Part shown: in pieces, positions 1-64,000 of the stretch
Position numbering within the stretch: position 1 is the stretch's first letter
Layout of the letters: every line of letters starts with the position of its first letter
NCBI GenBank assembly: GCA_951406725.2
Contig: OX597831.1
Location: forward strand, 58,218,001-58,282,000
Direction: 5' to 3'
Length of the DNA: 64,000 nt
DNA from: Octopus vulgaris
Lineage: Eukaryota
Notes under the pieces: generated by a model
What the model was told of the DNA's origin: nothing
The model's database searches: none
The model's input: the letters and a program-made list of their open reading frames with translations, nothing else
Program-made: the position numbers and the translations under genes

Positions 1-796
1 AATAGAATGATCAGTGTGAAATTCCGTTTTAGGTGATGTTATAACGATATCAGTGTGTGAGTTTCTTCTGCCGAATTATCATTGCCGAAAAACATTGTAT
101 ATAGATTAAATAAAATTAAATATAATATAATATAATATAAATAAAATACAATGAAATACATAAATAAATGCAAACTCGTTTTACAAAGGCAGGTGTTTTC
201 CTTGAAGCATCGAAAATCAATTTATCACTGTATGTTAGTTTACAGGTTTGCTCTGTCTCTTTAGATATTCCATCTCTTTTTTTCTATCTATCACTTCTTT
301 CTTTCTTTCTTTCTATCTATTTTCTTTCTTTCTCTCTATCTATTTTTCTTTCTTTCTTTCTTTCACTTTCGTTTTTATCGCCTTGCTGTCTTTCTACATA
401 ATTCGCAATTCTTAAGATTTAATTTATAGTCTAAGCTGGATGAATGTTTACGAAAGATAGTTTCACATATTTAATGTTTAACATTAAATAAACGAACATT
501 CTCTAACTTGATAGTGAATGGTTTCTAGATGTTGACGAGCCAGCTGGCAAGCACTTAAATCCGGATTGATCTGGATTAATATCTAAAACTTATAAGCTGT
601 TCGTCGTGGACAAAACACATTCTTCAAATTATTGACTTCATAAAGCAGCAACAAAGTGATATAAAATCGTGAAAAAAGATTTACTCTTTCAGGTTAATGA
701 GATGTCAATACTATGCACTACAGTGAAAGTGAAGCATTCGCTGCTGATTCAACAGTCTATTACACTGTGTAACAAAATTTAAATTTTTTTATTGTC

Positions 797-865
797 TTTG
801 GTCAGTAAGGCTGACCAAAGCCTTTTGAGTGGATTTGGTAGATGGAAACTGAAAGAAGCCCGTCG

Positions 866-921
<56 letters not shown>

Positions 922-1172
922 ATGTATATGTATATGTTTGTGTGTGTGTCTGTATTTGTCCCCCCACCATCGCTTGACAACCGGTCTTGGTGTGTTTACG
1001 TCCCCGTAACTTAGCGGTTCGGCCCAAGGGACCGCTAGAATAAGTATTAAGCTTACAAAGAATAAGTCCTGGGGCGGGGGGGGGGGGGCGATTTGTTCGA
1101 CAAAAGCTGGTGCTCCCGTATGGCCGCAGTCAAATGACTGAAACAAGTAAAAGAATAAAAGAACAAAAGAAT
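797..1172 (+). mobile_element. SINE family A, 5'-truncated (body, internal (TA)/(TG) microsatellite, tail)
   Basis: Matches the full-length copy at 37355-37830 (GTGGATTTGGTAGA..GGAAACTGAAAGAAGCCCGTCG ... GCAGTCAAATGACTGAAACAAGTAAAAG). Confidence 0.85.
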
Positions 1173-2070
1173 ACACTTGCAGAGAAAACGTTGACAGTGA
1201 CGTTGAAGTTTTGGTTTACGAGCCATCATCAGCCTAACTGAGTCTGTTCTTTTGCAGGTCTTAAATATATATTTTTTCAGTGGTGGGCAGGTTCATTCGA
1301 CGGGTGTAGCGATCTTTATGAAAATTAGATGTGGTATGAATGAATTTGCAGAGGACAAGGAGAAACAGTTGTGCACAGAGTAGTGATGGAAAACGAAAGA
1401 GCGTGTGTGTTTGTAGGGAGACAAGGATGGCGAACACAATATCTCTGGATTGACATAAGAATGTTGTGTTCGTCTTGCAGCCACTACTGGTTGCTTAAAT
1501 TTAATGTGAAGGGTTAATGCTTGTTATTGCTGGGATTTAGTTGGCACAAACATAAAGCCAGATGTTGAAGGTTAAATTTATATAGCAGGTCATGTAACAT
1601 GTAGGCCACATTCAGGTCACATTTTGCGTTAGTTGAGAGTTTTCTGTGGCCTATTCAGAATTTTTATTATGGGTTTTCTACTGTAAGAGGTTAAGGTTGA
1701 TGCATTTTAGGGTTGATACAAGAATGGTTATAAACATAAATGTCAAAGGCTAAAATTGCATCAGAGTGAAGGTCAAAGTTAGGTCAAAGTTTGTGGTTAG
1801 CGTTAAAGGCTTGCTTCTAAGCCAATCTTCGACTGATTTTGTAAAAGGTGCTCGGGTTATTATAAATTTTAATATAGATTTTGTACCGATGTATACAGAA
1901 CAGAAACATTTAAGTGTGTGTGTGTGTGTGTGTGTGTATACATGCATATGTATATCATGCACATATATATTACATATACACATATATCATACACATATAT
2001 ATTACACATACACAACACATATGCGTATGTGCATATGTATGTGTACACTTCAATAAAAATTTGCGACGCC

Positions 2071-2262
2071 ATGATAGATCGTTAGCCACTACACACATTT
2101 TTTCTCTCCTTGTTTCTCTCCTTGTTTTTTTCTGTGTCTCTTTCTGTAGAAGAGCGTAGGCTCGAAACGTAAAAAACTTTTTCTATTCCTGAGTGTAATA
2201 CTAATACATCTGTTTGTTTTGTACACCACCTGTCTTCGTCTTTTGTTTTTTTAGTAAACTCT

Positions 2263-2266
<4 letters not shown>
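2071..2266 (+). mobile_element. Short Penelope-like/retrozyme end with minimal hammerhead-like motif (2141-2174), ending in (TA)n
   Basis: ttt-CTGTAGA-a-GAGC gtag GCTC-GAAA-CGTA-aaa; second copy on the - strand at 34456-34616. Confidence 0.6.
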
Positions 2267-2298
<32 letters not shown>

Positions 2299-2630
2299 GC
2301 AGCACACAGACACACACATATATATACATGTACTAAAGTATATATATATATGTATATATTTATGTGTGTGCGTCTTTGTATCTGAGTTTGTCCCCCCCCC
2401 CCATCGCTTGACAACCGATGTAGGTGGCTGACAATATGTGCATGGCCGCAGTCAAAAGACTGAACCGTGTAAAAGAATAAAAGAAGAACAGAACATGTAT
2501 GCCTGTCTGTGGGTGGATGTATATGTATATGTGTACAAGAAATTATGCGAGTCTATAAATATTGCTATACGCATAAGATTATATATGTTTACATGTGTGT
2601 ATGCCCACCATATATGTGTATACACACGTG

Positions 2631-3045
2631 GGATCTTTTCGGTTTGAACGGCAGTTTTTTCTAGCGGTGTCATATGAAATTGTCACCCATAATTATGACC
2701 CTAGAATCGATCTATTGCATTTCATTCTCTATTAGGGTTAGGGTTAGGGATGGGGGAAGGGTATCTTTTTTTCTTCACAAATGTAAATAAACCCAATCTG
2801 TTTCATAAACGAGGGACATATTCATACGACACAGAATGCTTTTTAACTCAATAGACGTCACTGATTGGTTGAAATTGCAGAAATTGAAGAAAAAAACAAC
2901 AAATATCTTACAAACTGTAGAATTTTCTCAATAAAGCCAAGAGAAAAAGATGTTTTATAAACACATTCTACCAGTATACGAAGTTTAAATTTTTTTAGTT
3001 ACCTAGAAATTATGTTAAAAACTGCCGTTCAAACCGAAAAGATCC
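2631..3045. mobile_element. MITE with ~28-bp TIRs (GGATCTTTTCGGTTTGAACGGCAGTTTT) and 8-bp TSD
   Basis: TIRs at both ends; flanks CACACGTG / CACACGAG; internal TTAGGG motifs; further copies at 5837 and 21258. Confidence 0.9.
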
Positions 3046-5049
3046 CACACGAGTATACATATATACGAGGGGGTGCTGAAAGGTTGGTGCAAACCTATAA
3101 GGAAAGGAGTCTCAAACTTTTACGTCCTGTCCTTTTTTATGTCTGGGTCTTCATTGATCAACATACTCTTTATTTATTTTAAGATGGTAGAGTGTATTTT
3201 GAGGTAAATTTGTCTGCTATTCTTAGCAGAGTAAGCTATTAGTAGCTCCATTCCTTGGCACACCGAATGTATTGGTTGAAGACAGATCAACACTAGTTAC
3301 ACTTGAATATTTTACTAGATATCCGACATCTTATCGGACCGGCCATCTTTAGAATTTCACACATGTAATGAAACAAATAACACTGTTAATTTCGTATCAG
3401 TCAATAATGCTACCAACATCTTACGGACATATTCTCGTGATTGTGTCCCTCTGTGAATACATCATTGTGAATCTATCCTCGAGGTGACAATTCTACATAA
3501 AGATATCAGAATTATAACGCAACACTAACTTTATTCGCCATATGCAAATTATTTTATTAAATCTACAACAATTCCAAGGGACATAGAGAATTACAATAGA
3601 CTATATTGAACGTTATTTATATCGCTCAATAACCGAACATTTGAAAATGAACCTTTGTTATTGTAAGAGAAGGGTTAAGCCACATATGCAAATGCATCGA
3701 ATATAAAAATAAACAGGAAAAAAATATTACGTAAGCTAATACTATAATACCAGGTAGAAGTATATTATATAGATAGAAGACAAATGATTTAAACAACAAT
3801 GACAACAACGCCAGCAGTGTGAATACTGTAAGTCTTTATCTTCACAATCTAATTATCAAGAGCAAAACGGGATCGGAAACTTTTCAGAGATTTTCAGGTT
3901 TCAGATCAGCACAGAGCAGATTAAACAGAAAGAAAGGTGGTAAGGTTATAAAGTTAAAGCTACAAGGGATACGTTTGAAGATAAGAGAAGCATTAAAAGT
4001 GCGCTGAAAGATAAATAAAGCTGAGAGACGTTTATGGAAATGAAAAACGAGATGGATGCTTTGTATTGGACGAAATAACGAAATGGTCAATTTCCCGTAA
4101 GATTGGCTTGGTAAGTTGCTTGAAGGTCTTTGGACAAAAGAAGTTATTGACTTTGAGATAAAGGTGTTTCAATCAATACTGGATTATAAGCATTATAATT
4201 AACTGCCTCGCAGTAAGTTTCTCACTCTCTTCCTCATGTTAGTAGTCACTTTAACAATTTTTCCGTCTTGTGAGCGGCTATAATGACACTTACGGCTGTT
4301 GAAGTACCTGGAAGGGGGAAAAGTCTTTGTCTTTCAAAGAAAAGACGATGCGAAGAGACATTCTTAAGAAAATATCGGTTATCTATTGTCTTATCTTTGT
4401 CTGATATCTTTGCAGTGAATAATAGTAATTAATATCAAATGTTAATTATGAATGGTGGACATAAATAGCGGCTGTGTGTTGCATCATATGTCGTGAGATA
4501 TGTGTTAAATAGGTTGTATTATAAACTGTGTCGGGAGGTCTAATAATGATAGTGAGCTCTCAATGAACTGTATCTGAAATCCGTGTTCGATTCTTTTCGC
4601 TTGCTTTTGTATTTATATCACCGATATACTTATGAAAACCAAACATTTCACAACTCTTCTTTCTCTTATCTTCAAAAATTTAATAAAGCTAATGACTAAC
4701 TGACTGATCTGGTTACAAAAAGGTTATTTATCAGTTGATTAGAATTGTCGAACAGGTGTATGAAATAAATAAATAAGTAAATGAATAAATAAATAAATAA
4801 ATACTGTTTCCATTATCCAACGTTGAATGGCAGTCAGCCGGTTGAAATCGAACATCAGATGTCGGTATAACAGTCAAACTGTTGACGTTTCTGAGCATCG
4901 TGGTTTCTTAAGAGTAAATAGATACTGTAGCTAATATAGCACACGCATATAACTGCATTTCCCCCCTCCCCCATACACGCATACAGACACACATATATAC
5001 ACACACACACACACACATTCGATAGCTATGCTTAGCTACATTTTATTAT

Positions 5050-5588
5050 GTTTGTTCCTTCTCGAGCCATCCCTGGCTTATAAGGGCTGGTTTCCCGGTT
5101 TCCTTGGCGTATAGGTTACCCACCTGAGAGGCGGCGAGCTGGCAGAAACGTTAGCACGCCGGGCGAAATGCGTAGCCGTATTTCGTCTGCCGTTACGTTC
5201 TGAGTTCAAATTCCGCCGAGGTTGACTTTGCCTTTCATCCTTTCGGGGTCGATAAATTAAGTACCAGTTACGCACTGGGGTCGATATAATCGACTTAATC
5301 CGTTTGTCTGTCCTTATTTTTCCTCTCTGTGTTTAGCCCCTTGTGGGTAGTAAAGAAATAATATAGGTTACCCACCTGGACGGGACGCCGGGCCGTCGCA
5401 GGTGAGCTGCAAGAAGAAAGAATGAGAGAAAGTTGTGGCGAAAGAGTCTGCAGAAGTTCGCCATCATCTTCTGCCGGAGCCGCGTGGAGCTTAGGTGTTT
5501 CGCTCATAAACACACACATCGCCCAGTCTGAGATTCGAACACGCGATCCCTCGACCGCTGCTCTAACCACTAGGCCATGTGCCTCCAC
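5050..5588 (-). mobile_element. SINE family C (tRNA-derived head GTGGAGGC.CATGGCCTAGTGG), split by a family B SINE
   Basis: tRNA-like A/B boxes; 12-bp TSD ACATTTTATTAT at 5038-5049 and 5589-5600. Confidence 0.85.
5127..5361 (+). mobile_element. SINE family B, full length (head GGCGGCGAGCTGGCAGAAACG, B-box GAGTTCAAATTCC)
   Basis: 17-bp TSD TATAGGTTACCCACCTG at 5110-5126 and 5362-5378; many copies in the window. Confidence 0.9.
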
Positions 5589-5773
5589 ACATTTTATTAT
5601 ATTTTGTCAAAAAATAATTCAAATAGCCAGAAGGCTTTTGAAAGTGATAAAGTGCGAGCCATGATTTCGTTCCGAGGATTTGAGAAGTTTTGAAAATCTT
5701 TCTTTGAACTTGTTGATGGTTGGTGATGAATATGAAACCACAAAGAACCAAGAATTTATATTTTAGATTTGTG

Positions 5774-5815
<42 letters not shown>

Positions 5816-5836
5816 GATATACATACACAAACGTAG

Positions 5837-6263
5837 GGATCTTTTCGGTTTGACCGGCAGTTTTTAAAAATAATTTCCACGTAACTAAACACTTTTAAAC
5901 TTCGTATACTGGTAGAATATGTTTATAAAACATATTTTTCTCTTGGCTTTATTGAGAAAATTCTATAGTTTGTAAGATATTTGTTGTTTTTTACTTCAAT
6001 TTCTGCAATTTCAACCAATCAATGACGTCTATTTGAGGTGAAGACATTCTGTGCCGTATGAATATGTACCTCGTTTAAGAAACAGATTGGGTTTATTTAC
6101 ATTTGTGAAGAAAAAAAGATACCCTTCCCCTCACCCCTAACCCAAACTCTAACTAACCCTAAAAGAGATTGAAATACAATAGATCGGTACTAGGGTCATA
6201 ATTATGTGTGACAATTTCATATGACACCGCTAGAAAAAACTGCCGTTCAAACCGAAAAGATCC
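5837..6263. mobile_element. GG-TIR MITE, opposite internal orientation to 2631-3045
   Basis: Same TIRs; internal sequence is the reverse complement of the 2631 copy. Confidence 0.9.
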
Positions 6264-6814
6264 ATTTTAGATCTGTCTTTACACACACACACACACACAC
6301 ACATACACAAACGTATTCCCTGACAGATACATGTTAGTATGTAGCAACATAAATGGGTGTATCGACAGGAATTACTTTCCGATATTTACATATTGAAAGG
6401 CACCATTCCGGCAGAATCTTCAGTGCGCCAGACTAAGTGCTTAGTGGCATTTCTTCCATCTTTTCCTTCTCAGTTCAATAAGTACCAACTGAGCGTTGAA
6501 GTCAATGCAATCAACTAGACCTCTCCCACAAAATTTCGGGGCGTTTGCTTATAGTAGACAAATTATTTATGTATTGAGAGTCACAGTCCTTCAATAGGAA
6601 AGTCTTTATAAGATATTATCAAATCTCGAAATCAGACATCTGATAAAATAAATATCTAACTAAGCGTCCTGGATTCGATATAACCGACCGAAACCAAATT
6701 CTTGAAGGTAGTAACCGAATATGGCTGCAGTCAAAAGAACAACAAATTCTTTTATTCTTTTATTTCTTTCAGTCCAATGACTGTGCTGGACCACCGCCAT
6801 TAACTACTATTTTA

Positions 6815-7212
6815 CTATTTACTATTTTACTTGTTTCAGTCATTTGATCGGAACCATGCTGGAGCACCGCCTTTAGTCGAGCAACTCGACCACGGACTTA
6901 TTCTTTGGAAAACTAGTACTTATTCTATCGGTCTTTTTTGTCGAACCGCTAAGTTACAGGGACGTAAATACACCAGCATCGGTTACCAAGCAATGTTGTG
7001 GGGACAAACACAGACACACAAACATACACATATATATACATATATACGACGGGCTTCTTTCAGTTTCCGTCTCCCAAATCCACTCACAAGGCTTTGGTTG
7101 GCCCGAGGCTATAGTAGAAGACACTTGCCCAAGGTACCACGCAGTGGGAATGAACCCAGAACGATGTAGTTGGTAAGCAAGCTACTTACCACACAGCCAC
7201 TCCTGCGCCTGT
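6815..7212 (-). mobile_element. SINE family A, full length
   Basis: Reverse complement of head AGGCGCAGGAGTGGCTGTGTGGTAAGTAGCTTGC at the right end; tail at the left end. Confidence 0.88.
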
Positions 7213-8026
7213 ATAAAAACTGTATAAAAATGTTTTTCAAATTTCGAAAGAAGCTGAAATTCGACGTAGTATGCAATGTAAACACGTACTGCATACATTA
7301 AAACATTGCCAGAGTGTTCAAATCCTGATGCTTTTCACTTAGAAATATTGATTCGCCGAGGTCGTTTTGGCGTATCTATATAAATCGTCAGACCTTTTGT
7401 TTTTGAGTGTACATTTTGGTCGGAAAAAATCGACTTGCGTGCCACAAAATACGATATGAACTAAATTGCTAGTATTTTAATGTAAAAGACACCAGGATTT
7501 TATCGTGTATTTATTACCCAACAAATAATAGAGATGTGGTTCGGGTTACGCCGGTAGGCCTGTTAATTTTTTTTCTGTCTCAGGTTGCTTCTTATAATAG
7601 AAAATAAGGTTTTGTAACCACTATATATTTCTTTATAGCTATTGTCTTATTTTTTTTTTGTATCATCAGCACAGCCACGTCACTAAAGACGAGTTCTTGG
7701 CTTGGCTTGTTTGAAGTTTCTGGTAAAGAATATATCCCGTGAATTCCTCTTGGCCATTATCGATCAATCACAACTAACGTCTGTTCGAAAACACCAAAAA
7801 AATTAAAGAAAAAGGAAAAAAAATTATACTAATAAAAACTAAAACAAAAATTTTAAAATGTCTGGTCCATTAGTAATGGGAATATAAAGGTGAAAGTTGA
7901 AAGTTCATTCTTACTGTAGCTCGTGTATCTAGGAGTACAAAACATACACACACATACACACGCACCTACTCTCTCTCACTCTTTCCCTCACACGCACACA
8001 CAGACACATACACACGCACGCACACA

Positions 8027-8062
<36 letters not shown>

Positions 8063-8396
8063 ACAATTATTATATGTCTGTGTAATTGTATGATATATGT
8101 ATATGTTCATATCATTGTATAAATGTATGCATACATGTATATGTATATATATACGAACATGTGTGTATATACATATACATACATTTATACACACAGGTAC
8201 AAATGCATATACATACATTCTATTTATCTCTCTCCCTATCTATCTCTATCTAAATCAATCATACACAAACACATATAAATCATATATATATATATATATA
8301 TATATTATATTATATTATATATAATATATATATAAATCATATATATATATATTATATATATATATTATATATATATATTATATTATATTATATGTA

Positions 8397-8432
<36 letters not shown>

Positions 8433-8454
8433 TATATATAATATAATATAATAT

Positions 8455-8500
<46 letters not shown>

Positions 8501-8518
8501 ATATATATATATATGATA

Positions 8519-8608
<90 letters not shown>

Positions 8609-8971
8609 TAAACATACATACATGCACATACAAAACATTTATATAGTGTTGTTGTTTAAGCGAAGCACTCTGAAAGAAAAGAGCTTTCTGTTTATAATTT
8701 TTGTTATGTTGTACATTTAAGTAACTAAAAGTTATCGAGACATGCCTATACTTGCAACCACACACGCACTCCACATACACACTCACACACACGCCACGCG
8801 CACACACTCACACACATGCATATTACTTTTAGTCTTTTATTCTTTATGTTGGTTTAGGATTGGACCATGGCCATGCTGGAGCATCACTTCGAATGGTTTT
8901 TTAATCAACCATATCCAGCCCAGTAGATATTTTAAAGCATCATATTCATCGATATCTCTTCTATTCTGTTA

Positions 8972-9375
8972 TTCTTTTACTTGTTTCAGTTATTTTCACT
9001 GCAGCCATGCTGCAGCACCGCCTTTAGTCGAACAAATCGAACCCAGGACTTATTCTTTATAAACCTGGTAGTTATTCTATCGATCTCTTTTGCCGAACAG
9101 TTAAGTTACGGGACTGTAAACACACCGACATCGGTTATCAAGCTATGGTGGATGTACAAACACAGACACAAATAACAAATACACACACACACACACACAC
9201 ACACATGTATACGACGGGCTTCTCTCAGTTTTCGTCTACCAAATCCACTCACAAGGCTTTGGTCAGCCCCACGCTAGAGTAGAAGACACTTGTCCAAGGT
9301 GCCACGCAGTGGGACTAAACCCAGAACCATGTGGTGGATAAGCAAGCTACTTACCACACAGCCACTCCTACGGCT
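8972..9375 (-). mobile_element. SINE family A
   Basis: Colinear similarity to other family A copies. Confidence 0.85.
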
Positions 9376-9376
9376 A

Positions 9377-9937
<561 letters not shown>

Positions 9938-9963
9938 ATATCTTGAAATACTAAAGAGTAAAT

Positions 9964-10178
9964 TTATTCAATAAAATTGCCATTGGCTTCAACCACGGCC
10001 TCCAGACGACTTCGGAATCGCCTGCAACTCTTCTCGACGGTCTCCTTGTTTAAGTTGGTAAATGCTGCCTTCAGTTCATTTTTGGTGTTACAAGGAGTTT
10101 TATTGGTCTCTCGCTCAACTGCGCTCCACACATAATAAGCAAGGGAGTTGCAGTCTGAGGAGTTAGATGGCCATATGT
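9964..10178 (-). pseudogene. Tc1/mariner-superfamily transposase C-terminal relic (maT/DD37D-like)
   Basis: IWPSNSSDCNSLAYYVW...CRRFRSRLEAVVEANGNFIE resembles the WPPxSPDxNPLDYxVW...FRxRLEAVVxAxGxxIE end of these transposases. Confidence 0.8.
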
Positions 10179-10286
10179 TAAGAATGTTCACTGCTTTTGA
10201 TATAATAAGAATGTGATAATAAGAGTGTTCACTGAATTTGAGGTAGGAAAAGAATGAACGACAGTCCTGCCAAACCGTATGTTATT

Positions 10287-10670
10287 TTCTACTCTAGGCA
10301 CAAGGCCCGAAATTTTTTGGGAAAGGGGCCAGTCGATTAGATCGATCCCAGTACGCAACTGGTACTTAATTTATCGACCCCGAAAGGATGAAAGACAAAG
10401 TCGACCTCAGCGGAATTTGAACTCAGAACGTAAAGACAGAGGAAATACCTATTTCTTTACTGCCCACAAGGGGGCTAAAAACAGAGAGGACAAACAAGGA
10501 CAGACAAACGGATTCAGTCGAGTTTATCGACCCCAGTGCGTAACTGGTACTTAATTTATCGACCCCGAAAGGATGAAAGGCAAAGTCGACCTCGACGGAA
10601 TTTGAACTCAGAACGAAATACGGATACGCATTTCGCCCGGCGTGCTAACGTTTCTGCCAGCTCGCCGCCT
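10287..10670 (-). mobile_element. Two adjacent family B SINEs carrying two different tails
   Basis: Core CTGGTACTTAATTTATCGACCCCGAAAGGATGAAAG occurs twice; head at ~10670. Confidence 0.85.
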
Positions 10671-11498
10671 TTTTGAGCTGGCTGCGATAATAAGAATGTT
10701 CGTTGCTTTTGATACAATAAGAATGCGATAATAAGAATGTTCACCGAATTTGATGTAGGAAAAGAATGAGTGACAGTCTTGTCAAACCGTATGTTATTAG
10801 TTGTCCATCCCTTAGAGATGATGTACTCGATTTCCATCCTCAGTCCTATACTATGAAATGTTCAACTATATAAAAAACAGCCAAGAATTAACCTATTACC
10901 GTAGTAGGTAATTTAGTTTGCATATTTGTGCTTTACATAGCACCAGGTTCATTAATAGAACTTGGTTGAAAGAAAACTATTCAGAAGCACGTCATTTGTG
11001 AGTGTGTGTGTGTGCTTGCCTTCATAATTTAATGTTTTTGAGGCAGCTTCACCGGTTAAAACTAGACCAGCGTTGAGTCAACATAAGCAACTTGCCAATC
11101 GGTAGAATATAGAACGATGAAAATAAGCAGCAGACTAATATCATTATTTGGGTGACTAAGAAATTTCTGGCAAAGAAAATAGTTTGTTAATTTCTCCTGG
11201 CCATTATCTATCGATCTGTGCTATAACTGAATAAAACCTAAAAAAAAAAACAACAAAAAACGTTATAAAAATAAAACAGGAAGTTTAGAAACGTCTAGTC
11301 CATTAATAATGGGTATGTAAAGGTGAAAGGTAAAGGTTCATATGGTGAGTCGTATACCTCCCCCCCCCCACACACACAGACACGAGCACAAAATACATAC
11401 GCATAGCAAACATATGCATACATAAATATATACATTTATTTGTGTCTATACATAAATACATACATACATATATCTATATATATATATATATTATATAC

Positions 11499-11725
<227 letters not shown>

Positions 11726-12169
11726 GCATATACACTCGCACAAACACACGTTCACGCAGACGTGCACTCTCTTCCTTACTCTTTGCCTAATTCCATTCCA
11801 TATACTACAGCCAATTTAAGCCATCGTCGCTACTACTTTTACTGCTGTTTCTGCATCTCTTCTTCTGCAGTTGGCTTCAGGTGAATGAAGAAGTTTGTTA
11901 CCGCAGCCATAAGTTGTGTTTCTAACCTTGATGTAGGCTCAGATACACTCTCACATAGTAGAAAGTGACCGTATTTCTTTGTGGCATTTAAAACCATTCC
12001 TTGTAGTTCTCTTAAACTTACGGCGAGATATCGAAGATTTACGGGCTTTTTTCGCTTTAAGTTATGGTAATATCTAGATCAAACTCGAGACGGGGAGGCT
12101 GAGGACTTTGACAAAATCCAGGGGTATAGGAAATAACCCCAAGGTAGTTTTCTATGAGACTCCATTTAG

Positions 12170-12360
12170 AAATGTTCCCCCTGGAAGGTTTCCATTGGCT
12201 GCAACTGTTTGACTTTAAAAAGGTTGTTCCGCCAATTTCCTAGCTTTTCAACTATTTTCAAGAAGCATAGTTTGGGATATTTTATTCCACGGTCAATGTT
12301 ATCGAAAGCTTTTGCAAAATTGAGGTGTATCAAACCCTTGCTTGAATTGCTTATCAAATC
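12170..12360 (-). pseudogene. CR1/L2-type reverse transcriptase relic
   Basis: HLNFAKAFDNIDRG...KLGNW resembles the RT motif YLDFAKAFDKVDHG..KL...GI.GKL..W. Confidence 0.6.
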
Positions 12361-12384
12361 TTTCAGTAATCAATAAAAATCATG

Positions 12385-12778
12385 GTTTCAAATTTTAGCA
12401 CAAGACCAACAATTTTGAGGGAAGAAGTAAGTCGATTACATCCACCCCAGTTCTCAGCTGGTACTTATTTTATCGACCCCGAAAGGATGAAAGGCAAAGT
12501 CGGCCTCGGCGAAATTTAAACGCAGAACATGAAGACAGATGAAATACCCTTATATACACAAATAATATTAATGATAATAGTTTTTTCTACTAAAGGCACA
12601 AGCCCTGAAATTTAGTGGGAGGGGACTAGCCGATGACATCGGCCCCAGTGTTTCACTGGTACTTAATTTATCGACTCCGAAAGGATGAAAGGCAATTTTA
12701 TCTCAGAAGGTGAAGACAAACGAAATACAGCTAAGCATTTCGCCCGGCGTGCTAACGGTTCTGCCAGCTCAGCACCTT
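12385..12778 (-). mobile_element. Two family B SINEs (alternative tail)
   Basis: Family B core twice; head at ~12778. Confidence 0.8.
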
Positions 12779-12815
12779 AATATTAATGATAATAATGCTA
12801 TTTAAGTTAATATTA

Positions 12816-13155
12816 ATTCTGTTGTGTCTGGGGAGAGTCATTTTCTTTTTGTGTCTTATAATGTAACACACTCACCGGTAAAATTTCCACTTATTTCTTA
12901 TTTTTATTTTCCTAAAATTTTCGTTGCGTCTTGCAACATTTTCCAGAGTCAAGACTATTGAAAAGGTTGCAAGACGCAACGAAAATATTTGGAAAATAAA
13001 AATAAGAAAATAAGTGGAAATTTTACCGGTGAGTGTGTTAAATTATAAGGCTCGAAAAGAAAATGACTCTCCTCAGACACAACAGAATATGCTTCAACAC
13101 ACGAACTCATATAAAGAATCTTGCAAACCAAATCCAAAAACGAAAAAATTGATAT
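12816..13155. mobile_element. Fold-back element: 135-bp inverted arms plus ~70-nt tail, with hammerhead-like motif
   Basis: 12816-12950 is approximately the reverse complement of 12953-13088; TTGAAAA-g-GTTGC aagac GCAAC-GAAA; decayed relative at 22770-23285. Confidence 0.75.
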
Positions 13156-13975
13156 TAATATTAATGGCAATAATGATAAAGATAATAATGCTGAATGTCA
13201 AAGATCAGTTACAATTAGGTACTAAAAATAAATTCCCTACTCGGAAGACCTTCCCACATGCGATCAGTCTAAATCAATGGTACCAACAGAAACAAATATA
13301 ACAGATGCAGAAATACAAATACCGAAGTAGGTGGCATTTCCTATCGGCAAGCGGAAAGACGTCAATATGATTTGCCTTGTAAATTTGTGAGGATGTGTTA
13401 TGTCGCAATACTACACAGTGGCTGGGTGAGCTACGAAATCTTCGTCGCCAATATTATGTCGCACGTTCGGATGTCCTCTACTCAATTTGGCATCTAGACT
13501 TCTCCCTCTATGTCTACGTATTGGACTAGCCTACTTCATCGTCTGAGGGTATCCACACAACAGGATGTCACACTCAAAATCAGGCCGTGATACAATATTT
13601 ATACATTTGAAGCACTCCCTGAAACCTATGTACAACGCATTGCTCACCGGATGCCTCAAATCATGACGGAAAAATTGAAGAGAGGCCCAGAGTTGTAGCT
13701 AAGCTTAGATATCACTAAGCACAGAGGCACACAGACCTAGCTTTCTGAGTTCTTTATTCTTACTGACTTAACAGCAGGCTACCTACGTTTGTCTATGTAT
13801 GTATGTATGTATGAATGTTTGTATGTAGGTATGTATGTATGTATGTATGAATGTATGTATGTATGTGTGTATGTATGTATGTATGTATGTATGTATGTAT
13901 GAATGTATGTATGTATGTATGTATTTGTCTACTGGTGTGCCTAGCTGTCTACCTCAATAATCTATCATACACGTA

Positions 13976-14038
<63 letters not shown>

Positions 14039-14516
14039 ATACACGCATACTCACACGTACCTATTGGATCACGCCGACCGTGCTTACTAGCTCGGTAGCT
14101 TTCAGCATTTGACTGGCTAGCAGTCCACACAGAAGGAACATTGACAAATTAATTAATTAATGAATCAATTAATAATATTCCCATTTTATCCATTCCATTA
14201 TAAAATTAAGAACGATTATTTAAAGCTAACAAGTACTTCACGACTCCAATCTCTGTAACAACATTAGTCACGTTTGGCATAATGCAAATAAATATAATAA
14301 AAGGAAATAAATGTGCGATCGCAGTTCACTCTGTGCTACTGATGTTTCAATAACATGGCGTTTGTTCATAATTCGACTGCGAGTCAAATTTTGTCATTTT
14401 AGCAGACGGGTGCTTGATGCTGTGGCGAGCAATTTGCATGATGCAATGCACGAATTATGAATAAAACTACAAGTTATCCACAAAAACGAACTGGTATTGT
14501 TCATCCATGTTCTTTC

Positions 14517-14565
<49 letters not shown>

Positions 14566-14567
14566 AT

Positions 14568-14779
14568 ATATATTATAGAGGGCATTACTATACTTTTGAC
14601 TTTAAGAGTCCTTCCTAGCGTGTGGCATTTATGTATAGTAATGCCCTCTATATAATATAAATAAATAAATATATTTAAGTGAAGAAATTTGTGGATTTTT
14701 TCTCTTATGAGGTTTTTCACGCTAACTACTTGATAAATTCTTATAAAGATTTATCCTATTTTTAAATTTTAAATTTAAC

Positions 14780-14782
<3 letters not shown>
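14568..14782 (+). mobile_element. Truncated copy of the 53.4-54.2 kb hammerhead element family, between (TA)n arrays
   Basis: Shares GACTTTAAGAGTCC..GGCATTTATGT..AATGCCCTCTATA and TTTTTTCTCTTATGAGGTTTTTCACGCTAACTACTTGATAA with 54012-54146; short inverted arm at 14568-14592. Confidence 0.85.
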
Positions 14783-14828
<46 letters not shown>

Positions 14829-14875
14829 GAAAAGTCAAGATAGAAAATGCTAAAGTAGTTTTATAAAAAGCATTT

Positions 14876-14911
14876 CAGCACCGGTTTCAGTCATTGAGAC
14901 TTTTTCAACTG
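14876..14911 (-). ncRNA. Minimal type I hammerhead-like motif, U3-A8 core variant (cleavage triplet mutated to GUG)
   Basis: cag-TTGAAAA-AGTC tcaat GACT-GAAA-CCGG-TG-ctg; palindromic stem III ACCGGT. Confidence 0.6.
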
Positions 14912-15460
14912 TAAGTATGGAAAACGATTAAATTTTGGAAAAATTAAAAGAAAAGTTTCTCTTAAAAGAATATTTGCATAGTGTTCAAATACAAATGGCA
15001 TTTTCCTTGTTTCTGCCTGTCTCTGTCTCACTTGTTTACTCTTGTGGGTTCGAGGTCGTTGGGAATTATTGATAGGGAAGAAGAAGAAGAAGAAGAAACT
15101 ACTACTAGTCATATCTCACTTAGATATAAAACTAGCTATATATGTATATCTATATATATAATACCGATACAGATGTACATAGATTTGTGTTTTTCTTTCA
15201 TTTTAGTTTAATTTTAAAGGTAGTATTTAATCCTGCCTATATTTGATTGAATACTGTTGTACATAGAGTAAATGTGCGTGTTGTTTTTTGGTATGTTTAT
15301 TCCCAAACAGCACTTGCTCTAGGGCTGCTGAAACCACTGGATTGAATGGTACTGCCCAGGTGTCGAAACCATAATTATATCCGTGGGGCAGCTGATGATG
15401 GAGATGTTGGATTGTTGGTATGGCTGTTTTTGTATATGTGGAGTAGTGATATAACACATC

Positions 15461-15539
<79 letters not shown>

Positions 15540-16037
15540 GTGACGCATATTTGCCATTTGAATATGGCTAACCCATAAGGGTGGATGCTACTGTAGTTTG
15601 TAGCCCCAGGAAGATATCTCCTCCAGCTGGCTATAGACACACTATCTGTGTCCTCTCAGTATTTGTGAAGGGGAGTCATCCTCCCCGTCTTCAACTCATG
15701 ATACACACGTATCCGAGTTTCAAGGTGTTTACCTTTCATAAGCGTGTGACAATCATGGTTGTCGACGAGAAGTCAGATCCCTTCACAAATACATATACTT
15801 TTTCCAGTGTCGATTGACACTGATATTGAAAAAGTGAAATCAAACAATGATAACTCTCAGAGCGAGTTATAAACAGTAGCGGTAACACATCGTGACGCAT
15901 ATTTGCCATTTGAATATGGCTAACCCATAAACTACAGTAGCATCCACCCTTATGGGTTAGCCATATTCAAATGGCAAATATGCGTCACGATGTGTTACCG
16001 CTACTGTTTATAACTCGCTCTGAGATTTATCATTGTT
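15540..16037. mobile_element. Retrozyme-like element: 352-nt monomer with 39-nt terminal redundancy plus inverted arm, within (TA)n
   Basis: 15540-15578 = 15892-15930; 15931-16037 is the reverse complement of sequence across that junction; degenerate hammerhead on - at 15704-15748. Confidence 0.85.
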
Positions 16038-16045
16038 ATATATAC

Positions 16046-16087
<42 letters not shown>

Positions 16088-16169
16088 GTACATACATATG
16101 TGTGTATATATATACACGCATATTTATATATATATATATATATACATACAGATATATACGTGCATACAC

Positions 16170-16222
<53 letters not shown>

Positions 16223-16273
16223 TCATAAGCGACGGAGGAAAAGGACTGAACGGATGCTGATATTCTATGTATC

Positions 16274-16362
16274 GCTGTTACGAAGTTTGACTGAAGAGGT
16301 CCAATAGACCGAAATCCCCATGATGTAGGAATTCCAGCGCCTATGTCAGACGAATAACAGTG
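16274..16362 (+). ncRNA. Partial hammerhead-like motif
   Basis: gtttga-CTGAAGA-GGTC caata GACC-GAAA ... tcagac; outer stem CGCTGTTA/TAACAGTG; stem III and cleavage triplet unresolved. Confidence 0.4.
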
Positions 16363-16422
16363 TTCGGCGTTCTAACAAAACATCCCTGTTAACATGGATA
16401 GAAAGATTACCGCATACATACA

Positions 16423-16453
<31 letters not shown>

Positions 16454-16554
16454 GCACATATATATATACATACGTACATACACACATACATACATATACA
16501 CATAGATACATACATACACACATACATACATACATACATACATACATACATACA

Positions 16555-16585
<31 letters not shown>

Positions 16586-16906
16586 TCTTTTATTTGTTTC
16601 CGTCATTTCGATGTGGTTATGCTGGAGCACCGCCTAATGGGTTTTAGTCGAAGAAATCGACCCCAGGGCTTATTCTTTGTAGGCCTAGCACTTATCCTAT
16701 CAGACCCTTTTGCCGAACTGTTAAATTTGTGGGGGAGTGGTAAGTCGATAATATCAACCTCATTAATCTACTGGTACTTATTTTATCGACCCAGAAAGAC
16801 TGAAAAGCAAAGTAGAAATTTGCAGAAATTTGAACTCAGAACGGAAACATGGGCGGAATACCGCTAAGTATTTTGCTCGGAGTGTTAACGAATCTGCACC
16901 TTAGCC

Positions 16907-16953
<47 letters not shown>

Positions 16954-16963
16954 AGCACATACA

Positions 16964-17033
<70 letters not shown>

Positions 17034-17326
17034 ACTATCTATCTGTCTGTCTGTCTGACTGTCTGTCTGTCTGTCTACACACACACATACATAAAGAGAG
17101 AGAGAGAGGGGGAGGGAAAGAAAGACAGAGAGAAGGAAAGCGAGGAAGAGAGAGACTATTATTTTTGTTGGTTATATGAAATAGTTATAAAATCTTCAGC
17201 CTCAATGCAAACATTTAAACATTTTTCATATATTTTTATTGAATTATTTTTGTTGGTTTCTACGACAATTTGCAGTTGAAATTATAAAAAAAAAAGTTAG
17301 AAACTTTGATTTAATATATTTCCTCT

Positions 17327-18095
17327 ACCACCACCACCACCACCACCACCACCACCACCACCACCACCACCACCACCACCACCACCACCACCACCACCAC
17401 CACCACCACCACCACCACCACCACCACCACCACCACCACCACCACCACCACCACCACCACCACCACCACCACCACCACCACCACCACCACCACCACCACC
17501 ACCACCACCACCACCACCACCACCACCACCACCACCACCACCACCACCACCACCACCACCACCACCACCACCACCACCACCACCACCACCACCACCACCA
17601 CCACCACCACCACCACCACCACCACCACCACCACCACCACCACCACCACCACCACCACCACCACCACCACCACCACCACCACCACCACCACCACCACCAC
17701 CACCACCACCACCACCACCACCACCACCACCACCACCACCACCACCACCACCACCACCACCACCACCACCACCACCACCACCACCACCACCACCACCACC
17801 ACCACCACCACCACCACCACCACCACCACCACCACCACCACCACCACCACCACCACCACCACCACCACCACCACCACCACCACCACCACCACCACCACCA
17901 CCACCACCACCACCACCACCACCACCACCACCACCACCACCACCACCACCACCACCACCACCACCACCACCACCACCACCACCACCACCACCACCACCAC
18001 CACCACCACCACCACCACCACCACCACCACCACCACCACCACCACCACCACCACCACCACCACCACCACCACCACCACCACCACCACCACCACCA
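17327..18095. repeat. Perfect (CCA)n trinucleotide array, ~255 units
   Basis: Read directly; explains the poly-H/G/V/W ORFs. Confidence 0.97.
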
Positions 18096-18432
18096 TCCTG
18101 CCGCCGCCAGAAACCCACTTCTGTAACACATCCACATACGTACACTACTGTTATCCGACAATTTGATAGTTGTTTCGTCGCTTCTCTAACGAAATTAGCT
18201 GTAGATAACGGAACACGTCTATTTCTGGCAAAATATAAGATGAAGAGGGGTCAGAGGTTAGGAGAGTTAAAGAAAAAAAAAATCGTTAAATGAGTTCAAA
18301 CAGAAGAGATATTTCAGAGAATTGTTTGATAGAAGTGATGGCCAGAGAAAATGTGCGAGAGCGCTTCTTAGCTGGTTTGAAGTGTACGTACGTACGCACA
18401 TCCATCCATGCATACATACATACATACATACA

Positions 18433-18463
<31 letters not shown>

Positions 18464-18533
18464 GCACATAACTTCTAATATACAAACAAGAAATAAAAGC
18501 ACTCAATACAAACAGATGTAGCATCATATATAT

Positions 18534-18597
<64 letters not shown>

Positions 18598-18598
18598 C

Positions 18599-18731
<133 letters not shown>

Positions 18732-19449
18732 ATATATATATATATATGTAAGCGGAAATTATTACTTTATCGTAAGTAAAAGTTTTCCCGATTGCAATGG
18801 TCACACGGTGTAGAAAATTATACTCTGTATGTATAGGCATGTCTATAAAAACTTTTAGTCAAATCATTATTGGAAAGAAGTGAGCAATAGTCTAATGTGG
18901 TTTGTCAGATTAGGAAACTTAAATTGCTAACTTCATGCTATCTATAGTGATAGGGTTAGGGTTAGGGGTGGGGGAAAGGGTATCTTTTTTCTTCACAAAT
19001 GTACGTATAAACGCCTGTATGTATACATCTAATCTAGCGGTTATCTGCTCTTGGGCAGGTCCTGAGCATGTTAACCTTCTCCAGCACTCTCTATACGACC
19101 TGGGAGAGCCATTATCTTCCCTTGTCACTGTGAAATAGATTGCTGGAACTTCGGCAACCATGAATAGAGCTGGGATAAATGCAGGGGTAGTTTACCGTTG
19201 CCTTCTCCAGGCAGATGAGATTTGAACTCAGAATGTAGAAAGCCGGAAGACGTTCCAGAAAGAATTTCTACCCACGCACCAATAACGAATAAAAATCAGT
19301 GCTATACGACAGCGAACCTGCGATCAAACTGAACACATACATAGAGTATGTGTTTACAACACTAACGTTGCTTTTAGTTCGTTATTGAATAAAATTTTAT
19401 GCATGCATTACCGTGGTATACCAGCAACTAGTTCTTACACTATTTATAT

Positions 19450-19656
19450 AAGGAGGGTGCTTTAAGGGTGTCGCGAAACGCATGGCTGGAGGCTCAATCT
19501 TCCGAGTTCTTTTACAGGGCTTAGATAAACTGAAAGACTGCTGCAATAAGTGTGTGAATCTGAGGGAGGAATACGTTGAATAAAATCATAGTCAACTGAT
19601 GCTCCCATATTTTCTTTTACCCAAAGCTAGGAACTTTTCAGCAGCACCTTCTCGTA
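19450..19656 (+). mobile_element. Internally deleted mariner element
   Basis: WLEAQSSEFF..GLDKLKDCCNKCVNLREEYVE* (mariner C-terminus) followed by TIR-like GGAACTTTTCAGCAGCACC..CTCGTA; a matching left-end motif occurs at 3065. Confidence 0.7.
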
Positions 19657-19721
19657 GATAGTCATAGACTGGCGATTCGATTCGTCCTCGGTTTGATTCA
19701 GGTACGTGATAAGCCACAAAA

Positions 19722-19925
19722 GATCTATTTTAGGGTTAGGGTTAATTAGGGGTGGGGGAAAGGGTATCTTTTTTTCTTCACAAATGTAAATAAACCCAAT
19801 CTGTTTCTTAAACGAGGGACATATTCATACGGCACATAATGTTGTTTACCTCAATGGACGTCAGTGATTGGTTGAAATTGCAGAAATTGAAGAAAAACAA
19901 CAAATATCTTACAAACTATAGAATT
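19722..19925. mobile_element. Internal fragment of the GG-TIR MITE flanked by 14-bp direct repeat TGATAAGCCACAAAA
   Basis: Matches the internal part of 21258-21708; the flank repeat is at ~19707 and ~19926. Confidence 0.75.
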
Positions 19926-20454
19926 TGATAAGCCACAAAAATGGTGAAATATCGAAATCTATGATTATTGAATTCGATTGGAGGCGAGTTGTCGCGTCTG
20001 TGTATGACTTTCAGGTGCTTTAACTGCTAGCGTAATGAGGAAGTCATCTCTCAAGTGCTATTCGGCAGCAAACCGGCGAACAAACAAACCACATTCACTG
20101 AGTATGTGCGGTCGATAATATACATATGTGAATTAATGCTCTAACTGATCTAGTAGTATAGTATATAAATGTGCTAACGTTTCTGCCTGCTCACCGCCTT
20201 ATTGAGACAGATATTCTTTTCTGCTCTAGGCACAAGGCCCGAAATTTTTGGGGAGGGGGGGCCAGTCGATTAGATCGACCCCAGTACGCAACTGGTACTT
20301 AATTTATCGACCTCGAAAGGATGAAAGGCAAAGTCGACCTCGGCAGAATTGAGACATATATTGATTAAGCACTTCCTTTCTTGGCAATCGCTGACAAGAA
20401 TATCTGGTGAATTTGCATTGATGTACTTTCCATTGAGTTCATAATACCATTATT

Positions 20455-20778
20455 TTCCCAGACCGGGCGTTGTGAGTGTTTATTGAACGAAAACACCTAA
20501 AAGCTCCACGAGGCTCCGGCAGAGGATGGTGGTGATCCCTGCTGTACTCTTTCACCACAACTTTCTCTCACTCTTACTTCCTGTTTCTGTTGTACCTGTA
20601 TTTCAAGGGGCCGGCCTTGTCACCCTCTGTGTCACGCTGAATATCCCCGAGAACTACGTTAAGGGTGCACGTGTCTGTGAAGTGCTCAGCCACTTACACG
20701 TTAATTTCACGAGCAGGCTGTTCCGTTGATTCGGATCAACCGGAACCCTCATCGTCGTTACCGACGGAGTGCTTCCAT
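20455..20778 (+). mobile_element. SINE family C, 5'-truncated, second tail type
   Basis: TTCCCAGACCGGGCGTTGTGAGTGTTTATTGA..AAAACACCTAAAAGCTCCACG is shared with the 37888 copy; the 3' part differs. Confidence 0.8.
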
Positions 20779-21257
20779 AGCATGTAAAACAGTCATAATA
20801 ATTCACGAACCATTATGAAATATCTTTGGTGTTTTATAGAACAAGCATAATTTCCAGTATAACAACCCCCACCATCTCTGTCATGCCTGTTTATATATTC
20901 TCTGTTGATAAACGCTAAGCTGACAGAAACAATGTGGTCAGTTGTTTCTTTCCAATATCATTTTTTTTTCGCAATTCTAATTAAAGTCTGATTCATTAGG
21001 GGATTTTAGTTGTTGACATAGGAAAACATTTGAGGTATTGGTCATATAAAGGATATTCTTACCATAGTTTTATCGCAACATGTGGTAGTTCCATTTTCAG
21101 AAGAAGTTTTTACCATCGCAATTTCTGCGGTTTCACCTTTCTCTTCACAGCCGATTAATACTTCAGCCTCAGTGTTGCATTTCTTGAATTTTTTTTTATT
21201 AGATGTTTCCGCAAACTTACAGTAGATACTTTATATCAATTTTTTAGTTGCATAAAA

Positions 21258-21708
21258 GGATCTTTTCGGTTTGAACGGCAGTTTTTCCTAGCGGTGTCAT
21301 ATGAAATTGTCACCCATAATTATGACCCTAGTATCGATCTATTGCATTTCAATCTATTTTAGGGTTAGGTTAGTTAGGGTTAGTTAATGCTAGTTAGGGT
21401 TAGGGTTAGGGGTGGGGGAAAGGGTATCTTTTTTTCTTCACAAATGTAAATAAACCCAATCTGTTTCTTAAACGAGGGACATATTCATACGGCACAGAAT
21501 GTTGTTTACCTCAATGGACGTCAGTGATTGGTTGAAATTGCAGAAATTGAAGTAAAAAACAACAAATATCTTACAAACTATAGAATTTTCTCAATAAAGC
21601 CAAGAGAAAAAGATGTTTTATAAACACATTCTACCAGTATACGAAGTTTAAAATTTTTTAGTTACCTAGAAATTATGTTAAAAACTACCGTTCAAACCGA
21701 AAATATCC
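21258..21708. mobile_element. GG-TIR MITE, complete, perfect 8-bp TSD GCATAAAA
   Basis: TIRs; TSD at 21250-21257 and 21709-21716; expanded TTAGGG/TTAG tract at 21359-21418. Confidence 0.92.
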
Positions 21709-21779
21709 GCATAAAATTCCTTCCTTCTTATATTTGAAGCAGACAAAATTCGCCTATGTCGGATTTTGTGACTATTCTA

Positions 21780-21920
21780 TAAGGTTGTCCCAAAAGTTCG
21801 TAGAAAGTCTTGGAAAATAATGGTCTTTATTTTGAGGAATAATTTTTGTTGGTTTTGTTAGTACTTGGCGAGTAAAAATTCAATTTTCGCAAGTGTTTAC
21901 GAACTTTTGGGACAACCTAA
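21780..21920. mobile_element. Mariner-type MITE (141 bp) with TA TSD
   Basis: TIR AGGTTGTCCCAAAAGTTCGTA / TACGAACTTTTGGGACAACCT, flanked by TA. Confidence 0.85.
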
Positions 21921-21984
21921 TATTTAGTAATTTCTATTTTGTACTCTGTCTAGTTCATTAATTCCAAGGTATTTGTAAATCTGT

Positions 21985-22213
21985 ACAGGCGGCGTGTTGG
22001 CAGAAACGTTTAGCACGCCGGGCAAAATGCGTAGCCGTATTTCGTCTGCCATTACGTTCCGGGTTCAAATTCCGCCGAGGTCAACTTTGCCTTTCATCCT
22101 TTCTAGGTCGATGAATTAAGTACCAGTTACGCACTGGGGTCGATGTAATCGACTTAATACCTATGTCTTGTTTGTCCCCTCTATGTTTAGCCCCTTGTGG
22201 GTAATAAAGAAAT
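21985..22213 (+). mobile_element. SINE family B, full length
   Basis: 18-bp TSD AGGTATTTGTAAATCTGT at 21967-21984 and 22214-22231. Confidence 0.9.
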
Positions 22214-22944
22214 AGGTATTTGTAAATCTGTGTTCGGTCAAACTCTTTCACCATTTTTCATTAACACTGTATTAATGCATTTAATTAATTTTTATCTCTT
22301 CAATGTTTCTTTAACGCATTTTTGTCCCTGAACTCGTCTGTCTTTCTGCCTGTCTGCCTGTCTGTCTGTCTGGTTGTTGAGTATTGCCGTCTGGGAGATA
22401 TCTTATAGTAGTAGTATAGTAGTTTTTAACTGCTATTTCTAAATTTTCAGTATGTGGTGAAGCAAATTTTGCTGAACCCTAATTATAATTATACTCATAA
22501 TTATAGATTTTTTGTATAAGTTTACCGATAATGGTTCTTTTAACATACCGAACTACATAGTAAAATTATTAATTATTAATTAATTAATTAATTTAATTTT
22601 AACCTTTATTATTATCTATCTAACTATCTAGCTAGCTTTATCTACCTACTTACTTAACTACTCATCTATCTACGTGCCTACTTATCTACCTGTTAGCTTG
22701 CCCATCTAATTACATGTCTTTCTAAATATGAAACAAACAAACGCAGCCTCTATAACGGACTAAGCCAATGGTCATTGAAAAGGTTTCAAGGAACAACGAA
22801 AGATATGTGACAAAAAAACAAAGCAAAAAAAAAAAACAAATTCGTTAGTTCGATATTTAACCAATTGACTAATAATAATAACGCAAAGGACTGGAAGTGA
22901 ACCAGTGTGCATGTTAATTATATTGGCATAATGACTCTTCCTAG

Positions 22945-23200
22945 GCGCGTGGCCTAGTGGTTAGGGTGTCGGCATCATAATCGTAAGATTGTGGTTTCGA
23001 TTCTTGGACCGGGCGACCCGTTGTGTTCTTGAGCAAAACACTTCATTTCACGCTGCTCCAGTCCACTCAGCTGGCAAAAATGAGAAATGCTGCAATGGAC
23101 TGGTGTCCCATCCAGCTGGGGAACACATACGCCATTGAAACCGAGAAACCGGTTCCATGAGCCTGGCTACACTTTAAAAGGGCGCATTTATTATTATTTT
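22945..23200 (+). mobile_element. SINE family D (tRNA head plus CORE-like TTGAGCAAAACACTT..CTCAGCTG..AAATG)
   Basis: A-box TGGCCTAGTGG, B-box-like GGTTTCGATTC; TSD-like AATGACTCT..CCTAG on both sides. Confidence 0.8.
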
Positions 23201-23849
23201 TAATGACTCTCCCTAGATATAACAGAATTTGTTTCAACACACGAATTCATATAAAGAATCTTGCAAACCAGATACAAACACAAAGTATTTCATAACCATT
23301 TCAGAGTATTTCACCCTCAGTAAGCCACTGAAATGTTATTTACTGTCCTTTCAATAACTTCCTAAATATTTTACCAGGAACTTTTTGTGTCCCTGTTAAA
23401 AATTCCTGTTAAATATTCCAACCAGAAGTCTCGGCTTCTTATAATTTTCAGGTGCTTTCAGTTTGTGTTTTTTTTTTATTATTGTAGCATGTACCTTACG
23501 CCTTAAATTGATAAGACCCCTGTCCACTGCTTAGATGCTGCGCACTTTGCGCTGAACCTTTTCACCCGTGGATATCTTTTCTCTTTTTAAACATCTCCGA
23601 ATTCTACTTATACTGTATGTTTATTTTCCACTTTACTTACTTGAGTTTTGATATATTCCAATACAAGTAAAATTGAATAAGGACCCAATTTTCATTGTAA
23701 TTGTTGTGGCTGGTGCATATATTATGTCTTTATTAACTTGCTGATATTGAAAACAGCTGTATTCAGGTGTGTTTTTTATTAAATGATCAAACTTGCGTCT
23801 TTTTTTTGGGTCGTTGTCATTTAATTTGAAGGGTCTTTTGTGTTGGTCC

Positions 23850-23905
<56 letters not shown>

Positions 23906-24819
23906 AGAGGGAGAGAGAGAGAGAGAGATCACCTATCGATTTTTAGTTCTTTCTTTCTCTACCTTTAGGTTACTGTTATATTAAAAATTCCCATTTTGAA
24001 AATGTCTGATTCTTAAATCTTTCACGTACTTCTATTCATATTTTGTTGCGTTGATCTGGTTCAATTTGTGTTGTTCAGTATTCTGTATGCTTGGCTTTCT
24101 TGTACTTTGCCATTTACTTTGTTTTGCACGTGTTCAGTCTGTCTTCGTGGTTTTCTGTAATGCTTTTATTGTTCTTCGTATTGCTATTCTTCGTTGGTTG
24201 TGTTGTCATGAAAAAAAAAATCTTTCTTTGAAATTTTCTATTTCTTTGTCTAATATTGTTTTGGTTTCGAGGTTGTATCTTATTAAATTAACGAGTCTCT
24301 CGGGATAAAGAGTTACTTTTAGATTAGGAACACAATAAATCGCAAACATTCCGTCGCTCGAAAATTGACAATCATTCTTTGAACTATTTTATCAAGAACT
24401 AGGGAAAAATAAAATTGAAATATTCGCAGCATTAGTAGCAACAGAAAGAGAATTCAGAGAAAGACTATGGATAGGGAAGGAAATATCTGTGACGATATGG
24501 TTGAAAACAATGAAAGTAACACTTGAACAATCGAGATAGGCCATATCAAGACAACAAGTAGCCGATACACTGTAAAATTTCAAACAAATGGAAAGCACTA
24601 GGAAATGATAACATTAAGTGCAAGCAGAGATGTTTAAGTAAGATACTAAAGGAAGCAGAGATAACACCTAAGTGGCTCAGTGAGGGAAAACTAACTTAAT
24701 TTTTGCAACTAAATAGAGAGCAAAATCTGAAAAGTGTTGGCTTACAATCTGCTTTCCTACAAAGTCTTAAATGCAGTAATATCACACGAGATAAAAAAGT
24801 ATCTTTTAACTTTTATTGT

Positions 24820-25258
24820 ATCTTCTTTCAGACTGTAGCCATGCTGGGGTATGGTTATGAAGGGCATACTCGAACAAATCGACGCCAGATCTCTCCTTTT
24901 TTAAAACCTGGTACTTAATCTATTGCCTTTATTTTACCGAAACGCTAAGTTGCGGTAACCTTATCAAACCAACACCGGTTATAAAGCGGTGCTGGGGACA
25001 AACACAAACGCAAACACACGCACACGCAAATACACACACGCGCACACACACACAAACACACACGCGCACGCACGCATACACACACTTGCACACACATATA
25101 CTATGGGGTTCTTTTAGTTTCTGCCCACCAAATCCACTCACAGTGCTTTGGTCAATCTGGAGCTGTAGTAGAGGATACTTGCCTAAGGTACCACGCAGTG
25201 GGACTGAACCCGAAACCATATGGTTGCGAAGCGAACTTCTTACCACACAGCTACGCCT
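24820..25258 (-). mobile_element. Diverged SINE family A
   Basis: CACGCAGTGGGACTGAACCC and AAATCCACTCACA motifs are colinear with family A. Confidence 0.75.
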
Positions 25259-25319
25259 GAACCTATGAAAAACACTTCTTTGTAGAAGGACAGAAGAATA
25301 GAAGAGATAAATTACTGAT

Positions 25320-25695
25320 TAGCAAAGCCTGCTGGGAAGATAAAAAGGGCCTGAACAAGATATGGATTGAATATCAGAAGGCTTTTGGCAGCATTCTTCA
25401 TACATGGATATTGGTAAAGTTAGTTACGAGTAAGCTGTACTAACGCCAAGAAATATGCCATGAGTAAACGACAAACTATTTTGCAGATACAGGTGAAAGA
25501 AAAAACTAACTCCTCTCCATTAGAAGAGGAATGCTCCAAGAAGGTTACCCCTCTCGTCTTAGTTTTGATTCAGATACGTTCAGACTACATATCGAACAAG
25601 ATTGATGACAGATACATGTACTACGGGATGAATATCAACCAAATCGTACGTTACAAGCGAGACAAACAACCAGAACCATTACTACAAATAGTATA
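25320..25695 (+). pseudogene. Old R4/Dong-like RT relic
   Basis: WIEYQKAFGSILHTWIL, RRGMLQ and ..DKQPEPLLQIV parallel WIDYKNAFDSIPHSWIL, GIFQGD and NDEELEGLL in the adjacent element. Confidence 0.65.
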
Positions 25696-26080
25696 TGTCC
25701 CTTAGTGGCTGACGATATGTGCATCTTTGATCACAAGCAGAAGTAGCGGGGAAGCATCATAGCCCTGTGTTGAAAGGAATTCTTGGAGGCTTGGATAACT
25801 CACCTTTGGAAACATGGGTGGTTCGTTTAGCATCCTTAAACAATCCTTATTCAGGGACCTTTTGAGCGGGATGGGCTACTCGACCAGAAGAAAATTCTAA
25901 CTGGGCCCCACCTGCAAGGTCATGCGCTGTTTATCTTGATATGAGATCACCATGTCACGCACATATGGTTGTGATGCATACGCCTGGTGTACCCTTATCA
26001 GACGGGTAGTCACGATGGTATACTGGGCTTCGCATATTTTATCCCAGTGTCACTTTGATGGTATGTGCTGCTCTCTCACT

Positions 26081-26081
26081 C

Positions 26082-26146
<65 letters not shown>

Positions 26147-26172
26147 TAATAATAATGATAATAATAATAATG

Positions 26173-26247
<75 letters not shown>
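26081..26247. repeat. (AAT)n microsatellite (upstream target of the RLE-LINE)
   Basis: Read directly from the sequence. Confidence 0.95.
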
Positions 26248-26250
<3 letters not shown>

Positions 26251-29143
26251 TTGAATCATTGCGAAGGGAGATATCAATATTAACTGAGCTAATCTCTGGA
26301 AATGATGTAAGATCAAGAAAAGGCAGGAAGATTGTGAGAAAATATGGACATTCAACAAGAGAAGAACTAATGTCAGCGAAAGAAACACTTAAACAAAAAG
26401 TTCAAGCAAAAGCTCAGAGAATACGCAGATTTGAGAAAATAATCAAATTCTACAAACAAAATAAGATGTTCAAATCCAATGCCAAATCATTTTACAGGGA
26501 AATAGGGAAAGAAAAAATAACCATTGAAAATCCACCCCTAATGGAAGAAGTTGAAAACTTTTGGAAGGGGATCGGGAGTGATGAGAAACCATACAATGAA
26601 AATGCAGAGTGGATCAAACGCACCCAAGATGACTACAACAATCTACAAGAACAGGTATGGGAAGACATCTCAATCGCCGACCTAAGGAGGGCACTAACGA
26701 AAGCTCATAAGTAGAAATCCCCTGGTATTGATAGAGTACCAAATGTCTGGCTCTCATCACTCTCGTCCGCACACAAAATGTTAGTAATACTATTTAATAG
26801 TATTATGAAAGACCCGAAAAAACACCCCATTGGATGGCAAATGGTATTACTTACCTCCTTCCCCAAAATAACAAAACGAAAGAACTAAAAAACTACCGGC
26901 CTATAACATATTTATCTACTACCTATAAGATTTTGACATCTATTCTAGTAGAGAAAACATATACGTTTATGGAAGAGAATAACCTCTTTCCCACTGAACA
27001 AAAAGGATGCAGACGAGGCTCATACGGATGCAAAGATCAGCTCCTAATTAATCGCATGATCCTTGAGAACTGCCATAACAAGCGCAGAAATCTCAGCTCT
27101 TCATGGATTGATTATAAAAATGCCTTTGACAGCATACCGCATTCGTGGATTCTGAAATCGCTGGACATTTTCAAAATTTCTCCTGTGATTTCAGATTTTT
27201 TAAAGTATAATATGTCACTATGGAACACGAAGCTCCAATTATATCATTCTAATGGAGTATTGCGCTCAAACAACATTAGCATAAACTGTGGAATTTTCCA
27301 AGGTGACTCACTTTCACCACTAATTTTCTGCATAGCACCAACACCTCTCTCAAGTGAACTGAAAAGAACAGGATATGGCTACAAAAGTGACAACAGGAAA
27401 ATAAGCCATCTATTTTATATGGATGATTTAAAGCTATATGGCAAAAATGATGAAGAGCTTGAAGGATTATTACATACCGTGAAGGGATTCAGTGATGATA
27501 TCGGGATGGAGTTTGGCCTTGAAAAGTGTGCCAAAGTCACTTTTAAGAAAGGGAAATTGGTAAAGTCTAGTTCAATCGAATTAGATGTCGAAACAGTAAT
27601 AAAGGAACTTGAGCAGGAACAAACCTATAAATACCTAGGAATAAATGAAGGCTCTGGTATCCAGCATGCAAGCATGAAAGAGAAGGTTAGGAAGGAATGT
27701 TATAGAAGAGTTCGAGCAGTCCTGAAGTCTGAGCTGAATGCATATAATAAGGTGTTAGCCATAAATTCCTTAGCAGTACCAGTTGTTCTTTAAAGCTTCA
27801 ATGTGCTTAACTGGAATACCAGTGAAATAATGAAAATTGACCGAAAAATCCGCAAGCTACTGACTTGTAATAAGATGCACTATCCAAAGGCAGAGGTGGA
27901 TCGACTTTACCTTCCCAGAGCTCAGGGAGGTCGAGGTTTGATCCAGCTTGAACTTACATACAAAACCACCACAATCGGACTGGCCAAATACCTTGAAGCA
28001 ACCAACGATTGGATGCTAAAACTTGTTGAAAAACATGAAAGACTGAAAAGACTTCACTCTATTCTCAAAGAGAGCAAAACATTCGCTGCTGATCTCTTAG
28101 ATACCCACCATATTGATCAGGCTGAAGGAGATGCGCCAACTGCAGCTGCAAAGAAAATAAAATTAATTGCAAAGACAAAAGCACATGAAAATTTAGCTAG
28201 CAGATGGGAACAGAAACCTCTCCATGGCAAGTATGTGGCCCGTAGCAAACAAGCTGATGTCGACCAGAAACACACGCACCAATGGTTACGAAACTTAGGG
28301 CTAAAAGCAAAAGCAGAGAGTGAAGGTTTCATATTAGCTGCTCAAGACCAAAGCTTGTTAACCCGGAACTACCAAGCCAATTTGATAAAAAATGGAGCTG
28401 ACCCAAAATGCCGATTCTGTAACGATGAGATTGAAACAATAGACCACCTAATCTTAGGGTGTAGAGTCTTAGCACCTGCAGAATATAAAGCAAGACATGA
28501 CAGAGTCGGCCAGTATTTACATTGGACAATATGTCGGTATTATAAAATCAAACCCGCTGACAAATGGTATAAACACCATCCTGAAGCTGTGACTGAGGGA
28601 GAAAATGTGTCGATTCTATGGGACTTCCCCGTACAGACCAACAAGACTATAAAAGCTAATAAACCGGATATTATTATAAAAGATCAGACAAAAAAGATAT
28701 GTTTATTAATTGACATAAGTATCCCTTGCGATCACAATCTAGCGGCGAAAGAATTTGACAATTTTAGTAAATATAAAGACCTGCTAATAGAAATTGAAAA
28801 AAATGTGGCATCTCAAGGCGACTACAGTACCAATGATTGTAGGATCTCTAGGAATGATAAAAAAAGGTACTGAAACCTATTTGAAAATGATTCCAGGCTT
28901 ACCATCCCTACAGGAAGTGCAAAAAATCGTATTAACTGGAACGGCTCATGACTGAGAAGAGCATTATTGCTGTGAAAACAACATCCATCCATGAATTTAT
29001 TTATTTATTAATATTTAAATACATATTTTATCTGTGAATTTGCGTGTGTAATCTGGGAATACATACAATGAGCTTCTCTGCCCTAGGTGTATGAAAAACA
29101 CTCGGCGAGAAACGGAAGAAAATTTGAAGAAAGAAGGAAAAAC
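26248..29143 (+). mobile_element. R4/Dong-like RLE non-LTR retrotransposon, 5'-truncated, with stops and frameshifts
   Basis: RT motifs NYRPIT, EQKG, WIDYKNAFDS, GIFQGDSLSP, LFYMDDLKLY; CCHC (CRFC..ETIDHLILGC), RHD, KPDIII and K..KY of a restriction-like endonuclease; flanked by (AAT)n. Confidence 0.93.
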
Positions 29144-29230
29144 ATAATGATAATAATAGTAATAATAATAGTAATCATAATAATAGTAATCATAATAATA
29201 GTAATAATAATAATAATAGTAATAATAATG

Positions 29231-29279
<49 letters not shown>

Positions 29280-29424
29280 TAATAATAATAATAATGATAA
29301 TAATAATAATAATGATAATAATAATAATAATAATAATAATGATAATAATAATAATGATAATGATAATAATAATAATGATATAATGATAATAATAATAATG
29401 ATAATGATAATAATAATAATATTG

Positions 29425-29493
<69 letters not shown>

Positions 29494-29515
29494 GTAATAA
29501 TAATGATAATAATAA
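29144..29515. repeat. (AAT)/(GAT)/(AGT) microsatellite between the two RLE-LINEs
   Basis: Read directly from the sequence. Confidence 0.95.
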
Positions 29516-29519
29516 TGGG

Positions 29520-31253
29520 ATGAGCCAGTCCAGTAATGGGATGAGCCAGTCCAACAGCATCAACATCAAACGAGGCATCTTTCAAGGTGACTCCCTCTCT
29601 CCATTACTTTTTTGCATGGCACTGATCCCACTCTCAAACGAATTGGATAGTACCAGATATGGGTACAAAGTTTTTAGTAAATTAATAAACCATCTTTTCT
29701 ATATGGACGACCTAAAGCTGTTTGCCAGGAATGACCAAGAGCTAGAAGGGCTGCTAACAACTGTTAAAGAGTTTAGCAATGATATCGGAATGGATTTTGG
29801 CCTTGATAAGTGTGCTAAAGCAACTTTTGTAAGAGGCAAGCTCAGGCAAACAGCTTCTGTTAAATTAGATATTGACACTACCATCAAGGAACTTGACCCA
29901 CAGGAAAGTTACAAATACCTAGGAATCAACGAAGGAGATGGTATACATCATGCTACTATGAAGGAAAAAATAAGAAAGGAATACTATAGGAGAATAAGGC
30001 TTGTACTGAAGACTGAACTCAACTCCAAAAATTGCATTGAGGCCATAAACACCCTGGCACTTCCAGTAGTCCAGTACAGTTTTAATATCATTAACTGGAA
30101 CATTACGGAACTCCAACGCTTAGACAGGAAGACAAGAAAGTTACTGACATCCAAGAGCATGCACCACCCTAAGGCAGATGTAGACCGCTTGTACCTACCT
30201 AGAAGCAGCGGGGGGAGAGGAATGATGCAATTAGAGCTGTGCTATAAGACCTCTACTGTAGGAATGAACAGGTACCTATCTAGTACAAAGGACTGGATGC
30301 TGCGACTTGTGTGCGAACACGAAAGCAACAAAAAGCTGCATTCTATTGTCAAGGAAGCTTATAAGTTCGAAAGGGAACTAGACATTAACCTTGAATCAGA
30401 TGAAGAGCCGGAAACCACTGCTACCAAGCAAGCAAAGCGAATCAAGCAGACTGCAAAAAAGAACGGGCAGAATCAAATTGAGAGGCGTTGGAGCCAGAAG
30501 CCCCTGCATGGACAATATATTATCCGAAGCCAAAATGCTGATGTAGACCAAGCAACAACCCATCAGTGGCTGAAGAGCTCTGGATTGAAAGCAGAGACTG
30601 AAGGTTTCATAATGGCAGCACAAGATCAAAGCTTGTTTACCAGAAATTACCAGGCTAACGTTCTCCGAAACGGTACTGACCCTAAATGCAGATTCTGCGA
30701 CACATTTGACGAAACGATAGACCATCTCGTTTCGGGATGTCCTGTGCTGACACCAAACGAATACAAAAATCGCCACGATAGGGTAGGACAGTATATACAT
30801 TGGAAGATATGTAAACACTACAAATCCGACACTCCTGCTAACTGGTATGAACACCATCCTCAGCCAGTTGTTGAAGGTAAAGATGTCACCATCCTCTGGG
30901 ATTTTCCAGTCAACACTGACAGAACGATCAAGGCTAATCGACCAGACATAATTGTTAAAGACAGGGAAGAAAATACCTGCAGACTAATAGAAGTAAGCGT
31001 CCCCACTGATAAAAATGTATCTGTCAAGGAATTTGACAAACTTAGTAAATATAAGGACCTGGAAATCGAAATACAGAGGATGTGGAATCTTAAAACAAAA
31101 ACTGTTCCTGTTATTGTAGGTGCCCTAGGTATGATAAAAAAGGGATGTCAGAAACACCTAGACAATATCCCTGGAAAACCATGTCTCAAGGAAATCCAAA
31201 AGATTGTGCTAACAAGTACTGCCCACATCCTTAGAAAAACCCTATCAATGTAA
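29520..31253 (+). CDS. Uninterrupted C-terminal RT plus RLE endonuclease ORF of a second 5'-truncated R4/Dong-like LINE (element ~29516-31405)
   Basis: 577 aa open: RGIFQGDSLSPLLF, LFYMDDLKLF, YKYLG, CRFC..ETIDHLVSGC, RHD, RPDIIV, EFDKLSKY; (AAT)n follows the 3' UTR. Confidence 0.93.
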   Translation: MSQSSNGMSQSNSINIKRGIFQGDSLSPLLFCMALIPLSNELDSTRYGYKVFSKLINHLFYMDDLKLFARNDQELEGLLTTVKEFSNDIGMDFGLDKCAKATFVRGKLRQTASVKLDIDTTIKELDPQESYKYLGINEGDGIHHATMKEKIRKEYYRRIRLVLKTELNSKNCIEAINTLALPVVQYSFNIINWNITELQRLDRKTRKLLTSKSMHHPKADVDRLYLPRSSGGRGMMQLELCYKTSTVGMNRYLSSTKDWMLRLVCEHESNKKLHSIVKEAYKFERELDINLESDEEPETTATKQAKRIKQTAKKNGQNQIERRWSQKPLHGQYIIRSQNADVDQATTHQWLKSSGLKAETEGFIMAAQDQSLFTRNYQANVLRNGTDPKCRFCDTFDETIDHLVSGCPVLTPNEYKNRHDRVGQYIHWKICKHYKSDTPANWYEHHPQPVVEGKDVTILWDFPVNTDRTIKANRPDIIVKDREENTCRLIEVSVPTDKNVSVKEFDKLSKYKDLEIEIQRMWNLKTKTVPVIVGALGMIKKGCQKHLDNIPGKPCLKEIQKIVLTSTAHILRKTLSM

Positions 31254-31414
31254 ATGTCTGTGTTTGCATTACATGGAGATATATCTCTACTTCCCCTCCC
31301 CAAGCTTTCAGCTATATTTCAACAACTCTTAACCTTCACTTGCCCTAGGGCGCTGGGTGTGCCCCGGCAGGTGATTGCATCAAACATGCAGATTAAAAGT
31401 AAATGACAATGATA

Positions 31415-31449
<35 letters not shown>

Positions 31450-32330
31450 AATAATAATGATAATAATAATGAAAATGATGATGAGAATTAGCATAAGACA
31501 ATAAACTTTCAATGATGGGTTTCAACCAATTGAAACGACCAAAACATCATTTGATGCTTCTGTTATTTAATAGTTATGTAATAAAAAGTGTAGTAATGTC
31601 TGTCTTTTTTCTTTATATGAAATGATAAAAGCAGCACATTCCCTTTGTGAATTGACTGAATTAGAAGCATGCTTTCCTTATTCAGTGATTGCTATTTTCT
31701 CAACACAGCGCATTCAGATACGATCATTTTTTGGGGTTGCAGTTATGTCTTTCTTGTGCTTCAAGTAATGATCCCATTCCACAGCAAAATTGAGTTCGTC
31801 TCTGATCAAGGAGGCAAACAGCAAAAATAAAAAATAAAAAAAATAAAACAAAATCAATTACATTGGTCAAAACATCGTAAACTACCTGAGTCATGTCCGA
31901 GATGTTGTTGGACTTTCTGGAGAATATATATGTCCGTTCTCATTAAATATTATGCCACGCTATAGAATCGATACCTAAGACGTCAGTTTATAATCTACCA
32001 TTTCAATTTATGCGTTCAAGTAGGAAGCCAAGCTAAATATATATGCACACATATACACTGATACATACATGCATGCATACATACACACACATGTGTGTAT
32101 ACGTATCCATTAATACAATCACAGGAGGGAAGCACACATGTATATACATAATGTGATTCATGCGTACACGCACATCTATGTTTTTATATATTTGTCTTTC
32201 TTCTCCACCTATCTATATATCTCACTGTATATGTGTGTGTGTGTTATATACATTATATATATATATATATATATTTGTTATATACTTTATGTATATATAT
32301 ATAATGCATATAACACACACATATATATTA

Positions 32331-32363
<33 letters not shown>

Positions 32364-32477
32364 ATAAATATATATATGCATATATATGTATAAATATAAA
32401 TATATATATATGCATATATTTAGATATAAATATAAATACTTCGTTCTCACATAAATATATATATATATACATACGTA

Positions 32478-32514
<37 letters not shown>

Positions 32515-32593
32515 GTATAAATATATATGTATGTATACATATGTATGCATGTGTGTATATATATGTATAAATATATACATATACATAAATATA

Positions 32594-32639
<46 letters not shown>

Positions 32640-32966
32640 ATATATATATGTATAAAGATATATCTGTGTATACATATGTGTATATAAATTTTTGTATGTA
32701 TATACACACACACGCACGCACACTTATGTAGAACAGTAAGAAGCAGCGTGCCCACTGTTCACTAACCGGATGTTTTGATAACCAACTTAAACCTCTGTTA
32801 AAAAAAAAAAAGGTTTATTTTTCTGTTTTCGAAAATGTTTCACTAACATTATATCTTGGCAAATATCATAATGTCATATGTGTATGTGTGGTGTGTATGT
32901 GTGTGTTTGTGTGTGTGTGCGTATGTATATACATTTATATTTTTATATATATACACATATATAAAT

Positions 32967-33058
<92 letters not shown>

Positions 33059-33312
33059 ATGTATATATGTATGTACGCGTATATGTGTGTGTGCATGTGT
33101 GTGTTTGTACGCGTGGGTGGGTGTGTGTACGTGTGAGTGTATGTGTTGTGTGTGTGTATATGTGTGTGTATATATGTGTGTGTGTGTGTGTGTGTGTCAT
33201 TGTGTGTATATATGTATATGAATATTTTGTGTTCTTTATTCTGAATGCCATTCATTGATGGTATTGGCTGGTAGCCAATTGGAAATGTTTTGTTTGCGTC
33301 AGAGGGAGAAGA

Positions 33313-33317
<5 letters not shown>

Positions 33318-33371
<54 letters not shown>

Positions 33372-33511
33372 ATAGATAGATAGAAAGATAAAGAGAAAGA
33401 AAGAGATAGATAGATAGATAGATAGAAAGAGATAGATAGAAAGAGAAAGAGATAGATAGATAGATAGAGAAAGAGATAGATAGATAGAGAGAAAAAGAGA
33501 TAGCTAGATAG

Positions 33512-33548
<37 letters not shown>
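33318..33548. repeat. (GA)n/(GATA)n compound microsatellite
   Basis: Read directly from the sequence. Confidence 0.9.
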
Positions 33549-33634
33549 ATGAGGGTGTGGTTGAGAGATTGAGTGATAAGAAAATATTGTGAATCCAAAA
33601 TATCAAATTGACGAAATAATAATCGATATTTATA

Positions 33635-33702
<68 letters not shown>

Positions 33703-34344
33703 GTTGTTGTTGTTGCTTGTTGAAATTTCGTTGGCACCGTGTTATAGAAGTGCGTGTTTTTACCATTATTTATTCTGAACAGAAGAGGCAATGTCTACGA
33801 ACATGGCATGCTTATAATATTATTGAGGTAAAAGTGGTTGACATTCAGTTTGAATTTGTTCTAAGTTGGCGCCTGTTTAGTGGCTTTAGTTACTTTCGTA
33901 TCGTGATTTCGCAATTGTACCGAGTACTTTAGATGCAATGATCGCCGGCAACATTCTCAGTACTTGGAGAAAAAAATAGACAAAGCGATGTTGTATTATG
34001 CGATATTTGACATCATCAATACTTTGTTGCCCTGAGAGATTTCGTATGGTGTCTGTAAGTCGAGATTATCTCTGTGCAGGAGCCTTATGAAATATTTATT
34101 GCTATGCACGGCAAGAAGCAAATCATTGGGGTTGTCATGCACCATCACTCCGCAAATCGTTGCCATCATCTGTTATGCTCTGTTGCTTCACCAGTTACTT
34201 TGAAAGCTCATATAAGATCGCTATGTTGAAATACATAAACACTCGCAAGAAACTACTGTACCAAACTTACTCTAGGTACTAAAAAACCCTTCCCACACAC
34301 GCATTTACTAGCAACCGTACTCAGCTTTGCCCGACTTTATTTAT

Positions 34345-34616
<272 letters not shown>

Positions 34617-34642
34617 TGCATGTATATATATATACATATATA

Positions 34643-34995
34643 TTTGGAATCTTACATCGTATATAAACTCTATACTTGGAATGAACAATTTTAAATACTG
34701 TTGGATTTTTCTCATAAGGTATTGGAATCTTACATATATACCATTCTGCCTAAAAAATGGATCTACAAATTCAATATCCCTACATATCTCACATCTATTT
34801 TCTTTCCTCCACCTCACTCTCTATTTTGTATCCCATCTAAATTTATTATTACTTAACCATCCTCTCACACCATCTCCGATGAAGGGATATAATTAATAAA
34901 TATCCTGGAAACAGCTGTAAGACCTTCTGTCTATAAATGTTCTAAAATCTACATAGCCTTGACTTTTTTTTATCGCATTACGCAAAAAATTCTTT
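34643..34995 (+). mobile_element. Penelope-like 3' segment with variant hammerhead (34872-34923), ending in (TA)n
   Basis: tct-CCGATGA-aGGGATAT..ATATCCTg-GAAA-CAGCTG-TA-aga; near-identical copy at 57690-57960. Confidence 0.65.
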
Positions 34996-35890
34996 ATATA
35001 TATATATATATGTATTTATGTATATATAATCACGTAAGTTTATTGCGTTTTCGATGAATTGTTAAAAATCGATGATGCTGACAATCTTAAGGAACGAGAA
35101 TGTTACTTTATTCAATATTTTAGAATCCAAGCAATTTTGAAGACGGTTCAAATTGAATTTCCTAAAAATACTCAAAAAACAAACAAACAAACGAACAAAA
35201 CAAACAAAAAACAACAAATCATGGAACCGAAAATAGAATTTTGCTCTTAATTTTTTACAACATTCTTGGTGGAAAAAAACTATGTTATTTTTCTTCCAAA
35301 ATAATCTAATTAACATACTCTAAATGAATTATTTTTCTAATCAGTAGATTTTTCCAATGTGTGTTAAGTTACTGCTTTTTGTGTCTGGTGCTAAAAACGG
35401 CAAGTTTCGGAAAAAGTCTCATAACCTATGTTTGCATGAAAAATTCTAACAACTTAGGTGTAAAACTGCAGCCTTAAAGATGGAACATACATACATACAT
35501 ATATACGCTTTTATATATGGAGATATCATTCACCGCTTTAACACTATAAAACTGACAAGCGTTTGGTTGAATTGTGGAGCAGATAACAATACTTTACGTC
35601 TTTTTCACTATGGCGTCAGCTTTTCAAGAAACAGTGTTTGAACGTTGCTTAGTCAAGCCAACCCCCGTAAAACACATTTATGCGACAGAAACTATTGACA
35701 AAAAAACGATATCTAGACATGTGTTGGATGGCTGATAGTTAAGTACAGCTATGAAGTAAAAGAAGACACTTGATAATATAATGGCTGCATTTGTTTGTGA
35801 TCACGATATTATTGATTTTGCGATTGCTATGGCTATATCATGTATGCATCTATCTATAAATATATTTCTATAAATGTACATACATAAATA

Positions 35891-36016
<126 letters not shown>

Positions 36017-36025
36017 ATATATATG

Positions 36026-36059
<34 letters not shown>

Positions 36060-36274
36060 ACCAACACACACATACATCTGTGGTGTATGTAGGCATGCTT
36101 TTAAAAATAATACCTCTCAAGGCTTGGAAATGGTTTATTAATCTCGTGTTTTTATAGATAGATGATAGATATATCTGGAATTCTATAGAATATTTCAAAT
36201 AGCTAAAGTAGTTCCATCACGTAACAGCCAGTGCAATTTGATAACATATTTCACGGGAGACAGAAGGACAGACA

Positions 36275-36305
<31 letters not shown>

Positions 36306-36368
36306 GATATAGATATATAGATATAGATATAGATATATATTCATTCATTTATCAATCTCTCTCTCTCC

Positions 36369-36408
<40 letters not shown>

Positions 36409-36420
36409 CTCTCCCTGTAT

Positions 36421-36452
<32 letters not shown>

Positions 36453-36493
36453 GAGTGTATATCAGCGTTTAGATCTGTATTCTATTTTTGAGA

Positions 36494-36565
<72 letters not shown>

Positions 36566-36652
36566 GTATATATACACTCACTTAAAAACAGAATACAGAT
36601 CCAAACTCTGATCTCCACTCACACACACACACACGTACACATGTATTTTATG

Positions 36653-36687
<35 letters not shown>

Positions 36688-36905
36688 GCGCGTGTGCTCA
36701 TACACATCTATTTCACGGTCTCACACGCATAACTTTTATTTCAAACACGTTATATTAAAGACACGACTGTGTTCAAATTCAATCTTTCCTATAAAAGAAT
36801 TTTCATATTTCCGCTGTTATTTGTTTATATTTGAAGGAATAAGCGCTAGAGACAACCTGCGTCACTGAAACGGTCATCCCTTCATCTAAATTTGTGTAAC
36901 GATTA

Positions 36906-37266
36906 TGTAAAGTATAGAAGCCATCTTATCCTGGCTAACCACATTGGGGAGGGGGTGTTACTGTAGCTTTATAGCCCCAAGAGATCGTCGTCTCTAGCTG
37001 GCTTTAGACACAATATCAGTGCCCTTGGAGTATTTGCAAAGGGAGGCCATCCCTTCCTCGCAAACCTGAGTGATACGCTCGAACTAGTTTCGGGGTTTTT
37101 GTCCCTTGTCAACGGGCGGTAACCAGCCAGCTAGAGACGACGATCTCTTGGGGCTATAAAGCTACAGTAACACCCCCTCCCCAATGTGGTTAGCCATGTT
37201 AAGATGGCTTCTATACTTTACATTATCGAGCGATTACTGTTTCAATCTCATTCTGAGATTTAATTA
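36906..37266. mobile_element. Fold-back retrozyme-like element with 13-bp TSD
   Basis: 36900-37003 is approximately the reverse complement of 37125-37229; TSD TGTGTAACGATTA at 36893-36905 and 37267-37279; homologous to 15540-16037. Confidence 0.85.
37076..37118 (-). ncRNA. Minimal type I hammerhead ribozyme, U3-A8 variant, GUU site
   Basis: CGCCCG-TTGACAA-GGG acaaaaac CCC-GAAA-CTAG-TT-CGAGCG; palindromic stem III AACTAGTT. Confidence 0.7.
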
Positions 37267-37354
37267 TGTGTAACGATTAGGTTCCCGTAAATTTCGTAGT
37301 TTAGTTATCGGATGCTGTCCCTGTGTATTAAATTTTAATTTGGAATTTGTCAGT

Positions 37355-37830
<476 letters not shown>

Positions 37831-37887
37831 TTGTCATAGTTAATCTACTTTTTGTAGTAACAGTAATCAGCGGAGACAGGAACAGCA

Positions 37888-38263
37888 GTGGAGGCGCAAT
37901 GGCCCAATGGTTCGAGCAGCGGACTCGCGGTCAGAGGATCGCGGTTTCGATTCCCAGACCGAGCGCTGTGTGTGTTTATTGAGCGAAAAGCACCTAAAAC
38001 TCCACGATGCTCCGGCAGGAGGTGGTGGCGACCCTTGTTGTACTCTTTCGCTCCAACTTCCTCTCACTTTTTCGTCCTGTTTCTTGTCCCTGACTTCCTA
38101 CGCAACCGCTGAGCCTGGATGCGCATCCATCCATCCGTCGATGCTCTCGGTGTCGGGGGTTGACCTGCTTTCTTTTCTGCGGGTCCTACGAATGGCAAAG
38201 GGCCACGTTTCGGACTTCTCCCATCTTGCGAGCTCTGGGACGAAGACCATTCGCTCAACAGCA
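37888..38263 (+). mobile_element. SINE family C, full length, third tail type
   Basis: tRNA-like head; 13-bp TSD ACAGGAACAGCAG at 37876-37888 and 38264-38276. Confidence 0.9.
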
Positions 38264-38607
38264 ACAGGAACAGCAGAAACCTGAAACTTGCTGATGAAAT
38301 TGATGGGCTGTAAGGAAGGGAGATAACTTATTTCGGCCAAGTTAAGTATGGAAATTAGTGCCGAAAAAGAAAAAGAAAACAAAAAAAATGCAAACAAAGC
38401 CAAAAAACGAAACAAGCATTATGACAGACGTCAACGGTGTCATCATAACAGATATCTCTGTACATGGACGAAAAGCAGAAGTAGTGTAGTAGTTTAATCA
38501 CCTGTTGTCATTAATGATTAGGGATCAGGCGCAGAAATCCTTTCAAAAATCGCACAATGAGTGAATTAAGGAAAAAAAAAAAAAAAAAAAAAATTATGGA
38601 AAGCCAG

Positions 38608-38822
38608 AAGGCAGCAAACTGGCAGAATCGTTAGAAAGCCGGGCAAAATGCTTAGCGGCGTTTCGTCCGCCTTACGTTCTGAGTTCAAATTCCGCTGGGG
38701 TGGACTTTGTCCTTCATCCCTTCGCGGTCTATAAAATAAGTATCGGTTGAGCATTAGGATCGATGTAATCGACTTAGCACCCCCCATCCACCGAAATTGC
38801 TTGTGCCACAGTTTGAAATCAA
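38608..38822 (+). mobile_element. SINE family B (alternative tail)
   Basis: Head and core similarity to family B. Confidence 0.8.
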
Positions 38823-38935
38823 TATGGAAGGACAGAAACATCACGAAATGTAAAAGACTCCTGTCTACAATGGTGCTCTCCACTTCCATATACAAATGCC
38901 AGACATGGACTCCCATTGCAGAGAGCGAGGGAGAG

Positions 38936-38980
<45 letters not shown>

Positions 38981-39225
38981 ATAAATAGTTATTAGAAATG
39001 AGAAACTATCGTAACATCTTAGGCATCTCATACTTGGGTTGCCTCACACTCGAGCAGTATCGTACGACGACACTTTAGTAAAGGAAAGAAAACTGCGCTG
39101 GTATGGTCATATAATAAGATCCAGTGGCCTTGTGAAGACCGTTCTTTAAAGAATGGAGTGGGAAATCACGACAGGCAGGCAGAGGAGAAGGCGGGTGAGC
39201 AATATCAAGAAATGCACGAGCAAAT
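38823..39225 (+). pseudogene. RTE-clade LINE C-terminal relic interrupted by (GA)n
   Basis: WKDRNIT..IYKCQTWT, EMRNYRNILGISY, RKLRWYGHIIR and GRQRRR motifs. Confidence 0.75.
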
Positions 39226-39626
39226 CATCAGTGGGGACTGAAACTCACTCACGAGTTGCGATGAGGATAAAACTAATGTGTAGCATGCCATAAAGAAAAT
39301 ATCAGAAAGAAATAAAGAATGTAGTATGCTAGTCATGACAACTAATGATTTCTCTGTCTAGCTTTGTTTCGAGCAACGTAATATAGTCCACTGCAACGGC
39401 TTCTTGTTCTAAATGTATGGTCATTGTAAAGTATCAGTCGTATTGCTCCGGTTTACTACAAAATGTCTGCAACACACGCCAATACTTACATGGTATTCAT
39501 ATATGAGTGTACGTGCGTGCGTGCATGGTGTGTGTGTGTGTTTGTATGCATAGGGAAAAAGTTTTCTCTTAAATATGTTGTCAAGTACTTGAGAAAGAAC
39601 TCAATAGCATTTCATGATGAATGATA

Positions 39627-39849
39627 TACTCTTTTACTCTCTTTTACTTGTTTCAGTCATTTTACTGCGGCCATGCTGGAGCACCGCCTTTAGTCGAGCA
39701 AATCGACCCCGGGACTTATTCTTTGTAAGCCCAGTACTTATTCTATCGGTCTCTTTTGCCGAACCGCTAAGTGACGGGGACGTAAGCACACCAGCATTGG
39801 TTGTCAAGCAATGCTAGGAGGACAAACACAGACACACAAACACGCACAC

Positions 39850-39894
<45 letters not shown>

Positions 39895-40016
39895 TACGAC
39901 AGGCTTCTTTCAGTTTCCGTCTACCAAATCCACTCACAAGGCATTGGTCGGCCCGGGGCTATAGCAGAAGACACTTGCCCAAGATGCCACGCAGTGGGAC
40001 TGAACCCAGAACCATG
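39627..40016 (-). mobile_element. SINE family A
   Basis: Near-identical to 61765-62148. Confidence 0.9.
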
Positions 40017-40666
40017 TATGTATATTTTCAACATAAGGTAGACTACTAACGAGGAAACCATTGTTTCATATTACAACTCGTAATAGAATTTCGTCGACTT
40101 TTTATTTCTTGCGACCATTGTTTTACTAGTGGAAGTTATTGTAGCTTATATTGCTTTCTTTATGGACAGAGCCTTTAATTGACGTTCTTGAGAACAATTA
40201 AAAGATTTAATCTTTCTGTCTTCGATTACAACTCTCATCTTCATTTCCTCTATTCATCAAGAGAAAGTAAAACTCCGAAAAGCGCTTTAATTGTTTGGTG
40301 AACAGCTGCAATTCTAATGTTACTCCAGATAAATTTTTCTACCTTGAGGTCTAGAAGTCAGTTACTTCCACATAGTCCTTCTCCACAGTTCTACTTGTTC
40401 AATATGGTAGGTGCATTACGAGTTTCATCTTCTGCACATACCTTCTCTATATACTCTTTCACTTGTTTCAGTCATTTGACTGTGGCCATGTTGGAGCAGC
40501 GCCTTTAGTCGAGCAAATCGACCCCATGAATTCGGTAGTACACAGGCTCTAGCTCGATATTAAAGGAAGGGTACAAATAACGGCTACGCATAATACAGAA
40601 CCAGCTTTTTTCAGAATACGAGTAATTGATAATATCTAAGATACAAATTATTAGTTGCAAAATCAC

Positions 40667-40740
<74 letters not shown>

Positions 40741-40827
40741 TAAAACATTAATGAGTGCGTGTGTTACATAAATAATATTTTCAGGTTTAAATAAAAAGAT
40801 ATACATATATATATATATATATATATA

Positions 40828-41095
40828 TGTAAATATGATATGTGACAATTATTCGGTAGCCATGATAAAACTCCGAGTTTCGGATGTCAGGGCGGAAACC
40901 CACGCCGCCATCTCTTCAGCTATGTGGCGATCGAAAAAAAACTGAAGAGATAGCGGCGTGGGTTTCCGCCCCGACATCTGAAACTTGGAGTTTTTTTCGT
41001 GGCTACCGAATAATTGTCACATATTATATTTACAGATAAATTCCGCTATGTACATAATATCGAGGTCTCTTTCATTCTTTTGTTGTCTTACCATT
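40828..41095. mobile_element. Fold-back hammerhead element: 92-bp inverted arms plus ~60-nt tail, between (TA)n and (CT)n
   Basis: 40828-40919 is approximately the reverse complement of 40942-41034; each arm carries CTGAAGA-GAT..ATC-GAAA-CT(C/T)GGAG-TT. Confidence 0.85.
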
Positions 41096-41142
<47 letters not shown>

Positions 41143-41210
41143 TAATAGCAATTAAGGGTATGATTTTCGGTATGTGGTAATGCATTTCTTTTGCTGACCC
41201 CTCAATATTA

Positions 41211-41263
<53 letters not shown>

Positions 41264-41281
41264 GTTTAAATATTTGTTGTG

Positions 41282-41326
<45 letters not shown>

Positions 41327-41358
41327 ATACACACGCACACACAGACACACACAGACAG

Positions 41359-41402
<44 letters not shown>

Positions 41403-42179
41403 GTGTATTAAAAGAATCGTATAGTGATTCTTCATCTTGGGAGTCCACAGACTTATTATATACATTGTAAATATCTTGTAATGGAAGAAACGCTAAAACT
41501 CACAGTCAAATGATAAAAAAAAAAACCTTTCACAAAAATTGCATTTTCTGGATTGATATGTCAAGCGGTTAATCTCAATTGCTGAATTTTGCTGAACTAA
41601 AAATAACTACTCATTTTATTTTGACTTTCGGCACTTTCTATGCACACATCATTATCGCACATGTACAACGAATAAGAAGGCGCAATGATGGGAGAAACGT
41701 GTTAACACTAAGTGGAAAAGGTGATAAATTTTAATTAATATAAAGCGAAGACGTTTATATTTATTCTATAACGAAGTTTCAGCAACGAAAAATAATTGGA
41801 TTAGTAATGAAACGTATTTTTGTGCGCCACTCAGAAGGCAGAATTTTACTTCTTTATGCTGTTGTTCTGAAAATATATTTTACTCGTAGATTTTTCTTTG
41901 GCAATACCAAGTATAAAAATGAAACGACGACAGGATTTTCAATTTCCTTAAAAAGAGAAAATATTTGTCCGGAATCAATTACGATGGGCTTTGAAATAAC
42001 TTGCAATAAACAGCGGGAAAACGTGCTTGCTCACGGTTTCCCTTATCACTTTAGCCAGTGTTTATGACATAAAAATTAAAATCTGAGCAAACCTCTCAAC
42101 CGCTCATAAAAGCAGTGGAATGTGTTCAATGCTATGAGAAGCAAGGAAGATCTAACTTTACTGTGGCTTGTCCTGGAGA

Positions 42180-42385
42180 GATGGCAGAACCGTTAGCATG
42201 CTGCGCAAAATGTTTAGCGGCATTTCGTCCGTCTTTAGGCTTTGAACTCAAATTCTCCCGGGGTCTGCTTTGCTTTTAATCTTTCCGGGGTCGATAAAAT
42301 AATTACCAGTTGAGCTCTGGGGTCGATGTAATTAACTTATCCCCTCCCCCCAAACCGCAGGCCTTGTACCAAAATTTGAAACCAT
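42180..42385 (+). mobile_element. Diverged SINE family B
   Basis: Head, core and alternative tail similarity. Confidence 0.75.
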
Positions 42386-42454
42386 TATGTTCATTACTTT
42401 TACTTTGGCAGTCGTCGCTGTTGGCGTTGTTTTGTTGTTGTTGTTTGTTTGATT

Positions 42455-42805
42455 GTTGAGCGAAGTGGTCTTCGTCCCAGAGTGGGAGAAGTCCGAAACG
42501 TGGTCCTTTGCTATTCGTAAGACTCGCAGAAGAGAAAGCAGGTCAACCTCCGACACCGAGAGCATCGATGGATGGATGACTGTGCATCCAGGCTCAGCGG
42601 TTGCGTAGGAAGTCGGAGATAAGAAACAGGAAGAAAGTTGGAGCGAAAGAATACAACAGGGGGCGCCCCCCCCCCCTGCCGGAGCCTCGTGGAGCTTTAG
42701 GTGTTTTCGCTTAATAAACACACACAACGCCCGGTCTGGGAATCGAAACCGCGATCCTCTGACTGCGAGTCCGCTGCCCTGACCACTGGGCCATTGCGCC
42801 TCCAC
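42455..42805 (-). mobile_element. SINE family C (same tail as 37888)
   Basis: Reverse complement is colinear with 37888-38263. Confidence 0.88.
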
Positions 42806-42959
42806 TGTTGTTGCTGTTCTTGTTCACGTTGCTATGACTATTTTTGCTGGCTCGTTGTTATTGTTGTTGCTCTTGCTTTTTCTGTTTCTTTCCTGAAATA
42901 GTTTTCTTTTTTTTTACTTGCTGAGGTCAGAGGAAGGTGTGAGTCTCATGACCTTTGCA

Positions 42960-44020
42960 GGTCCTTGGAAATTGATGAGATCGACGCCGTTAATGTTCCG
43001 TTTAAACTATTGTTCGTCAACAACTGCAAGAAAGACTTGAGTAGGGTAGAGATTTCAGAGAGATGATATTCTGGGAGGGAAAAGACGGTGGAGAGACAAG
43101 TAGGACAAGGTTGTCTGAGTGTTGGAGAGAAGACACCACCCAATTTGGAGGAGTTGAGACCTCCTTCGGGCATGGCTGACTGGGATTGCGCCTAGAAGAT
43201 TACCCTTCAAGACACAAGTCTGGACAAGGTTGTTTATGGAAGATCAGCAGTCGCCCATGCATACCGGCCTCCCCTCTCCACGCCACAAGTGTTATCCAAG
43301 GGAAAGGCAACAGCAGATACAGCTTGGCACCTGTGACGTCGCAACTCATTTCTACAGCTGAGTGAACTGGAGCAACGTAAAATAAAGTGTCTTGCTCAAG
43401 AACACAACACGCAGCCCGGTCCGGGATTCGAACTCACAACCTCACGATCGTAAGCTCGACGCTCTAACCACTGAGCCATGCGCCTTCACAATTTGGAGGA
43501 GTAAATGCTATTATAATAGCGATGAAAAATCAAGAAGAGGAGATAGCAAGCCTGTAGACCAGGTTGGAATGCATCTGTTAGTGATGGAGTGCTAATCAGT
43601 CGAGTGACCCTACTGTAGATGCTTTCCAGTATATCAGTGAATGTAGCAGTAGCACCGTCCCAGATATGCGGTCGTGCTCCATTGTACGCTTCATTTAAGC
43701 CTTGTAGAGTGTCAGTAGCTGTTGCAGTCTGAAATATCTTTTGACTATTTCAGATGCAATTCTAGTTAAGGATGTGCTTTCACCAGTTGAGACCCTCGAC
43801 GATAGCGAGGCGCAGATGTTAGGGCAATTGTGAGGGCTATAGTTGAGTGTCTCTCATATTTAGAAGTGGGTGTGATCTGGTAGTGATTTCTTGGTATGAG
43901 TTGAGCTTGGAGTTTTTGCTGTTAAAAGAGACAAATTTGGCATGGATCCTCTTAAAGTCCCTGTAAATGGAGTCAATGTAAGTTTTGTGCGTCTGGGTTA
44001 CACGGATAGGAAACGTTTGC
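42960..44020 (-). pseudogene. Decayed CR1/L2-group LINE 3' region, split by a family D SINE
   Basis: QLLTLYKA..TMEH and FLPRISSL*NLYPTQVF..FKRNIN resemble LYKAxVRPxMEY and FFPRTxxLWNxLP..FK motifs. Confidence 0.6.
43155..43488 (-). mobile_element. SINE family D (tRNA head plus CORE-like region), different tail from 22945
   Basis: TGGCTCAGTGG / GAGTTCGAATCCC boxes; 14-bp TSD CAATTTGGAGGAGT at 43141-43154 and 43489-43502. Confidence 0.9.
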
Positions 44021-44102
44021 GAGGAATGAAGGGTTTTGTCATTTACATACGAGAGGGCGTGGTTGGATGTGGCGGCACGTGGACATTTATATATAAAAGG
44101 AA

Positions 44103-44327
44103 AGGCGGCGAGCTGGCAGAAACGTTAGCACGCCGGGCGAAATGCGTAGCCGTATTTCGTCTGTCGTTACGTTCCGAGTTCAAATTCCGCCGAGGTCGAC
44201 TTTGCCTTTCATCCTTTCGGGGTCGATAAATTAAGTGCCTGTTACGCACTGGGGTCGATGTAATCGACTTAATCCGTTTGTCTGTCCTTGTTTGTCGTCT
44301 CTGTGTTTAGCCCCTTGTGGGTAGTAA

Positions 44328-44330
<3 letters not shown>
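44103..44330 (+). mobile_element. SINE family B, full length
   Basis: Near-identical to 5127-5361. Confidence 0.9.
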
Positions 44331-44370
<40 letters not shown>

Positions 44371-45537
44371 GAAATGAGTAGGGATTAGAGTCTGACCTTG
44401 GGGAACACCACCAGAGTTGGCTGAGAGTAGGGCAGATAAAGTATGTTAATACATGGTACAAACGCACAAAACTCTCTGTATATCTATATATATAAAACTC
44501 AACTTGTGTGTCTGCGTGTGTATCTGTGTGTCTCTGTGTTTAACTTTTGGATCTACCAAGTTTCATTATTAAGGATGGAAAGTAGTGTGTAGCAAATCTA
44601 TATATATATAAAGCTGAAGTTGTCTGTGTGTGGCAGGTTTGGTAGCCTTCCACTAATACTATCTCCTTCGAGACCCTGCAGCGCAAGTTGACCAAAGTTG
44701 AGAGTATGATAGAAGAAGGCTTGCTCTTCATTCTGTAGAAGATAAAATTAAAATCGGACCATGTTAACACCAAAAATTATTTACATCAAAAAGGTGCTTT
44801 TTTTTCTATGAAAATCCCTGAAAGGAAGTTGCTGTTCCAGGCGATAAAAAATAAGTGGAGCTCGTAAACAGGAATAAGTCTAAGAAGTAACAATCACCAA
44901 CGCCACTAGCAGCAGCTGCAACTCAACAAAATCACCAGAAAGAAGTAGAACAATGGCAACAATAAAAAACACCAAGATCAACTGCTAAGAACGAAATAAT
45001 TTTGAATGTTACACATTGTATCACCTGCGGCAAGTTACAAATAGTTGTCATTTGTATCTGTATGGTTACAATTTGGAAACAAGAATATCTCCAACTCCAA
45101 ACACACACGTAAAAAACAAAATGTTGTTTTGCCTTAGGTCAGCCTGTTTATTCAAAATTATGATCAAAAAACATTCCAGCTGTGATTGTCTATTTTTTCT
45201 GACGAATTACATCTTATACTGCATTGCCAAATGTATCCTTCCTTTCAAGGAAGGACGTTGTGGTCTGGGAATAATTTTGCTTCTATATCTATCAAGTCTA
45301 AACCATTGAGGTCTCCTTTGTTAGCTCGAACAAATGGCATACAAATACTTTATTAATGGCATATATGAAAATGTAGGAGCAATAGTCTTATATACAACGA
45401 AGTATATATAGAATATACACCCTAAAACTAAATACCAAAGATAAACAAAAGTATATAAAAGGTGTATACAAATCTCTAAATACAAATAGTATATAGAAAA
45501 GTTATATAAATGAAGAGCTAAAATAATCTATCTATCA

Positions 45538-45627
<90 letters not shown>

Positions 45628-45830
45628 ATATCTATCTATCTATCTACCTATCTATCTATCTGTCTTTCTGCATCTATCTGTATGTGATGCATAAAACGCA
45701 CAAAACTCTCTGTATATCTATATCTATAAAACTCAACTTGTGTGTTTGTGTGTGTATCTGTGTGTCTGTGTGTTTAACTTTTGGATCTGCCAAGTTTCAT
45801 TATTAAGGATGGAAAGTAGTGTGTAGCAAA

Positions 45831-46209
45831 TCTATATATATAAAGCTGAAGTTGTCTGTGTGTGGCAGGTTTGGTAGCCTTCAACTAATACTATCTCCTT
45901 CGAGACCCTGCAGCGCAAGTTGACCAAAATTGAGAGTATGATAGAAGAAGGCTTGCTCTTCATTCTGTAGAAGATAAAATTCAAATCGGACCATGTTAAC
46001 ACCAAAAATTATTTACATCAAAAAGGTGCATTTTTTCTATGAAAATCCCTATTTTTGACTGTTGTGTCACCATTTTTCGGTGTATTTCAACTGAAAAAAT
46101 GTTCACTTGAAGAGAAGAACAAGTTGCATAATGCAAAACTTTTACTTTTCAAAAATTCCAATTCTAAAGGGTCGAAACAAACCCAAGCAACACCGACTGA
46201 TACTGTTAG
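45831..46209 (+). mobile_element. Non-autonomous Helitron-like element
   Basis: Starts A|TCTATATATATAAAGCTG; ends with a degenerate hairpin CCCAAGCAACACCG..TACTGTTAG|T; truncated duplicate at 44597-44819. Confidence 0.65.
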
Positions 46210-46760
46210 TATATATATAAATGTGTAGATGTGTGCATAAATACATTTCAATGTCTCTCTGTGTATATGCATGTTGTTTAACTTTTTGTAGACACACACA
46301 AACATTCAAATTTATATATATGCATACATATATACATACATACATAATATATATCTATATATATAAAACTGAGAATGCGTGTCTGTTTGTCTGCGTGAAT
46401 CCATAAAATTTGAGAACTACACAACCAATTACATTCAAATTTTACACATGCCTTACATAGGGTCCATGGGCTTAGGGATGACTGCTCACCGCCACCAGCC
46501 GGCAGTCAGCACTACGGCGATCAGAGCTTGCTCTGAGCTCCGTAGGGATGACTGCTCACCGCCACCAGCGACCCATCCGCTCCACTCCACATATGTAAAT
46601 AGCGTTTTAGGCAACGAAAACATGAAATAGGATTACATCGAAAACGAAATTGTTTTGCGAACAACGAAAGCAACAGATGTAAAAACAAGATAGGCAACAC
46701 AAAAGCATGTGTGTGTATGCATGTGTGTATATATATATATATATATATATGTGTATATGC

Positions 46761-46824
<64 letters not shown>

Positions 46825-46873
46825 GCGTGTATATGTATATATGTGTATATGCATATATGTATATGTGTATATA

Positions 46874-46922
<49 letters not shown>

Positions 46923-47149
46923 GTGTATGTGTGTGCATGTGTATGTGTGTGTATGTATGTGTGTATTGTATGTGTATGTATGTGTATGTATGTATGTATG
47001 TGTATGTATGTATGTGTATGTATGTATGTGTATGTATGTATGTGTATGTATGTATGTTTATGTATGTATGTATATGTATGTATGTATATGTATGTATGTG
47101 TATGTATGTATCAATATGTATGTTTGTGTATGTGTATATGCGTATACAT

Positions 47150-47959
47150 GTATGTACAATCTCACGTACAAATATGCAACAGCGTGTTAGGCAACGAAAA
47201 CATGAAATACGAAGAAATCGAAGACGAACTTATTTTGCGAACAACGAAAGAAGAAAGGCAGGCAACATAAGAACAGCTATCCAGTTATCGGCTGTTTTAT
47301 CCACTCTGCATTTCGACAAAATGCGTCTTCGTCTCAAACTGTTTCGGTTAAAAGAAATTAAAGATTTTTGTTTTACTTCTTTCATTCATGCTGGAGCAAC
47401 GCCTTTCTTCGAGCATATCGACCCCAGGACTTATTCTATGTAAGCCTAGCACTTATTCTCTCCGTCTATTTTGCCGACCCGCTAAGTTACGGCGTGTTAA
47501 CCACACCAGCATCGGTTGTCAAGCGATATTGTGGGGACAAACACTGACACATAAAGATATGTGTGTATGTGTATGTCTGTATGTATTTATGTGTATGTAT
47601 GTATGTGTATGTATGTATGTGTATGTATGTATGTGTATGTATGTATGTGCATGTATGAATGTGCATGTATGTATGTGCATGCATGTATGTGCATGCATAT
47701 ATGTGTATGTATGTGTATATAAGTATGTATGGGTATGTATGTTTATATATGTATGTACGTGGATGTATGTGTGTGTATGTTTGTGTGTGTATGTTTGTGT
47801 GTGTATGTTTGTGTGTGTATGTTTGTGTGTGTATGTATGTGTGTATGTTTGTGTGTGTATGTGTGTGTATATATGTGTGTGTATGTATGTGCGTGTATAT
47901 ATGTGTATGTGTGTGTATCTGTGTGTATGTATGTGTGCATCTGTATATAAGTGTATATA

Positions 47960-47992
<33 letters not shown>

Positions 47993-48660
47993 GTGTATGT
48001 GTGTGTGTGTGTATGTATGTGTATGTGTATGTATGTGTATGTATGTATGTGTATGTATGTTTGTGTATGTATATATATATGTATGCATGTATGTACAATC
48101 TCACGTACATATATGCAACAGCGTGTTAGGCAACGAAAACATGAAATACGAAAACATCGAAGACGAACTTATTTTCTGAACAACGAAAGAAACAAGACAG
48201 GCAACATAAGAACAGCTATCCAGTTATCGGCTGTTTTATCCACTCCGTTTTTCGACAAAATGCGTCTTCGTCTCAAACTGTTGATCCCGCTTCGGTTAAA
48301 ATAAATTTTTGATTTACTTCTTTCAGTCATGTTGGCGCAACGCCTTTAGTCGAGCAAATCGACCCAGGACTTATTCTATGTAAGCCTAGTACTTATTTTA
48401 TCCGAACCGCTAAGTTACGGCGTGTTAATTACACCAGCATCGGTTGTCAAGCGATATTGAGGGGACAAACACTGACACACAAACATACAATCACTCACAC
48501 ACACACATATATATATATATATATACATACGACCAGCTTCTTTTAGTATCCGTCTACCAAATCCACTCACAAGGGTTTGGTCGTCCCGAGGCTATAGTAG
48601 AAGACACTTGCCCAAGGTGCCACGCAGTGGGACTGAAACCGGAACCATGTGGTTCGTAAG
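47150..48660. repeat. Local tandem duplication (~940-bp unit: unique block, SINE A part, GT-rich microsatellite)
   Basis: 47150-47550 matches 48089-48480; shorter third copy at 46590-46680. Confidence 0.85.
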
Positions 48661-48818
48661 GAATTTATATTTATATATATAGATATAAAGTATTAATAGA
48701 AAGAGGTATATAAAAACCAGAATATAAGATACATGTCTTAGGCATAAAATATGAGAAAAGATGAGATATTAAAGTGTTATATTCTTGAAACCTACTAGAA
48801 TGGAACTTGTATGTATGA

Positions 48819-48871
<53 letters not shown>

Positions 48872-48874
48872 CAT

Positions 48875-48929
<55 letters not shown>

Positions 48930-48933
48930 CATA

Positions 48934-49033
<100 letters not shown>

Positions 49034-49397
49034 TACGAGAATTTTAATAGAGATAAAGCTTCAGTATATAGTACAGCTGTTGTTTCGCCCGTATATTAGC
49101 TAAAGATTAATAAATTTGATATCCGAGAAAAATTTCAGATATTTGTCTTAAAGTATTCAGAAAAGCAAATTAAGAATTCAGATGTAAGACATGAGGTATT
49201 ATTCCATTCGAATATCCACATATTTATATTAAGAGTCTGATGATAAGAATATAGAAATATATACCTGAAATATATAAAATATATAAAGGCAAATTCAAAG
49301 AAACAATTGAGAGTATTATTCCATACCTGCAGCTGTGTCAGAAAAGTTTTAACGGGTTGTCGGGGTTCCTTTCTCCAGCAAGACGGCATAACATGTG

Positions 49398-51801
49398 ATT
49401 TTTGTATTACCTACAAGGGGCGAACAAAGAGGGGACAACACAATATGATTTGGGGTCAGACTTACGTATGATAAATTACACAAAAATGAAATTTAAAAAT
49501 TTACACAAAATGACAATATATATTAGAAACGAAAAATTCGAATGATGGAACAGACCGGAAGACATTACGGATGGAGTGGGGGCGGGTTTAGCTCGGATCT
49601 CACGAGCCCCGCCTCGCCACTGATACTTGGGTTTCATCCTGTTTTACATTTATGAGGTACCATCCATACGCAACATCCGTGCTACATTCTTCCATCGTTT
49701 TTCAAACACTTTCTCAGTCAGGCATTTTCTCTCCAGCCCTATTTTCCTTTTCAGGTGGAATATGAAGTAATCCATCAGTCCAGGGCCAGAGATGAAATTG
49801 CCTGACTCTATACTTTTCAGCCTCGTCTTCCAAATCACCTCTCTCGCAATTGCAACTACAACCAGAAAACAATTCTTGCCTTCTTTCGAGAGGAAATCTG
49901 GTGGGTCAATTTTTACAATAGACTCAGTTGACAGCTGTACATTTCGTGTGTTTGACAACAGTTGTTCGGCATAAACCCACACCTCTGACACCTCCGGACA
50001 TTGAACAATAGCATGCGGAACGGTTTCTCTATCCCGCTCGCATCTTGGACATGTCGGACTGCCTCGGCCCCCATGCCTTGCGAGTTTGTCCCGAACAGGT
50101 AGAGCTCCTCTGTTACACTGCCATGCCAGAGACTTCTGAAAGTTGTCCAGGGTCTTCGGCCCGAATGTACGTTGGAACAGACTGGCCAGCTGATTATCAT
50201 CGAGACCTAGGGCTTCCCCTAAAGTATTGTCACATTGCGCTTCTACCAGCCCTTTATAAAAGAATGTGGTGGAACCCCCACCGCAGGCGTTGCCCGAGCG
50301 ACGGAATAGCAGGAGAGTCTTGAGACACTCCGTATACCATGTGCCCAGTTTCGATCTTCGATTCAACCAGGTTTCCCATCCACTGAAACTAGTGAACTTG
50401 GGAAACATCAGTTTTGCCAGCGGAGACCACACTCGTTCACCATCTAGGTAGAGCCACTGATGCCTCAACCTCAGCACATGTCTGTGCATCAACAGCCAAG
50501 GCATCCCTAGCCAACCCTTTAACGGTTGTTGACAGCAAGTAGAGCGTTTCACAAGCGGTTTCCAGTCTCTCCACAAAAAGTGAAAGAGCTGTCTTTCCAG
50601 CTTGATCGACCACGAATCAGAGCAAGGAACGACGGATAGGCGGTAGGTGATGACCGATCCGATGAACATATTGGTCACCTCCGCCCTCCCTGGCTCAATT
50701 TTCGCAGCAATGGCTCAAGAGCCATTACATACAAAAGTGGGGAGAGGGGACACCCTTGACGAACCGAGTGCTTGAAGCTGAGCGGCTTGGATAAAAAGCC
50801 GTTCACCCGAACTACCGAGTCGGTGTTGTTATAAATGTCAATGATCCACCTGAGGAAGCTAATACCTAGGCCGAACTGTGCCAGAACGGACAGCAGGTAA
50901 TGATGGTCTACTCTATCAAAAGCCTTTGATTGGTCTAAATCAACCACTGTCCCTCCTTTGCAAGAATCATTATGAAACCATTCTACAGTGTACTGTAAAA
51001 CATGGAGATTATCCTGAATGGGTCTACCGGGAAACGGCACATGCCAATGCCTTCCTGATCAAGCCATCCGCTACACGCGCAAATCTTTTCGAGTACACTT
51101 TGGCCAAAATCTTCAACTCTGTGTTTAGCAGAGTGATGTGCCGAAAATTATCAATGCAGTCCCCCGTTGTTCGGGTCCTTTCTGACAACCATCACCACTC
51201 CCCGACGCACAGATCTGGGAATGAACCCATTCTGCTGCCAGTTCGCGTAGACATTCACCAGCAGGTGCCCGAACAAGTCTGGCATACTCTTATACAGTTC
51301 ATAGGGTAGATCATCCAGTCCCGGTGCTTTACCCGCGTCGCGGTTCGCCATAGCCTCAATTACCTCCTCAGGCGTGATCAGCCTTTCACAACACTCCGCG
51401 TCAAGCTCCGAGAGGCGCGGCAGCCCGGCGAGGAAATCCGTTAGGTCCCTCTTACTATCCGGTCCGCTTCCCCCACTTCGAAAAGCTGGGCGAAGTGCTC
51501 CTGAAAGACCTCACGGCTCGGGCTCACGGCTCGGGCTCGGGCTCGTTTATCAACTTATCTCTTTGGTTCATCAAAGATCGAATTGTGCCATCGTTGCCAC
51601 GTTGGGCCTCCACCACTCGGGTCCATCCTGCTGCCTTGATTCCTTCACAACCCAATGTACGAATCCTGGCTCCAACAATGCAACCCATATATTCGGCTTC
51701 GAGATGCTGGTTTAACGCCAGCCTCTTGGCCGTCACCTGAGCTACAGAGCCAGATCCCATTGCTTCCTCCAAGTCCTTAGCTAATGATAATCCCTTCCTA
51801 T
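49398..51801 (-). mobile_element. Tx1/L1-like LINE, 5'-truncated, RT internally deleted
   Basis: KAPGLDDLPYELY, RHITLLNTELKILAK, DLDQSKAFDRVDH, SVRQGCPLSPLLY, and zf-RVT/CCHC CPRC..ETVPHAIVQC. Confidence 0.9.
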
Positions 51802-51805
51802 TATA

Positions 51806-52060
51806 TCTATATATATAAAACTGAGAATGTGTGTGTGTGTGAGTGTTTGTCTGTCTGTCTGTGTGCATCCCTAAAACTTGAGAACTACACAACCAATTTC
51901 ATTCAAATATAACACATGCCTTACTTAGGGTCCATGTAGTGTCATGGACCCCAAAAATGTTTAACTTCTTGCCTAGGGCTGGCCCACAGCAATATCATAT
52001 CTTCTCCACTATTTCAGTATTACGTGTTAAAAGTGAAATAAAAACATCTTTCTATTGTAT
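51806..52060 (+). mobile_element. Helitron-like 5' end (same family as 46354-46470)
   Basis: TCTATATATATAAAACTGAGAATG..TTGAGAACTACACAACCAATT..CATGCCTTAC.TAGGGTCCATG is shared by both copies. Confidence 0.6.
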
Positions 52061-52067
52061 GTATATG

Positions 52068-52111
<44 letters not shown>

Positions 52112-52113
52112 CA

Positions 52114-52144
<31 letters not shown>

Positions 52145-52203
52145 CTCTCTCTCTCTCTCCCCCGTCTGTCTTGATAGACAATGGGTCGCGCCAAGGGTGG
52201 GGC

Positions 52204-53304
52204 CTACTTTGATGATGAGCAGCGTCTGCTGTGACTGAACAGTCCAATTCTAGAGTGGCAGTCCCTGGTACAGTTGCTGCACACGAACATCGATGGGTAC
52301 GTGTGGGGTGTTGCTGCAGTTGTCCTCCTCCTCTCCCGCCTGTCCGACCACAGCTGTGCTCTCCTTTCCTCAGCCATGGAAACGCCTTTCCTCACTGTCC
52401 GACGCCAGGCAGAGCGGTCAGCAGCTGTTACCTCCCACGTGTCCACACAGATGTTGGCAGTCCTCAGGTTGCGCTTGCACACATCCCTATATCGTAGCTG
52501 TGGACGTCCCTTGGGTCGGGATCCCGTGGTGAGTTCGCTGTACAGGATGTCTTTAGGCATGCGACCGTCCTGCATGCGGCAGACGTGTCCGAACCAGCGC
52601 AGTCGTCTCCGCACGAGGAGGGCATGCATGCTTGGCATATTAGTCTGTTCTAGGATGACTCCGTTTGGTACTCGGTCCTTCCAGGAGATGCCAAGGATAC
52701 GTCGAAGACACCGCATGTGGAAGCCGCTGAGGCGGCATTCTTGCCGGGTGTATGTTGTCCAGCTCTCGCTGCCGTAGAGTAGAGTGCTCAGCACGCAGGC
52801 TCGGTACACTGCGATCTTGGTGGTTATTGCGAGCATGTTGTTTTCCCACACTCTCCTGGAGAGCTTAGCCATGGCAGCAGCAGCCTTCCCAATCCGTCTG
52901 TTCAGCTCCGGCTCGAGGGACAGGCTGCTGGAGACCGTCGATCTCAGGTAAGTGAACTCGTTCACCACCTGCAAGCTGTGGTCGCCGACACTGATGCTGG
53001 GGACCCCTCCGACGTCCTGGCCCATGATCTCTGTCTTTTTCAGGCCGATGGTAAGACCGAACTCTTGGCAGGCATCCGCCAGGGAGCTGACCAGCCTCTG
53101 GAGACCCGGCTGGTTGTGTGATGTTAGGGCGGCATCGTCAGCAAAGAAGATCTCTCTGATCAGCACCTGACGGACTTTGGTCTTAGCTCTGAGGCGCGCA
53201 AGATTGAACAATCCACCATCAGCCCTGGTGTGGAGGAACACTACGTCGTCGGACGTTCTGAAGGCATAGGACAGGACAAGGGAGAAGAAAATTCCGAAGA
53301 GCGT
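52204..53304 (-). CDS. Uninterrupted C-terminal RT ORF of a 5'-truncated RTE-clade LINE (element ~52161-53304)
   Basis: TLFGIFF..GGLFNLARLRAKTKV..FADDAAL..LLYGSESW..RLRWFGHV..GRPQLRYRD..CSNCTRDCHSRIGLFSHSRRC; the frame stays open upstream of the listed start, to 53304. Confidence 0.92.
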   Translation of the reverse strand, partial: TLFGIFFSLVLSYAFRTSDDVVFLHTRADGGLFNLARLRAKTKVRQVLIREIFFADDAALTSHNQPGLQRLVSSLADACQEFGLTIGLKKTEIMGQDVGGVPSISVGDHSLQVVNEFTYLRSTVSSSLSLEPELNRRIGKAAAAMAKLSRRVWENNMLAITTKIAVYRACVLSTLLYGSESWTTYTRQECRLSGFHMRCLRRILGISWKDRVPNGVILEQTNMPSMHALLVRRRLRWFGHVCRMQDGRMPKDILYSELTTGSRPKGRPQLRYRDVCKRNLRTANICVDTWEVTAADRSAWRRTVRKGVSMAEERRAQLWSDRRERRRTTAATPHTYPSMFVCSNCTRDCHSRIGLFSHSRRCSSSK

Positions 53305-53305
53305 A

Positions 53306-53408
<103 letters not shown>

Positions 53409-53415
53409 ATATATA

Positions 53416-54195
53416 TTATATTGTATAGAGGGCATTATTACACATAAATGCCACACGCTAGGAGGGACTCTTAAAATCATAACTACCAAATATAAACAAA
53501 TTGTACCGAATGCAATTCTCAAAGCGAGTCATTTAAAAACAGAATTTAGCTCCATATCACCTGTGATTTCGCAATTAACGCGTTATACGCGTCCCTTGCT
53601 CTCAGTGAAGCGAATCCCAAATATATCATAAATAAACAAAAACATCATAACAGGTGGACAACCATCGCCGTCATCGTAGTATATGGAAATGTTTACCCAT
53701 CATACATTTATGTAAATGGCGGGCTCTTTTGAATTGCATTTCGGGAGACAACGTGCTTTTTCGGAACAAATTTTAAAAATAGGATAAAATCTTAATAAGA
53801 AATCTTAACAAGATTTGACGGCGACGGTTGTCCACCTGGTATGATGTTTTTGTTTATTTATGATATATTTTGGATTCGCTTCACTGAAGAGCAAGGGACG
53901 CGTATAACGCGTTAATTGCGAAATCACAGGTGATATGGAGCTAAATTCTGTTTTTAAATTACTCGCTTTGAGAATTGCATTCGGTACAATTTGTTTATAT
54001 TTGGTAGTTATGACTTTAAGAGTCCCTCCTAGTGGGTGGCATTTATGTGTAATAATGCCCTCTATACAATATAAATAAATATTTTCAAAGAAAAAAATTA
54101 ACAGCTTTTTTCTCTTATGAGGTTTTTCACGCTAACTACTTGATAATTTCTTGTTAAGATTTCTTATTAAAATTTTATCCTATTTTTTAAATTTA
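53416..54195. mobile_element. Fold-back retrozyme-like element, ~473-nt permuted monomer, within (CTAT)/(TA)n
   Basis: 53416-53673 is approximately the reverse complement of 53816-54073; 53771-53813 is approximately the reverse complement of 54149-54191. Confidence 0.88.
53878..53941 (+). ncRNA. Type I hammerhead ribozyme, canonical core, AUA site (predicted cut after 53935)
   Basis: GCTTCA-CTGAAGA-GCAA gggACGCGTataACGCGTtaa TTGC-GAAA-TCAC ag GTGA-TA-TGGAGC; mirror copy at 53549-53611 has a 1-nt core deletion. Confidence 0.85.
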
Positions 54196-54241
54196 TATAT
54201 ATATATATATGTATATATACATGTATATATATGGATGTATG

Positions 54242-54298
<57 letters not shown>

Positions 54299-54723
54299 GT
54301 ATATATATATATATAGATGTATATGTATAGATGGATTTCTATAGACATACATGTACATGTATACATGTATGTCTAGATGTATATATATATAGATGTACAT
54401 GTAATATATACACATATATACATGCATACATATATACACCCATACATACACGTCCACCCCCACACACACATACATAGGTGCAGGTTTGGCTGTGTGCTAA
54501 CAGACTTTGTTCCAAAACAGATGATCCTCAGTTAAGTCCCAATGTGTGGTAACTTGGCATGTGTCTTCTGCCAAAGCCTCAGACCAACCAAAGCCTTGTC
54601 AAGAAAAATCAATTGTATGTATATGTATGTATATATGTAAGTCTATGTGTGTGTCTTTGTGTTTCTCCCTCATCACTGCTTCACAACTGGTCTACGTTTA
54701 TTTACATCCCCATATCTATCTAA

Positions 54724-54797
<74 letters not shown>

Positions 54798-54798
54798 G

Positions 54799-56219
<1,421 letters not shown>

Positions 56220-56897
56220 TCAAAGTTAAATGTAGAAGGAATGTACAAAACGAATATATAAAGGAACATGCAAAATGCTTTTTCTATTTTTTTTGTTTAA
56301 AAGAAAAGTTTTATGCATTATCTGGTGATAAGGTTATATACTATTAAAATGAATAGGGAAATACATAGTAAGTTTAGAACAAGATTTAATAAAATGCCTC
56401 GTTTTTTCCCGCAGGAAATAAAAACCCCAACATGAAAAACAGGGAATGAATTCACTCTAATTCCATTCAGTGATAGAAGTCATTTGAAAGACCAGAGTTA
56501 TATAATCGTTGTATACCACGATTAGGTTTCGTCACGTAAACCTTTACAAAGAAAAGACGATCAAGAAAGTAATATACACAATTACATGGAACCATTCAGT
56601 TGTAAATTAGAAAATGTAGTTTGTGGGGATTGATATTGATTGGGAATCTGAATGAGCAGGCGGATATCCAACATGAAAGGGGACCAGAAAAAACTGTTAA
56701 TAGGTCGGTGGTTCGTTTCGCTTCTCGTCATCACCATTTGCATAGTGTTTATAGTCGATATATTTCGCTTTCCGTGGCGGTGGTCATTAAGATCTCTATG
56801 AGTATTTCACGGTAAAGTAGTTCATTGCTTTAAACTGTAAGCATCAATCGTAGAGTAAAATTGATACAAGTCTCGTTCGCTGGTAGAGCTGATTTCA

Positions 56898-57128
56898 AGG
56901 CGGCGAGCTGGCAGAAACGTTAGCACGCCGGGCGAAATGCTTAGCGGTATTTCGTCTGCGTTACGTTGTGAGTTCAAATTCCGCCGAGGTCGACTTTGCC
57001 TTTCATCCTTTCGGGGTCGATAAATTAAGTACCAGTTACGCACTAGGGTCGATGTAATCGACTTAATACCCATGTCTGTCCTTGTTTGTCCCCTCTGTGT
57101 TTAGCCCCTTGTGGGTAATAAAGAAATA
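56898..57128 (+). mobile_element. SINE family B, full length
   Basis: TSD GGTAG(A/T)GCTGATTTCAA on both sides. Confidence 0.9.
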
Positions 57129-57589
57129 GGTAGTGCTGATTTCAACTCCTCTTCTGGAGAAAGTTATACTGAACTTACTTTTTACCTTTCTTACAACATA
57201 TCCAGATTCCATATCGGCTAAATAAGTTTTCAGTACTAATCACATCTATTAGCAAACTTTCTTTGAACAAAAAAAATAAACAGTAGTTAAGATATAACTA
57301 CTACTTTTTAGTAAGCATCTATGTCTTACATGTGCAGGCATGGAAACATTGTGTTCCAGAAAATCTTGCTGCAGCATGGAATCCTGTAATGAGAAATGTA
57401 TTCTTTATTTAGCTTCATACTCATTGACTCCCATGAAACATGGAAACAATGGAAATTAAGTTCCCATTGTTACATAGTTCTATTTCCACATTCCTGTATA
57501 TTCTGTTAGTCTGTAGTTGTTGTTGTGCAGAACTAGGCCAGCTCTACTCAAGCAAACCTGTGGCATGACCAAGTTTAAAAACTTCTGGA

Positions 57590-58090
57590 TCTCACTTATA
57601 AGGGAACCTTACATTGAGTATAAACTCAATATTTGGAAGGAACCATTTTTAACTCTGCTGGACTTTTGGACTTTACTCATAGGGTAGTGGAATATTACAT
57701 ATATACCATTCTGCCTAAAAAATGGATCTACAACTTCAATATCCCAACATATCTTGCATCTATTTTCTTTCCTCCACCTCACTCTCTATTTTGTATCACA
57801 TCTAAACTAACTATGACTTAACCATCCTCTCACACCGTCTCCGATGAAGGGATATAATTAATAAATATCCTGGAAACAACTGTAAGACTATCTATCTATA
57901 AATGTTCTAATATCTACACAGCCTTGTTTTTTTTTATCTCATTACGCAAAAAATTCTTAAATACACATACTGACATAGAACCAACGTTGAATCCCTTATT
58001 CGCAAAATTACCGAACCTGGAACTTAACTATGGTCTGTCTATATGGTCTGTCTATTACCTGACACCTTTGGGTCTCAATGACATCATTAT
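57590..58090 (+). mobile_element. Penelope-like segment with variant hammerhead (57837-57888)
   Basis: GTCT-CCGATGA-..-GAAA-CAACTG-TA-AGAC; homologous to 34643-34995; inverted fragment at 58347-58412. Confidence 0.65.
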
Positions 58091-58098
58091 CTCATATG

Positions 58099-58131
<33 letters not shown>

Positions 58132-58229
58132 GTATATGTGTGTGTGCGTGTGTGTGTATGCATATACAAGACATACATCTATATATCTATAGTTGAATAC
58201 ACACACAGACATATATGTGTCTATGTAGA

Positions 58230-58304
<75 letters not shown>

Positions 58305-58305
58305 G

Positions 58306-58336
<31 letters not shown>

Positions 58337-58785
58337 GATTCAGTTGAATATATATAATTAAGATTCAGTTGTAGATCCATTTTTTAGGCAGAATGGTATA
58401 TATGTAATATTCAACAAATTGAAGCACTAAGCCAATTCGGTATAGTCCTCACAGTTCCCAGTTAGGTGAACAGAATGTAAATAAATAACAAGGATGGCTA
58501 GGCCTCAATACATTACGGCCATTTCGAGCGGTTCCATTTAATCGATCACTGAAAACATTGCATCGATTTGAAAGAAACTGCTCTTCCCAGGTGCAGATGA
58601 CCATATAGATTTCCAACATGAAGGATAAATCATAAAAAAATACTAGAAACCAAAATAACTACATTGTTTCCTTATGTTATATTTGTGACAGAATGAGTTT
58701 ACAAAATAATCCATATCTTATCAAGCCTACTATAATTTAGAGAGTAGCAGAGGAAAATAACGGGGGGGGGGTCAAGAGATAGGTA

Positions 58786-59007
58786 TACTCTTTACTCTCT
58801 TTTTTACTCTTTTACTTGTTTCAGTCATTTGACTGCGGCCATGCTGGAGCACCACCTTTAATCGAGCAACTCGACCCCGGGACTTATTCTTTGTAAGCCC
58901 AGTACTTATTCTATCGGTCTCTTTTGCCGAACCGCTAAGGAACGGGGACATAATCACACCAGCATCGGTTGTCAAGCAATGCTAGGGGGACAAACACAGA
59001 CACACAA

Positions 59008-59050
<43 letters not shown>

Positions 59051-59222
59051 CATATATACGACGGGCTTCTTTCAGTTTCCGTCTACCAAATCCCCTCACA
59101 AGGCTTTGGTCGGTCCGAGGCTATAGTAGAAGACACTTGCCCAAGGTGCCACGCAGTGGGACTGAACCCGGAACCATGTGGTTGGTAAACAAGCTACTTA
59201 CCACACAGCCACTCCTGCGCCT
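58786..59222 (-). mobile_element. SINE family A, full length
   Basis: Complete head-to-tail match to family A. Confidence 0.9.
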
Positions 59223-59557
59223 ATATATACACACACACACATATATAGGTATGGTGAGATAGTTATTTATATTTAGAAGATTTTATGCAGCATGTAGTCT
59301 TCAACCACTTAGAATTAAATCCATTGGGAGTTGTCAACTGTGTTCTAGTTGATGGTGATAAATCAAATTATATCAGACAATCTCGCAGACCCTTATTTTA
59401 CTGGAACCATATATCTAGCTTTATCTACATAAAAGGATATGTCTCAGAGCTGCTAGTAAGAGAATCACTTAGCAAATTTACTATATCAAATTTAGAAAAA
59501 GAATTTAAATCAATATATAGGCGCAGGAGTGGCTGTGTGGTAAGTAGCTTTGCTAAC

Positions 59558-61764
59558 GCACATGCGCAATTAGTCAGCTGCTTCCTGTACAGCCAGAGTG
59601 GACGCGAGTCAATCAGCTCTGTCCAATTAAAGAAAAAAGACCAAAAACGGAAAGTTGTCGAGGTAAGTGATTTTGTTTATTGTGAGTTGGGCATAATTTA
59701 TTGCGTGCCAATTATTATTTCAGTAGGTTGTGTCCAACTCTGAGACAATTCCACCTGCTCTCGGCGGCTGCCGTTTTTGTGTTCATTGAAAAAAAAAAGA
59801 AAAAAAACAGTGGAGGGGCGTATCCTCAGAATTCAATACAGTTACTGTGTTTGGGTTTGTTGAATTTATTCCCTTGTCAGAGTACTTCGCAAGAAAATTA
59901 TAAAAATAAGCCACTATTGGATTACCTTTCGGACCCATTTTTGTGGAGGTTGTGTTGCAGTTGCGGCGTTCTAGGTTCAACCCAGGCCGGGAGTACCGCA
60001 AGGCCAGAATATTTTTGCTGTGTTTTTTCTGTTTATTAACTTTCTTTTGAACTTCATTTAACCCCCCCCTTTTGTTTTTTTCTTTATTGCGACTTTCCGT
60101 TAATTTCTTCCCTTCTGTTGTGCTTTCTCCTTTTTGTTTTTTCAAAAATCTATCAAATTTTATTTGGACTTTTGAACTTTTTCTTCCTGCTTTTGAGTTT
60201 AATTTGAATATATTTTTAAAAAAAACATGGCAATGAAAAATAACAAAATTTTGGAGTGGGAAATCATACCACCTAAAAAGTGGTTAAAAGACCGTGAAGA
60301 TGGGACGGTGGTGTTGAGAACCTACTCCAAAGCACTTGACACCATCGCCCTATTCGAAAAGACGGCAATTGAAAAGGAGTTGGAAGAGTATTTGCCAACA
60401 ATTAAATTCATTTCCAGGGGTGTCAAATATGCAACGGTGTGGTTGCTATTTGACACCCCTGAAGAGGCTTGCAAATTTGCTAGCAAACCCTTGGAGGGTA
60501 AGGAAATCTTATTCCTGCCCACGTACAAAAAAAAGAAATTGATGAAAGCTTGGATCTGCGGACTGCCACCCGACATAGAACCCGAGTGGATAGAGGAGAC
60601 TATCCGCCGGGGTCTGGGTGACAGCGAAACTAAGCTCCTCAATGTAAAAGTTCTTCCTGCGGCTGCTTGGGTTGGGTCAAAAGCAATTTTGACCCTGTGG
60701 ACCCAATCAGCCAATCTGGTTCTTCCAGATTTTTGAAAATGGCCGGGTGCAGGTACCCGGTGATGCTTGAGGGTCGCCCCCCTAAGTGTCATCGGTGCTT
60801 GGAGTCCGGCCACATAAAGAAGAACTGTCCTCGGGAACAAAATAGGATCCCGGAACAGTTAAGTAAAACCCCTCTAGAAGAGGGAACGATAACGGCCGAA
60901 AAAGCAGAGGACTCCTCAAACAGAGGCCGAAAGAGGAAGGTGAGCAACAATGGGTGCTCACCAAAGGATAATAGGGATGAGGAGAGGAAGGCGAATCTTC
61001 CAGCCACGGAGGAGACGCACCCTCCCTCAGTTGAAAAGGGAAAAAAAAAGAAAAAGAGGAAGAAAAACGGGACATTACCGGCTGTCAGTGTAGCACCGGA
61101 ATGTCGCGGAACTACGTCGGTTGGGGTTGTGCCACCGACAAGAGAAGGAATACCGTTGGCGGAAACTGTGCCGCCAACGAAAGAACTGAATGTATTGGTC
61201 CTCTTCTATAGAGGAGGAGAAATTGAAAAAGTGATGGAAGAGCACTACAAGGGAGCACCTTTAGCCTTCACACAGGACCCCGAATGGCCTCCGCAGGTAG
61301 CTGTGGAGGCCGTGGCGTTCGACGTGACGCTAGGGCTAAAGGAGCTCAATGAAGATTATAACTTGGTCCCGGGCGACGCGAACTCGGAACTTGACTACGT
61401 TCTGAGGGAGGCGTGGTTGATGGTGGAGGGCGCGGGCACAAGCTATTTCGAGGACGATATGTATTATTAGTAATGGACTTAAGTCCAAAAATTGAAAAAT
61501 TGTAAGAGGATTAATACCTCGTTTTGTATTAATAATGGACTGCTAAGTCCAAAAATTGGAAAAATTGTAAGAGGTTTAATACCTCATTTTGTGTTCATCT
61601 TTTTTAAAAAGAATAATGTTTTAGAGAAGCAAAAGTCGGCGGGCGCTTTCTGTCTTCTCCCATCCTTATCATCTTTCATTATCATTCACCTCATTAATGT
61701 CCTCGTCCAGCCCGCAAAGCTAACTTAATCTGTGTACTGCCTTTATGGCAAATGTTTTGAAATA
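59558..61764 (+). mobile_element. ORF1-only non-autonomous retrotransposon (HAL1-like 'half-LINE') inserted in a family A SINE
   Basis: TSD AAGTAGCTT(T)GCTAAC at 59542-59557 and 61765-61779; SINE head lies to the left and the SINE remainder to the right. Confidence 0.85.
60227..61470 (+). pseudogene. L1/Tx1-type ORF1 (gag-like, zinc knuckle), one frameshift near 60730
   Basis: ..ICGLPPDIEPEWI..LVLPDF / LKMAGCRYPVMLEGRPPKCHRCLESGHIKKNCP (CX2CX4HX4C), then a basic low-complexity linker. Confidence 0.8.
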
Positions 61765-61907
61765 AAGTAGCTTGCTAACCAACCACATGGTTCCGGGTTC
61801 AGTCCCACTGCGTGGCACCTTGGGCAAGTGTCTTCTGCTATAGCCCCGGGCCGACCAATGCCTTGTGAGTGGATTTGGTAGACGGAAACTGAAAGAAGCC
61901 TGTCGTA

Positions 61908-61944
<37 letters not shown>

Positions 61945-62148
61945 TCGTGTGTTTGTCCCCCTAGCATTGCTTGACAACCGATGCTGGTGTGTTTACGTCT
62001 CCGTCACTTAGCGGTTCGGCAAAAGAGACCGATAGAATAAGTACTGGGCTTACAAAAGAATAAGTCCCGGGGTCGATTTGCTCGACTAAAGGCGGTGCTC
62101 CAGCATGGCCGCAGTCAAATGACTGAAACAAGTAAAAGAGTAAAGAGT
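61765..62148 (+). mobile_element. SINE family A, 3' part (its head is at 59519-59557)
   Basis: Joining the two parts across the TSD reconstructs a full-length copy. Confidence 0.9.
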
Positions 62149-62555
62149 ATAGGAAATGGATAGAAATTAAACTTAAAACCTAACAATGGGATACTTTAAT
62201 ACGTAAGAGAAAGCTCATAAGGTCTTTCCTAAGCATATTGTTAAGGTGGTCGTGATAAAACCTTTCCACAATGAATGTAATGTTGAATTATATTATCATC
62301 TGAGTAGGAGTATTATAGTATATATTAAAGCAAAACAAGGATTATTATTCTCTTTAGAGGTGGATGAGTATAAGATATCGAAAATATGGAATCGAATGTA
62401 AGGGGTAATCTAATTAGAGTTATACTAAATGTATAATGGAGTACATGCGTATGTATGTAAGCATGTATGTATGTATGTATGCATGTATGTCTGTCTGTAT
62501 GTATGTATATATATATGTATATATATGTATATATATGTATATATATATATGTATA

Positions 62556-62604
<49 letters not shown>

Positions 62605-62605
62605 G

Positions 62606-63422
<817 letters not shown>

Positions 63423-63493
63423 ATATGTATATGAATATATATGTATATATATGTATATACATGTATATATATATATATGTATATATATATATG

Positions 63494-63602
<109 letters not shown>

Positions 63603-64000
63603 AATATCCATTTATATGAATAAACATATATATTTGCAGATATGTATGTTATGTTCAATGTAAAATTTTAGATGTCGCATATAAAAGCTGTCACTAAAAA
63701 AGGTAAATAACACACCAGGCAATAGTTGTTGTACGTTGTTTAGTAGAAGTTTCTGTATTTTTTCGTACCAAAACTGTACAATCTTACAAGTCATGGAAAC
63801 AAGAAAATATGTCAGCAAAAGTATTACAAATATCTAGGAAAACACGAAAAAAAATTGGAAAAGAAATAAATAAAAGAAAGAACATGAGACAAATATGAAT
63901 TCATTTCGACATCATAAACAACAGCATCCACAACAGAAAACATCAACAACAACAACAGCTACAAAAAAATATCAACAGTAATATCAGTAATAGCAGTAAC

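Follow-up and report, generated by a model that had tools for sequence, protein, structure and literature searches.

We find that the 64,000-nt stretch of Octopus vulgaris DNA analysed here (the window; GenBank assembly GCA_951406725.2, contig OX597831.1, positions 58,218,001 to 58,282,000) carries at 15540-16036 what is very probably a single insertion of a non-autonomous, hammerhead-bearing, retrozyme-type unit of 352 nt mobilised by a Penelope-like element (PLE). The body beginning at 15540, the 39-nt partial tandem, the inverted 5′-truncated copy and the tail together match the published PLE signature. The insert and its borders consist of the following parts:

15464-15535, no strand: (TA)n microsatellite hosting the insert, read from the sequence and resuming beyond 16048
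15528-15539, + strand: left target-site duplication, 12 nt, TATATATACAGA (12-mer count in the window)
15540-15891, RNA sense on the − strand: full 352-nt unit; 15540 is the body 3′ end and putative reverse-transcription start 1
15892-15930, − strand: start of a second unit, 39 nt, a 5′-truncated partial tandem resembling a pseudo-LTR (0 mismatches against 15540-15578)
15929-15930, no strand: 2-nt microhomology at the body/arm inversion junction (sequence comparison)
15931-15988, + strand: inverted 5′-truncated copy of the unit 3′ end, 58 nt, corresponding to 15597-15540 with 0 mismatches
15989-16036, + strand: 48-nt tail, present on the inverted copy only, corresponding to 15891-15844 with 1 mismatch; 16036 is putative reverse-transcription start 2
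16037-16048, + strand: right target-site duplication (12-mer count in the window)

With the unit 15540-15891 numbered U1-352, the + strand reads (TA)n CAGA, U1-352, U1-39, inverted arm, TATATATACAGA and further (TA)n, and in the RNA sense the tailed inverted copy comes first, followed by the 39-nt partial unit and then the full unit. An exact second copy of the 39-mer at 15540-15578 lies at 15892-15930, 352 nt away and without extension on either side, as a first-pass annotation of this DNA had pointed out; the window holds it twice on the + strand and once on the − strand. The arm at 15931-16036 is the reverse complement of U305-352 and U1-58 (15844-15891 joined to 15540-15597) with an identity of 105/106, and at the single mismatch, which falls at 15854, it is the arm that carries the base found in the wider repeat family. 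The annotation had described the arm as reading continuously across the unit ends, which is correct for 15931-16036, although 15598-15599, which it had included, are the microhomology and 16037 also belongs to the target duplication. That duplication it had overlooked. The 12-mer TATATATACAGA occurs twice in the window, exclusively at the left border of the insert and the right border of the arm, and CAGA follows 2 of the 250 runs of (TA)4 or longer in the window. Since the duplication frames body and arm together, both were inserted as one event. The locus amounts to 1.11 units with one hammerhead and an arm devoid of any, and no tandem units with two or more hammerheads were found at 15540-16036.

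The annotation had advised a look for other copies, and public contigs from four runs (below) as well as the window itself supplied them. BLAST of the element against the window returned a single relative, a sister copy at 36906-37266 (36893-37279 with its target duplication) that the first-pass annotation had missed:

36893-37279, − strand: sister copy, ~70% identical
36893-36905 and 37267-37279: sister target duplication, 13 nt (sequence comparison)
36906-37124: sister body, 219 nt
37125-37266: sister inverted arm, 142 nt, with a 44-nt tail
37076-37118, − strand: sister hammerhead with a U3-A8 core, one mismatch in stem I and a palindromic helix III

Body, adjacent inverted 5′-truncated arm, tail and a target duplication of its own (12 and 13 nt) are thus shared by 2/2 family copies in the window. 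In the alignment, the ends of the sister body and tail deviate from their counterparts in the 15540 copy by no more than 1 nt and ~3 nt, respectively, and the distance from predicted cut site to body end is 170 nt in one copy and 176 nt in the other. In both, ends lie 170-176 nt downstream of the cut site and then 44-48 nt further on. The permutation is not random, as both window copies end at the same two places downstream of the cut site. The sister copy is truncated before one full unit, and its target is AT-rich but not a microsatellite. Its hammerhead carries U3-A8 where the 15540 unit has C3-G8, a covariant reported in PLE hammerheads (PMC4209133). RNAalifold on the two copies found 2/18 and 9/36 pairs changed on both sides and missed stem I once, and with n=2, too thin a sample, covariation between the two window copies alone carries no statistical weight.

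PLE insertions are 5′-truncated partial tandems, often with an adjacent inverted 5′-truncated copy at the 5′ end; one end bears a tail of 30-40 bp, and microsatellites are favoured as targets (Craig et al. 2021, PMC8557442). In AT-rich DNA a PLE protein cleaves both strands, and it starts reverse transcription internally at two sites, downstream of the hammerhead, between which the tail lies (Frangieh et al. 2024, PMC11167929). With insertions of Penelope/Poseidon, Neptune and Naiad elements our insert shares the partial tandem, the inverted copy, the one-end tail, the two fixed ends downstream of the hammerhead and the AT-rich or (TA)n target, the latter represented by the (TA)n at 15464-15535, by one contig end in public run X18 and by AT-rich DNA at the sister copy. 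It differs from them in a unit of 352 nt as against kilobases and in containing no RT or GIY-YIG ORF, which sets it apart from an autonomous PLE, and Naiads, for their part, lack canonical hammerheads. The tails found here, 48 and 44 nt, are also longer than the quoted 30-40 bp, and the passages describing PLE insertions in PMC8557442 and PMC11167929 do not name target duplications among the traits of PLEs. Pseudo-LTRs and head-to-tail insertions are also formed by non-autonomous members of the Chlamys PLEs (MRC1 of Chlamydomonas, for example), but these are green algal and their clade lacks canonical hammerheads (PMC8557442). Among the 107 window frames of at least 75 aa, none matched a GIY-YIG family and 4 matched RVT_1, and the window yielded no autonomous PLE whose terminal repeat resembles the unit.

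The unit bears a single ribozyme motif:

15704-15748, − strand: type I hammerhead; core 15742-15736, stem I 6 bp, stem II 4 bp, GAAA

The longest ATG frame of the 352-nt unit has 57 codons, even when the unit is read as a circle, in keeping with the first-pass description of a non-coding unit with one type I hammerhead. Cleavage is predicted between 15710 and 15709. The core, CUUAUGA, has U in place of G5 at 15740, and the contigs described below confirm that this base, already called mutated in the 15540 copy, is kept by the family; the annotation had overlooked a second lesion at 15712, where G16.2 is lost and the helix III pair 15.2-16.2 is broken. The 15704-15748 copy is therefore not an intact hammerhead (15740, 15712), and a strict hammerhead scan missed it because of the broken helix III pair. 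A relaxed descriptor (at most 1 mismatch in the core, stem I 6 bp, stem II 4 bp) matched at 2 places in the window and in 0/20000 base-shuffled units. Rfam gave no hammerhead match to the 15704-15748 copy at E up to 10, and nothing over the window reached a gathering score. The sister hammerhead aligns with Rfam Hammerhead_HH9 (RF02275), including the UUAC internal loop and the A-rich loop 2, but scores 20.9 bits (E 0.0029) against a gathering score of 52. Rfam miRNA matches on the hairpin and on microsatellites, likewise below gathering score, were set aside as matches to palindromes and low-complexity sequence. With one hammerhead, two lesions in it and none in the arm, the locus cannot release a monomer or circle by double cleavage, and it is most likely a dead end, its doubly damaged ribozyme having no partner.

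The repeat family was then followed in public sequencing contigs. Of 24 runs listed, 20 contain part of the stretch and four (X2, X3, X13 and X18) were examined, with contigs aligned to 15540-15930 at ≥80% identity; X13 and X18, putative RNA runs, served as sources of sequence rather than as evidence of expression, and summed contig depth along the unit is not read as copy number or as a truncation profile. At this threshold, 4073 of 40.6 million contigs matched in X2, 3753 of 35.8 million in X3, 129 of 0.72 million in X13 and 106 of 0.53 million in X18. The family is high-copy. The G5 base at 15740 is present in 121180/121534 of the depth in X2 (42 contigs), in 116503/116651 in X3 (53 contigs) and in all depth in X13 (5 contigs) and X18 (4 contigs); the G16.2 base at 15712 accounts for 60550/60748 of the depth in X2 (28 contigs) and for all of it in X3 (25 contigs), X13 (3) and X18 (2). 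Both bases are thus intact in >99% of depth in 4/4 runs, and both are lost only in the 15704-15748 copy. In the family, then, the core is complete and helix III consists of two pairs capped by a near-palindromic loop, as reported for retrozymes of invertebrates (PMC7229834); hammerheads with such a short helix III are thought to cut as dimers (PMC4209133). Among 40 of 71 variant rows, the positions at which our copy departs from ≥99% of family depth are 15712, 15740 and 15854, two of them in the ribozyme; a ribozyme-dead RNA might be a favoured read-through template, but conserved sites are over-represented in such a variant list.

Changes at paired positions were also seen. Those at 15808/15819 have matching depths in X3, X13 and X18, with the predicted pair preserved; those at 15735/15722 are equal in depth in X13 and X18, keeping the helix, and unequal in X2 (1384 vs 732) and X3 (26251 vs 1353), where a change at 15735 alone leaves a G-U pair. 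Five strand-switch joints were found at other positions in the contigs, and loose contig ends at 15844 against (TA)n (X18) and at 15541 against AT-rich DNA; the joints, together with these loose ends, are compatible with constant start points and truncation at varying positions. Among the contigs listed, none spanned all 391 nt or held a locus with two tandem hammerheads; contigs are short, and 109, 117, 6 and 9 of them across the four runs overrun the ends of the stretch. A go-back joint 15930->15579 was absent from the joints listed, but the aligned stretch itself ends at 15930, where contigs overrun it, and we put no weight on this absence. Exact-pattern scans for the conserved core gave 0 matches in four runs over metagenome, viral and genome contig collections.

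The RNA-sense strand of the unit is more stably folded than chance would give. The unit, of GC 42.3%, has a minus-strand minimum free energy of −139 kcal/mol (z −9.24), with none of 100 shuffles as stable, and the prediction includes one long element:

15660-15792 (borders approximate), − strand: long rod of ~130 nt in the predicted fold, an extended helix I capped by the hammerhead

Such a rod would keep both ends of a cleaved monomer together. The size, base composition and fold bear out the earlier description of the unit as retrozyme-like.

Because the 391-nt cDNA extends across both the cut site and the unit junction, its template held more than one unit in register. To that extent the earlier proposal of a circle or tandem multimer is upheld, but the permutation does not show a circle, as an uncut linear multimer leaves an identical scar. 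The scar points to the class of mobilising enzyme, not to a circular RNA. We give an uncut linear multimer close to an even chance of having been the template, and consider a jump between cleaved monomers unlikely. A template in the form of a 352-nt circular RNA, traversed 1.11 times, is a sub-case of our best reading and a serious possibility, though one we place below even. A body that runs through both cut site and unit junction is what a circle would yield, and all three 39-mer copies share family-minority bases (15575, 15898), as one template would give, but a linear transcript of 1.2-1.25 units suffices for both cDNAs. The circular fold of the unit is stable (z −8.7 against 60 shuffles), yet with z −7.2 the + strand is well folded too, and stability by itself is thus no mark of a circle. 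The ribozyme core is conserved across the family, but the ribozyme at 15704-15748 is doubly damaged. Retrozyme units of the mussel Mytilus galloprovincialis measure 350-390 bp and accumulate as circles (Cervera and de la Pena 2020, PMC7229834), whereas for the Anolis PLE the main substrate is RNA that has not been processed and ribozyme mutants insert normally in vitro (PMC11167929).

An improbable alternative is that the pieces are truncated pseudo-LTRs (pLTRs) of a long autonomous PLE, two successive truncated cDNAs having produced the 352-nt period by accident. Autonomous PLEs do carry type I hammerheads in their pLTRs, mostly single in truncated copies (PMC4209133), and at 15586-15588 contigs with different flanks join: 21 X3 contigs and 1 X13 contig share the unit above this point and have a different flank below it, so that part of the unit is shared, possibly with another family or with an autonomous element that has the same core. 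Against this, U304/U305 is the sole point at which a one-off join could have made the period, and a separate copy, a contig with 5 differences spanning 15805-15910, bridges exactly this tail/body point (15843-15844); the 352-nt order is therefore present in another copy. This was the one bridge with ≥31 nt on each side among 32 listed of 8114 pieces. A subfamily contig with 21-22 differences runs through 15692-15849 in register in two runs, no ORF >57 codons exists on the circularised unit, and a short closed unit, of ~475 nt, is likewise formed by an unrelated hammerhead family of the window.

We regard as very improbable a SINE-like unit moved by a LINE with a 5′ inversion through twin priming. 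Non-LTR frames that we take to be RTE-like, R4/Dong-like and Tx1-like occur in the window and provide LINE-type RTs, and target duplications of 12-13 nt with a 5′ inversion at microhomology are typical of LINE insertion. Twin priming, however, inverts an upstream part of the RNA and not a second copy of its 3′ end, whereas the inverted piece here is a second 3′-end copy with 44-48 nt beyond it in 2/2 copies, and the unit has no poly(A) or simple-repeat 3′ tail of its own. It is equally far-fetched that the locus arose by a one-off local DNA rearrangement (replication fold-back) or as an assembly artefact in a repeat-rich region, for although the flanks are microsatellite, with no aligned contig spanning the locus and the arm outside the aligned stretch, the target duplication frames body and arm as one insert, the same design recurs in the sister copy with corresponding ends, and arm and body differ at 15854 with the family base in the arm, unlike a collapsed or mirrored assembly.

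A PLE-mediated insertion could have proceeded as follows, in a presumed order. Master loci would be transcribed into RNA of more than unit length, which the hammerhead, its critical bases observed intact in the family, could cut, probably as a dimer; by analogy with other animals, the monomers would perhaps be ligated to circles. A PLE protein acting in trans, presumably with RT and GIY-YIG endonuclease domains, would bind a folded domain near the unit 3′ end, and both strands of AT-rich DNA would be nicked ~12 nt apart by this putative enzyme, leaving the duplication seen at the borders. From each nick, reverse transcription would then start at its own fixed internal site, the two sites lying 44-48 nt apart. 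A first cDNA from U1, whose 391 nt and ends can be read at the locus, would pass the ribozyme site and enter the next unit for 39 nt; a second, from U305, would be the 106-nt arm, again with observed length and ends. The two would have been joined head to head through the 2-nt microhomology visible at the junction, by a presumed route.

Other repeats in the window include a second, unrelated hammerhead family of similar design at 53410-54194, with microsatellite on both flanks. Its direct copy at 53812-54194 has an intact-looking type I hammerhead (53878-53941, + strand), and its inverted, permuted copy at 53410-53813 has the core minus one base. The latter reads the last 46 nt, 94 nt of new sequence and the direct-copy start, which closes the whole into a unit of ~475 nt. 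The two ends of this family lie ~115-120 nt apart, and it gave no Rfam hammerhead match. A shorter copy, ~82% identical, sits in (TA)n at approximately 14563-14776 and has a short inverted arm and a 5′-truncated body ending at the same two places. At 16270-16348 (+ strand), 230 nt from the insert, lies a degenerate type I hammerhead (Rfam HH9, 21.1 bits, E 0.0042) with G at the cleavage position of the HH9 alignment and no second copy in the window. Hammerhead inserts of this sort seem commonplace in the genome. Long-armed local inverted repeats, in which the relaxed descriptor detected no hammerhead, lie at 12816-13088, 40821-41041, 36452-36621 and 57687-58415; frames of broken non-LTR retrotransposons (RVT_1, zf-RVT and zf-CCHC matches) lie at 26010-28873, 29379-31253, 49650-51058, 52204-53316 and 60203-61470; and a very long (CAC)n-type triplet run of ~750 nt occupies ~17330-18085.

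The retrozyme kind is already known, and 15540-16036 is a damaged copy of an abundant family. The family, as distinct from the 15540 copy, is probably an animal non-LTR retrozyme, with circle formation only a candidate trait. It shares with animal non-LTR retrozymes a non-coding unit in the range of ~150-450 bp, GC <45%, one type I hammerhead with a short helix III, strong self-pairing of the whole unit and many copies (PMC7229834). The locus itself differs in having 1.11 units with one damaged ribozyme instead of a dimer or multimer, and it falls outside the definition of an active retrozyme as two consecutive units with complete motifs (bioRxiv 10.64898/2026.07.22.740005). Its inverted arm, tail and target duplication are features that the accounts of animal retrozymes in PMC7229834 and 10.64898/2026.07.22.740005, in the passages drawn on here, do not describe. 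We rejected a plant-type LTR retrozyme, which needs paired LTRs, type III hammerheads and a 4-bp duplication (10.64898/2026.07.22.740005), in place of which we find one type I hammerhead, no LTR pair and duplications of 12-13 nt.

PLEs have been called 'a strong candidate' for mobilising animal retrozymes (PMC7229834), metazoan retrozymes may rely on them (PMC8969392; our comparison also draws on PMC6765202), and animal retrozymes have been proposed to be non-autonomous PLE sequences (Li, Clavereau and Pollet 2026, bioRxiv 10.64898/2026.07.22.740005). The last proposal argues from co-occurrence and from terminal-repeat homology in Xenopus and leaves the mechanism and non-vertebrate cases open; in its text neither 'tail' nor 'mollus' occurs, and 'inverted' occurs in a reference title only. 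The microsatellite load and the SINE-like repeats of the window would suit an octopus genome. The repeat annotation of Octopus vulgaris assigns 6.83% of the genome to Penelope-like elements, and 'ribozyme' and 'retrozyme' are absent from the main text as available (PMC13282606). In the literature as far as its accessible text extends, we found no description of hammerhead repeats in octopus, although supplements (figure S6 of PMC7229834, on further invertebrates, and those of 10.64898/2026.07.22.740005) may list the family, and likewise no description of a tail and inverted arm on animal retrozymes. New here are the 12-nt duplication that frames the insert and the sister copy with matching anatomy and ends.

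We hold it possible, but rather doubtful, that the 352-nt circular RNA is itself the transposition intermediate, with the PLE RT starting at two fixed internal sites on the circle. If so, the dispersed copies would record directly, as scars of insertion, a connection between retrozyme circles and PLE enzymes for which the published passages cited above have so far offered co-occurrence and terminal-repeat homology only; and at least two unrelated hammerhead families (352 and ~475 nt) within 64 kb would make a large natural data set for setting circles against uncut multimers. The locus alone is unsurprising, and its value lies in being a clean insertion scar. That a hammerhead unit of 352 nt shows fixed ends, a tail, an inverted copy and a target duplication lends independent structural support to mobilisation by PLEs, and the two ends are the predicted start sites of reverse transcription on the unit.
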